Source: Eledone cirrhosa (lineage: Eukaryota). Taken from it: DNA of 64,000 nucleotides. The position numbers were made by a program, and so were the translations under genes. The stretch is taken from assembly GCA_964016885.1 (NCBI GenBank), contig OZ024743.1, positions 185,628,001 through 185,692,000 on the forward strand, in the 5' to 3' direction. Of the stretch, positions 1-64,000 are shown piece by piece; the first letter of the stretch is position 1; every line of letters begins with the position of its first letter. The notes beneath the pieces were generated by a model, which worked only from the letters and a program-made list of their open reading frames with translations, did no database searches and was not told where the DNA came from.

Positions 1-3000
1 AAACGTTAACAGTGTTGGTGAGTGAGATTCTAGCATGGCATAAACGTTAACAGTGTTGGTGAGTGAGATTCTAGCATGGCATAAACGTTAACAGTGTTGG
101 TGAGTGAGATTCTAGCATGGCATAAACGTTAAAAGTGTTGTTGACTGAGATTCTAGCATGGCATAAACGTTAACAGTGTTGTTGAGTGAGATTCTAGCAT
201 GGCATAAACGTTAACAGTGTTGTTGAGTGAGATTCTAGCATGGCATAAACGTTAACAGTGTTGTTGAGTGAGATTCTAGTATGGCATAAACGTTAACAGT
301 GTTGGTTAGTGAGATTCTAGCATGGCATAAACGTTAACAGTGTTGGTGAGTGAGATTCTAGCATGGCATAAACGTTAACAGTGTTGGTGAGTGAGATTCT
401 AGTATGGCATAAACGTTAACAGTGTTGGTAAGTGAGATTCTAGCATGGCATAAACGTTAACAGTGTTGGTGAGTGAGATTCTAGCATGGCATAAACGTTA
501 ACAGTGTTGGTGATTGAGATTCTAGCATGGCATAAACGTTAACAGTGTTGGTGAGTGAGATTCTAGTATGGCATAAACGTTAACAGTGTTTGTGAGTGAG
601 ATTCTAGTATGGCATAAACGTTAACAGTGTTGGTGAGTGAGATTCTAGCATGGCATAAACGTTAACAGTGTTGGTGAGTGAGATTCTAGTATGGCATAAA
701 CGTTAACAGTGTTGGTGAGTGAGATTCTAGCATGGCATAAACGTTAACAGTGTTGGTGAGTGAGATTCTAGCATGGCATAAACGTTAACAGTGTTGGTGA
801 GTGAGATTTTAGCATGGCATAAACGTTAACAGTGTTGGTGAGTGAGATTCTAGTATGGCATAAACGTTAACAGTGTTTGTGAGTGAGATTCTAGTATGGC
901 ATAAACGTTAACATTGTTGGTGAGTGAGATTCTAGTATGGCATAAACGTTAACAGTGTTGGTGAGTGAGATTCTAGTATGGCATAAACATTAACATTGTT
1001 GTTGAGTGAGATTCTAGTATGGCATAAACGTTAACAGTGTTGGTGAGTGCGATTCTAGTATGGCATAAACATTAACAGTGTTGTTGAGTGAGATTCTAGT
1101 ATGGCATAAACGTTAACAGTGTTGGTGAGTGAGATTCTAGTATGGCATAAACGTTAACAGTGTTGTTGAGTGAGATTCTAGTATGGCATACACATTAACA
1201 GTGTTGTTGAGTGCGATTCTAGCATGGCATACACGTTAAACGTGTTGTTGAGTGAGATTATAGCATGGCATACACATTAACAGTGTTGTTGAGTGAGATT
1301 CTAGTATAGCATAAACGTTAACAGTGTTGGTGAGTGAGATTCTAGTATGGCATAAACGTTAACAGTGTTGGTGAGTGAGATTCTAGTATGGCATACACAT
1401 TAACAGTGTTGTTGAGTGAGATTCTTACATGGCATAAACGTTAACAGTGTTGTTGACTGAGATTCTAGCATGGCATAAACGTTAACAGTGTTGTTGAGTG
1501 AGATTCTAGCATGGCATAAACGTTAACAGTGTTGTTGAGTGAGATTCTAGCATGGCATAAATGTTAACAGTGTTGTTGAGTGAGATTCTAGCATGGTATA
1601 AACGTTAACAGTGTTGGTGAGTGAGATTCTAGCATGGCATAAACGTTAACAGTGTTGTTGAGTGAGATTCTAGCATGGTATAAACGTTAACAGCGTTGTT
1701 GAGTGAGATTCTAGCATGGTATAAACGTTAACAGTGTTGGTGAGTGAGATTCTAGCATGGCATAAACGTTAACAGTGTTGTTGAGTGAGATTCTAGCATG
1801 GCATAAACGTTAACAGTGTTGTTGAGTGAGATTGTAGTATGGCATAAACGTTAACAGTGTTGGTGAGTGAGATTCTAGCATGGCATAAACGTTAACAGTG
1901 TTGGTGAGTGAGATTCTAGCATGGCATAAACGTTAACAATGTTGTTGAGTGAGATTCTAGCATGGCATAAACGTTAACAGTGTTGTTGAGTGAGATTGTA
2001 GTATGGCATAAACGTTAACAGTGTTGGTGAGTGAGATTCTAGCATGGCATAAACGTTAACAGTGTTGGTGAGTGCGATTCTAGTATGGCATACACATTAA
2101 CAGTGTTGTTGAGTGCGATTCTAGCATGGCATACACGTTAAAAGTGTTGTTGAGTGAGATTATAGCATGGCATACACATTAACAGTGTTGTTGAGTGAGA
2201 TTCTAGTATAGCATAAACGTTAACAGTGTTGGTGAGTGAGATTCTAGTATGGCATAAACGTTAACAGTGTTGGTGAGTGAGATTCTAGTATGGCATACAC
2301 ATTAACAGTGTTGTTGAGTGAGATTCTAGCATGGCATAAACGTTAACAGTGTTGTTCAGTGAGATTCTAGTATGGCATAAACGTTAACAGTGTTGGTGAG
2401 TGAGATTCTAGTATGGCACAAACGTTAACAGCGTTGGTGAGTGAGATTCTTACATGGCATAAACGTTAACAGTGTTGTTGACTGAGATTCTAGCATGGCA
2501 TAAACGTTAACAGTGTTGTTGAGTGAGATTCTAGCATGGCATAAACGTTAACAGTGTTGTTGAGTGAGATTCTAGCATGGCATAAACGTTAACAGTGTTG
2601 TTGAGTGAGATTCTAGCATGGTATAAACGTTAACAGTGTTGGTGAGTGAGATTCTAGCATGGCATAAACGTTAACAGTGTTGTTGAGTGAGATTCTAGCA
2701 TGGTATAAACGTTAACAGTGTTGTTGAGTGAGATTCTAGCATGGTATAAACGTTAACAGTGTTGGTGAGTGAGATTCTAGCATAGCATAAACGTTAACAG
2801 TGTTGTTGAGTGAGATTCTAGCATGGTATAAACGTTAACAGTGTTGGTGAGTGAGATTCTAGCATGGCATAAACGTTAACAGTGTTGTTGAGTGAGATTC
2901 TAGCATGGTATATAAGTTAACAGTGTTGGTGAGTGAGATTCTAGCATGGCATAAACGTTAACAGTGTTGTTGAGTGAGATTCTAGCATGGCATAAACGTT

Positions 3001-6000
3001 AACAGTGTTGTTGAGTGAGATTGTAGTATGGCATAAACGTTAACAGTGTTGGTGAGTGAGATTCTAGCATGGCATAAACGTTAACAGTGTTGGTGAGTGA
3101 GATTCTAGCATGGCATAAACGTTAACAGTGTTGTTGAGTGAGATTCTAGCATGGCATAACCGTTAACAGTGTTGTTGAGTGAGATTGTAGTATGGCATAA
3201 ACGTTAACAGTGTTGGTGAGTGAGATTCTAGCATGGCATAAACGTTAACAGTGTTGGTGAGTGCGATTCTAGTATGGTATAAACATTAACAGTGTTGTTG
3301 AGTGAGATTCTAGTATGGCATAAACGTTAACAGTGTTGGTGAGTGAGATTCTAGTATGGCATAAACGTTAACAGTGTTGTTGAGTGAGATTCTAGTATGG
3401 CATACACATTAACAGTGTTGTTGAGTGAGATTCTAGCATGGCATACACGTTAAAAGTGTTGTTGAGTGAGATTATAGCATGGCATACACATTAACAGTGT
3501 TGTTGAGTGAGATTCTAGTATAGCATAAACGTTAACAGTGTTGGTGAGTGAGATTGTAGTATGGCATAAACGTTAACAGTGTTGGTGAGTGAGATTCTAG
3601 CATGGCATAAACGTTAACAGTGTTGGTGAGTGAGATTCTAGCATGGCATAAACGTTAACAGTGTTGTTGAGTGAGATTCTAGCATGGCATAAACGTTAAC
3701 AGTGTTGTTGAGTGAGATTGTAGTATGGCATAAACGTTAACAGTGTTGGTGAGTGAGATTCTAGCATGGCATAAACGTTAACAGTGTTGGTGAGTGCGAT
3801 TCTAGTATGGCATAAACATTAACAGTGTTGTTGAGTGAGATTCTAGTATGGCATAAACGTTAACAGTGTTGGTGCGTGAGATTCTAGTATGGCATAAACG
3901 TTAACAGTGTTGTTGAGTGAGATTCTAGTATGGCATACACATTAACAGTGTTGTTGAGTGAGATTCTAGCATGGCATACACGTTATAAGTGTTGTTGAGT
4001 GAGATTATAGCATGGCATACACATTAACAGTGTTGTTGAGTGAGATTCTAGTATAGCATAAACGTTAACAGTGTTGGTGAGTGAGATTGTAGTATGGCAT
4101 AAACGTTAACAGTGTTGGTGAGTGAGATTCTAGTATGGCATACACATTAACAGTGTTGTTGAGTGAGATTCTAGCATGGCATAAACGTTAACAGTGTTGT
4201 TCAGTGAGATTCTAGTATGGCATAAACGTTAACAGTGTTGGTGAGTGAGATTCTAGTATGGCACAAACGTTAACAGTGTTGGTGAGTGAGATTCTAACAT
4301 GGCATAAACGTTAACAGTGTTGTTGACTGAGATTCAAGCATGGCATAAACGTTAACAGTGTTGTTGAGTGAGATTCTAGCATGGCATAAACGTTAACAGT
4401 GTTGTTGAGTGAGATTCTAGCATGGCATAAACGTTAACAGGGTTGTTGAGTGAGATTCTAGCATGGTATAAACGTTAACAGTGTTGGTGAGTGAGATTCT
4501 AGTATGGCATAAACGTTAACAGTGTTTGTGAGTGAGATTCTAGTATGGCATAAACGTTAACAGTGTTGGTGAGTGAGATTCTAGCATGGCATAAACGTTA
4601 ACAGTGTTGGTGAGTGAGATTCTAGTATGGCATAAACGTTAACAGTGTTGGTGAGTGAGATTCTAGCATGGCATAAACGTTAACAGTGTTGGTGAGTGAG
4701 ATTCTAGCATGGCATAAACGTTAACAGTGTTGGTGAGTGAGATTCTAGCATGGCATAAACGTTAACAGTGTTGTTGACTGAGATTCTAGCATGTCATAAA
4801 CGTTAACAGTGTTGTTGAGTGAGATTCTAGCATGGCATAAACGTTAACAGTGTTGTTGAGTGAGATTCTAGCATGGCATAAACGTTAACAGTTTTGTTGA
4901 GTGAGATTCTAGCATGGTATAAACGTTAACAGTGTTGGTGAGTGAGATTCTAGCATGGCATAAACGTTAACAGTGTTGTTGAGTGAGATTCTAGCATGGC
5001 ATAAACGTTAACAGTGTTGTTGAGTGAGATTCTAGCATGGTATAAACGTTAACAGTGTTGGTGAGTGAGATTCTAGCATGGCATAAACGTTAACAGTGTT
5101 GTTGAGTGAGATTCTAGCATGGTATAAACGTTAACAGTGTTGGTGAGTAAGATTCTAGCATGGCATAAACGTTAACAGTGTTGTTGAGTGAGATTCTTGC
5201 ATGGTATAAACGTTAACAGTGTTGGTGAGTGAGATTCTAGCATGGCATAAACGTTATCAGTGTTGTTGAGTGAGATTCTAGCATGGTATATAAGTTAACA
5301 GTGTTGGTGAGTGAGATTCTAGCATGGCATAAACGTTAACAGCGTTGTTGAGTGAGATTCTAGCATGGCATAAACGTTAACAGTGTTGTTGAGTGAGATT
5401 GTAGTATGGCATAAACGTTAACAGTGTTGGTGAGTGAGATTCTAGCATGGCATAAACGTTAACAGTGTTGGTGAGTGAGATTCTAGCATGGCATAAACGT
5501 TAACAGTGTTGTTGAGTGAGATTCTAGCATGGCATAAACGTTAACAGTGTTGTTGAGTGAGATTGTAGTATGGCATAAACGTTAACAGTGTTGGTGAGTG
5601 AGATTCTAGCATGGCATAAACGTTAACAGTGTTGGTGAGTGCGATTCTAGTATGGCATAAACATTAACAGTGTTGTTGAGTGAGATTCTAGTATGGCATA
5701 AACGTTAACAGTGTTGGTGAGTGAGATTCTAGTATGGCATAAACGTTAACAGTGTTGGTGAGTGAGATTCTAGCATGGCATAAACGTTAACAGTGTTGGT
5801 GAGTGCGATTCTAGTATGGCATAAACATTAACAGTGTTGTTGAGTGAGATTCTAGTATGGCATAAACGTTAACAGTGTTGGTGAGTGAGATTCTAGTATG
5901 GCATAAACGTTAACAGTGTTGTTGAGTGAGATTCTAGTATGGCATACACATTAACAGTGTTGTTGAGTGAGATTCTAGCATGGCATACACGTTAAAAGTG

Positions 6001-7106
6001 TTGTTGAGTGAGATTATAGCATGGCATACACATTAACAGTGTTGTTGAGTGAGATTCTAGTATAGCATAAACGTTAACAGTGTTGGTGAGTGAGATTCTA
6101 GTATGGCATAAAAGTTAACAGTGTTGGTGAGTGAGATTCTAGTATGGCATACACATTAACAGTGTTGTTGAGTGAGATTCTAGCATGGCATAAACGTTAA
6201 CAGTGTTGTTCAGTGAGATTCTAGTATGGCATAAACGTTAACAGTGTTGGTGAGTGAGATTCTAGTATGGCACAAACGTTAACAGTGTTGGTGAGTGAGA
6301 TTCTAACATGGCATAAACGTTAACAGTGTTGTTGACTGAGATTCTAGCATGGCATAAACGTTAACAGTGTTGTTGAGTGAGATTCTAGCATGGCATAAAC
6401 GTTAACAGTGTTGTTGAGTGAGATTCTAGCATGGTATAAACGTTAATAGTGTTGGTGAGTGAGATTCTAGCATGGCATAAACGTTAACAGTGTTGTTGAG
6501 TGAGATTCTAGCATGGTATAAACGTTAACAGTGTTGGTGAGTGAGATTCTAGCATGGCATAAACGTTAACAGTGTTGTTGAGTGAGATTCTAGCATGGCA
6601 TAAACGTTAACAGTGTTGTTGAGTGAGATTGTAGTATGGCATAAACGTTAACAGTGTTGTTGAGTGAGATTCTAGCATGGTATAAACGTTAATAGTGTTG
6701 GTGAGTGAGATTCTAGCATGGCATAAACGTTAACAGTGTTGTTGAGTGAGATTCTAGCATGGTATAAACGTTAACAGTGTTGGTGAGTGAGATTCTAGCA
6801 TGGCATAAACGTTAACAGTGTTGTTGAGTGAGATTCTAGCATGGCATAAACGTTAACAGTGTTGTTGAGTTAGATTGTAGTATGGCATAAACGTTAACAG
6901 TGTTGTTGAGTGAGATTCTAGCATGGCATAAACGTTAACAGTGTTGTTGAGTGAGATTGTAGTATGGCATAAACGTTAACAGTGTTGGTGAGTGAGATTC
7001 TAGCATGGCATAAACGTTAACAGTGTTGGTGAGTGAGATTCTAGTATGGCATAAACGTTAACAGTGTTGGTGAGTGAGATTCTAGTATGGCATAAACGTT
7101 AACAGT
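1..7106. repeat. 41-bp tandem satellite array (~173 units, open at window start)
   Basis: Unit AAACGTTAACAGTGTTG(G/T)TGAGTGAGATTCTAG(C/T)ATGGCAT repeated head-to-tail; the last partial unit starts at 7094 = 1+173x41. Confidence 0.98.
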
Positions 7107-7954
7107 ACTCGAATGATATCAGTGAGAACAGTCATAAACACTGATATGTGCTATTGCTTTTATTCATCGAAGCAAAAGTTAATTTCAGTCATTGATATCA
7201 TTAGAGTAAAAGCCGTAAGAAACCAGATATGACCAGCTTCTGCATGTTCTCTTTATACTGTCAATGATGTGATTCTGCCTATTCATGAAAGTTAATTAAA
7301 GCTAAAATGAATGAATAAATAAATGAATATACAAACAAATAAAGAGATAAATATATATTCCTATTTATATTGTTTGAATGTTTTCTTGGAGACTATCGTT
7401 CTTCCATCATATCGATTTTTTGTGATTTGTTAAAAGACCAAGTTAGTTGTAGATGTTTAGACATTTCAAGAGTGGCTATCCTCTCTTATTTTCAAGTACT
7501 GTGTATTGTAGGACGATATTATTCACTGTGTTTTTCCTATTTTTCCGGTGGTAGAGTGTGATTTAAGAGGAATTTTGTTCCTATTAGAAATAGAGTATGC
7601 AGTCGCATGGTGATACCCAGTCAGTTGAAGTAGTTGATACTTTTCTCTCGTGATATCCACATTATTCCAACATATGAAACAACACATTACTTAACACCAA
7701 CGAAGTATGAAATTTGGGGCCCTTCTCTAAAAAAATGTTTAAATATTTATACATGATTGTTATTTTTTTATATTAATGTTAATGATAAAGAATAAATAAT
7801 GTCTATATAATATCGAAATGGCTTCTACAGGACTAGAACTCTTTCATTTGGGAGAAATCATCAGGAAGCTCTATTATATATTTAAATATTTATATTCTGC
7901 TTTGTATTGAGTACCTTACTTACTGTGGTTACCCCCGATTGAACCCGGGAGAAA

Positions 7955-8022
<68 letters not shown>

Positions 8023-8025
<3 letters not shown>

Positions 8026-8313
8026 TCATCATCATCATCACCGTTTTACGTCCATTCTTCCATGCTAGCATGGGTTAGACGGGTTGTCTTGTTGTGGGCA
8101 GTGTCCAGTCGTCTGACCTTGTTTTGCTCATACGGGAACTGATTCTGGCTTGATTTCTACAGCTGGATGCCCTTCTTAACACCAACCTCATTTACAGTGA
8201 GTGCTGGGTGCTTTTTTCCCGTGGCGCCTACACGTCCACTTTACAGTGTGGGCTGGGTGCTTTTTTGCCGTGGCACCTCCACGACCATTTTGCAGTGGAA
8301 TGATAGGGACTCC
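8023..8313 (-). mobile_element. SINE/RTE-LINE 3' tail fragment (family A)
   Basis: Reverse complement of the GGTGTTAGGAAGGGCATCCAGCTGTAGAAA...(GAT)n tail seen at 24850-25120, 31000-31178 and 52830-53025; abuts (TA)n. Confidence 0.85.
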
Positions 8314-9769
8314 AGATATTGTCCATCGATTCAACTATTTTAATCGCCATTGAAATTATAAACATTTATAGGAAAACTGAGTTGATTGTCTGAATGGAAT
8401 CCTATACATAGATTGAAAGTTTAAATTCGACAATCAATTTAAAACTGAATTGCCAGAAATCCAAGCCAGTATGAAATGTTATTATATTTACTCCATGCAG
8501 AAGAATGAACTATTCTACTAACAGAAGCTGACTAGGTTACAGAACCTAGATCAAAGGTCTTGTGAATCTACTAACTCTAACTCTGATTCTCTATGTCTGT
8601 CTCTTTCATTCTTTCCATCTCTGTCGTTCTCACCCTCTCTGTTTCTGTCTTTATCACTATCTCTGCCTCTGCCTTTCCCACTCTCTATATATTTATCTAT
8701 ACCCCCTCTCTCTCTAATATTTGCTCATTTCCATTCCTTCAGCATGCCCCAGTTCATTTCCGTTTTCTCATAAAGATGTTTTGAATCACGTCTAGACGTT
8801 GCCAACAACAACTAAACGAAAAGTGAAGCAGCAGTAGATGGCAAATTTGTTTTAGCGTAGAACAAAATGGCATGAGGTATTCATTTCAACTCTCTGTGTT
8901 CTGAGTTCAAATTTCACCAAGGTCAGCTTTGCTTTTCAGCCTTTTTAGGGGTCAATAAAATAAAGAACATTTCCAAAGTGATAAAATCGTGGAATTGTTA
9001 GAACATTGGATGAGATGCCTAGTGGTCCTTGTTCCAGCTCTTACTGTTCCCAATTTAAACCACACAGTGACTTACTTAAGTTACAGACATAATCTGTTGT
9101 CGGGTTTAACACAGCCATTCGGCCACCCACTGGGTGCCTTTAGCAGAGTCCTCTTTGCTGCAAGCATTTGGGCTGGATCCCCTGTTTGAGGATACTTCCT
9201 TCTTTCTGTCACTCTGCCATCAGTCATGGAGGCTCTGAAAAGGATGATGAGCACAATCCTGCCCTCTCTGACTTATCGCTAAAAAAAAAAGAAAATATTT
9301 TGTTCAGAAATAATTTTAAGTATTCTTATCCAATATGCATGAAATATCTGTATGAGATTTACTTATTTAGATTTTAAAATATATTATTTATATTCAGCAC
9401 ATATCTATCGCACAGAAATATGTTCTGGTTCATTTATAGCTATCTTAACATGAGCAACACCAGATATTTTGCTATTATATATATATGTGTGGAGTTGTCT
9501 CAACACAAATGACAATAGTCAATCACTATAAATTTTCCCAATGCTTCTTAAGTCAATCAGTTGTTTACCTTTTTAGATAAGGCTTAAAATCTTTTAAAAA
9601 AAAGATGGAATTAGTGACTAGTGGCTCTTTAGTGTAATGGTTAATGCACTCACCTGGCATTCAGGGTTCGATTCATTGCAGGCACCTTAGTCCACTTTTT
9701 TCAATCCTCAGGAATACTTCAGCCAATTTTCTCAAATGTTATTTATAGTCTCTAAAATTTGACTCAAGC

Positions 9770-9995
9770 CCAGAGGTTCATCAGGCTGTTGCTTATCCTG
9801 ATTTCCATAGCATGAAGCGACTGAGAGTACAAGACTTCCCCTTGGACAGGCTACCACTCTATTACAGGTTTAAAACTCCAGTTATGTTCAGTTAAGTATA
9901 CTGGAGCAAAATGAAATGAAATGTTTTGCTCAAGAACACAACCCACATCATGGTCAAAGTCCAACATCCTTACCACTAGGTCACACGCCTCCATA
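9770..9995 (-). mobile_element. tRNA/CORE-type SINE, divergent tail
   Basis: Reverse complement of the CTTGAGCAA..CA.TT.ATTT core; related copy at ~40700-40925. Confidence 0.6.
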
Positions 9996-10067
9996 TTATT
10001 TACAGTAAACAACTATCATTATGGTCATTTGCATTTGGACGACTATATGTGTATGTGTGCATGTATG

Positions 10068-10098
<31 letters not shown>

Positions 10099-10204
10099 GT
10101 GTGCGTTTGTGCATGCATGTGTGTATGTATGTATGTATATATGTATGTATTGGCAAAGTCAGATAGAATGTTTTGTGGTATTTGTTTCAGCTCTCTAAGT
10201 TCAG

Positions 10205-10990
10205 TGTCACTAGAACTCTACAAGAAGTTACAGGTCCATAAATACATATATACACAGATTACTTACCAGAATCATCTAAAACAGCTAGAACACTTTCACC
10301 AGCAGTACCTTTGTCAAATCTTGGGTCAACACTGGAGAATGTATGTGAGTGATGTTGAGGTCCTTGAAAGAAGTCACTGTCAGAGTATTGAGTCGACTAT
10401 CTTGCTACACTGTCTCTGATGGGTGGGACATGTAGTTAGAATGGAGGACTGTAGGTTACCCATAAAATTCTTTTACGGTGAGTTGCGGGATGGCAAATGC
10501 CCACCTCATAAACCTAAGCTGAGGTTCAAGGATTGTGTGAAAATATCTCCGATGAAATTTAGCATCTTCAATGGAGACTGGGAACAAGCAGCCAATGACT
10601 GAATTCTGTGAAGGGAAGCTGTATATGGAGGGAAAGTACATTTTGAAACAGCCGAAAGAAATTATGAAAGGTTAAAAATGGATGTAAGAATGGGCTTGAA
10701 AGTGGAATTGTCAAGAAGCATGGGAGACCAAGGAGAGCTGACATGCAATAAATGAGGGAGAGCCTGCTTCAGCAAAACTGAATTAAAGAATCACAAAAAG
10801 AGCCATGTAGAAAGGGCTGATCCAAATGTATATGATGAAACAATCTGCCATTAAGGTGGTAAAATCTGCCAATAAGCAGGAAGCCTGAAGTGACACATGA
10901 AAGTACAAGGTAACCAGTCATCGATTCTTGTAGCCAAAGGTCATATCTGTAACATTGGTGCCGGAAAATGTCACAGCCATGCTACACACA
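10205..10990 (+). pseudogene. RTE-clade LINE 3' fragment with decayed C-terminal C2H2 fingers
   Basis: Translates LEHFHQQYLCQILGQHW...L*WVGHVVRMEDCRLPIKFFYGEL..GK (RTE C-terminus) with stops and frameshifts, followed by CxxC...HxxxH-like remnants. Confidence 0.8.
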
Positions 10991-11015
10991 AGCAGAAGCA
11001 TATTCGAAAATTCAA

Positions 11016-11123
<108 letters not shown>

Positions 11124-11199
11124 CTATCATTCAAGCAGGAAAAGAAAAAAAGAAAGACATAAAACATTTATAAAAAATCGAATTAAACTCAACATTTGT

Positions 11200-13490
11200 T
11201 GCTGAAATGTTAGAACCCTTTTGAAGCACAATTCATCAAACTGACTTCAATGGAACATGAGAAAACTTCAGAAATCAAGTACGCAGCAGGAACAGAAGAA
11301 TTGGGATTCAGAGTGAAAAAAAACCATAAAGACTGATGTGATGATAATGAACAAGCTATCAGCCAGCTGTTGAAAAGAAAACATGGTCTTCATGAAAAGG
11401 TTCAGTGAGAGTGCCCAGTAAACTGACCTATTATTAAGAAAACATATAAAGAATGTAAAGCTATCTTACAGCGTGAACTGAGGAAGCTTAAGAATGATTG
11501 GTGGTCGAAGATCTCTGTGGAACTGTTAAAGGTTGGTAATGAGAACATAACTCAAATAGTACTCTATCTCATCACAAAGTGTTGGCCAGACACTCCTGTA
11601 CAACAGGATTGGATCGATGGTAGCTTGGTGGCCTTGTTCAAGGGTAAAGGAGAAAAAGGAATTTGTAATCCCTATCATGGCATTACTCTGTTGGAAGTTG
11701 TGGGCAAAGTTCTTGCTCGATTATTGTTGAATAGGTTGATGGAAGACATTTGTCCTACAGTAATCTCTGAATCACAAAGTAGATTTAGATCTGGCAGAGG
11801 GATGATTGATATGAACTTCTCTGCAAGGCAGATACAGGAGAAATGTATTGAGCAGCTGGTTCCTCTGTATCAGGTTTTTGTTAATCCGACAAATGCCTTT
11901 GTTACAGTGACCAGAGGTGTGCTATGGAAAATACTAAGGAAAGTAAGGTGCCCACCAAAGTTTGTTGATATGTTTTTCCAGCTGCATAGAGATATGAAGG
12001 CTTGGGTAGTCTTTAATGGAGAATTGTCCAATGAAATCCCAGTTGACAATGGTGTGAAGCAAGGAGATATCACAGCTCCCACACTATTTTCAATATTCTT
12101 GATTGTGCTGCGGACTCTTGCATTCCAGGTCTGTGAGAATGGTGCTCTATTGCGAATGGTGCTCTATTGCGAATGGTGTTCTACAGGAAGAATCTTTGAC
12201 CTAAGAAGATTCAATTTCAAGTCCAATGTGTTCTAAACACTAATTAGAGAACTCCTGTATGCAGACGGCGTTGACTTTCTGGCTCACTCTCAAGATGACA
12301 AGCAGCACATCATGGATTGTTTTGCAGTTTCTTGTAATGCCTTTAGTATGAAAATTAATTTGAAAAAGACTAAAGTAATGTTCACCCCAGCACCAGGAGA
12401 AGCATACATTGAGCCAAATATAATGGTACATGGAACTAGGTTGGGTGTATTTGACATTTTTGTTTACTTGGGCAGTGCATTGTTGAGGGATGGTTCACTG
12501 GATGTGGAATACACCTGCACATTGAGAAGAGCTCTGTAACCTTCGGAAAACTCGAAAGAAAGTGTGGGCGGATCATGGCATCAATAACATAGACCAAGAT
12601 TAGTGTGTTCAAAGCCTGTATACAGTCTGCTCTGTTGTACGCCTCAGAGATGTGAACAGTACATCGTAGACACCTCAGTCTGCTTGAACACTTTAATCAA
12701 AAGAGGCAACAAAAATACCTGACACACAAATCCTTATAGATGCTTATTGCACAAGCATTGAACCTGACATCATATCCTCTCAAATGCGTTGGTCAGGCCA
12801 CATTGTTCGTATGAATGAGGATAGACTCCCAATTGAATGATGATAGACAGTCAATTGCACGCTGAGAAACGCCCTCAGCACAAACCAAGAAAAAATATAA
12901 AGACTGCAAAAAAAAAAACAACCTTATGGATCTACAGACTGAACTTCAGAACTAGGATGTGCTAGCTTTAAAGAGGGTTGAATGGAAAAGACATGTGAAG
13001 GAAGGCTGCAGACTGTCTGAAGAGAGATGTCTCGACCATGAAAGTCTTAAACATCAGCCTTGAATAGGCCACAGTAGGAACCTCAATAAGAACAAAGGAA
13101 GCTGGAGATGTAAAGTGTATGGTTGTCTAATGTTCTCTAAATCTGGGTACATCACTCATCTAAAATCACATGAAGGACTAACTGTATGCAGCATTATCCC
13201 TCCAATACTAGGCGAGACAACATGTGTGGTATGCAGAAAAATCTGCAAATTAACTTTTGGTTTTAAAAAGCAAATGAGAGTACATAAGGATGACATTCAC
13301 AAACTGACCTAATCAATCCAATAGAAGGCACATTTTTTTGTCCGTCATATTTGTTCTAGACCATGCAAATCTGCAGCTGGACTTAAAAGCTACCTACAAT
13401 GTCATAGCTGGACATTTGGGGGTGGTGATGATGTTGGGGGTATACAAAGAGATGACAATCATCTGTAAAGATGGTGCAATCACCATGTAT
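11200..13490 (+). pseudogene. RTE (BovB-like) LINE, degenerate RT plus C-terminus
   Basis: ORF 11517-12236 has RT motifs (LFKGKG...YHGITLL, SQSRFRSGRG, GVKQGDITAPTLF); LLYADG at ~12252; INLKKTKVM, FVYLGS; several stops and frameshifts. Confidence 0.9.
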
Positions 13491-14946
13491 GTATGTGTAG
13501 TAAATGAATGTTTTATAGATGTTGACAGAGATGTTTTGAATTGTGATTTATTCAGTGGTTTATGTTCATTGTGGTGTGGTAGTGTGTTTGTGGCAGCAAA
13601 TATTTGGCTTGGTGGGTGTGATGTATAAAGTTGGTCTGTCCCACATGAAGTGCTGTTTGATGTACCCTAGTGAATGAGCAATAAACCATGATAGATTTTA
13701 TTAAGGAATTACCTTCTATGAGGTTATTGATGATAAAATAGGAAAACAAGGCTGTGTTGTTGTTGCATATGCATGTGTGCAGAGAGCTCGGCAGATAATA
13801 TATATAGTTGAATGTGGACTGACCTTTGTTGAGGCACAATTGGGAGAATTGCTGCTTCCGCCTACTGGCCGAAGTGAGAATCTGTTGACAACTATATCAC
13901 TCTGCTTGCTGGAACCAACTAGTTGTGTAGTGTGTGTGTTTGAGGGACTAGAGCAGAATGAGATGATGAAGCTGGTTATCTCAGATGAACTCCAGCTGGA
14001 TAATTTCTCCAGACTGGGTGGTGCTAGGTCTTGAAAACAAAGGAAAATGAGCATCTCTGTTGCCAAGAGGTCAGCATGTGTGGTCATCTTGACCTATTTT
14101 ACCAACATGAGAACAAAAGCTCAAATTACTGTTACATATGTATGTATGAATATGTAGTGAATGTAATCAGACTGACTTCAACTTTTGTTCCCAGGCTAGC
14201 TAGGTCGGTTTTTGCGACTACACATGCTGATCTTTTGGCCTCAGGGTCATTCCGTGTCAAATCGGACATATTTCAAAAAATTATTCTGACACTCCTGTAA
14301 TAGTAACTAACATGGTTACTGCTCAGAAATGATCTACTATATGCTAAGTAACAGGAAAACAATTGTGGTTGCTTTATCTAGTGTACTTATTGAGATAAAA
14401 ATACCTAAAAGGGGCATCATGCATTTGCTGTACATTTAACTCTTGGCAATTTTCAGAGGCCTGTAGATGGAAAAATATACAAGATAAACTTTTGATAAGA
14501 TATTTGAACTCTACAGAAAAAGTTAGCCCCAAACACATGATTTCAAAGTTGTGCTTATCTTATTAGAGGAGAAATGGCTGTCTCAAGTTGGTCTGAGAGA
14601 TTCGTTCAGAAATAAAATGTAAAATTAATTAATGACTACTCATAGATATCTAGTTCCTTTTTGGGGGATTAGTGTTGCCAGGTTGTCTAGATAAATGGCC
14701 TTCTAGAAACCATCTGCAGATTGTCAGGAGATAATGCTATCCTTATATAATCAGCCCAACCACGGCTATCCAAGCAGCCAGTCCAGTCAGTTTATTCAAG
14801 TGACCAGAACAATGTAGTTGTGCATAGATTCACTCCAAACCATTGTGGTCTTGGCCTTTAGGCCAGCAAGCTTTATCAACAAAGATTAGTTAAATACAAA
14901 TTTTAATACATTTTTCCTATATTTTCACAATAACTTTGAAGTAAGT

Positions 14947-15345
14947 TATCTATATACCACTAAAATTCTGTGATTGCTTGCTTGCTTGTCTGTAATGTAA
15001 TATATCCAAAAGGGTGTATAATGGGAAAATACTTTGAAAGGAAGTTTCCCCTGAAATGGGAATATAAATGGAATAAAACAAGTTTTGTGTAAATCGAAGC
15101 ATGGGTTCATGAGATATGGGGTTTTCTGGGTACATTCATAAACAGAGAGAGAAGGATACACAGAAAGAGATAGTGGTTGTGAGAGAGTAGATTGAAAGAG
15201 AGACATAGAGAGAGGGACAGGAGTCAGAGAATGAGAATGGAAGAGAGAGAGAGAGAGCTGGTGGTGTTTTTGAATGAAATTACAACCGGTGACTTCAAAG
15301 AAATGAATACAGCATTACTGTATCCTGCTAAATAGAAAGGGTTTC
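14947..15345 (-). mobile_element. Helentron/DINE-like non-autonomous repeat (3' part)
   Basis: Reverse complement of the ACAGACAAGCAAGCAA...TTTTAGT.GTATATAGAT end shared with 38791-39403 and 46993-47662. Confidence 0.6.
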
Positions 15346-15397
15346 TAAGTGTGTGTGTATATGTATGTATGTGTGAATATATATATATATATATATA

Positions 15398-15602
15398 TCA
15401 TCATTTTCATCATTTCATTTTACGTCCGCTTTTTCCCTGCTTGCAAGGGTGGGACGGGAACTGATTCTGGCTTTATTTCTACAGCTGGATGCCCTTCCTA
15501 ACACCAACCTCATTTGCAGTGCGTGCTGGGTGCTTTTTTGCCGTGGCACCTACACGTCCACTTTGCAGTGGAATGATATGGACCTCAGTCCCTATCATCT
15601 CA
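15398..15602 (-). mobile_element. SINE family A, 3' half
   Basis: Reverse complement of the 3' half of 30834-31178 and 61134-61460. Confidence 0.8.
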
Positions 15603-15696
15603 TATATATATATATATATATATATAAACAAGGTTTAGCAAATAATGAAAAAGTTTCAAAATAAATTTTTAAAAATTGACCTTACCTACTATAGTT

Positions 15697-15781
15697 ACCT
15701 TTACCGATCGGTTTCGAATCCCAAAAATAAAACGGAGACCATACGGCCTTCGTTTGCAAAGAAAGATTCTCGTCAGAAGGT
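15697..15781 (-). ncRNA. Type I hammerhead ribozyme (inverted copy)
   Basis: Reverse complement of 15919-16003 with an intact core. Confidence 0.8.
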
Positions 15782-15918
15782 TCTTTTCATTCAAAGAATA
15801 TAAAATTCATGAATTTAAATCACAGACTAGCGCTATCAAAACTGTTCCCGGGATGAGAATGGATGATGTAGAAACAGGTTTATCAAGGGCCGAATTTTAT
15901 ATTCTTTGAATGAAAAGA

Positions 15919-16003
15919 ACCTTCTGACGAGAATCTTTCTTTGCAAACGAAGGCCGTATGGTCTCCGTTTTATTTTTGGGATTCGAAACCGATCGGTAAA
16001 GGT
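15919..16003 (+). ncRNA. Type I hammerhead ribozyme, extended stem II
   Basis: ACCTT-CTGACGA-GAATCTT...GGGATTC-GAAA-CCGATCGG-TA-AAGGT: stem I ACCTT/AAGGT, palindromic stem III, GUA cleavage triplet. Confidence 0.85.
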
Positions 16004-16402
16004 AACTATAGTAGGTAAGGTCAATTTTTTAAAATTTATTTTGAAACTTTTTCATTATTTGCTAAACCTTGTTTATATTTGTTCTGGCTCGTTAATTTAT
16101 TAACCCGCCATTGAACCACACTGGCATTTGGTTGGACAATACATGCGTACCTTAGCACCTTGTGTGTGAAGGAACACATATCCTATTACTACTACCTCCT
16201 CTAATGTTGAGAACAAATTTGGTCGTTCTGACTGCTGCTAGCGATAGCTGTGGCTGGTTTGACCTACCTCCTTCTGCCTCTATCTTTGCTTCGGCCCTTG
16301 ATAAACCTGTTTCTACATCATCCACTCTCATCCCGGGAACAGTTTTGATAGCGCTAGTCTGTGATTTAAATTCATGAATTTTATATTCTTTGAATGAAAA
16401 GA

Positions 16403-16487
16403 ACCTTCTGACAAGAATCTTTCTTTGCAAACGAAGGCCGTATGGTCTCCGTTTTATTTTTGGGATTCGAAACCGATCGGTAAAGGT
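16403..16487 (+). ncRNA. Hammerhead ribozyme copy with G8A core mutation (probably inactive)
   Basis: Same as 15919-16003 but the core reads CTGACAA. Confidence 0.7.
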
Positions 16488-16667
16488 AACTATAGTAGGT
16501 AAGGTCAATTTTTTAAAATTTATTTTGAAACTTTTTCATTATTTGCTAAACCTTGTTTATATTTGTTCTGGCTCGTTAATTTATTAACCCGCCATTGAAC
16601 CACACTGGCATTTGGTTGGACAATACATGCGTACCTTAGCACCTTGTGTGTGAAGGAACACATATCC

Positions 16668-16710
<43 letters not shown>

Positions 16711-16816
16711 AACAGGGACAAAATATATATATATATTTGAACAGGGACAAAACAGAGAGGCAGTACAACAAATGTTTATTAATTTCACGCTCTGGAGAGT
16801 GGGGTGTTGGTGGGGG

Positions 16817-16848
16817 ACGACGTTTCGGGCATAAGCCCTTCCTCAGGT
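16817..16848 (-). ncRNA. Minimal Penelope-type hammerhead ribozyme
   Basis: CTGAGGA-A-GGGC-TTAT-GCCC-GAAA-CG-TC; very short stems I and III. Confidence 0.7.
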
Positions 16849-18349
16849 GGGAAGTGTGTGGGAACAGAGTTCAGAGGGTGTGTAGGGGAGTGGCGGAGAG
16901 ACATATAGTGAAAGGAAACGGTGCGAATGAAAAAATAAAAAAATAAAGATAAAAATAAAAATAAAGCATGATCAAAATACAAGGAATGAGATAAATTAAA
17001 AAATAAAGGCATGATCAAAATAAACTGAAATTAAAAGGGGGTTAAACAGGTGGTGGAAGGGTGTGGGGTGTGTAGGGGTGGTGGCGGGTGGAGTGGGGAG
17101 AGGGAGACGGGGTGTCCGAGCGGGGAGGGCTGAAGGTGGTGTGTATGTGTAGGTGTGTGTGTGTGTATGTGAAAGTAAGGGTTGGGGGAAGAACGGGGTT
17201 GCATGTTCAGGAAGAGGTGTGTGTGTGGGGGGTTTGTGGGTCGGAGTGTCTGTGCGTGTGTGGATAGAGGGGTGGGGGGAGAGGAATCAGGAGGCTGAGG
17301 GTGTAGATATGTGGTGGAAAGCACGTGTGTGTGGGGTTTAAGCGTGTTGTGGGTGTAGGTGGCGTGTGGAGAAAAACATTTTTTGGGGTGTGTGTGTGGG
17401 TGAGTTATATAGGTGATTACGTAAGAGGATGGTTGAAAAGTTGGTAAATTCCGAAGATGTTTAGTGGATTGGTGGTTGGTCAATTTCTGCGTGTGGGTAT
17501 TCCATGAAGCGATGGTCGGAAAAGGAGAGATGTGGGGTGCGCGCGCAACAGGAAGTGGTCAGCAGTGGGAGTGCTGTGGTCTGTTTGTGCTGGGAGGTGG
17601 TCAGAGGGCATAGCAGCAGTCGGTGGAATGGTAAAGGAACGAGGATGGGTAGGTGTGAAAGTTGGAGTGAGGAGGGTGTGTGTGTGTGCATTAGTAGGGT
17701 GTTAGTGGGATGAGTGAGTGTGGAGCGAGGGTGTGGGTGGAGCGGGGAGAGAAGGGTGTGTGTGGTTCTATGGAGGGAGTGTGGTGTACTGGTGTGTGTG
17801 TAGTTTGATGAAGAGGTGTTAGTGGGTGTTAGTGTACGGGAGATGGGGAGGGGTTGAATGCAGGTGTGAGTGGGGGTTAGTGGTGGTAGGGTGTGTAGAG
17901 TTGGTGGTGTACGAGGGTGTGTGGGTACGTGTGCGTGGGGTTGGGGGGTGTTAGTGATGTTAGTTGCGTGTGGGGTGGGTGGTGTAAGTGGGTGCGTGTG
18001 TTCGTGTGTTTGGGGTCAGGGGGTGTTAGTGAGGTTAGTTGCGGGGTGGTGGGATGGAGCTGTGGGGGTGAGAGGTGTGGGGGTGAGGGTTAGTGGTGGT
18101 AGTAGGGTGTGTGTTTAGTGTGAGCGCGTGTATATATGTGCCGGTGGGTGTGTGCGTGTGATAAGGAGGGGGGAGGAGGAGAAAAGGGGAGGGAAGGGAT
18201 GTTAGTATGTTAGTTGTGGAAGGGTGGTCAGATGAGGGGTGGAGTGGAGGTGTTAGTATTGTTAGTTGTGGGGTGGGCGGTGAAAAGGAGGGGTGTGTTA
18301 GTGGGGGATAAGTGTGGGGGGAGGGGGGCGGTCGAAGGCTAAAGGAATA

Positions 18350-19061
18350 AGGGTGGGGAGTTCAGGCCGGGGGGGGGTCTGTAAGATGAAGATAGTTCGT
18401 TGTTCGACCGTAAGGCGATTGGCGGAGGTTCCGTGGCACTGGAGTAGGCCACAGACTGTGAGATGGCGTGCGGAATGTCCAGGGCCACCAAAGTGGCGGG
18501 CGATGGGGGAACTGCCCCCGAGACGAATATCCCGGAGGTGCTCCGTGACTCGGTCCGCCAGGCGACGTCCCGTCTGTCCGACATAAGTCCGACATAAGTC
18601 CGACAGAAGTCCGTAGACTAGGTTGGAGGAGGTGCAGCAGAAGGCATGCCGGACCGAGAGAGAGTGGCCGTTGGGACCCTGGAAGGTGGTGGTGTTGGTG
18701 ATGTGGGGACAGGTGTTGCAGCGGGGCCTAGAACAGGGAAAGGAACCGGGGGGGGGGAACAGAGCGTGGGTTGGGGGTAGGGAGCTGTGGACGAGGAGGG
18801 TGCGGAGATTGCGTGCGCGTTTGAAGGAGGGGTGTGGTGGGGTTGGGAAGATGTGGGAGGTAGAGGGGTCGGACTGAAGGCGTCGGAAGAGGCGGCGGAT
18901 GGTGCGGTGGAGGGGTAAGGTGGAGGGGTGGTAGGTGATGGGGGAGGGGAGACGGTGGGTGGGTGTGCGGTGGCGTGGGGTGAGGGTGGTGGAGCGGGGG
19001 ACAGCACGGGCGCGGGTGAGAGCGGTGTGGACGAGAGAGGGGGGTAACCTCTGCGGATGAA

Positions 19062-19062
<1 letters not shown>
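18350..19062 (-). pseudogene. Penelope-like ORF C-terminus (GIY-YIG endonuclease), frameshifted
   Basis: LVY at 18621-18613, YVG at 18585-18577, R..EH and GLN motifs; this frame is not in the supplied ORF track. Confidence 0.88.
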
Positions 19063-19156
<94 letters not shown>

Positions 19157-19159
19157 TGT

Positions 19160-19330
19160 AGGAACGATCGACTTTCGTCAAATCGGACCGAGGGAACAAT
19201 GTTTCCGTTGGTCTTTCCAATTGCTAATACTATCTATCGGTCGCAACTCTAGGTAGAAGGAGCAACGTGAAATAAAGTGTCTTGCTCAAGGACATAACGC
19301 ATCCCCTGGTCCAGGAATCGAACTCACAAT
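19160..19330 (-). mobile_element. tRNA/CORE SINE family C fragment
   Basis: Shares AAATCGGACC.AGGGAACAATG and the CTTGCTCAAGG core with 43760-43960 and 22520-22620. Confidence 0.65.
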
Positions 19331-19392
19331 ATATATATATATGTGTTTATCTGTCTGTGACTGGTGTATATCGGTCACAGACACCTGCATAT

Positions 19393-19429
<37 letters not shown>

Positions 19430-19735
19430 GGCCTTCCAATTTCATTTTACATTATAAACATGTCTGTGCATATGTTAATTATTTGAAAATTCATAAAATT
19501 ATATAAGTAGCTGGCAAACGCTATGAGAGACAGAGGTGGATGGAGGAAATGTGTTGTAGAAAGCCGAGCAAGCTCAACCTGATGATATAGGTAGCAGCTG
19601 TTGTTATTTGTTCATTCAATATTGGTAATGGAAAATATTTATCTTGACTTACCAAGACATACACACAGACCTTTATATGGGGGCAGATCAACTTACAGAT
19701 TCACCCATCAAGCCAATGTTTACTGCTACAAAAGA

Positions 19736-19768
<33 letters not shown>

Positions 19769-20954
19769 TGTATGATGAGATGACCCCTTAGCCTTTGTCA
19801 AGGCAGAATTCTAGGAGAAGGAAAACTCTGATATAACACCTGCAACCCTGATGGTATCCAATGATGTTGACTTGTTCTTCTTTTTGGTAAATATCATCTT
19901 GGTTAAGAGAGTGGGACTGGCTTTGTGCAGTGCCTTGGCTCACTATAAAAGCTTCACGGCACAGGCATTGCTTTATATCTGGAGATCTCTCTGCACTTGT
20001 CGTCACATCGTACCATGGGCCCAGCATTATGTGTCAATAATTGTCACAAGTGTAGTGTTTGTACCAGAGTTTTCAAGTCGCTGGCTGGACTAAAAAGTCA
20101 CACTTGTTCAATGCATCGGTAAGGGTTCTCCTACATGGATATAAAGTAGTGGCCGTACTCGAAAACGAGTTGGCAGCCACCACCATGTATGTATGTATGT
20201 TTGTATGTATATATGTATGTGTATGTATGTATGTATGTATATATGTATGATGTATGAATATATGTATACATGTATGTATGTATGAATGTATCATCATCAT
20301 CATCGTTTAACGTCCATCTTCCATCTAGCATGTATGTATGTATGTATCTATGAATGTATGTATGTATATATATATGTATTTATGAGTATGTGTATGTATG
20401 TTTGTATGTATGTATGTGTATGTATATATGTATGTGTATATATGTATGTGTCTATGAATGTATGTATGAATGTATTAATGAATGTATGTTTGTATGTATC
20501 TATGTGTGCGTGTGTGTGTGTACTCGCAATAAAGAAACACAAACTGACAGGTAGAATGTGTTAATAAACAAGTGAGAATATACTCATGTATACACACTCA
20601 GCAATCTTGTTTTGGTTTTGAAGTAGTTTACAAATACGCTTAATTGCCAGGTGTGACTCAGTTATCACAGTTTAATATTAATTTGCAGATGTGACAGGTA
20701 TCATTGTTTAACATTTTGAGGGACATATAGATTGCAAAATATACTAAAATAATGATTCATCACAACTTGAGGAAAAAAAACAAATAATGTTTTATTTATA
20801 TAGAGTTGCCCTGCAATAATGTTTTATTTGTCTTTTTGATGATCAGATTGATAAGTGGGTAGTTGTTTTTAAAGTATCACGTAATGTCTGACATAAGCAA
20901 AACTGTGTTGTTGATTGTTTGTTCTGGAGAGTAATGAAGATTGTGCTGATTATA

Positions 20955-20955
<1 letters not shown>

Positions 20956-21032
<77 letters not shown>

Positions 21033-21033
21033 G

Positions 21034-21112
<79 letters not shown>
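20956..21112. repeat. (GA)n microsatellite
   Basis: Near-pure GA run. Confidence 0.97.
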
Positions 21113-21113
<1 letters not shown>

Positions 21114-22749
21114 CTCTGCTTATTTGTGACATCTGTTTCATCTTGTGGTTGGAAGCAGACAGTCCCTTCCTCCCTACACTCCAAAGCAGAACAAGATTGC
21201 TTTCACCCTTCTTCAAGAATGTGGGAAATACTTCCAAAATTCAAAGGGGCTGAGAGATTATAAAAAGAAATTTTAGAGATGTGGGCATTTGATATTCATA
21301 GGCTTTGCCTTGGCTCTCCAAACCCCAGACCTCAGCTCATCTCTTTCACATAGCAGCAGTCATGGGTTGAGCCAAGACCAAGCGGGGCGTGGATGTTTCC
21401 TCTATATATCTTTCTTACCTTCTCTTTCTCTGGAAGAAATCAACTGTGTTCAGACCTGAAGACAGAATGGACTCCTCTAAGTTTAAAGTGGCCAAGACAT
21501 GTCATATGTCATTATGATGCTCCTATGAATCCACCAGGAGTTACAGGTCCATATATGTATACCCCCCCTCCTAAAATTGCTAACCCTGTGCCTAAATAAG
21601 CACTTCCTTTAATTGCTGTTAGGCTTTATATGCAAGAAATAGGATTAACATTTTTAAAATTAAAATATGAAAACACATTGTATTTAAGGGGCATCAGCCT
21701 TCCCCCAAAGTTGCCATGTTTTTATGCCCTCTCCATCCTATGATCTATAATGAGCATCACAATGCAATAATATATGTTTGATTATCTGAGGCCATGGCTC
21801 AGTTTCACTTATTTTCATCTATGTGATTGATGCCCTAAGAAAATATAAGAACTTCACCAGTGAGGTACTGCAATATATATTGGTGGGAGTATTTATATGT
21901 GCACGCGGGTACACACAAACACATATACTGTTGAAGACATGACTACATTCCAGTTTCAATTTCTTTATTAAAATTTAATATTTTCTAATAAGACCTCTGT
22001 AGTTTGTTTGGAACAACAATGTTCCTAGGTCTATGAATTTGTCAATGTTTCTAGACCCTCACAGTCTAATCTTCATGAGGATTGTTGGTTTATTTTTACT
22101 GTCACTTTTATAATAGGCATATGTATTCTTTTATGATTTACCTACTGGATTTTGAAACTTAAACTTGACCATTAGATTCACACATCACAAATTACGTATT
22201 CATAAAGTGTGTATGGTGTTCATGTGGCTGGTACCATAGTGGATATTGATTTGGGTGCCAAAAATTAGTCATTTATTTTTGCTCGGGATTCTGTATAATA
22301 CAGATGTATTATCTATACCTAATTTTGTTTTGTGTTGTGAATAAGTGAATAAATCCAATCCTCTTGGTTGAAGGTCATGGCTTGTCAAAAAAAACACACA
22401 CAAAAACACTGCAAATATGCTGCTGTAATATATTGCAGTTCACATGCTTTTATTTTAATGTCAACTTTAGTTGTTGTCGATCGATTCGATCGATCGACAA
22501 GATCCCAGACCTCACTCACTGATCAAGTGGAGTGGAACTCTTCAAATCGGACCAAGGAAACAATGTTTCCTGTGATCTTTCCATTTTTGATACTTTCTGC
22601 TGGTCGCAACTCCTGGCAGAGGTTGATTTAATCAATTTTTAATGTTTTTTGCATTTGACAGAATAATATACAATAAAAGTACACAAATATGAATTCATTT
22701 TAATTAAATTTATAGAGGTTCAACCACTATATCATCGTGGTAGTGGTGG

Positions 22750-25120
22750 TAGTGGCCTGTGGTGGAACAATAAGGTAGATGAGGCAATTAAGGCTAAGAG
22801 ACAGGCATGGAAAGAATGGAAGAAGGGGAGTAGCAGGGTACATTACATAGAGACCAGGAGGGAAGCTAGGTGACAAGTATACTTAGCTAGAAAGGAAGCG
22901 GAGGATAGAAAATTCAAGCATGTTTTGCAGCATGAGGACCAGAAACAGGAGGTGTTCAGGATTGCGAGGCAGTGTGTTAGAGAGAATTGTGATGTCATTA
23001 GAGAGAAGTGTGACCGGGATGATAAAGGTGAGCTTGCCCTCACAAGTGCTGAGAAGAAAGATGCGTGGAAGAGCCATTATGAAAGATTACTAAACGAGGA
23101 GAATGCATGGGAGAAAGAGACCATACCCCAAGTGGACCCTATAGAGGGGCCAGCAGTACAAGTCAGCAGCAGCGTAGTAAGTAAGGCAATTAAAGATATG
23201 GAGTCTGGGAAGGCAACCGGTCCATCGGGTATAGTTGCCGAGATGCTGAAAGCATTGGGTTGGTAAGTCACACCGTAACCACACGTATTGTTAACCAGGT
23301 AATACTAGAGGGTGTTGTACCAAAGGATTGGTGCAGCAGCATCATTGTCAACTGCTACAAGGGTAAAGGTGATGCACTAGATATAGGAAACTATAGAGGT
23401 ATAAAGCTGATGCACCAGGTCATTAAGTAACAGAAAGAGTTATAGCACAGTTGATTAGGGACTGGGAAAAACTAGATGAGATGCAATTTGGATTTGTGCC
23501 AGGAAAAGGCACCACTGATGCCCTCTTCCTTGTAAGGGAGTTACAGGAAAAGTACCTAGCTAAAAGTAAGCCACTCTACCTGGCATTCGTCGATCTTGAG
23601 AAAGCCTATGACAGAGTTCCACGTGCTGTAATCTGGTGGGCTCTTAGAAAACTAGGAGTAGATGAATGGCTTGTAAAAGCTTACAAACCATGTATAGGGG
23701 AGCAGTCAGAAAAGTTAGGGTTAGCAATGACTATAGCGAGGAATTTAGCATACATGTCGGTGTCCACCAGGGCTCTGTTCTTAGCCCTCTCCTGTTCATA
23801 ATAGTATTGCAGGCAATAACAGAGGAATTTAAGACTGGATGCCCATAGGAACTCCTATATGCAGATGATCTCACACTTATAGCTGAATCTATGGTGGAAC
23901 TAGAGAAAAAATTCCAAACATGGAAGCAGGGACTAGAAAGAAAGGGTCTCAAAGTCAACCTGACAAAGACTAAGGCCCTCATAAGTAGACGAGAAAACAG
24001 AACCCAGACTCCTCAGGGAAATGGCCTTGCTCAGTATGAAAGGTGTAGGTAGGAACTCCATCCTCTGCCCCAAATGCAAACAATGGGTACACAAGAAATG
24101 TAGTGGGATCTCAGGAAGCTTAACTAAGAATGTAGGCTTTATATGTAGCAGCTGTGCTGGGTCAGCAAGCAGCAAACGGCCACAGGAAACAAGCACCACC
24201 AAACTGTGGGAGGGCTCTGTAGAAACAGTAGACAGCTTTTTCTACCTAGACGACCGAATTAACACTGGAGGTGGGTGTTCGGAAAGTACAGTAACCAGGG
24301 TAAGAACGGGGTGGAAGAAGTTCAGGGAGCTATTGCCATTGCTAGCTGCAAAAGGCTTTTCCCTCAAAATGAAAGGCAGTGCATACGAACAGCATACGAA
24401 CAGCAATGCTACATAGTAGTGAGACCTGGGCATTGTGTGTAGAAGACTTGTGTCCATTAGAAAGAAAGCAAGCTTGCATGTTCCAATGGATGTGTAATAG
24501 TAATATACGTGAACGGCAAAGCATAAACGAATTGAGAGAGAGACTGAGCATAAGAGAAATCAAATGCTGTGTGCAGGAGAGGAGGTTGCATTGGTATGGA
24601 CATGTGATGCGTATGAAGGATGACAGCTCCATAAAAAGGTGCAGAGCACTAGCAGTCGATGGAAGCTGTGGAGTGGAGAGACCCAAGAAGACCTGGGATG
24701 AGGTGATAAAAGCCGACCTTACCCAATTGCACCTCTCAAAGGCGATGACACAGGACCGTGATCTCTGGAGTTACACAGTAATATAGAAGACCCAATTTCC
24801 CATGGGTACAAGCCGAAGCTGAAGCATATAGACGATACCCCCCGCCCCCACTGCAAAGTGGTTGTGGAGGTGGCACTGCAAAAAAGCACCCAGCCCACAC
24901 AGTAAAGTGGACGTGTAGGTGCCACGGAAAAAAAGCACCCAGCACTCACTGTAAATGAGGTTGGTGTTAGGAAGGGCATCAAGCTGTAGAAATCAAGCCA
25001 GAATCAGTTCCAGTATGAGCAAGACAAGGTCAGCCGACCGGATACTGCTCACAGCAGGACAACCCGTCTAACTGATGCTAATGTGGAAGAACGGATGTAA
25101 AACGGTGATGATGATGATGA
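22750..25120 (+). pseudogene. RTE-clade LINE, 5'-truncated, disrupted RT, 3'UTR ending in (GAT)n
   Basis: GKATGPSG, QFGFVPGKGTTDA, AFVDLEKAYDRV, GVHQGSVLSPLLF, LLYADD (~23851), RRLHWYGHVMRM; frameshifts and stops. Confidence 0.93.
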
Positions 25121-25178
25121 TATATATATACATGTGTGTGGGAGTGTGTATATATGTATATATCCATTTATCTGTCTA

Positions 25179-25381
25179 TTATTGCTTGCAAACCAGCTCT
25201 TATTTCCTGCAAACCAGACCTTATTGCTTGCAAACCACATCTTATTGTCAGCAAACCAGACCTTATTGCCTGCAAACCAGACCTTATTGCCTGCAAACCA
25301 CATCTTATTGTCAGCAAACCAGCTCTTATTTCCTGCAAACCAGACCTTATTGCCTGCAAACCACATCTTATTGTCAGCAAA
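25179..25381. repeat. 21-bp minisatellite (~9.5 units)
   Basis: TGCAAACCA(GAC/CAT/GCT)CTTATT(G/T)CC variants in tandem. Confidence 0.92.
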
Positions 25382-25643
25382 TGCTTCATTTCCTCCCACT
25401 TTCCCTTTTGGTTAATTAAAATAAAATAGACTTTGTTTTGTCACAAATGACAATTGTACACAGAATATTTTTTTTGTTCAACCCTTTTGATACCAACCTG
25501 CTCAAAACCTCTTCTGTTTCTATGAAACAAAACCATCTGCTTTAAGTGTTCCTATTTAAATTAAAACCTTCTAATATAATTTTATATAAGAACATTTGTG
25601 TATGCTACGAATATCTTCTTAATGAAATTATGACTTTAGTAAA

Positions 25644-25900
25644 TGTGGGGCTGTCGTGGGGGAGATTGCTGGAAGTTGAGGGACGCATGACCGGAAGCTT
25701 GAGGATGAGTGATGTCACATGAGGGTTCAGGCGCTACTGACTGGCCCTTTCCCTAGCAGTTCGAGTGAAGACGCGTGTTGTGAAGTGAGACTGAGAGAGG
25801 CTCTGATACTCTTAAGTCGGATGTACTGCACGTGGACAGTGGACGACTCTGCCCAAAGGGAATTGAAGACACAAGATAAGTCCAAATGCCTCCGGTTACA
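25644..25900. mobile_element. Solo LTR (257 bp)
   Basis: TGT...ACA termini, perfect 5-bp TSD GTAAA (25639-25643 and 25901-25905), GC-richer than its flanks. Confidence 0.7.
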
Positions 25901-26169
25901 GTAAACATTTCCAAAATTCCTCATCCATGATTTAAAATACAAAGTATTTCATTAGAAATACGGTAATGAAATTATAACTTCTCCACTTGTTCCACTAAGT
26001 TACTAGGAGAATAACTCACTTATTCTGGTAGCTAGCTGCATGGGGCTTTTTATCGTTAACTTTTTTAGGTTTCACCTGAAAGGAAAATCAGGGTGGAGAG
26101 GGAAGTGCTGCACTGGTGTATTTAATCATCTGTCCTGTCACAAGGACCTCAGACAAATAATACTTTCCT

Positions 26170-27070
26170 TAAAATGTGCGCAGTGCCTACCAAGGCTGAT
26201 TTTTGTATGACACCAATCTTGCACGGTATTCCCAACTGCTTTATGAAGTCTTGGAGTTTCAATCAGATTGATCCTAATACCCTGATCACAACAAGTATCA
26301 CATTCACACTACCCACTCACATTCCAAACAGTCTTGCTATCTCTACTTTTAATACATGATTTTTTTAACCTCTTTACTTGAAATATTCACATCACTTGGT
26401 ATGGCTACATCTATAATCTGACAGTATTTGATTTTTTTAACCTATTTACTCGCAATATTCACATCACTTGGTATGGCTACACCTATGATCTGACAGTATT
26501 TATCTTTCTTGTTCAATACGACAATGTCCGGTCAGTGATACTCAATTACTCTATCAGTTTAGAAATCATAGCCACAGAATACCGTTGCTTTCCCGTCCTC
26601 CTGAATTATTTTACAAAGTACATGCTCATACTAATTCTCTATTACTTTGTATTGATATTTACGACATAAGAGCCAATGAAAGTACAAACAGACTTTATCA
26701 TTGTGCAAGGCTCTCACATTCACTTATCAAGTGGGTTACATTTTCTACATGCTTTCCACAGATTTCTGGTTGTCAGAAGTTTTGTTCATGTCATACTTCA
26801 CTGAATTGGTAGCAAGAACTTGGTCTTGTGCTGCAATTATAAGGCTTTCAGTGGCATGCTTCAAATCACCTTGCTTAAGGCATGTCGGTGGTGTTGTTTT
26901 GTCTTTGATATCCTGTGTATTTCTTTCAAACTACCCCTTCATTCACATTTCCAGAAGATCTTCTTTTCTCTTCTCTTTGGTTACCAACTATTTCATCTGC
27001 ATTTATACCCATATCTTCTGCTGCATATTGTAACAACTCTTTGTCACCAAATATTCTACAAGTGTTCTCC
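26170..27070 (-). pseudogene. R4/Dong-like non-LTR element C-terminus (RLE endonuclease), degenerate
   Basis: Minus strand gives TESLIIAAQDQVLAT (~26850-26808) and PDIVVLNKKDKYCQIIGVAIP (~26530-26470). Confidence 0.7.
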
Positions 27071-27299
27071 TTTCACCTTTTTTGAGGCACAAATTTAGAA
27101 TATAAAAATTAAATGAAAATTAAATATTTGGGCGATATATTCTAAATTTACACCCCAAGGGTGAAAAAGCAAAATTGACCTCGGAAGGATTTGAACTCAG
27201 AAAGTAGGAATGAACACCACAAAGCACTCTATCCAACGTCCTAACCCTAACCCTGCCAATTTACTACCTAAGAGTTTAGATAGCTAACTCAAATATAAC

Positions 27300-27730
27300 T
27301 ACTCACCCTCTACAAAGCTCAGGTGAGATCCACTAGGTCTATGCAGCTGTTGCTTACACTGACATCCTAGACTACATCCAGAGAGAAGCCACTCTGCTAA
27401 TCAACATAAAATCATTGACAAACACTCTCCAGCTTCTGGTACACAGATATGCTGTTTCCTCCTTCTGTCTCTTCTACTGCTACTGCATTGGTCGCTGATT
27501 CTCAGAGTTTGCTGGTCTCATGCTACCTCCACTCAGGCTTTACCGACTCACTTGTTTCTCCTTCTCTCATCACCGATGTTTTGTCTAACTGATAAGCCCT
27601 GCAGTAATCACTTCACCCATTCCTTATTGTCCAAGACATTTCTCTCAGTTTATGTATTTCCCAAAGGAGTTGACTTATAACAGTTGAAGTGAAACATTAA
27701 CAGGATCAATCTCCCTGGTTTTAGAAAGCC
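27300..27730 (+). pseudogene. CR1/Jockey-like LINE 3' remnant
   Basis: TLQLLVHRYAVSSFCLFYCYCIG resembles the L..RR.VA.L.LFYRY C-terminal motif. Confidence 0.45.
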
Positions 27731-27889
27731 TGTGAAAACCATGGACACTGTACCTCCCTCCAGATATACAAAAAAAAACCAAAAAAAAACTGCCCAGGCA
27801 GCCATGATAATAGTATGATAATGTTTTTTTTAGAATTCTGTAATTCACATTATTTTAAATTCTGCTGTTTATCAAAAAAAAAAAAAAAA

Positions 27890-28030
27890 TTGTTTCTACT
27901 TTTAGCATAAGACCAGCAATTACTCCAGTGCATTACTGGTGCTTTATTTCATCAACCCTCTAAGGATGAAAGGCAAAGTTAACCTTGGCGGTATTTGAAC
28001 TCAGAATACAAAGGGCCATTGCTGCAAAGA
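27890..28030 (-). mobile_element. SINE family B fragment
   Basis: GGATGAAAGGCAAAGTTAACCT..GCGG.ATTTGAACTCAG, shared with 29455, 40457 and 44949. Confidence 0.7.
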
Positions 28031-28889
28031 ATGATTTCTGACACACCATTAGAATATATGTTTAATAGACAAAGTAATATAAGACTTAACCTGTTATATT
28101 TTTTTAAAACCAGATTTAAGATATTTGACAACCAAAGGTACAAAAGCCCATGTAGAGAAAAAGTTTATATATTGTCATATACCACAATGACATTCCTTTA
28201 GCCATTAAATTTTTCATTTAAGCTGATTCTTTACCTGAACCCAGCACTATCACTCTTCTCTGCCAAGTTGAACTTATTCATAACCTTAATTTTTTTTACA
28301 TTCTCCGTCGTCTTCTATCAACAAACTATATACTTTGTTCGTGTGTGTGTGTGCGTGTGCGTCTGCATGTGCATACATACATGATGGCTGCCATTTCGTT
28401 ATTGAGTATGGCCACTGCACGAAAAAAAAAACAAAAGAAAAAAACAAAAAAAAAACTATATATATATATATATGAATGTATATATAGTGTATTTTGCAAT
28501 ACACTGTATGCTTAATTAAAAGCATTTCGAAGACCTTACGCTATTGTTTTAGAGTAGTGACAGTCTCACTTACTTTAAATTTTCAGCAAACAGGGGAGAT
28601 AAAGCTGACAGAGCTCTATTTCGTACTTTTTGGTACTTATCAAAGCCAAGTACTCCACCTGTTTGCTGAAAATCATGAAAGTTTGATTCTTATAGAATTC
28701 TAGTAATAATCAGGAACTGATTATACAGAGCAGTTGCCGGTCAAGCAGAAATTGAAAATTAGAATTGGTGCTCTGAAATAGCGATATATATATGAATGTA
28801 TATATAGTGTATTTTGCAACACACTGTATGCTTAATTAAAAGCATTTCGAATGTGGAAAAATGGATGTTGAACAGTGATGATGATGAGG

Positions 28890-29103
28890 ATCTTTTTAAT
28901 ATCTTCAATTTTTTTTCCTTCCCTTCTTCTCACGCCCCCTTTTAATGTTTTCCCACGACTCCCCATCACTCTTTTCCTTCCCACTTTTCTCCTGATGAAG
29001 GGCTTATGCCCGAAACGTCGTCCCCCACCCTCACTCTCAAGCGTGAACCTAATACTAACACTTTGTACTGCACTCTTTATTATTGTTTTTGTTTTCTGTT
29101 TTA

Positions 29104-29110
<7 letters not shown>
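28890..29110 (+). mobile_element. Penelope pLTR-like fragment, same family as 16750-16900
   Basis: Shares GGGCTTATGCCCGAAACGTCGTCCCCCACC...GCGTGAA...TTGTACTGC. Confidence 0.7.
28992..29019 (+). ncRNA. Minimal Penelope-type hammerhead motif
   Basis: CTGATGA-A-GGGC-TTAT-GCCC-GAAA-CG-TC; stem I poorly paired. Confidence 0.65.
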
Positions 29111-29152
<42 letters not shown>

Positions 29153-29301
29153 CAAATCTGGGTGATCAGTGGGCCTGCTAATATGCAGATCTGACTGATC
29201 AGGCCGGCTACTAATATGCAAATCAGGCCGATCAGTCACTGTATATTTTAGAAATTATCATATATTTTCACTAGCTCTGACAGTTGGCAGGTAAGCAGCA
29301 T

Positions 29302-29348
29302 ACTGCACTGATGAAGGATAACCATCCAGAAACATGAGGGTCTGCAGT
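29302..29348 (+). ncRNA. Type I hammerhead ribozyme
   Basis: ACTGCA-CTGATGA-A-GGAT-AACC-ATCC-A-GAAAC-ATGAGG-GTC-TGCAGT; perfect 6-bp stem I, GUC site. Confidence 0.8.
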
Positions 29349-29454
29349 TCTGTTTACATGCCAGCACAAGAGCAAGAATGATGGGGTCATTCTACTGTCA
29401 TGGCTTTAAATAGGCTGTTTGCATAATTGCAAATGAATCGAATATTATTATTGT

Positions 29455-29670
29455 GGATTGGCAGTATCGGTAGAGGGTCGGACACCATGCTTTGCAGCAT
29501 AGAGTTACGGGACTTTATGATCTGTGTTCAAATCCCGTCGAGGTTAACTTTGCCTTTCATCCTTATGGGGTTGATAAAATAAAACACCAGTAACATACTG
29601 GGGTTGATTTAATCGACTTTCCCCTCTCCCCAAATTACTGGCCTTGTGCCTATACTAGAAATCATTATTA
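29455..29670 (+). mobile_element. SINE family B
   Basis: A-box-like TGGCAGTATCGG, B-box GTTCAAATCC, then GTTAACTTTGCCTTTCATCC core. Confidence 0.8.
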
Positions 29671-29728
29671 ATATTCGAAAAACTCAGATTACATTCATTG
29701 TAAACCATAACAGCAATAAGGCATTTGT

Positions 29729-29821
<93 letters not shown>

Positions 29822-29997
29822 ATACACACATATATATATACACATATATAAGCAATGAGTTATTTAATTTGTTGGTTATTCAACAAATTTAGTTTATAAC
29901 AGATTCGAAGCACTCTACAATTTTCTTCCGGAGTATAATATCAATAATATTAATAAATGGAAACTATCTTTATTAAACCATATTTATTTTATTATAT

Positions 29998-30723
<726 letters not shown>

Positions 30724-30833
30724 ATTTAAAGGGTACCAACATTCTTGGTACGCTCTCATCAGATAAAATATAAAAGTTGTTTTACAAATAGTGACATATT
30801 CAAATAAAAAACTTATCGTTTTAAGTTCCGTAT

Positions 30834-31178
30834 GGAGGCACATGGCTTAGTGGTTAGAGAATTGGCCTTGAAATCGAAAGGTTGTGAGTTCAATTCTCAG
30901 ACCGTGTGATGTGTTGTTTCCTTGAGCAAGACACTTTATTTCACATTGCTCCAGTTTACTCAGCTGTAGAAATGAGATGATAGGGACTGGAGTCCATATC
31001 ATTCCACTGCAAAGTGGCCGTGGAGGTGTCACAGCAAAAAAGCACCCAGCACTCACTGTAAATGAGGTTGGTGTTAGGAAGGTCATCCAGCTGTAGAAAT
31101 CAAGCCAGAATCAGTTCCTGTCCCACCCTTGCAAGCAGGGAAAAGCGGACGTAAAAAGATGATGATGATGATGATGAT
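30834..31178 (+). mobile_element. Full-length tRNA-derived SINE family A (CORE-like body, RTE-type tail)
   Basis: A box TGGCTTAGTGG (30843), B box GAGTTCAATTC (30886), CCTTGAGCAAGACACTT core, (GAT)n tail. Confidence 0.88.
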
Positions 31179-31200
31179 ATATACATATACATGTATATGT

Positions 31201-32592
31201 ATCATCATCATCAACGTTTAACGTCCGTGTTCCACGCTTGCATGGGTTTGGACGGGGGTATTCCCACTTGAGGCAAGAGTGATTGTCTTGCTCACATAGG
31301 ACTGTCTGGCAGGTTTTCTACAGTTGGATGCCCTTCCTAACACCAACCACATTTACAGTGTGGGACTGGGAGGTTTTTACCGTGTTGCCTACACGGCCAC
31401 ATTACAGCGTGGACTGTGTGTTTTTTTGTCGTGACACCTACACGATCTCATTTGTTTCGGCCTGGATGTTGTGGCACCAACATAACTTTACATAGGAGGG
31501 GGTGGTGTGGATGGGGGTGGTGGGACAGGGTTGTTAGAGATGCCTACTGGCTGTAGTAGGTTTTACTATGTATTTAGGTAAGGCGGGTCTTCTCTATTAC
31601 TGAGTACCGCCAAAGGTCTCGGTCCAGTGACATTGTCTTGGAGAGGTGTAAGTGTGTGAGGTCGGAGTTTATCAGCTCGTCCCAGGATTTTCTAGGTCTG
31701 CCTATTCCGTGGCTACCGTCTATCTTTATTGCCCTGCACTTTGTTATACAGCTATCGACTTTCATGCGCATCACGTGTCCGTACCAACGTAGCCTTCTCT
31801 CGAGTAAACAACATCTGATCCCTCTTATTTCTAATTTTTTCCTTAGTTCGTTTATGCTTTGCCGTTCACGTATATTACTATTACACATCCAGCGGAGCAT
31901 GCAAGCTTCGTTCCTCTCTAGTCTGCGTATATCCTCTGCGCACAATGCCCAGGTCTCACTGCCATGCAACATTGCTGTTCGTATGCAGGCATCATACAAC
32001 CTGCCTTTCATTTTTAGGGAGAACCCTTTAGCGGCTAATAGTGGTATAAGCTCTCTGAACTTTTTCCATCCAGTTCTGACTCTAGCTACTGTACTTTCGG
32101 AGCACCCTCCCCCACTGCTGATTTTGTCACCCAGGTAACAGAAGCTGTCCACTATTTCTATAGAGCCCTCTGCGCAATTGAAAGAGTTAGTATTTTGTGG
32201 GCACTCGCTGCTACTTATTGCACCAGAGCACCGCCCACATGTAAAATCTAAGTTCTTAGTTAGCTTACCTGTGATCCCACTACATCTTTTATGCACCCAT
32301 ACTTTGCATTTGGGACATAAAATGGAGTTTCTACCTACGCCTTTCCTACACACTGAGCATGGCCATTTCCCGGAAGGGACCGGCGCCTTATTTTCTTTCC
32401 TACAAACTAGAACTTTAGTCTTAGCCAGGTTAATTTTAAGGCCTTTTGATTCTAGGCCGTGCTTCCATGTTTGGAATTTCTTCTCTAGCTCGGCCATTGA
32501 TTCAGCTATGAGTGTCAGGTCGTCTGCGTATAGGAGTTCCCATGGGCAGCCGGTCTTGAACTCCTCTGTTATAGCCTGAAGGGCAATAATAA
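31201..32592 (-). mobile_element. RTE LINE, 5'-truncated within RT, with open C-terminal frame
   Basis: CPWELLYADDL upstream of the 307-aa ORF 31574-32497 (INLAKTKV, CSVC, FCYLGD, RRLRWYGHVMRM); (GAT)n tail. Confidence 0.93.
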
Positions 32593-33250
32593 ATAGTATA
32601 TATATGTATATATATAATAATAAATAGTATATATATGTATATATATAACAAATGGTTTATCCCATCCTTGCAAGCAGGGGAAAGCGGACGTAAAATGTTG
32701 ATGATGATGATGATATATATATATATATATACCTTTACTCATGCTAGCTGGGAAAATGGGCGTAAAACAATGATGATGATATATATATATGTATGTATGT
32801 ATATATGTATGTATATATGTATGTATATATGTATGTTTGTTTGTGTGTATACAAGTGTTAAACTAACATATTTCTTCATTATACTGTTGTTTGCTTTGTT
32901 ATTTCTGGTTACTTTTAGCATACACACACATTCACACACACACACATACACTCACACACTCATGTATACTCTGTGTGTGTGTATGTGGGTGCTTCTTTTT
33001 ATCAATCCTCACCAAATATTCTACTGTCCTTGACAATGTACAGAAAATAATATATTACTCATCATCACAGATTGTAGACTGCCAACATGACGAAACAAAA
33101 ATATTAAACCTGAAAGATCATCCTTGTTTTCCACCTTGTTGGAAATCCTCTTTTGTTGTTTCAGTTTTTAAGAACTTTGGGGAACCGTCTGGTCCTTCCA
33201 ACTATCACACTATTAGTCTTCTACCTCTTTTTGGCACAGTATCTAAGGCC

Positions 33251-33482
33251 TTAACCCTTTAACATTTACATTACACTATATGTACTATTGTATTTTTGAG
33301 GTAAAGGCTTTAATTATCTTACATAATTATCTCACATAATATCGAATCTATGAGATTTTGATATTATTTATTTTGAGAACAATACCTTAATTTCAGTATG
33401 AGCAGCCAGTTACAGCTGGTTTGACAGAAAGAGGTGAGAGAATTCTGGCCGGATATAGCCCGTTTAAATGCTAAAGGGTTAA
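33251..33482. mobile_element. piggyBac-type MITE (TTAA TSD)
   Basis: TTAA-CCCTTTA.CATTTA...TAAATGCTAAAGGG-TTAA. Confidence 0.85.
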
Positions 33483-33801
33483 TCAATTCTGAATTGGTTA
33501 AACACCATACCTCATTGGGTCTTTTATCAGGTAAACAATGTGGCTTCTGTTTCTCATGATCAGTTGCTGTTTTAACAGTTATTGCTAAAATAGAAAGCTT
33601 TGCTTTGGATACATTTGGTGAAGCTAGGATTGTTGCTTTATATATTTCTAAGGCTTTTGATAGGGTTTGACATACTTGTCTTCTTCATAAGTTAAGGAGT
33701 GTGGTGTTTCTGGTTATGAATTTTCAAACTTATTGAGTCTTTCTTATCAAATCGTGAACTGAATATTGTCTTCAATGACCAGTTTTCAAGGTCTTTTCAC
33801 A

Positions 33802-34007
33802 TTAACCCTTTAGAATTTAAACCAGTCTTATCTGGCCAGAATTCTCTTACATCTTCCTGTTCAAACCAGCTGCTCATACTGACTTCAAGGTATTGTTCTC
33901 AAAATAAATAACATCAAAATCTCGTAGATTTGATATTATGTGAGATAAAGCCTTTACCACAAAAATACAATAGTATATATAGAGTAATGTAAATGTTAAA
34001 GGGTTAA
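33802..34007. mobile_element. piggyBac-type MITE (TTAA TSD)
   Basis: Same family in the opposite orientation; removing it with one TTAA restores the RT frame HINAGV. Confidence 0.88.
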
Positions 34008-34499
34008 TGCAGGTGTCCTTCAGGGCTCTCTCTTGAGTCCTATACTGTTCTTAATTTTTGATGATATACTTTCTCAGCCTGGCATTTATGCTGATGACAC
34101 AACTCTTTATTCTCATCTTAATGGTAAGGTTGATATGTTTAATAACTTGCAGGACATCTTTTCCAACTTGTTTCTGTCTACGCATATATTTTCCCCTGAC
34201 AAACTGTTGTGGCGAGTATTCTTTTTCTACTTTCAAGCATGTGAATAACTATTTATGTTCTATACTGAATGATGAAAAACTAAACAATCTAGCTCTGATA
34301 CACGTGGAATCATTTGTGGTTCAGAAAATTGATTTCTGTCCTGCTCTTGATCAGTTTGTTGACTGAATTACGAGGAAAGATTTTAATTGAAGATGGCTTT
34401 TTCTTTTTGTATGAGTTCACTGTAAAAAGTATTTTAAAATTGACCTCACATAATTAACACATAATAATCAATAAATAACCTTTCACTGTATATTGTTAA

Positions 34500-34625
34500 A
34501 TTTTCTATTGGATAATTTATTGTTCCTGCAATTCTTGCACTTAATTCAGCCTCCTGCCTTCCATCACTTGTGAACATAGCCCTGAGATATTTGAACTTCT
34601 CCATCTGCTTCAGTGGAACTTCACT
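34500..34625 (-). pseudogene. RTE-like fragment
   Basis: LKQMEKFKYLRAMFTSDGRQEAELSARIA. Confidence 0.55.
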
Positions 34626-35359
34626 CATATGTAGAGTGCACTGCGCAGGCTTCCTTGAGTGGACAAATGTCTCAGTCTATGTGAGAGCTGGTGTAGTAAT
34701 GTGCATTCAGTAATCAGATAGGAGGTAGGTGGGAGAATAATAATAATAATAATAAGAAGAAGAAGTTCTAAAAAGACATTACCCTGTCCTACTACACTGT
34801 AGGCCAACCTGGGAGTGTTTTGTTTGTTTGACTAATACTGAGAACAATAACAACTCTATAAAATATGTTTTAGTCGATCAAGGAGCTCGTGTCATTGAAT
34901 CAAACTGGCAGCATTTCAGTTCCTTCACCCCTCCCTACCTGTCATTACACTCACAAAAAGAAACACCATATTGTCATGTGTTGTTTGAGGAGGATATAAT
35001 TGTTATTTCAACTAACAATATTGCCTCGTGGGGGCTTTGTATTTTGTTTTGTCTAGGTGAGAAATTATTTGCTATACAGATGCAATGTTTCAACTTTATA
35101 GTGAACTAGCTGAATTACCCGGCGTTGCCTGGGTTACTGCTGTTCTTATTCAGATTAGTAAATAATAAATATGAAGATATGCTTTTTTTTCTCATAATCA
35201 TTTCAAAATATCTATATTCTATGAAAAAATATCAAAATTGTAATGGTAATAGTATTTAGAAAATCTGTCAATCTTGAAGGACCTTAGGGTTTTAGTGAGT
35301 TGGTCCCAGACTTACTTACTCCAATAAGTACCACCGGATCCCAACTACTAATTTTAATA

Positions 35360-35988
35360 GGAATTCCAGTGAAGCTGTACCAAACACGCATTTAGCTGGG
35401 TTGATTCTGACTTGGTACGATCGAAGACGTTGAAATAACTGGGATAGATGTTGATGATGTTCAACTGTGTCACTGCTATCAGGAGATCATCCACGTAAAC
35501 AAACACGAAATCCAATCCACGCGTGATTTAAATGAGATGTGAGTTAACTCGGGAAAGGAGGCAAGAAGTGAATGAAACTGGTTTCCAGAGGCAGCTATAA
35601 AAAATGAGGGACTTATGACAGTAGCAGTAGACCTACGAGCAGGCGTAGATAAAGATGTGGTACCATCCACAAGTTTCTGTCTCCTGACATCTACCAACAG
35701 TGAATAATGGTGTAAAAATTCGGCACTGAGAATAGGATGAGGTAGGGCCGCAATGACGAAAATCCATTTGAAATCCCGACGCAAAGCTAAATCCAACGAT
35801 AAAGATATTTGACCATATAAAGAAATGCCGGAAAAATTTGGCTTGGTAGAGCTGAACTGTAAAGGCCAAATACTGCAACTAGATCTTGTGTCCACCATAA
35901 ATGATCTGTTTGAGATTCGGTCTCTGATAAAGAAAGCACGATAAGGTGAATTAATGAGGGAGAGGTCTGCCGTGCCCAGACTCTCCAA
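35360..35988 (-). pseudogene. pol: Gypsy pol remnant (aspartic protease plus RT fragment)
   Basis: FMVDTRSS (DTG mutated), PILSAEFL; after a deletion, RGLDFVFVYVDDLLIA...INPAKCVFG. Confidence 0.85.
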
Positions 35989-35990
35989 TT

Positions 35991-36764
35991 TCAGTTTTCC
36001 GACGTCTCGAAAGAGCAGGGCTGAATACAGTGTTTCGCCTTTTCACGAAAATGCATGTGATACCAACACAAAGACGAGTTGTTGGCGGGGAAGTTGGCGC
36101 GACGATGAAGAGAAGGAGACCATCTTCGTGAACGCCACCTAGATGGCGTTCGCTCCTGACACAGTTTAGCTACTTGATGAGTTAACGCATCAATGGCTCT
36201 CAACATTGAGTCCTCACGAGGTGAAGCAGGCTGGGTTTTGAAAGCAGAAGAAGCGACGACTGAATCTGCCAAAGTAGGCACATGAGAAAATTCCATAATG
36301 CGGTCCGCCGAGGCTGCAATTTGTTCCAGAGAACTGGTGTCGACCATATTTGCCAATATGGTCTGCACATCTGTGGGCAAACGGGAGAAGAATAATTGTT
36401 TCACGAAAGAGTTGTCCTCTGCTGTTGTGTCACTCAGTTCCCGGATGTGCCGTAAAAACTGAGATGGGGTTCTGACTCCCAGGTTTTCTCCTTCCAACAA
36501 GGAATGAAATCTGCTCTCAGACGAGCGGTTGTTCCGTCTGAGCACTTCTGCCTTTAGGGTTTCGTAAGATGTGCCTTGTGGAGGATCTGTAATTATGTCT
36601 TTAACTGAGGTTGCTAGCGAAGCAGGAATTCCACTTATAAGCACATGTAATCTTTGTTGTGTCACTTGAACACCGTGGGCAGCAAAATACGAGTCCAGTT
36701 GGGCAAACCACAACTTTGCATCACCAGAATATGCCGGTAACGAAGAATTGCTCATGGTGAACAC
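35991..36764 (-). CDS. gag: Gypsy Gag-like protein (257 aa, open)
   Basis: LPAYSGDAKLWFAQLDSYF N-terminus, TPSQFLR, FFSRLP, C-terminal CWYH..F.EKAKHCIQPC knuckle. Confidence 0.85.
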   Translation of the reverse strand: MFTMSNSSLPAYSGDAKLWFAQLDSYFAAHGVQVTQQRLHVLISGIPASLATSVKDIITDPPQGTSYETLKAEVLRRNNRSSESRFHSLLEGENLGVRTPSQFLRHIRELSDTTAEDNSFVKQLFFSRLPTDVQTILANMVDTSSLEQIAASADRIMEFSHVPTLADSVVASSAFKTQPASPREDSMLRAIDALTHQVAKLCQERTPSRWRSRRWSPSLHRRANFPANNSSLCWYHMHFREKAKHCIQPCSFETSEN

Positions 36765-37190
36765 AGTAGACGCTGAGCGAAATTTTTTTTCTCAACTACC
36801 GCACACGTGGTAGTACCATGAATAGCTGAAGTAAAAATATAGCACCGAGCAAGTAAGATGGCGACTTCAAAAAAAAGAAAGCTTGGTTGAACCGACGACA
36901 CGAGGGACAACATTTTAAAAAATTTTTTTTTCTCCTATTTTGGTGAAATATCACGCTGTCAACATGGCGATTTGCTTCTTCAATTTTTTTTTTGTTCGCC
37001 CCACACAGACTGACTGAAATAAAACAAACTTCCTAGAGTCGAGAACAATTCTTTTCTGTGTCGTTGTTGAGGTCACCATTTTAGTGAGTTGTTTAGCAAT
37101 AGTTTGTGTAGCAATAAATTGTAATAGTGTATGAAAATATTTGTCACTACTTTTAGGCGAGGGTGAATCTATGGATTTGTTTTGCTGCGC

Positions 37191-37205
37191 GTTCGGGGTC
37201 ACCAT
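37191..37205 (-). promoter_or_regulatory. Primer-binding site, tRNA-Trp-like
   Basis: TGGTGACCCCGA directly after the repeat; complementary to the eukaryotic tRNA-Trp 3' end (TCGGGGTCACCA). Confidence 0.75.
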
Positions 37206-38790
37206 TTTAGTGAGTTGGTCCCAGGGTTACTTACTCCAGTAAGTACCACCGGATCCCAACTACTAATTTTAATAGATATAGAAGAACTTTCATACAAGAA
37301 GATATACAAGATATAAAGAAGATATAGAAGAAATTTCATACAATTTCTTTTTTTGTGAGAATTATCTCTCTCTACATTCGAAGTAATAACTGAGGCATGA
37401 AGTGTTTCTTAAAATGAGTATCAAAATAATTTGCATTTATTGTAGTCTGTGTATTACAAATGTGGTATCAAACGTACCTCGTGACATGATATGGTGTAAT
37501 CCTGGAATACAAGATAGGATTAGAAAAAGCTTAACATATTTGCGCTTGATGTGGTCAGTTTGAGAGCTTGCCGCCAAAAAGAGGAAGATCGCTTTTTTGC
37601 TCTATCTTTTATAATCCCTGGAATGGAAGTTTAAGAAAATTTCTAGAAATTCAACGGGAAGTAACTCTAGCTACGTCCCTTGTCTAGAGAGCGCTGCAGG
37701 GTAAACAATATTCATTGTATAATTTTCTGTTGGTGTCCAAATCAATAAATTGTTGCTACACACTCACACTCATACACTCTCACATACATATACTAAGACA
37801 GACGACACACACAGACATACATTCACGCAGACACACGCATAGCTTTTCACCTCCCTTTTTTGCCAGTTGCCACATATGTATATGTATGTGTAATGTGTGT
37901 GTAACGTACCTAATGAACGTGCACACACATACTCACAGACACATGATATTCATTTACAAAATGTGACGTGGTTGTGTTGTTTTCTATTGTTTTAATCCAA
38001 ATGAAAACAAAAATTATCACACATACACTCACACACACATACACTCACATACATATATTAAGACAGACACACAGAAACATACATTCACGCACACCTATTA
38101 CATGTCTGTCACCACATATGTATCTGTATGTATAGATATGTGTGTGTGTTTAATTGTCCCTGTGTGAAGATAATATGTATGGGTAGATGTGAGTGTGTTT
38201 AATTCTCTGAGACCTAATGTACGTAACGAACTCGCAAACACACACAGACTCACAGACACATACATACTCATACAAAATGTGATGTAGTAGTGGTGGTGGT
38301 GGTGGTGGTGGTTTAGTATAGTTGACTTTGACTATAGAAAGATTATTTTAGATAAAATGTTATATTGTTTTAATCTAAATGAAAATAAAAATTACATGTT
38401 GACACTCCCGAGGTCGAATACTATTATTTTGTAAAATTTGATTTGATTTGGTTGAGCCATTTGAGAATGCATAGGAACAGACAGACAGGCAGACAAAGAA
38501 TCTTATATATAGAGAGATTAAGGAACGACGGTGCTTGGTTATTTCATCGTCTTAGTCTCGCTATCACCCGAGGCAATGCCGCGAGTGTTTTGACTTGCCT
38601 CAAAAGTTATTAGAGGGGAAACTCCAATGCCCCTTGTTGCGGTGTGTGTAACTAAGTGTTCATGTTTTTCCCCACACCTCTCTCTATCCCCCTCTCTGTT
38701 ATTTTAGATTTAAAAGAAACATCACAAAATGTGAATGCGTATTTGATTTGAATTTATTTTAATTTTATATAAAATCATTTTTATTTTATA

Positions 38791-38986
38791 CAAGACCACC
38801 CGTGACCCGTTGGGTCATGTTCACCTCAAAATATTTTAAAAAAATCATGTTCACTTAAAAATAATTTTTAAATAATTAAAATATACAGACATGTATATAA
38901 TGTGAAATGAAACTGGAAGGCCCATATATATACATATGTGTATGTATGTATATAAATGTGTGTGTGTGTATATATATGTATGGGTG

Positions 38987-39030
<44 letters not shown>

Positions 39031-39403
39031 GGTGTCTGTGATCTATATACACTTGTCATAGACACACACACATATATATACACACACATATATATACACA
39101 ACAACACCACCAGCTCTCTTCCATTCTCCTTTTCTGTCTCCTCTCCCTATATCTCTCTTTCAATCTACTCTGTCACACTACTATCTCTTCTTCTCTTTCA
39201 TTTTCTCTCTTTGTTTATAAAAGCACCCGGAAAAACCCCATATCTCGGGAAACCGTGGTTCGACTTGCGCAAAACTTGTTTTATTCCATTTGTATTCCCA
39301 TTTCAGAGGCAACTTTCTTTCAAAGTATTTTCCCATTATGTGCCCTTTAGGCTGTATTATATTACAGACAAGCAAGCAAGCAAGCAATCACAGACTTTTA
39401 GTA
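38791..39403 (+). mobile_element. Helentron/DINE-like repeat, family 2
   Basis: 5' AGACCACCCGTGACCC.TTGG.TCA hairpin and 3' ACAGACAAGC...TTTTAGTA; homologous to 46993-47662. Confidence 0.6.
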
Positions 39404-40120
39404 TTCATCATCATCATCATCATCGTTTAATGACTATCTTCCATGCTAGCATGGGTTAGATGGGTATTGTTCCACTTGAGGCAAGATTGGTCGGGTGACC
39501 ATGTCTCGCTCGTATATGACTATCTGGCAGGTTTTCCACGGCTGGATGCTCTTCCTAACACCAACCAGATTTACAGTGTGGACTGGGAGCTTTTAACCGT
39601 GTTATCTACATGACCGCATTATAGCGTGGACTATGTGTTTTTTTGTCGTGTCACCTACACAACCTCATTAGTTTGGACTGGATGTTGTGGTTCCAACATA
39701 ACTTTATAGAGAAAGGGTAGTGTTGGCTGGAGTGGAAAGATGGAGTAGGGGTAGTGGGTTGGGGTGTATGTTTGGTTTGGAGGGGCCTACTGACTGTAGG
39801 TTAACTTTGCACGTAGTGAAGGTGGGTCTTCTGTATTACTGTGTGACGCCAAATATCTCAGTCCAGAGACATTGTCTTAGAGAGGTGCAAGTGTGCAAGG
39901 TCGGAATTTATCATGTCGTCCCAGGTTTTTCTGGGTCTACCTACTCCGTAACTTCTATCAATTTTGATCACCCTGCACTTTTTTCACTGTCGTCTTTCCT
40001 GCGCTTCATGTGACCATACCAACATAGTCTTCTCTCAAGTAAACAGCATCTGATCCCTCTTATTCCTAATTTCTCACTTAGTTCATTTATGTTTTGCCGT
40101 TCGTGTATATTACTATTACT
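39404..40120 (-). pseudogene. RTE LINE 3' fragment
   Basis: Homologous to 31201-31890. Confidence 0.85.
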
Positions 40121-40456
40121 GTATATTACTTTTATATAGATAAAATCAGTTTAATGCTTAAAACTCGTTTTAAGACTGTGTGACATTCAAACTGTTATTT
40201 TCAAGGACTTTGCGCCTTTATCTTTCACTTTACCGATTGACAACCACTCACACGATGTTCTTCAAACATGCGGCTCGCAAGCTTCCTTTCTATGGTAGAA
40301 CAAAGGAAAATTTTAAACGGAATATCCCTCTACACACACATTTTGTATTAATTCACATATCACACATACTATCATATGCATATTAATTTTGATTAAAAAA
40401 ATAATACTATATAACCGTCTATCAGCTGTATTGCAGATTAGCATTATGACTGGTAG

Positions 40457-40638
40457 GAGGATTGGTAGTATCGGTAGAGGATCGGACGCCATGCTTTGAC
40501 GCATAGAGTTACGGTCCTTGCCATTCTGAGTTCAAATCCCGCCGAGGTTAACTTTGCCTTTCATCCTTACGGGATCGATAAAATAAAGTACCAGTAATAC
40601 ACTGGGTAATTGCTGGCCTTGTGCCAAACGTAGAAACG
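40457..40638 (+). mobile_element. SINE family B with 14-bp TSD
   Basis: ATTATGACTGGTAG at 40443-40456 and 40639-40652; B box GAGTTCAAATCC. Confidence 0.88.
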
Positions 40639-40699
40639 ATTATGACTGGTAGAAGCCATGCCCACCCTCTTATCTCCTACAGGACGTAATAGTCATTTT

Positions 40700-40925
40700 G
40701 AGTTTGAGACTTTTAGTTTATAGTTGTCTCTATCCCGAAGGCTTATCAGGCTGGTGCCTATCCCGGTTTCCGTGGTGTAAAGCAACTGAGAGTACTAGAT
40801 TTCTCTCTCCCTGGGCAGGACGTCAGTCCATCGCAGAGCCAAACCTCCAGGTACTTATTTTCAGCTCAGTATACTGGAGCAATGTGAAATGAAGTGTGTT
40901 GCTCAAGAAACACAACACGCAGCCC
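40700..40925 (-). mobile_element. CORE-type SINE fragment
   Basis: Homologous to 9770-9995. Confidence 0.6.
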
Positions 40926-42558
40926 CATGATTGGTTTATAGCGAACCTTGTAATAGTATTATTTCTTCAAATATTCCTTTATCTTGTGTGTGACTACTTG
41001 TGATTCTTACTCTTCGCTCTACTCTGCTCTGCCTCACAACAATGTGACACCGCCACTTTGTTTTTAACAAATATATATAAATACTGATGAGAGAATTGAT
41101 TCATTCGAAATATTTATCATTCCCTTAACATACAATTTCTTTTTTTTTTTATTCCACTCCTTGATCCAATTTCGTTTCTTAATAAATATATTTCGTTTGA
41201 TAATAAATATATTAATAATAATAGAAATCGTGTCTTCCCTTTCTGTCCTATTTTCAACGTGCTCGTGTTATCATTTATTCTATTTCTGGCGAAGTCATTC
41301 ACACACTAACAGCCCCTCTATAACTCCCTCCACCCCACCTCATGTATATATACTCCTATTACTATCTCTTCCGCGTCTGTCTATCACTTTTTCTCTCCCT
41401 CTCCTCCTCTTTCTCTCTCTGTCAAATCTACTCTCTCTTCAATTATCTCATCCTATTTTTTCTCAAGATTCCCCACTCCCGCTTTTCTCTTCCTCCCACC
41501 AAACCAGTATATTTATTATTATTTTTCATCAGTCGTGATTTCTCTTTTTCAACACTTTCTTATTCTCCTCTTCGTTATTCCCCCACCTCTAACATCTTTA
41601 CATGCAGCTATTTATTTATTCGAACATATAACTTTCGCTTTCTCAACCACTGAATTCTTCTCGCTTTCTTTTCCTTCGAGTTTTCGCTTTATCCCTGACA
41701 CTCTCCTTCTAAACAGATCTCTTCGCAGTAGTGCATAGCAACGGAATATGGAAGTAATCAAACAGGTGGTAGAAAGAGTCAGAGAAGAGAGTGGATGAGG
41801 TTGAGAAAGACATAAAGCGAAGGTGGGAGAGATAGAGTGAGAAAACTAAAAGATAATTCGAGCAGATGAAAATGGAATTAGCACTAAAAAGGCAAAGAAA
41901 TCACTACTTCGTCTAGAATAATCTTCTTCGTTGGGAATAACGGTAAGTATACACTAACATCCGTACGCCCAAACGTAAATACCAGCAAATACATTCTAAC
42001 AAATACGTCTACACTCATACATAAATTCGCTCATCAAATCTTACCAACGCAAGTTCAATCTATTTATTTTAATGTGTAACCTCCACTCCCGTTCTATAGA
42101 CGATTGGAACATGTCAAACTTATACTTTAACAATACATAGCTGAAGTTAATTATTTAAATAACTAATAGTTTTAATCGTGAAACGAAACATATTCCTTTG
42201 CTCTGTTCATTTAGTCCTTCTTTTTCTGTTTCCTTTCACGTTATCCGTAATTCTTGATTGAAACACGTTGTCATGGATTTATCAACTCCTCCGTTCTGTC
42301 ACTTTTTTACTTGTTGAAGAATTCTAAAAGGAAAACAGAAAACGCGCATTATTGTTTGTTTTGCCTCGAACAGGTGAGTCTAATGGATTTCGATACTTAA
42401 AAAATATTAATGTTAATTAAAACTGCTGTTATGAAAAATAATTGTTAATATTGGAAATATGTATGTATCTTAAAATGTCACTACCAATACTTTTTAAAAC
42501 TAACCAACACATCCCTCCACTATGTCACTATTGTTTGTATTTGTGAGAGTGAGTGCAC

Positions 42559-42559
<1 letters not shown>

Positions 42560-42592
<33 letters not shown>

Positions 42593-42890
42593 AATTTATA
42601 TTATATATATATATATAAACAATTTATATTATATATATATATATATAAACAATTTATATAAATATATATATATATATATATAAACAATTTATATAAATAT
42701 ATATATATATATATAAACAATTTATATATATATATATATATATAAACAATTTATATAAATATATATATATATAATTTTTTATATAAATTGTTTATATATA
42801 TATATATTATATATATAAATTGTTTATATATATATATATATATAAACAATTTATATTTTAAAAAATATCTATTATATATATGTATATAGT
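42560..42890. repeat. AT-rich compound array, (TA)n plus TATAAACAATT in both orientations
   Basis: Direct copies at 42586-42755, inverted copies at 42782-42828. Confidence 0.85.
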
Positions 42891-42953
42891 GTAGGTGATT
42901 CAGTGAATTACTGATGTTGATACCAAAGCAAGCACTCTATGCAAGAAAAAAAC

Positions 42954-43208
42954 GAGGAAGTTTCGTTTACATGTAAAAAAATCTTTATTGTGTATCGACC
43001 TGTTACGTGCGTTTCGCAGAGGATTAGATCAAGGTCACTCATAGGAGTTATGGACCCGAATTTTTTTTCACATCGCCAGTCTGAAGAGCAGATCGATAGC
43101 GGAGTCGGTTCCATAAAGACTGAGTGACCTTGAACCAATCCTATGCGAAACGCGCGTAACAGGTCGATACACAATAAATATTTTTTATATGTAAACGAAA
43201 CTTCCTCT
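42954..43208. repeat. ~105-bp-arm inverted repeat containing a hammerhead
   Basis: GAGGAAGTTTCGTTTACAT...ATGGACCCGA / TCGGTTCCAT...ATGTAAACGAAACTTCCTC. Confidence 0.88.
43076..43163 (+). ncRNA. Type I hammerhead ribozyme, long stem II insert
   Basis: CCAGT-CTGAAGA-GCA...TGC-GAAA-CGCGCG-TA-ACAGG; palindromic stem III, stem I with one mismatch. Confidence 0.7.
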
Positions 43209-43217
43209 TTTTGTTTT

Positions 43218-43254
<37 letters not shown>

Positions 43255-43759
43255 AAGAAAGAAAAAATAGGAGAAAAGACGCACACTCAATCACATCACA
43301 GCAGGGGACACTGGGGTTTTCCTTTGAGGCAAGCCAACACACGCAATGTCGCACATGATAGCGAGACTAAGACGCTGGACTAACCAGGCATCCTTGCTGG
43401 CATCATCTGATAACGCGGTATGGTGAGCCGCTAACTATGACGAGAACATCGTCAGAATCACAGAACCAAAAACGTATCAAAAAACACAATACACACATAC
43501 ATACAAATTTCAACAACTTGTATTTTTCATATTTTTTTTTTGTTTTCATAACTTTATTCCAACTTCTACATCCGTTAACAAAGAGAATGCGATTTCACAA
43601 AAATACAAATCTTACTTAAAAAAAAAGTTAGAGTGGGTGTCATGGCGGACATAGAATTCTACTTCAAAAAGTAGTGTCCAACTCATGCCTACATGGAAAA
43701 ACAGACACAGAACTGTGGATAATATACACAATCACACACACACACATATATATATCCAC

Positions 43760-43958
43760 AGTCGATCAACTTTCATCAAATCGGACCAAGGAATCAATGT
43801 TGCCATTAGTCTTTCCAATTCCAGTTGCAACTCCAGGTAGAAGGAGCAACGTGAAATAAATTGTCTTGTCTAAGGACATAACGCATCGCCCGATCCAGGA
43901 ATCAAACTCACAACCTCACAATTGCAAATCCAATTCTCTAACCACTCATTCACGTGCC

Positions 43959-43960
<2 letters not shown>
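43760..43960 (-). mobile_element. tRNA/CORE SINE family C
   Basis: Reverse-complement head AAGGCACGTGAATGAGTGGTTAGAGAATTGG...GGTTGTGAGTTTGATTCC. Confidence 0.75.
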
Positions 43961-44039
<79 letters not shown>

Positions 44040-44801
44040 ATATATATATAATAGTGATTGTATAACAAATAAATAATGTAAATTCTAAGCTACTGACATC
44101 TACTTCATTGTTTATATATATATATATATATATATATACTACCAGAAATACCCGGCGTTGCTTGAGTTAAAGAAAATTATGAAATTTCATTCAAAACTTG
44201 ATGTATTTTCTAAAATTTCCGGCATAACAAATTCTGTGAGATCATGAATATCGTAATCATCGTTTTTACATCCACTTTTCCATGCTTGCAATGGTTGGTC
44301 GGGTCCTTTCCAGTACAGCATCTCTCCACTCGCTGTGTTTCTTCATTATCTCCTCTGTGAGTCTCAGCAATTTAATGGAGTAGATAGAATACCAGAACAA
44401 AGACGAGGCACAGAGAAAAATACACACCAAAAATAGTCATTGAGAAGGTCATAGGATGTGTGACAAAAGAGCTATGACAATTAACAATTAAACAACCACC
44501 TGGTTACTAAACTAACTGAAGAATGGATTAGTTACTCAACTAATAATAAACTTAAATGAAACTAACTGGTGCATAGTTTTTATTAGCATGACCCTCCCAA
44601 AGTATAACAATATCTGTTTCAACACACTATTTTACATCAAGAATCTTGCAAAATAAATGCAACAATAGAAAGTGTAATTGTTTGCTATCTCTAGACATCA
44701 GCATATGAAAAGTTAAGATCTTTCTAACAGCTTCATAGTGAAGACCATTGGTTAAGGTAGCTAATGGCACATTTGACAATAGGTGTGTGTGTGTGTTCCT
44801 C

Positions 44802-45237
44802 TTAACCCTTTAGCATTTAAACCAGCCATATCTGGCCAGAAGTCTGTCACCATTTTCTGTTCAAACCGGCCATAACCGGCTGCTCATAATTATGTTATGG
44901 TATTGTTCTCAAAATAAATACTATCAAATTCTTGAGGTGCAATATAATTGTTTCTACTTATGGCACAAGGCCAGCAATTACCCAGTACATTACTGGTACT
45001 TTTATTTTATCGACCCCTGAAAGGATGAAAGGCAAAGTTAACCTTGGCGGGATTTGAACTCAGACCATAAAGGGCCGTAATTCTTTGCTGAAAAGCATGG
45101 CGTCCGACTCTCTACTAATACTGCCAATCTCACATTATATTGAGGTTCAATATAATGTGAGATAATTATGTGAAATAATGGGTTTACTGTGAAAATAGAA
45201 TAGTAAATATTGAGTAATGTAAATGCTAAAGGGTTAA
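44802..45237. mobile_element. piggyBac-type MITE with nested SINE B (44949-45130, minus strand)
   Basis: TTAACCCTTT...AAAGGGTTAA ends; the SINE is flanked by the duplication TTGAGGT(G/T)CAATATAAT. Confidence 0.85.
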
Positions 45238-45588
45238 ATTTGGAAAATTTTAAATGGATTCAACCAAATTCGGTATTTCAGATATAATCAAGATAACCAT
45301 GGCTATTATGGATTAAAATTATTGTTAAATCAAATTTAAAATTCACAAACATTTTTACTATCTATATTATACATTTTTACTCTTTATGAGATGGATGTAA
45401 TGAGACATGCAACATCTGGAAAGTCAGCTAGTATAATACATATATATATATATATATGTTACTTCAAAATATTAATACTTCACATATGACTGAATTATAA
45501 CTTGATGGTTATAATTCAGTCATATAATTCAGACTACCATGACTGAATTATAACCATCAACACAGTCAAGGTATGTCAGACATCAATT

Positions 45589-45654
45589 TATTTTATCTGA
45601 TGAGGACGTACTGTTGAAATAGCTCAGTACCTCTGAAATATGTATAATAAAATA
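45589..45654 (+). ncRNA. Type I hammerhead ribozyme
   Basis: TATTTTAT-CTGATGA-GGACGTACTG...CAGTACCTCT-GAAA-TATGTA-TA-ATAAAATA; 8-bp stem I. Confidence 0.75.
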
Positions 45655-45785
45655 TATTTGATCACATGAATGTCTATATTTATTAATATTTTGAAGTAAT
45701 ATTAATAACTCCAGAAAACCTTTTTGTAGAGTGCTTCTAATCTATTGTAAAACTTTATTCATTGAACCTTGTTAAACTTTTAATT

Positions 45786-46033
45786 ATATATATATATATA
45801 TATATGGGTGTGTGTGTGTGTGTGTGTATGCGTGTGCGTGTATATATGTGTGTGTATATATATGTGTGTGTATATGTGTGTGTGTGTATATGTGTGTGTA
45901 TATATATGTATGTGTGTATATGTGTGTGTGTGTATATATATATGTGTGTGTGTATATATATGTGTGTGTGTGTATATATATATGTGTGTGTGTATATATA
46001 TATATGTGTGTGTGTGTGTATATTTATATATAT
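45786..46033. repeat. Compound (TA)n/(TG)n microsatellite
   Basis: Alternating TG and TA blocks. Confidence 0.95.
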
Positions 46034-46126
46034 ACTAGCTGGCCCGTCCGGCTGGTGTCCGGCTAGATATACCTGCCCCCACCACTCCACTGCAAAGATA
46101 CCACACACCCTCCTGTGTCACATTGT

Positions 46127-46326
46127 NNNNNNNNNNNNNNNNNNNNNNNNNNNNNNNNNNNNNNNNNNNNNNNNNNNNNNNNNNNNNNNNNNNNNNNNNN
46201 NNNNNNNNNNNNNNNNNNNNNNNNNNNNNNNNNNNNNNNNNNNNNNNNNNNNNNNNNNNNNNNNNNNNNNNNNNNNNNNNNNNNNNNNNNNNNNNNNNNN
46301 NNNNNNNNNNNNNNNNNNNNNNNNNN
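46127..46326. other. Assembly gap (200 N)
   Basis: Run of N of round length. Confidence 0.99.
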
Positions 46327-46635
46327 GTGTCTCAACAAAAAGCGCCATCCCACACTATAAAGTGGTCGTGTTGGTGACATGTTAAAAAGGGCCCAACCCA
46401 CACTGTAAAGTGTCGAGTAGGAGTCACGGCTAAAAGCACCCAGCCTACACTGTAAAAGCAGCCAGTACACACTGTAAATGTGGTTGACATTTGGAAGGCT
46501 ATCCAACCATAGAAACCAAGCCAGAACCAGTTCTGTATGAGCAAGACATGGTCACCTAATCTGACTTGTCTCACAACATCTAACATATGCTAGTATGAAA
46601 AAATGGATGATAAACGGTGATAATAATGATAATGA
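46327..46635 (+). mobile_element. RTE/SINE-A-type 3' tail, diverged
   Basis: CACTGTAAA subrepeats, GGAAGG..ATCCA.CC.TAGAAA, (GAT/AAT)n end. Confidence 0.7.
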
Positions 46636-46992
46636 TATATATAATATATTAATATATATAAATATATGCATATTTATTTATATAGGTTGAACAATGAAAA
46701 CAAAGAAGGCGAGGTTCAATGAATAATTAGTTCATTGTTTTACAATCATTTTGAAAGGTTGAGTGAACCATGATAATATCAATATATTGACTAATCGATA
46801 GCAAGTTATGTAACTCCATATTATCAGTCTCAATACAATGGTTCCATCTCTATTCTTGTTAAACTATTCTTCCACAAAAACAAAACCTTTTTTTTCCATA
46901 TTTCGTTGGGATATTCATATCCATGCTACATAGAGTTCTAACAGTCTTATTGGTCCTGCTGTAGACAGGTAAATATCAGAATATATATATAT

Positions 46993-47129
46993 GCTAGACC
47001 ACCCGTGACCCATTGGATCACATTCCCCTAAAAATATTTTTAAACATCATGTTCCCTTAAAAATAATTTTTGAATAATTAAAATATACACAGACATGTTT
47101 ATGATGTAAAATGAAATTGGAAGGCCCAC

Positions 47130-47163
<34 letters not shown>

Positions 47164-47662
47164 ATGTATGTGTGTGTATATATATGTGGGTATCTATGAC
47201 CTATATACACACACAAACTTAGAAAACCTTCCTATTTAGCAGGTAATATTCGCTACACACATCCTGTCCTAACATAAGTTATATTATACATATGACTTAA
47301 TATTCAGTCACCAAATTTTAGCTAGATACAGTAATGATGTATTCGATTCTTTGAAGTAACCTGTTATAATTTCAACAACGCCACCAGCTCTCTCTCTTCC
47401 ATTTTTCTTCTCTTCTCTGTCTCCTCTCTTTCTATCCCTCTCTTTCAATCTACTCTCTCACAACCACTATCTCTTTCTTTCTATCTTTCTCTCTCTCTGT
47501 TTATGAAGGTACCCAGAAAAACCCTGTATCTCGGGGAAACCGTACTCCAATTTATGTGAAACTTGTATTATTCCTTTCAAAGTATTTCCCCATTTTGCGC
47601 TGTTTTGGCTGTATTAAATTACAGACAAGCACACAATCACAGAATGTTAGTAGTATATAGAT
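46993..47662 (+). mobile_element. Helentron/DINE-like repeat, family 2
   Basis: Homologous to 38791-39403 and, inverted, to 14947-15345. Confidence 0.6.
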
Positions 47663-47914
47663 AGATTGATAAATATATTCAAAATAAACAAACACCACCA
47701 ACAGCACCACACTACCACCACCACCACCACCAATTTTACCAGCCCATATTTTAAACTCCAGTCAAATAATTCAACAAAAGCACATCACCAAAAAAAAAAA
47801 GATGTCCCACACACCCCAGGGATTTAAAAGGTGAGGGAGTGGATGGAGAACTTTGTCATTCTTTACAGAAGATTAAAACATTTGTTGTTTCAAAATAAAA
47901 AATATTGCAGTAGA

Positions 47915-48668
47915 ATATAGAGAGGGAGAGAGAATTTGGTGGTCTAGTGAGAGAGGGGCAATTGTGAGAGAGAGTGAGGTATGTAGTGGGATATAGAGAG
48001 GGGGAGATGGATTAGTGGTCTAGTGAGAGAGGGGGAGATGGATTAGTGGTCTAGTGAGAGAGGGGGAATTGAGAGAGTGAGGTGGAGAGAGTTTGTTGGT
48101 TTAATGAGAGAGGAAATTAAGAGAGTGAGATATCTAGTGGTATATAGAGAGAGAATTTGGTGACTGAGTGAGAGAGTGAGGTATGTAGTAGGATATAGAG
48201 AGGGGGAGATTAGTTGGTGGTCTAGTGAGAGAGGGGGAATTGTGAGAGAGTGAGGTATGTGGTAGGATAGAGAGAGAGGGAGAGAGTCGGTTGGTTTAAT
48301 GAAGGAGGGGAAATTAACCCTTTAGCATTTGCATTAATCTATATATACTATTATATTTTCATAGTAAAGGCATTACCTCATATTGTTATCTTACATAATA
48401 TTGAATCTATGACTTTGATATTATTTATTTTGAGAACAATACCTAAACATCAGTATGAGCAGCTGGTTACAGCTGGTTTGAACAGAAATAGGTGAGAGAA
48501 TTCTGGCCAGATATGGCCAGTTTAAATGCTAAAGGGTTAAGAGAGGGAGAGAGAGAGTGAGGTATGTAGTGGTATATAGTGAGGGGGAGAGAATTTGGTG
48601 GTTGAGTGACAGAGGGGGGATTGTGAGATAGAATGAGGTATATAGTGGGATATAGAGAGTGGGAGAGA
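47915..48668. repeat. GA-rich degenerate minisatellite interrupted by a MITE
   Basis: Repeated GTGGTCTAGTGAGAGAGGGGG and GAGTGAGGTATGTAGTGG units. Confidence 0.8.
48314..48540. mobile_element. piggyBac-type MITE
   Basis: TTAACCCTTTAGCATTT...AAATGCTAAAGGGTTAA. Confidence 0.87.
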
Positions 48669-49625
48669 CTTGTTTTATTCCATTTATATTCCCATTTCAG
48701 GGGCAACTTTCTTTCAAAGTATGTTTCCATTATGTGCCATTTTGGCTGTATTACATTACAGACAAGCACACCATCACAGAGTTTTAGTAGTATATAGGTG
48801 GATTCCCGATGTATATCGAAGGTACTCAATACATTAGTATACTCTACTAATGTATGAGTATAGGTATATTTATTTTAATATAGAAATGAGTTCTATAGGA
48901 CAAGAAATCATTATTCTTACAAATGAAACAGTTCTTGTCCTGTAGAAATCATTTCTATAATTGTATGTTTTAATGTTGATGTGTGTACAACTTCGTATGG
49001 TTCCACTATAGATTTGTTAAGACAAAAATGATAGTCATATATTGTGCAACATTCAAACAATCATTTGGAACTCTACTTACAAAGAGATGCTTACTTCCAA
49101 TCATTCACATATTCCTTGAGTTCTGTTTGAATACACCATCACCACCACCATTTTACACCTGTTTACCATGTTGGCATGGGTTAAACAGGTCACAAATTGA
49201 TAAATTTATGAAGAAATTGAGCAATTTTGAAAAGTTGAAATTTATTTGCTTTTATTAGGAAAATCTTCTACAATTCATATATTAACTATAAAATAGCTGA
49301 ATTAGTTGGATAAATTGTCTTTGTAAACAGTGATGCCTGTGGCCATCAAACCACATATTTGCTAAGATGGACAGCTGCAATAATTGAATGGACAGACATG
49401 ATGTTTTCATTGCCGATGTCCATTCTCTTGTGAACTTTAGTTCCACTCAACAGTTGTGCACAGGCTTTAATATTGTATCTCAGTGTTTTCCTATTTGGGT
49501 TTATTAGTAACTCAATGAATAAGTTTCTTTATCTCTCATATATTATATATGTTGTATACTTCATATATTTGGACACTAAATTTTTAACTCTTAACTTTCA
49601 ATTGTTAATCATTAATACTGAATAT

Positions 49626-49855
49626 TTAACCCTTTAGCATTGAAACCGGCCGTATCAAGCCAGAATCCTCTCACCTCTTTCTGTTTAAACCGGCTGTAAT
49701 CCTGCTTCTTATACTGATGTTAAGGTATTGATCTCAACATAAATAAAATGAAAATCTCCTAGATTCAATATTATGTAATATAATTATGTGAGGTAAAGCC
49801 TTTACCATGAAAATATAATAGTATATATAGAGTAATGTAAATACTAAAGGGTTAA
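49626..49855. mobile_element. piggyBac-type MITE
   Basis: Same TIRs and TTAA. Confidence 0.87.
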
Positions 49856-50652
49856 TGTTCAATGTTGAATCCTAATTTCTAACATTAATTTGTACATCTT
49901 CCTATTTATTTTTAATTTTTAATTAATTCTGAATTTTTAATTTTCAATGTTGAATTCTAATTTCTAACCCCTAGCATTAATTTATCTATCCACTTATATT
50001 GATAGGTGAATAAAACAATAATTCACTCATCAATATAAGCTTTTGTGGTTAACATTATGACTTGCTTTGTCCCACCATAAGATAGTGGTAGGAAGTGGGG
50101 AGATGCATGCATGACACCACTGGAATTTTAATTTAATACTGCTGGTGTCTGTTGGATGAGATAGAGTGGCTGATGTAGCAGATGTCACTGGCTGTTCTTC
50201 ATGGCAATACCGTCACCTTTCGGAATGGGGTGTTTAGTCTCCTGTTCCTTTCCCTTTCTTTCATGTTTTTCCTCTTTCATATTCTTTTTTTTTTGTATGT
50301 AAACATTATATAATCCAAATATAAATATACCTAGTAAGGATTTGTTGACACTAAACAATTACATGCTATAAAGAATTAAAATTCTTATTAGGATTTGTCA
50401 GAATTATAAAAATAAAAAGAGAGGAAATGAAGAGGCATACTTAGTAAACCGGAACAAGATGTTGGAAGTTGATCTGAGTGGGGAAATAATGTATAGAACA
50501 GTAAACAAGCATAATGATTTCTAATTTTAACTCAAGGCCAGCAATTAATTTTTGGTGGGTGGGGTAGTTGATTATATATTACAAAACGTACATATGTCTA
50601 TATATATATATGAAAAATGGCGTGCTGCGTGGTTGCACGTGGGTTACATATG

Positions 50653-50940
50653 AATAAAATTAGTCCTTCATCAGTGATCTTCCAACCTTCATTGGTATTT
50701 CTTCGCTTTAAAGATCATATACCTCTGGTTGGTGCGAGCAATAACTAAAGAAAGTTATTGGGACAAGTAAACTAGGGTGAAACGAGCGAGTTGTTTACAT
50801 GTGTCGCTCGCTTCACCCTAGTTTATGTGTCCCAATAACTTTCTTTAGTTATTGCTCGCACCAACCAGAGGTATATGATCTTTAAAGTGAAGAAATACCA
50901 ATGAAGGTTGGAAGATCACTGATGAAGGACTAATTTTATT
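50653..50940. repeat. 288-bp near-perfect palindrome (fold-back / MITE-like)
   Basis: Arms 50653-50789 and 50804-50940, with a 14-nt loop. Confidence 0.92.
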
Positions 50941-51039
50941 TATATGTATACACACCATAACACAAGTAAATACAAGACATACAGCAACAAAAACATATTT
51001 TAAGGGTTGAGCAGATTAAGGATGGCAGGCAAGGAAGAA

Positions 51040-51840
51040 TCTTGAGAAGTTGAGGCATGTATTAAAGTCCTACAGGAAAGAGATGTCCTGGTTGAAGATA
51101 AGGCATTACCTGTTGTATTAAAACCTAAGCATGTGATAACATCAGAGATGAAGAGAAGCAAGAGGAATGACCGTGAGATTTAATGTGTTAGGCTAAGGAT
51201 TTCAGCTATTCCTGGATATTGTTATGAATATCTAGCAAATGCTCACAGAACTTGCCTCCCAAACTGTCATCTGTTTGGAGGGCTATATATATAGTGAGGT
51301 GTTGAGGTTGCATGCTATGCAGTATATAGAGTTAGAAGAGGTGCAGTCAAAGCAGCTGATTTCATTGACACTTCACTTAGAGTCTAGTTGTGTAGTTGTG
51401 TAGGAGATGAAGTGTTGGGTAAAGTTGACTTGGAATCAAGTTTTATATAATATAATGAAAATGACAGTGCTCAGGTGCACTAGAATTCATCAAAGGTGCA
51501 TGTATAGTACATAGAATAATGTAAAATGTTAAGAAAGTGAACAGTGTATGAGTCATGTAGTTGTATGGGAAATAAAATGAAGAAAGTTTGTACAGTAGTG
51601 GAATTCAGCTACCCAGCAGGTGTTAATATAGTATCAAAGGAGAATATTTATGCCAAACTAATGAAAAATCTGCAGATACTCCACCCTGATTATACCTTCA
51701 AATTTATACCTGTAATCATTGGGGGCTCTTGGATATGTTACTAAGTGCCCCAGTATAAATCATGAGAAACTGGGCTTCACAGAACCAGAAAGAGCATGGT
51801 TAGTTAAGAAGTTGGAAGTATAGTCCATTAATGGAAATTC
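51040..51840 (+). pseudogene. Degenerate RLE-type non-LTR C-terminus
   Basis: KKVCTVVEFSYP...KENIYAKL...FKFIPVIIG resembles the E...P...K..KY..L...P++IG RLE motif. Confidence 0.5.
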
Positions 51841-51946
51841 AGCATGTAATAACTGTGTCTACACATGTATAGACACAGAAACTACAGAATCATATGTATG
51901 TGTACACATATAACTCAAATACATACATACATATATCTATATATAT

Positions 51947-52588
51947 CTATAGAAATAGTGGACACCTTCCGTTACCTGGGTGACAAAATCAGCAGTGGTG
52001 GAGGGTGCTCAGAAAGTACAGTAGCCAGAGTCAGAATGGGATGGAAAAAGTTCAGAGAGCTTATACCACTATTGGCCACTAAAGGTTTCTCTCTAAAAAT
52101 GAAAGGCAAACTGTATGATGCCTGCATATGAACAGCAATGTTACATGGCAGTGAGACATGGGCAGTGTGTGCAGAGGATCTGCGCAGACTGGAGAGGAAC
52201 GAAGCATGCATGCTCTGCTGGATGTGTAATATACGAGAACAGCAAAGCATAAATGAACTAACCCCCCAAATCCCCCACACCCATCAACACTACCCCTTTC
52301 TCTGTAAAGTTATGTTGGTACCACAGCATCCAGTCCTAAATAAATGAGGTCGTGTAGGTGTCACAACAAGAAAACACAGTCCACGCTGTAATGTGGCCGT
52401 GTAGGTAACATGGTAAAAATCTCCCAGTCCACACTGTAAACGTGGTTGGTGTTAGGAAGGGCATCCAGCCGTAGAAAACCTGCCAGACAGTCCTATACGA
52501 GCGAGACGACCAATCTTGCCTCAAGTGGGACAATTCCCATCTAAACCCATGCTAGCATGGAAGATAGACGTTAAACGATGATGATGAT

Positions 52589-52590
<2 letters not shown>
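51947..52590 (+). pseudogene. RTE LINE fragment with internal deletion and 3' tail
   Basis: IEIVDTFRYLGDKISSGGGCSESTVARVR, nearly identical to the 31574-32497 protein. Confidence 0.88.
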
Positions 52591-52672
<82 letters not shown>

Positions 52673-52676
52673 AAGT

Positions 52677-53025
52677 GAAGGCACATGGCATTGGGCTTGC
52701 AATTGAAAGGTTGTGAGTTCAATTCTTGGACCGGGTGATGTGTTGTTTCCTTGAGCAAGACACTTTATTTCACATTGCTCCAGTTTACTCAGCTGTAGAA
52801 ATGAGATGATAGGACTGGGGTCTCTATCATTCCACTGTAAAGTGGTCGTGGAGGTGCCACGGCAAAAAAAGCATCCAGCACTCACTGTAAATGAGGTTGG
52901 TGTTAGGAAGGGCATCCAGCTGTAGAAATCAAGCCAGTTCCCATATGAGCAAGACAAGGTCAGCCGACTGGACACTGCCCACAACAGGACAATCTGTCTA
53001 ACCCATGCTAGCGTGGAAGAACTGC
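52677..53025 (+). mobile_element. SINE family A (long tail)
   Basis: B box, CORE-like body, tail matching the LINE 3'UTR at 24850-25095. Confidence 0.85.
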
Positions 53026-53049
53026 CATCACCTGATCCCACTCTCATAT

Positions 53050-53250
53050 ATGGGTGGCACAAACATGTCTTTTTAGCCCTGCCAAGGATTTACATTCCTT
53101 TCTGAATATGCTGCAGTGATGAACATTACTTCGATTTGGGTCCCTGTTTTGTTTTGGTGAATTTTCAAATGACGTCGGGGTTTACCGACTGAGGGACATT
53201 GTTTTCCACACTTCTGACAGGAAGAAATGCCAAAGAGACCCAAATCGACA
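53050..53250 (-). pseudogene. Decayed tandem C2H2 fingers, probably an RTE C-terminus
   Basis: SCQKCGKQCPSVGKPRRHLKIH...CSIFRKECKSLAGLKRH. Confidence 0.55.
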
Positions 53251-53399
53251 ATATTTTCTATATAGCTTCTATGTATTCACAATCAGAAACACATATACAT
53301 ACATGCACACATATCTATAAGTTTCAGTTGTTCGATCAACTGAGCTACCTACTTATTGAATTAGTAATCTAGATGAATGTGTGTGTAACAAAGTCAGTC

Positions 53400-53770
53400 T
53401 TTTGAATCATAATGTACCCAGTCCACCCTGTAAGATGGTCATACTGCTGCCATGACAGAAAAGCACTCTGTTTACTCTGTAAAGTGGTAGTGCTGGTGCC
53501 ACTATAAAAAGCACCCAGTATTGGTGCCATGAAAAAAAGCTCCCAGTTTTCACTGTAAGGTGATAGTATTGGTGCCATGAAAAAAAGCTCCCAGTTCTCA
53601 CTGTAAGGTGGTTGGCATTAGGAAGGACATCCAGCCATAGAAAACCAAGCCAAAATCAGATCGTTTGAGCAAGATGTGGTCATCTGACTTGTCTGGCCTC
53701 ATAATGTAAGAGTCCATCTAATCCATGCAAGCATGGAAAATAGACATTAAACAGTGATGATGATGATGAA
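53400..53770 (+). mobile_element. RTE/SINE-A-type tail with subrepeats
   Basis: CTGTAAG subrepeats, GGCATTAGGAAGGACATCCAGCC, (GAT)n. Confidence 0.7.
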
Positions 53771-54250
53771 TGCTTGGGTCAACCTAAGGCTGTAGTAAAG
53801 GACATTATGCCTCAGTGCAATTGATCCCAAAACTCATGATTGTGAAGTGAACCTTTAACCACAGAGCCATGCTTGCCTCTACATATACAAACATATAGAG
53901 ATAATAGTGTGTTTGCAAGTCATTATGTAAACATTAATTCTGAGGTAGAGTAGATATATTTAATATATTGATTATAGTGTCAGTTTACAGCTTTTCATTA
54001 TTTAATTTCATGTCCATGGCATTGGACAATTATCAGATGGGGGTGGATAGTTAGTTGGATACCTCCTAGGTCGGTATTTTATAGCACTAGTTGTGCCTAA
54101 TTTTTGTTCAAATTTGGTTTTATCTAGCTCACAAGATGGTGGTCTACAGACTTCAAGTTGCTTGGTTGTTGATGTTCACTTTGGCTCCATAGTTCTGTTA
54201 AGCAAACTTGTTTTCATGTTCACAGTTAGAAATGAACTTTGACATTTTAT

Positions 54251-54498
54251 TTAACCCTTTCATTACCATGTTTCTAATGAAATACATTACCTATGCTTTT
54301 CAAATAATCAAGAATTTGGAATGATTTAATAATATAACTAACATTCTTATTATCAAGTTAGTGTTTGGAACATAACTTAAAATATTTTACATACGATTAT
54401 GATGTAAAATTTCTAGATAAATATAAACAGTATAAAATAATCAGTTTGTATAATAAAACCTGGAGTGTCTTCAGGCAGTTTGTTATCGAAAGGGTTCA
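54251..54498. mobile_element. Second TTAA-CCCTTTC MITE family, diverged
   Basis: TTAACCCTTTCATTAC...TTATCGAAAGGGTTCA. Confidence 0.55.
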
Positions 54499-54691
54499 GG
54501 TGTTTGTTGTTTTCATGAAGATGGTTGCAGAAATGTGCCCAGTTGCTGAATTTCAATATTGACCATATAATATTAAAGTTTTCTTTCCCAGGATCTTTCA
54601 GTTATTTTATATGGACTGATAATGTTGTATTTCTTTTGTCTGCATATCTAAAGATGGACTTATTATTTTTGGATGAGAAAAGATTGTAGAC

Positions 54692-54925
54692 TTAACCCTT
54701 TAGCATTTACATTACTCTATATTTATTATTATATTTTCACGGTAAAAGGCTTAACCTGAAATAACTATCTCACATAATATCAAATCTATGAGATTTTGAT
54801 ATTATTCATTTTGAGAACAATACCTTAACATCGGTATGAGTGGCCAGTTACAGCTGATTTGAACAGAAAGAGGTGAGAGAATTCTGGCTGGATACGGCCA
54901 GCCGGTTTAAATGCTAAAGGGTTAA
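54692..54925. mobile_element. piggyBac-type MITE
   Basis: TTAACCCTTTAGCATTTA...TAAATGCTAAAGGGTTAA. Confidence 0.87.
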
Positions 54926-55153
54926 AGGTTACAGTTGTGGGCGCAGATTTGGGAAAAGGTGGGGCAAATAGTGGCATGCATATAGAGGTGGGAAGATCTT
55001 TAAAAAATAGGTTCATTGGAAGAGGCAAGTGTGACAGGTGGTGGAAGTGGAGACAGAAACATCTGGGAAGGAGGTGGTAGTAGAAGCAATGACTGAGCAT
55101 GATTGTGACTGGAGTGACAGGATTTCTTTAAAAAAAAAAAATATTGAGAGCTG

Positions 55154-55522
55154 TATAGCGGGGATTACTGGTTGTATGAATGTAACAAAACGAGACAATG
55201 TTTGTGTATATAATATTTAATTAACGGTAGATAGAATACTTGACATGTCAAAGATAGATGTTAGAATGAAGCAAAGTTAGTAGTTACCGTTTTGATTGCC
55301 AGGCAAACGCGGCTGGCAGAGGGCGCCTGGCCTTAGCCAGGCGCCTGTTGGCCAAATTAATGGCAGAGCCAAATGAGAAGACTCTTGACCTGGTGCCGAA
55401 AAGGCAAAGAGAGAGGAAGGAAGCTTAACGTTGTTAGTTTTATAGGGCTCTGACCGGAAGTTGCAGAAAGGGTTCCACCTCCCGTCTAGATCCCAATCAA
55501 AACAAGGGAGACAACCGCTACA
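55154..55522 (-). repeat. LTR (left, facing outward)
   Basis: Minus strand reads PPT GGCGGGAGG-TTA-TGTAGCG...CGCTATA, with TATAAAA and ATTAAA inside. Confidence 0.7.
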
Positions 55523-57669
55523 TAACCTCCCGCCAGAATTTTAGTGTATAAAAATCGAAATGAAAATATGTAGCAAGTTGGCGAGAATGTTGTAACAGGC
55601 ATGGAAATTACGACAAAAGAATGTCTGGAAAAATCAATGATAGATATCAAGGTAACCAACCGCTCTTGGCCAGAGAACGACTGGACATCCATCTATCCAT
55701 CACCCAAAGACACAATGTAATAAAGTAAAAGTAATAGAAGAGCTCAAAGCTCAAAATATAGTTCACAGGTGTGCAATCACATGACAGCAGGAAAGAAAGT
55801 GTGTTCCAGAGAATGAATGCAGGTGGTTTCTGTTCTGTGGTATATCGTGAAATTTCCAACCTCCGAATGGATTTTCTCACAGGAAGAGTGCTGCAAAAAT
55901 GAATTCTCTGGCTTTGGTGAAGCTGTATTGATGTATTGCTGTTGCTGTTATATTGCTGTTGCTGCTGCTGTTGTCTCGCTGAGTGAGCGTATTCGGTGTT
56001 TAAATTCACAGTAAAAAAATTTTTTTTTAGAAAAAATGAGTTGCGCAAAGTGCTAGAAATAGCAGCCGAAGTTGATGGTCGATGTTGAGAATGCGTTGAC
56101 CTGGAAGGGTCAAGAGGCCAGCGACCAGAGAAATAAGCATTCTTAATAAATGCGCGGTTATCAACGGTAAATTTACATTGTAAATTTATAAACCGGCAAA
56201 TAGAAGAATATAGCTTAAGGCTGAAGAATCCTTGGGGGAGAAATGCTATCTCTGGCGTGCGGCTGTCTGTGAGTAAGAGACATCTCAGTGAATCGAGAAT
56301 TTATGCTGCCTACACGTGCCAATACAAGGTTGAAAAAAAATATTTCTAACGCGCGAGAAAATGATAGTGCAATTTTGAAAGTGACAATGATGAAAAAGAA
56401 AAGCTTCAATCAGCATAATTATAGGTGTGAACTTTTGGAAAAAAAAAAAAAAACTAGAACGATGAAGAAAACGAAGAACAAAAGGCAATGGTTCATCGAA
56501 AATAAATGTTCCTGTTGAAATGTTTTTTAAAGAATATCAAATTTCTTTTTTTTTTTTTTTGTGTGTGTTTTGAAAGAGTTCGTTGTAAGAAACGAGAAAC
56601 ATATATATATATCGTGAAATGTTTTTTCTCGTTTCTTACAACGAACTCTTTCAAAACACCAAAAAAAAAAAAGAAATTTGATATTCTTTAAAAAACATTT
56701 CAACAGGAACATTTATTTTCGATGAACCATTGCCTTTTGTTCTTCGTTTTCTTCATCGTTCAAGTTTTTTTTTTTTTTTTTCCAAAAGTTCACACCTATA
56801 ATTATGCTGATTGAAGCCTTTCTTTTTCATCATTGTCACTTTCAAAATTGCACTATCATTTTCTCGCGCGTTAGAAATATTTTTTTTTCAACCTTGTATT
56901 GGCACGTGTAGGCAGCATAAATTCTCGATTCACTGAGATGTCTCTACTCAGACAGCCGCACGCCATTTATCACCAGGGATTCTTCAGCCTTAAGCTATAT
57001 TCTTCTATTTGCCGGTTTATAAATTTACAATGTAAATTTACCGTTGATAACCGCGCATTTATTAAGAATGCTTATTTCTCTGGTCGCTGGCCTCTTGACC
57101 CTTCCAGGTCAACGCATTCTCAACATCGACCATCAACTTCGGCTGCTATTTCTAGCACTTTGCGCAACTCATTTTTTTCTAAAAAAAAAATTTTTTACTG
57201 TGAATTTAAACACCGAATACGCTCACTCAGCGAGACAACAGCAGCAGCAACAGCAATACATCAATACAGCTTCACCAAAGCCAGAGAATTCATTTTTGCA
57301 GCACTCTTCCTGTGAGAAAATCCATTCGGAGGTTGGAAATTTCACGATGTACCACAGAACAGAAACCACCTGCATTCATTCTCTGGAACACACTTTCTTT
57401 CCAGCTGTCATGTGATTGCACACCTGTGAACTATATTTTGAACTTTGAGCTCTTCTATTACTTTTACTTTATTACATTGTATCTTTGGGTGATGGATGGA
57501 TGGATGTCCAGTCGTTCTCTGGCCAAGAGCGGTTGGCTACCTTGATATCTATCATTGATTTTTCCAAACATTCTTTTGTCGTAATTTTCATGCCTGTTAC
57601 AACATTCTCGCCAACTTGCTACATATTTTCATTTCGATTTTTATACACTAAAATTCTGGCGGGAGGTTA

Positions 57670-58035
57670 TGTAGCGGTTGTCTCCCTTGTTTTGATTAGG
57701 ATCTAGACGGGAAGTGGAACCCTTTCTGCAACTTCCGGTCAGAGCCCTATAAAACTAACAACTTTGGGCTTCCTCTCTCTCTTTGCCTTTTCGGCACCAG
57801 GTCAAGAGTCTTCTCATTTGGCTCTGCCATTAATTTGGCCAACAGGCGCCTGGCCTTAGCCAGGCGCCCTCTGCCAGCCGCATTTGCCTGGCAATCAAAA
57901 CGGTAACTACTAACTTTGTTTCATTCTAACATCTATCTTTGACATGTCAAGTATTCTATCTACCGTTAATTAAATATTATATACACAAACATTGTCTCGT
58001 TTTGTTACATTCATGCAACCAGTAATCTCGCTATA
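57670..58035 (+). repeat. LTR (right, facing outward)
   Basis: PPT-like GGCGGGAGG (57658-57666), TGTAGCG start, ACTTCCGG (57731), TATAAAA (57748), ATTAAA (57969), CGCTATA end. Confidence 0.72.
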
Positions 58036-58494
58036 GCTGTAAGGTCAGCGGGATATGCCTGGAAGGGAAAGGTGTGAAGAAATATTTTAGACAAAGCTGT
58101 TGGTTATTATCCATTTTTCTTTCCCTCATTTTTTCCTCTATTTTCTTTTCTCTTGTCTTTTTTCCTTTAAAATGACATGTTATTAAAAGATTGACAACAA
58201 TAACATTAACATCCACACAAAATCAGTGAAACATATGCTAACAGAATTGTCCACATTGTACATAGATATTGTCACAAAGATTGCTTTTCCTATAACTCTA
58301 TGTTCTTGATGTTAATAAAATATTTATATATTCCATTTCAATCAGATTGCTGTCACCTAACTTCTAATAATGCCAACATACTTGATCTGTCTTTCATACA
58401 TCACAGTAGCAATACTCCAGCATGTTGATGGATGTATATCATACATTTACAAAAGATGGTGGCATTTGTTATAGGGTTCTCACTTGCAAATCTG

Positions 58495-58545
<51 letters not shown>

Positions 58546-61030
58546 TTAAAAGTGGCAACAAGTCCACGATTCGGTCTTTGAAAGACCAAAACGGACGCGT
58601 GCTACTTGACCCCAGGCAGATGCGCACGGCCTTTCAGCAGCACTTTGCGCAACTGTTTGAGCAGCACGACGGTGCACCAAACAGGGCAATGGACTTTGGT
58701 TCATACCTCGACGGCCTGCCGCGAATCTCGAGCATGGATGCTGAGTTCTGCGAAAGACCGATCAGAGCCACTGAGATACGGAACGCTCTGGGCCGCTGCG
58801 TGAAACGCAAATCACCCTGTCTAGATGGTCTACCCTATGAGTTTTACATAGACATACCGGACTTGTTCTCTGGCGTCCTCGAAGCCATCTACTACAATTG
58901 GCAGCAGAACGGGACAATTCCCAGTTTTGCAGGCAAGGCCGTAGTAACGCTGATCAGGAATGAGAACAAGGGGGATGAGATAAGCAATTTCAGGTCCATA
59001 ACTCTGCTCAACACAGAGTTAAAGATTTTGGCCAAGGTGCTAGCAATGAGACTAGGGCTTGTCGTCGAAAACCTGGTAGGGAAAGCGCAAACATGTGCAA
59101 TCCTGACTAGGTCCATACACGACAACCTCCACCTCATGAGATACATCATAGAGAGGGTGGGGTGTAAACCCGGCTTCGGTGGGGCTCTGATCAATTTAGA
59201 TCAGTCTAAGGCATTCGATAGGGTCGACCATCGATACTTGGAAGCGGTTCACAAGGCAGCCGGTTGCAGTCCCGTTTTCAGAGGCTGGATCGAGGTGATG
59301 CACACCAGCATCTGCTCAAAGGTCAAGGTGAATGGCTACCTATCGGAGCCGTTCGCAATCACACGTTCCATCTGACAGGGATGCCCTCTCTCCTCCATTC
59401 TGTATGTATTGACTCTAGAGCCACTACTGCGGAAGTTGCAGCTTTTGCAAGGCATCCTTTTAGAACCGGGACTGCGAAAAGCGGCGTCGGCTTATGCTGA
59501 CGACCTGAAGGTAATGGTGTCGAAAATCGAGGTAATTGGCAACCTACTACAGGAATACAAAAGGTTCACAGGAGCAAAACTGAACCCAGACAAGTCTGTC
59601 GGTTTGCAACTCGGAACGTGGAGAGGCAAACCGATGCCATCCAACAGCGTCGTCGGACGCTGGACGGAATGACCGGTGAAATTGCTTGGGGTAGAGAACA
59701 ACTGGAACGAGGTCATAGCCAAGGTATTTGCGCTCACCAAGAAGTGGACAGAGTGCAAACTGTCTTTGAAAGGTCGAGCGGAGGTGGCAAACACTTTCAT
59801 AGCGTCTGTCATCTACTACCGCTTGACTGTTGTGCCTTGTCCCCGTGAATACCTCACCAAGATGGAATGCATGCTCTTCCAGTTCCTGTGGAAGAAGCAG
59901 ACTCAACTGGTGAGGACATCCGTCTGCTGTCAACACCCTTCCAACAGAGGGCTGGGCATGCCGTGGCTAATGATGCGCAAACATGCGCTGAGGCTACGGC
60001 ATCTCCAGGTATTCCTCACCGACCAACCGGTGTGGGCACCGTTTGTGAGACAGGCCTTCCCACAACCTGTCTCGCTGACGGAGCTGCAGTCCTGGGTCAA
60101 GCAAAGACCGAAGAAGATGGGCGCCTGGCACATTGAATGCGCCCAGGCGCTCACAGTCCTCTATCAAGCGGGCACAGCAATCAGTGGAGACTCCACTTCA
60201 ACATTCTATAGAGGGTTAGTACTTTACAAGTGCGACGACGTGCTCGGGGAGACTCTAGGCGTCGAAGACGACGAGCTCACCAGTCTGTTCGGTAGGACTT
60301 TCCGCCCCGGACCTATGGACAACTTCCAGAGGTCCCTGGCCTGGCAGTGCTACCAAGGAGCTCTACCCGTTCGAGACAAGATCTACAGGCACGGACGCCC
60401 CGGCAGGGATCCTTCCAAGAGGACGTGTCCAAGATGCAAGCAGGACATTGAAACCATCTTGCACGCAATTGTACACTGCCCGGGCGTAAGCGACCTGTGG
60501 AACTATGCAGAACAACTGTTGTCGCGTATGGGACAAATCCAGTTGACTGCCGAGTCCATAGTAAGGATCAAACCGCCAGCCTCTTTCAAAAATGAAAGAG
60601 AGGCGGTTTTCCTCTGTATAGTGGCTATGGTGAAAGAAGTTATATGATGGACGAGATTGAGAGGACTGAGGACAGATGCCTTTCTCTCCGGACAACAATT
60701 GATTCCCTTCTTTAAGTATCACTTTAGAAGGAGAATCAGAGTGGAGAGTGAGGCACTGCACCCCAGTAAATTTACTGAAAGGTGGGTGATTGTGGCAAAA
60801 ATGGCCCGAGTGATTGGGCTTTCTCTGTTTATAAGCCTGTAGGTTAAAGAAGAGAGCACAAGGAAGAAAGGAGCACTTGCACAACACGCTCCTGAAGTTG
60901 AGGGCTGTTCTATTGACGGGGCATTAAACAACCCATTTGTGGTGCTTCCCCCCTATTGGGGTTTTGATTGTTATAATTGTTTGTTTCAATATTTTTACAC
61001 GACTGTATGTAAAATCCCTGGCATGAGTTA
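58546..61030 (+). pseudogene. L1/Tx1-like LINE ORF2 (RT plus C-terminal Zn finger), 5'-truncated
   Basis: KSPCLDGLPYEFY, NFRSITLLNTELKILAK, LDQSKAFDRV, *QGCPLS, SAYADD, CPRC...ETILHAIVHC; four track ORFs in one frame separated by three TGA stops. Confidence 0.93.
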
Positions 61031-61133
61031 TATATATACATATACATATATATATATATATATATATATTGGTAAAATATATATATATACATATATATAC
61101 ATGGTAAAATATATATATATATACATACATATA

Positions 61134-61460
61134 TGGAGGTTAGAGCATTGGCCTTGCAATCGAAAGGTTGTGAGTTCAATTCTCAGACCGGGTTATGTGT
61201 TGTTTCCTTGAGCAAGACACTTTATTTCACATTGCTCCAGTTTACTCAGCTGTAGAAATGAGATGATAGGGACAGGGGTCCATATCATTCCACTGCAAAG
61301 TGGTGGTGGAGGTGCCACGGCAAAAAAGCACCCAGCACTCACTGTAAATGAGGTTGGTGTTAGGAAGGGCATCCAGCTGTAGAAATCAAGCCAGAATCAG
61401 TTCCCGTCCCACCCTTGCAAGCAGGGAAAAAGCGGACGTAAAATGAAATGATGATGATGA
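61134..61460 (+). mobile_element. SINE family A
   Basis: Nearly identical to 30834-31178. Confidence 0.88.
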
Positions 61461-61536
61461 TACACATATATATATATACACATATATGTTATTCAAAATA
61501 TTAACAAATAAAAAATATTCTCATAATCAAAATATA

Positions 61537-61602
61537 TACTTTATTATATATATTTCAGAGGTACTGTGCTGTTTTTTCAGTACGTCTTCATCAGACAAAA
61601 TA
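61537..61602 (-). ncRNA. Type I hammerhead ribozyme (same family as 45589)
   Basis: TATTTTGT-CTGATGA-AGACGTACTG...CAGTACCTCT-GAAA-TATATA-TA-ATAAAGTA. Confidence 0.75.
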
Positions 61603-61806
61603 TATGATTTGATATATGACATACCGCTATGGTCTTGATTGTTCAATTCCAGTATTGGCAGTGATTTATTTCATCAAATCTCAATGTTTATAATCTATTG
61701 TTTATAATCTATTGTTTATAATCTATTGTAAAATGCTTCTAATCTATTGTAAAATTGTATTCATTGTCCCCTTTTCTAGTGTGCCCTTGTGACAAATAAA
61801 GAAATA

Positions 61807-61840
<34 letters not shown>

Positions 61841-61946
61841 CTTACCTACTTTCCTGTTTACCTATCTAGCTATCTACCTACCTGTCTGTCTGACTATCCA
61901 TCTGTTTGTGCCTCAATCATTCTGCTTGTCTGTATGTCTATGTTTA

Positions 61947-62031
<85 letters not shown>

Positions 62032-63078
62032 CGAGGACTGCGGATTGACCTTTGGCCGGCCTGGGGATGATTATCTTTCGACATCCAATGTAGCAAGCGA
62101 TGACCCAGATCTTACCAGAGATCATTGGGTCCTGAAGCAATCCTGCAATCACCACGCCTGGTCATATGAGCAGACTACAACCACAGAGATCATTAATTTA
62201 GAATCCTCGCTCATCATCTATAATTTCCATTTGTGGCACCTTACGATGGGTTAATCCACCATAATAATATGATCACCTTCAGCATAACTTAATTAAATTA
62301 CTCTTTAGTTAATACACTTTATGCTTTAAAAATCTCTCTTGGAAGATGCGCATCATCATAGAATTTAGGGTCTATATTGGGACACATTTTAATGGCTAGA
62401 TATAGAAACCCCAGAGTTACCTCCCCACATACATTAACTCCCCTTAGCCACACACACACTTCCGGGCGGTATCCAATGGCGTTTCTCGAAACGTAACAAC
62501 CTCCTGTATCGAACTAAAGAACACCAGACTACGATCTCTAACTGGATCGTCGTGGATTATGTGAAGGGCATATAATCGAAAAATACACTCCCCTGACCAT
62601 GAAAATGCCGAAGTACATGAAATACTTGACATCCCTGCGCTGTGCATCTCCAATACTTATAACACTTTTAATGCTTGCACTATCTTTAATGCTTATAATA
62701 TTTCTCCACACACAGACTATATCAATCATTTAAAGAATTTTCCACCAGATCTACCAACCTAACACTCTTATTTACCTACCTAAGTGCCTCTACTACACGT
62801 ATCTCTCTGCCACACTATATAAACAAGACGCACATGCGTGCCACACATATAACATTTGCACTATACAACCGCTTATCTTCATGTTGTATTTTAACCTATA
62901 TTTTTGATTTTTGATCGTACCTATTAATATAAATGTAACCTCGAAGTGTGTATTGCCACTCTAAATTCTATAATGAATGTTGACCCACAATGTTTGAATA
63001 TGTATCAATGTTTGAATATGTATTGGTATGTCTCTCGGCTGAAAAGGAGGTCATATAACTGTCCATGCACTAATAAAT

Positions 63079-63125
63079 TGCTCCGAAGAATCCAAACCTC
63101 GGTTTGGAGGAAACAGCTGTAAGCA
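63079..63125 (+). ncRNA. Type I hammerhead motif with U4C variant
   Basis: TGCT-CCGAAGA-A-TCCAAACC-TC-GGTTTGGA-G-GAAA-CAGCTG-TA-AGCA. Confidence 0.68.
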
Positions 63126-63328
63126 CAATAATGTTTTGAACAGTTCTTTGATTCTTATATTTCATATAACTGCTCTGTAAATCATCTGATGTTTTTACAT
63201 TGAGCTACTTAACTTACTGGTAATAAGGTAGTAATACATTACTGCCTACCACTATTTAGGGTGTGTGTAAAATACTTATAACTGCTTAAGGTTTTGTATT
63301 TACATAACCATAAATAGTATAACTAATA

Positions 63329-63365
63329 CTATATATATATCTATATATCTATATATATATATATA

Positions 63366-63454
<89 letters not shown>

Positions 63455-63487
63455 ATATATATATATATATCTATATATATATATATA

Positions 63488-63536
<49 letters not shown>

Positions 63537-63897
63537 ATATATATATATCTATATATATATATCTATATATATATATCTATATATATATATATCTATATAT
63601 ATATATCTATATATATATATCTATATATATATCTATATATATCTATATCTATATATCTATATCTATATATCTATATATATATATATATCTATATATATCT
63701 ATATATATATATCTATATATCTATATATATCTATATATCTATATATATCTATATATATCTATATATCTATATATATCTATATATATCTATATATCTATGT
63801 ATATCTATATATATCTATATATCTATGTATATCTATATATATCTATATATATCTATATATATCTATATATCTATATATATCTATATATATATATATC
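63329..63897. repeat. (TA)n / TCTATA degenerate microsatellite
   Basis: About 570 bp of TA with periodic C. Confidence 0.95.
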
Positions 63898-64000
63898 TCT
63901 GCGGAATCCTGGAGAGTGGAGGTGAGAGAGAAAAATCTGGACGCTCAGCGACAATGCCAAAGATAAAGACAAATTCACCTCTTGGACGAGAATGCGAGCA

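Follow-up and report, generated by a model that had tools for sequence, protein, structure and literature searches.

Organization of the locus

We analyzed a 64,000-nt window of the Eledone cirrhosa genome and, within it, a locus formed by three type I hammerhead ribozymes, two in tandem 484 nt apart and one inverted, with (TA)n outside. The tandem hammerheads lie on the plus strand at 15919..16003 and 16403..16487, and an intact antisense hammerhead occupies 15697..15781 on the minus strand, all three where the initial annotation had placed them; their CUGANGA cores begin at 15924 (+), 16408 (+) and 15776 (-). In the first plus-strand hammerhead, which is intact, stem I (ACCUU/AAGGU, 5 bp; 15919-15923/15999-16003) encloses the core CUGACGA (15924-15930), a stem II domain (15931-15984) and GAAA (15985-15988), and stem I of the second hammerhead starts at 16403. 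The stem II domain, first estimated at ~54 nt, measures 54 nt and consists of an inner loop and an outer hairpin. Stem III is palindromic, with two C-G pairs and a tetraloop. PMC7229834 likens this form to invertebrate hammerheads; dimeric cleavage, which had been read from this palindrome, is therefore possible but not required. Cleavage is predicted after GUA at 15998 and 16482, 484 nt apart, delimiting a cut-to-cut monomer (15999..16482), and after 15702 on the minus strand. A conserved hairpin with one compensatory pair between subfamilies is located immediately 5' of the second hammerhead (16372..16393). A search of the window with the Rfam models returned no hammerhead at E<=1 and only microsatellite noise, a miss presumably caused by the long stem II.

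The ribozymes are carried by two arms of a repeat unit with low GC content (38%). Unit position 1 corresponds to window position 15892, and the predicted cut follows unit position 107. The direct arm (15892..16672, plus strand, 781 nt) contains one full 484-nt unit and the first 297 nt of a second one, and its 3' end lies in (TA)n at a site termed L (long); the inverted arm (15622..15894, minus strand, 273 nt) covers unit positions 399-484 and then 1-187 and ends in (TA)n at a site termed S (short). Within the monomer, S corresponds to 16078 (80 nt past the cut) and L to 16188 (190 nt past the cut). The head-to-head junction is a 3-nt GAA overlap of the arms (15892..15894), the microhomology noted earlier. 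The segment described initially as a 5' inverted one is indeed inverted, but it represents the second of two arms, with its 3' end fixed in place, as is usual for Penelope-type footprints. Both ends sit in microsatellites, as reported: (AT)12 at 15602-15626, the left target, and (TA)18 at 16671-16707, the right target. The copies differ at few positions, again in line with the initial annotation: the direct repeat (15892-16188 vs 16376-16672) at 1 of 297 bases, which is G8A at 16413, and the inverted arm (15622-15894 vs 16290-16562) at 3 of 273. A transcript across both arms (15622-16562) would make a near-perfect hairpin of 273 bp, a possible small-RNA trigger.

Elsewhere in the window are a satellite array (1-7106; 41-bp period, 173 copies, 94% match) and a broken LINE-type reverse transcriptase (RT) frame (11427-12539; RVT_1, E 5e-12). 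The right (TA)n run is common to the retrozyme and the 3' end of a separate, 5'-truncated Penelope element on the minus strand (16694-19050), which we take to be Neptune-like from its cysteine linker. The GIY-YIG-type frame of this element spans 18298-19020, its minimal hammerhead lies near 16815-16850, and its 3' tip carries a 29-nt duplication.

Copy number, subfamilies and coding capacity

A genome-wide count, as proposed with the initial annotation, was made with ribozyme patterns on the 3.0-Gb source genome. The exact ribozyme pattern has 1,032 matches while the reversed pattern has none, therefore the hammerhead is not a chance occurrence; a looser, family-wide pattern gave 3,136 matches against 0 for its reversed control. 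We distinguished four subfamilies including that of the window, the other three being traced from older relatives beside two copies. The unit length is kept at 482-487 nt among subfamilies. Compared with the window unit, full monomers from two of the other subfamilies are 67-78% alike; the evidence for the third comes from partial copies and the spacing of its repeats. Thus, the family had been called young, which holds for the window subfamily, but the lineage is old. Arrays reach 10 units. Some loci are segmental duplicates of one another (L014/L016/L024/L025, L095/L096, and L004/L010). The family is also present as short contigs in four runs of one study, which may be the source sample and do not count as independent support; no RNA run was listed as containing the family.

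The unit has no credible ORF, as had been proposed. The longest stop-free frame (127 aa, 59 aa from Met) is on the minus strand and has no Pfam match, nor does a 73-aa frame on the plus strand; stop-free frame lengths vary between subfamilies, and no ORF is conserved.

Ribozyme fold and the G8A substitution

Across the four subfamilies, 8 of 27 stem pairs are changed on both sides; stem I accounts for two of these and stem II for three. Overall, 96% of the alignment cells pair, compared with 20-60% when the partners are slid; the alignment consists of 15 hand-picked copies that represent four lineages rather than 15 independent events. In 30 of 500 shuffles the number of doubly changed pairs was reached, and one of five covariation measures did not exceed the shuffles. 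Of 156 copies, 151 retain an unbroken hammerhead core. Self-cleavage of the RNA is a prediction. Folded by itself, the ribozyme reaches its lowest energy in a structure whose core is mispaired with stem III. The circular monomer folds at -100.7 kcal/mol, no better than 60 shuffles (-95.1 +/- 5.4; z = -1.0). Published retrozyme circles are called highly self-paired, a statement that stands without a shuffle control in the available passages of PMC7229834.

The G8A substitution that the initial annotation had seen in the second core is private to the window locus (1 of 156 cores, from loci picked by a pattern that permits either base at G8). Since G8 pairs with C3, and a G8C mutant is dead in the available text of PMC11167929, G8A should disable the second core, and the window locus could not release a monomer alone. 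Therefore, the window copy is likely a product of the cycle rather than a source of circles. This natural G8A copy can be used to separate single from double hammerhead cleavage within one transcript.

Two fixed ends and their pairing

To describe the insertion footprint we used all 52 loci behind the first 100 matches listed of the 1,032 exact matches, and mapped arms at >=88% identity, leaving out rows below this threshold. Of 79 arms, 43 end at S (unit 184-192), 31 at L (288-304), and five elsewhere; the two sites are 110 nt apart. TA repeats adjoin 75 of the 79 arms, and the 5' ends are scattered. The 25 head-to-head pairs comprise 20 L+S combinations, one S+S, no L+L, and four with one unclassifiable end. 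Thus, among the 21 two-armed insertions whose ends could be classified, 20 combine both kinds of end (p = 6e-6 against independent choice; about 1e-5, computed by hand, once one duplicated locus is dropped), and the window copy, with its inverted arm ending at S and its direct arm at L, obeys the same rule. Another 20 loci from the first search gave L+S in 10 of 11 pairs.

This pattern bears on the idea of a satellite-like repeat that spread at the DNA level, by unequal crossing-over or gene conversion, and in which the ribozyme is a leftover. Local amplification can yield identical array units, and segmental duplicates occur among the loci. However, the copies are dispersed and TA-targeted, their 3' ends are fixed while their 5' ends vary, and they follow an inversion rule that a retrotransposon also follows, which largely refutes such a mechanism for dispersal; it may still add units within arrays, but as an account of the family it is extremely improbable.

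The two arms of an insertion are related. In 28 of 30 comparisons, an arm resembled its partner more than it did half of the other copies; six pairs had no overlap. In L085, an array of ten consecutive near-identical units, nine full units show no substitution and the opposite arm differs at 1 of 482 positions, against a between-locus median of 6.9%. Eight units in L065 show one difference. In shorter arrays (L059, L074, L014, L054, and L006) the units differ at 2-8 places.

Common variants in head-to-head arms, together with a few near-palindromic junctions (L073, L085, and L088), are what would be expected if the inverted arm arose by fold-back self-priming, as proposed for Penelope in the available text of PMC3846280, rather than from two separately primed cDNAs. 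Fold-back predicts matching break points (<=30 nt), which were observed in 3 of 25 pairs, with about three expected by chance, and this spread of the junctions weakens it. Moreover, fold-back itself gives no reason for the second arm to end at the other of the two fixed sites, and we regard this origin of the inverted arm as very unlikely.

A more serious question is the template. An RNA circle released by the ribozyme best explains the long uniform arrays, but the same twin start could operate on RNA that was transcribed from a tandem source array and stayed linear and uncut, with the ribozyme cutting rarely or serving in another step and with no circle needed. Several observations agree with an uncut template. 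The whole hammerhead is traversed by 67 of the 79 arms, a proportion inflated by the choice of each locus for holding one. The 2-8 differences among units of the five shorter arrays are not explained by one circle itself. The 5' ends have no sharp pile-up at the predicted cut site. Of 111 arms, 11 begin between unit positions 100 and 120 (p = 0.009, for an interval picked after looking), and TA-flanked starts occur in at least 33 loci at unit 99-129 (from 100 of 153 matches listed) compared with 15 loci at 69-99 (from all 37 matches), but most of these starts fall on TA/TATA letters that match the target and may therefore say little about cutting in either direction. Uncut RNA is also the main in vitro substrate in the available text of PMC11167929. 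On the other side, the ten units and matching opposite arm of L085 and the eight units of L065 would need a long source array of perfect uniformity, and the ribozyme fold has been kept through ~30% divergence. Uncut tandem transcripts are thus a serious rival, although we consider them rather unlikely.

Penelope-like families as candidate partners

Three Penelope-like element (PLE) families were compared with the retrozyme. PLE-B was traced from a fragment beside an older retrozyme copy and is represented by loci L249-L268. It has a 3127-nt unit with an intact 860-aa ORF encoding RT and GIY-YIG domains (L254:1766-4345) and many near-identical copies; its tandem and opposite copies are mostly 98-99.9% alike to the reference unit, and it is a very young Penelope-like family. 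Among the 20 PLE-B regions fetched, of which 13 were chosen for neighbouring hits, all 13 two-armed insertions pair an end at unit 535 with a second one at 575-577, 40 nt away, and all lie in (TA)n. PLE-B also carries a possible variant minimal hammerhead, with a CCGAAGA core, ahead of the ORF start. In PLE-C the two ends are about 40 nt apart.

The Neptune-like family is abundant (29,663 first-look candidates) and has long ORFs. As a partner it was demoted: it has one dominant 3' end, and both strands were found in 0 of 54 loci, which were 3.5-7 kb long, a length that can cut arms off. Four of its loci (L203, L207, L218, and L228) contain internally deleted tandem derivatives with hammerhead spacings of 571, 645, 1248 and 1074 nt, respectively, which resemble retrozymes in the course of arising from a coding element.

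Nucleotide homology to the retrozyme was absent from all three families (best E 0.017 for PLE-B and 0.35 for the Neptune-like family; nothing under E 0.05 for PLE-C); because of this, the partner is assigned by its footprint. Among 157 loci, sequence of the three families lies within 25 nt of a retrozyme arm at five places, two of which seem to be independent insertions into a single TA run, whereas the other three seem to be mixed insertions. In one mixed insertion, an older retrozyme arm ending at S meets, head-to-head, a PLE-B-like arm with the L motif at its end; the PLE end of this chimera has been changed by a deletion and subsequently by an insertion. In L099 (2939-3018) a retrozyme long (L) arm is joined head-to-head to an 80-nt Neptune-like 3' end, and in L089 (3285-3990) a retrozyme arm joins the long end of a two-armed PLE-C insertion via a 4-nt shared stretch, through either a template switch or a later deletion. 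By footprint, the best partner is likely PLE-B or a close relative.

The Penelope-like layout of the insertions also raises a case that the initial annotation had named as refuting it, namely that the unit is no more than the pseudo-LTR (pLTR) of a coding Penelope-like element and that the locus shows a truncated version of its partial tandem. Inspection covered a small share of the roughly 3,000 copies, and a rare coding parent may have escaped it. However, at none of the five places among the 157 loci does an ORF run into the unit as its own pLTR, and 40 of the 79 arms exceed one unit and lead into another unit rather than an ORF. An ORF with RT and GIY-YIG domains between retrozyme repeats is absent in the sampled loci, and coding PLE remnants, present in 4 of 52 loci, nowhere abut a retrozyme arm. 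Since the subfamilies also hold their unit length, a pLTR origin is highly unlikely, and the description as a non-autonomous hammerhead retroelement family is supported.

A model for retrozyme insertion

We propose that the locus is a recent copy of a protein-free, 484-nt animal non-LTR retrozyme, inserted as two arms in (TA)n and likely copied by a Penelope-like RT/endonuclease from one predicted self-cleaving, likely circularising RNA; we assign this reading a probability of about 60%. In this model, a tandem source copy would be transcribed and cut to monomers, which a host ligase would ligate. A Penelope-like protein, probably a dimer, would then nick both strands of a (TA)n run. One cDNA would begin at the internal site S and the other at L on the same RNA template, and the length to which each extends would vary, reaching beyond the ribozyme and in some cases making ten rounds of the template. 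Finally, the far ends of the two cDNAs would join via a few shared bases, which would be GAA at the window locus.

Several points speak against the model. The partner is identified by footprint only, with the 110-nt retrozyme tail being unlike the 40-nt tail of PLE-B, and the mixed insertion in L099 carries a Neptune-like arm, not PLE-B. The circular monomer folds no better than shuffles and the lone ribozyme mispairs its core, and a single circle leaves the five variable arrays unexplained. According to the available text of the sources, 1 of 9 tested Xenopus retrozyme dimers cleaved (bioRxiv 10.64898/2026.07.22.740005), and cleavage is unneeded for insertion in vitro (PMC11167929).

It can be further speculated, quite tentatively and with the odds against it, that one dimer starts both Penelope-type arms at two obligatory different sites of a single RNA circle, and that the retrozyme lineage has parasitised this machinery by RNA structure alone, without homology to the helper, through ~30% divergence. 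If so, the genome holds a matched intact enzyme (PLE-B) and substrate for reconstituting both the origin of Penelope inverted repeats and the mobilisation of retrozymes.

Comparison with known systems

The literature is cited here and above from the available parts of each paper. Animal non-LTR retrozymes were defined by Cervera and de la Pena 2020 (PMC7229834), who described cleavage and circles and proposed PLEs as helpers. Like them, the window family has a non-coding, low-GC tandem unit of a few hundred bases that carries a single type I hammerhead, occurs in thousands of copies, and shares its genome with Penelope-like elements. Its unit falls within the ~150-1000 nt that characterize retrozymes with two or more consecutive complete hammerheads, and the window itself has two in tandem, one with G8A. 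At 484 nt the unit is a little above the 170-400 nt of invertebrate retrozyme circles (PMC7229834), and the length that the initial annotation had considered unusual lies inside the range of 51-972 bp published by Li, Clavereau and Pollet 2026 (bioRxiv 10.64898/2026.07.22.740005). The same preprint describes homology to pLTRs in Xenopus, with PLE matches in 21 of 57 retrozyme families, whereas the window family has no pLTR homology to the three PLE families compared, such as would mark a derivative of a named family. The 54-nt stem II domain missed by Rfam is another difference from known retrozymes, and neither PMC7229834 nor the preprint, in the available text, mentions retrozymes with (TA)n targeting, inverted arms or two fixed ends. 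A literature search that covered few subscription papers found no report of this retrozyme family and no counted pairing rule for retrozymes. By its sequence, the window repeat appears to be a previously undescribed animal non-LTR retrozyme, and similar families may be listed in the supplements of the 2026 preprint.

The insertions resemble those of endonuclease-containing (EN+) Penelope elements in the available passages of Craig 2021 (PMC8557442) and Arkhipova 2013 (PMC3846280). Both describe inverted copies with a one-sided tail, of 30-40 bp and often at one end only in the former. The retrozyme has the same partial tandem, adjoining inverted 5'-truncated copy, tail at one end, microsatellite target, and hammerhead in the terminal repeat, but it differs in having no ORF, a tail of ~110 nt instead of 30-40, and a repeat unit that makes up the whole element. 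The formation of tandem and inverted Penelope insertions is named as an open question in PMC8557442.

The closest biochemical parallel is PAc, a Poseidon element of Anolis (Frangieh 2024, PMC11167929), for which reverse transcription is described as starting at two internal sites, both target strands are nicked and extended, and the protein is predicted to form a dimer. In both systems two internal starts located 3' of the hammerhead cut set the genomic ends, and the targets are AT-rich. In contrast to the PAc start site, which is reported as non-homologous to the target, S and L both end in TA-like letters that match it, and the pairing of one end of each kind within an insertion is not reported for PAc in the available text. 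So far, arguments about the mobiliser of animal retrozymes have drawn on co-occurrence and on similarity to pLTRs. The strict S+L rule common to a non-coding ribozyme repeat and a young intact PLE provides a direct, testable link to the mobiliser.

Follow-up and report, generated by a model that had tools for sequence, protein, structure and literature searches.

The palindromic element at positions 55154-58035 (2,882 bp) of the window, by which the whole analyzed stretch of 64,000 nucleotides is meant (C4:185628001-185692000 in a 3.0-Gb assembly), is a real, young and integrated by-product of a non-autonomous LTR element that is served by an autonomous partner bearing marks of the CsRn1 clade. 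It probably consists of the 3' halves of two copies of this element joined head to head, with the join likely arising when one minus strand was extended on another, and with the partner's integrase, acting on two U5 ends, likely responsible for the insertion of the product.

Structure of the Palindromic Element

Alignment of the element with its own reverse complement pairs a left arm (55154-56599) with a right arm (56625-58035) at 1379 of 1450 columns (95%, with 43 gap columns) and leaves a centre of 25 nt without a partner (56600-56624), which contains (AT)n. The central 221 nt fold with -97.4 kcal/mol (z -22), a stability that was equaled in 0 of 200 shuffles. On both sides the element is flanked by the TSD GCTG (55150-55153 and 58036-58039), which directly abuts the precise LTR ends and has, with 4 bp, the TSD length of the parent family; both junctions are crossed by contigs. 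The left terminus is formed by an inverted 3'-type LTR of 369 bp on the minus strand (55154-55522), identified by alignment and by comparison with ordinary copies, which has its U5 toward the flank and is preceded by the PPT GGCGGGAGG (55526-55534, minus strand), the same tract that is found before the 3' LTRs of ordinary copies. The non-coding internal region of the first template (55523-56627, minus strand) comprises the stretch between this PPT and an A-run that lies near position 280 of the interior of the parent, which is 1,367 bp long. On the plus strand, comparison with parent copies assigns 56625-57669 to the non-coding internal region of a second template, which contains the right-arm PPT GGCGGGAGG (57658-57666), and which is followed by a 3' LTR of 366 bp (57670-58035, TGT...ATA), again with U5 toward the flank and with TATAAAA at 57748 and ATTAAA at 57969. 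The exact PPT-LTR junction of the right arm is present at 413 sites genome-wide, and direct pairs and solo LTRs match the right LTR at 98-99% identity. The two LTRs of the palindrome are inverted, with U5 facing outward at both termini, rather than in the direct U3/U5 arrangement, and there are two PPTs and no PBS instead of one of each.

An earlier reading of the letters alone (the sequence-only reading) had described this palindrome geometry, the PPTs, the ~366-bp unit and the GCTG repeats, all of which are confirmed by self-alignment and sequence, while its assignment of U5-type ends to both termini, with two PPTs and no PBS, is borne out by comparison with parent copies. It had also proposed a single integrase-type insertion, with which a 4-bp TSD of the family's own length agrees, and arms devoid of recognizable protein: the ORFs of at least 120 aa in the palindrome (n = 3) matched no Pfam family, and a coding remnant in the arms was rejected.

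The templates meet at 56625-56627, where comparison with the parent places a strand-switch junction with the 3-nt microhomology TTT. Both arms correspond to the 3' three-quarters of an ordinary copy and lack its 5' LTR and PBS together with some 300 bp of leader. Relative to the PBS of the parent, they start ~280 and ~310 bp downstream: the left arm begins in the A-run preceding CATTTCACG, the right arm begins 30 bp farther on, and the two overlap by TTT. The unpaired centre is template-1 sequence that is absent from the right arm, which rules out foreign filler at 56600-56624. Adjoining the junction is a 6-bp stem (AAACAT/ATGTTT) with a 16-nt loop. Inverted repeats pre-existing at the fold point of the parent were considered and rejected, as the short reverse matches came from the palindromic query and from a 67-bp direct duplication in the parent. 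Over about 480 bp (roughly 56980-57450), the right arm matches the 3' non-coding region of the partner at 97% identity. The left flank of the palindrome is single-copy except for a short repeat at 54850-54930.

The Parent Family and Its Autonomous Partner

Genome-wide, a first look with the 366-bp unit gave 1,381 candidates, and the 40 that were scored comprise solo LTRs as well as pairs in direct orientation spaced by about 1.7 kb, with TSDs of 4 bp, which establishes the unit as a true LTR, as had been suggested. An ordinary copy is 2.1 kb long and is organized as LTR, PBS, non-coding interior of ~1,370 bp, PPT and LTR, with the LTRs in direct orientation and with the ends TGT...ATA. The PBS after the 5' LTR matches the 3' end of tRNA-Trp(CCA) genes (ARAGORN calls in L218 and L219); it is exact to tRNA-Trp in five of 68 non-autonomous copies and has one to three mismatches in the remainder. 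Three further tRNA candidates (L215-L217) were dismissed as genes, being primer sites of other elements. An exact 4-bp TSD is present at 59 of the 74 loci that were scored automatically (80 examined, six without an LTR at both ends), and the misses that were inspected are mis-set LTR ends, tandems or nests. The LTR pairs within 73 ordinary copies differ by a median of three substitutions, hence the parent family is young. Direct tandems also occur in the family (L151, L175, and L180). A 9-kb autonomous candidate (L041, C2:87.36-87.37 Mb) was rejected, as it turned out to be an array of tandem repeats that includes three 5' LTR pieces.

The coding capacity for this family appears in other loci of the sample, some of which carry a pol frame that encodes RT, RNase H and integrase (Pfam order RVT_1, RT_RNaseH, Integrase_H2C2, and rve in L178:5158-7791). 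For a 741-bp piece of this partner pol there are 1,013 candidates, of which 40 were scored, all at 97-100%. Two of the three partner copies examined are 6.0 kb long and have a distinct LTR (428/400 bp), 4-bp TSDs and gag and pol frames; the 3' end of the third lies outside the stretch examined. The gag frame of all three copies contains the signature CX2HX9CX3C (CHCC), and CCHC is found in none of them, while the LTR ends of the partner are TGT...AAA. The 2.1-kb non-autonomous element shares its 3' region with the partner, the 3' non-coding stretch of which matches the non-autonomous interior at 97% in one 6.0-kb copy and at 81% in the other. The sequence-only reading had asked whether the LTR flanks normal gag-pol elements in direct orientation; direct pairs exist, but the elements that they enclose are non-coding and the gag-pol partner has a different LTR. 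In the accessible text on the CsRn1 clade, a tRNA-Trp PBS, a 4-bp TSD, a CHCC gag and LTR ends of TGT...AAA or TGT...ATA are given as its features (PMC2582038). Judged by PBS, TSD, gag signature, LTR ends and domain order, the partner thus has the marks of this clade of Ty3/Gypsy elements.

The Arms Derive From Two Templates

The arms differ by substitutions at 32 of 1404 sites (2.3%), and the two LTRs of the palindrome at 10 of 365. Among 40 other copies of the family, chosen by likeness to the window element (48 loci minus seven with less than 1,100 bp covered and one duplicate), the median divergence is 1.85% (780 pairs), and the arm divergence exceeds that of 79% of these pairs. One correction to the described structure follows: the arms are not copies of each other but diverge like two random members of the family. 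Since the first 40 copies had been picked by likeness, the origin of the differences was examined again in a panel of 127 loci, mostly sampled by position: at 24 of 26 arm-difference events both alleles, in their context, are present in other copies, and therefore the arms come from two different copies, that is, from two templates and not from one. The differences are spread over the whole 1.4 kb, with the first one 35 bp from the centre, and include indels of 17 bp and 10 bp that segregate in the family, while private substitutions are limited to one per arm (among 42 rows). In the tree, the arms are placed in separate parts, the right arm as sister to L038 (support 99/89) and the left arm with L059/L063 in a starred clade of 11 rows; as the parent family is highly mosaic, and with 15 of the 39 inner branches left open, this tree is only a rough guide to haplotypes. 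A snap-back cDNA, one of two explanations offered in the sequence-only reading, is thereby contradicted for the window element, the arms of which carry two different family haplotypes.

Like-Ended Insertions Recur in the Family

A sample of 100 PPT sites, drawn without regard to structure from the 413 sites and corresponding to 98 loci (C1 and the start of C2), contains an opposite-strand piece of the family within the stretch examined at seven loci and none at 91. Two loci of this sample harbor nested opposite insertions (L100 and L109), and two have normal ends with an internal inversion (L124 and L125). Like ends are found at three of the 98 loci and a strand switch at five, rates that are rough for like ends because the sample was anchored on the exact PPT-LTR match and on stretches of 3.5 kb. 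One of these insertions (L168/L196) is U5-U5 with the TSD CTCT and consists of the LTR and pol end of the partner fused to the LTR of the non-autonomous element plus 32 bp of interior; as it joins two element types, it requires two templates. Another (L164/L211) is U5-U5 with the TSD ACAA and has arms that are identical over 169 nt, and the third (L155/L179) is U3-U3 with the TSD GATA.

Two further cases lie outside the 98-locus sample. L176 is a U5-U5 element of 2,299 bp with the TSD AAAC and interior arms of 1,138 and 398 bp, in which the arms show no difference over the 400 bp of interior that they have in common and only the LTRs differ, at 12 of 371 sites (eight events, with both alleles known elsewhere for four). 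The right element of L220 is U3-U3 with the TSD TGTT and shows 0 of 168 differences to its own 3' LTR. Given the identical interiors of L176 and the identical arms of L211, not every U5-U5 element needs two templates, and L211 and L220 suggest that true self-fold-back takes place in other members of the family. Among the PPT sites listed, opposite pairs within 10 kb were L176 again and one site at C3:159.65 Mb, which was excluded as a head-to-head element, being two independent insertions.

For each of the six like-ended elements found (four U5-U5, including the window element with GCTG, and two U3-U3), the two copies of the 4-bp TSD match, compared with a chance of ~0.013 per locus for such a match, as calculated from 82 observed flanks. 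All of the like-ended junctions differ, and no two of the four U5-U5 elements are joined at the same point. From two sets of candidates, with 739 and 1,677 members, 40 each were scored, and neither group of 40 included a second copy with the centre of the window element. The expectation of other palindromic copies in the sequence-only reading is thus met in part, in that U5-U5 elements with different 4-bp TSDs exist, but they do not share its centre among the candidates scored. Its second proposal, a non-autonomous family with inverted LTRs, is not supported: as 91 of 98 loci are without an opposite-strand piece and the four U5-U5 junctions are distinct, there is no self-propagating family with inverted LTRs among the loci and candidates covered, and each like-ended insertion found is unique. 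Like-ended insertions are a recurring by-product of the parent family.

Probable Origin by Reverse Transcription

Traces of aberrant reverse transcription are found at other loci of the family, where a tight pattern detects the PBS joined to an inverted leader at the same base (eight sites in six loci). The inverted PBS at these junctions is an exact copy of tRNA-Trp in 8/8 cases, compared with the 5/68 of ordinary copies, and the other PBS is the family's genomic variant in 7/8. Furthermore, insertions with one LTR of each type under a single TSD (L118, GATA; L180, GAAG) indicate that the two element types come together in the same particle. For Onsen, frequent pairwise recombination between RNAs packaged together has been described in the accessible part of that study (PMC5668417).

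The following sequence of events is proposed for the window element. Two non-autonomous RNAs would be packaged in a particle made by the partner. With tRNA-Trp as the primer on both, copying from the 3' ends of the RNAs would proceed as far as the A-run/(AT)n, with ~280-310 nt still to go to the PBS. One stalled minus strand would then pair by its 3' end with the other minus strand via a few A:T pairs (three bases, six with a bulge) and copy it to its U5 end, after which fill-in would yield a linear duplex that lacks a PBS and terminates in U5 on either side. Finally, the integrase would join both ends, the U3 and U5 end sites being near-mirror images (TGTAGCG/CGCTATA). As the product has neither a 5' LTR nor a PBS, it would not be copied again. 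Whether the join took place in the particle or later is deduced from other members of the family and not from the window junction. The microhomologies at the four U5-U5 switches are 3, 1, 3, and 5 nt long, and microhomology of 1-5 nt is also compatible with end joining. The 3-nt overlap of the window element sits in a T-run and is weak as a mark.

Two other routes to an inverted arrangement do not fit the window element. Autointegration is ruled out as the origin of its junction, which is not at an LTR end, and recombination between two inverted copies would swap TSDs and keep normal ends, unlike what is seen in the palindrome.

Alternative Explanations

The main rival of a switch between minus strands is that two finished cDNAs were ligated at their U3 ends and integrated by the outer U5 ends, and that the centre of the resulting palindrome was later lost by hairpin cleavage and end joining. 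Such a history, which would require the loss of both 5' LTRs, both PBSs and ~300 bp of each leader, also yields two templates, one TSD and U5 ends; palindrome centres are unstable, and the short microhomology and the asymmetric centre fit end joining. However, an exact U3-to-U3 pattern, which demands exact ends of one LTR type and is escaped by trimmed junctions, gave a single genomic site, and this site has PPT remnants on both sides rather than a clean junction. The U3-U3 insertions L179 and L220, with a partial PBS or a fold-back inside the LTR, point to reverse transcription instead, as do the exact tRNA-copy junctions, and a ligated dimer is considered improbable. In another scenario, a single minus strand folded back at the AAACAT/ATGTTT stem, and one arm was later overwritten by gene conversion. 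The 6-bp stem with its 16-nt loop at the centre is consistent with this, and self-fold-back fits L211 (0 differences over 169 nt) and L220 (0/168 against its own 3' LTR). At the window locus it is strongly disfavored, with a probability that is low even beside that of the dimer, as the differences run along the full 1.4 kb from 35 bp off the centre and include the segregating indels of 17 and 10 bp, and as an element this young, with one private substitution per arm, has had little time for conversion from end to end.

The fusion by deletion of two independent, oppositely oriented neighbors, with GCTG matching by chance, has precedents in its starting material, since independent head-to-head pairs exist (the two elements of L220 are separated by 1.09 kb), and insertions in opposite orientation are also found nested (L100 and L109). 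Yet the TSDs of such pairs differ (GTTT and TGTT in L220), the matching TSDs of 6/6 like-ended elements stand against a chance of ~0.013 per match, and a nested insertion followed by one deletion would place a U3 end or residual LTR on the outside and not U5 beside the TSD, so that this explanation is highly improbable. Least probable, and nearly negligible, is an artefact of the assembly or of a fold-back read. Long palindromes are a recognized artefact of long reads, and the centre rests on the assembly, as it is bridged by no contig piece among those listed. A folded read, however, would give identical arms and is therefore excluded by the two family haplotypes, and an artefact would neither create a TSD nor account for like structures with other junctions on other contigs. 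In addition, the outer junctions with their outward U5 ends are crossed with 0 differences at the depth of the flanks: contigs of the public runs X3 and X4, which represent one sample, possibly the assembled individual, and the library type of which is not on record, span the left (54901-55190) and the right (58006-58300) junction at a depth of 8-13. Runs X1 and X2 cover small shares of the stretch searched. Joints of run X7 at 56600-56625, reported as 'opposite strand', were discounted, as reads from ordinary copies give the same result on a palindromic reference. An empty site was sought as well, and no joint that skips the element is present among the contig joints listed. The doubts that the sequence-only reading had itself raised have not materialized: the LTR occurs in direct pairs and as solo LTR, the TSDs are 4 and not 8 bp long, and the arm differences speak against a folded read.

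Implications

The single palindromic element is most likely a dead end, and the value lies not in one locus but in the series, in which U5-U5 and U3-U3 insertions both occur, with clean TSDs and at a rate that can be counted. If this reading is right, the series is a germline-transmitted record of a Gypsy integrase joining U5-U5 or U3-U3 donors as cleanly as normal ones, and reverse transcriptase changes polarity between the two cDNAs of a particle countably often (3/98 with like ends, 5/98 with a switch). Annotation tools that require direct LTRs would overlook like-ended insertions or call them fold-back DNA transposons. Speculatively, the 1.4-kb hairpin, which shares ~480 bp with the partner, is a plausible source of silencing RNA. 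Among the runs containing the stretch that a search of DNA-type entries retrieved, none is recorded as RNA. The far-reaching version, in which polarity switching is a regular and hitherto undescribed feature of a Gypsy clade (~3% like ends, ~5% switch), the two ends are interchangeable in vivo and the palindromes silence both the family and its partner, is unlikely as a whole. Related classes of error, namely tandem template-switch complexes and HIV inversions, have already been published.

Comparison With Known Systems

An inverted or head-to-head layout is shared with DIRS, Foldback/Galileo, hAT-type MITEs and head-to-head Penelope elements. DIRS elements use a tyrosine recombinase instead of a DDE integrase and have no TSD, and this identity is ruled out by the 4-bp TSD and by a partner that encodes an rve integrase. 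hAT-type MITEs and Foldback elements have TSDs of 8 bp or longer and terminal inverted repeats in their ordinary copies, an identity that is ruled out by the 4-bp TSDs and the direct LTRs of ordinary copies. In contrast to DIRS, Foldback, MITE and Penelope elements, the termini are here the U5 ends of Gypsy LTRs, the parent has direct LTRs and the partner encodes RT, RNase H and integrase. A functional likeness may exist to Mu killer of maize, an inverted duplication of part of a DNA transposon that has been shown to silence, as the inverted partial transposon could yield a long hairpin RNA upon read-through from the flank.

Older virology describes how strong-stop DNA can prime itself and how donors with two U5 ends are integrated in vitro. 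Among the literature matches listed, in which subscription journals and older virology are thinly covered, there is no description of inverted LTRs, two U5 ends or aberrant strand transfer. In a review on recombination during reverse transcription, a term search finds no mention of inversion (PMC6894440), and the sole mention of 'U5-U5' in the accessible portion of a retroviral review concerns RNA structure (PMC12789967). Within the CsRn1 clade, CsRn1, PwRn1 and AgCR have the same tRNA-Trp PBS, 4-bp TSD, LTR ends and, as in the partner, CX2HX9CX3C gag, whereas the LTRs of the window element are inverted, its PPT is present twice, and both a PBS and coding sequence are missing, and the clade is described with direct LTRs only in the text available (PMC2582038).

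Autointegration, as described for SISYPHUS, Ty1 and MLV in the part of the source that is accessible, gives rise to inversion circles, which do not integrate (PMC7197481). As is proposed for the window element, these are aberrant inverted cDNAs made in the particle, but their junction is at the LTR end (PMC7197481), whereas the window element has an interior-to-interior junction and is integrated. Among defective HIV-1 proviruses, inversions were found in 2/78 and in 6% of 531 sequences, and plus-strand transfer between two genome copies was proposed for asymmetric LTRs (PMC9278108; PMC6235535), which appear here in L118. The HIV-1 defects described are internal inversions and deleted LTRs, and two-U5 or two-U3 proviruses are not reported in the accessible text of these studies (PMC9278108; PMC6235535).

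A likeness in the mode of formation is offered by the complexes of Triticeae, rice and maize, for which Sabot and Schulman (2007) described, in the passages available, template-switch insertions from two RNAs as direct tandems under one TSD (PMC1950507). In these complexes, as is proposed for the window element, two parent RNAs were fused at reverse transcription and inserted once, with one TSD; they have the structure LTR-int-LTR-int-LTR with normal U3/U5 ends and arise by intermolecular transfer at R (PMC1950507). Direct tandems of this kind are present in the parent family itself (L151, L175, and L180), while the window element differs from them in that the polarity changes at an internal microhomology and U5 is found at both ends.

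Other features of the window

Besides the palindrome, the window carries a 41-bp tandem satellite with a strong GC skew (window:1-7200) and, on the minus strand, a 266-aa frame with DUF7041 (window:35991-36791), which is probably a Gypsy gag remnant. Reverse-transcriptase remnants at window:58410-60647, 11427-12236 and 31574-32656 are probably LINEs, and the frame at window:31574-32656 is also matched by PHD finger models. Shorter inverted repeats were identified at window:15622-16562 (273 nt and 187 nt) and window:50645-50948 (145 nt, with a 14-nt spacer), and across these the arms are 97-99% identical.

Insertions with like or mixed ends

Two insertions are bounded by U3 ends on both sides, namely L179:4875-6962 and L220:3529-5933, with matching TSDs of GATA and TGTT, respectively. 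In the insertions L118/L183, L180 and L143, the autonomous partner's LTR is combined with LTR or interior sequence of the non-autonomous element. A single clean TSD is present at L118 and at L180, and at L143 the TSD is offset by two bases. At L221 (G000 C4:11438586), a full element is fused to the start of an LTR in inverted orientation (34 bp) together with remnant PPT sequence, and a search of this locus for a left end and a TSD found neither.

Genome-wide PPT-LTR matches include 13 on a single strand of the assembly at G000 C14:21368891-21463349, spaced by ~4-6 kb, which probably represent a tandem array containing the element. Two LTR variant classes differ in their strand counts, with 77 forward and 36 reverse matches in one class and 40 and 59 in another.

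Primer binding and PBS-to-leader junctions

Among the 90 sampled loci, the PBS of the non-autonomous family differs from tRNA-Trp in 63 of 68 copies, with two mismatches in 53. Imperfect pairing of this kind might impede the second strand transfer and increase the frequency of aberrant products. The matches listed for the tRNA-Trp 3' end include clusters of 39 at G000 C4:353394905-353486314 and 10 at C4:277407663-277440858, and all three cluster members tested are tRNA-Trp genes.

One identical junction, in which an exact tRNA-Trp-copy PBS is fused at the same base to inverted leader, occurs at eight sites in six loci (L197-L204; G000 C1:204387561, C1:204429084, C2:283227969-283232267, C3:161661750, C4:20234818 and C6:95313523), and the partner LTR type varies among these sites. 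The junctions look as though plus-strand strong-stop DNA had mis-primed on the leader, and some of the eight may instead descend from one rearranged copy.

Strand switches and probable self-priming

The template reads AAACATTTCAC at two switches, window:56611-56627 and L196:6975-6991, which fall in unrelated parts of the elements (the leader and the end of pol, respectively), and this sequence is possibly a pause or cleavage site. In the U5-U5 element L211:3887-4325, the fold lies inside the LTR of the autonomous partner at about position 154, ~30 bp beyond the TATA-like GATAAAA (position 123), at the predicted endpoint of minus-strand strong-stop DNA. L211 is likely a true self-priming hairpin that was subsequently used for the second transfer.
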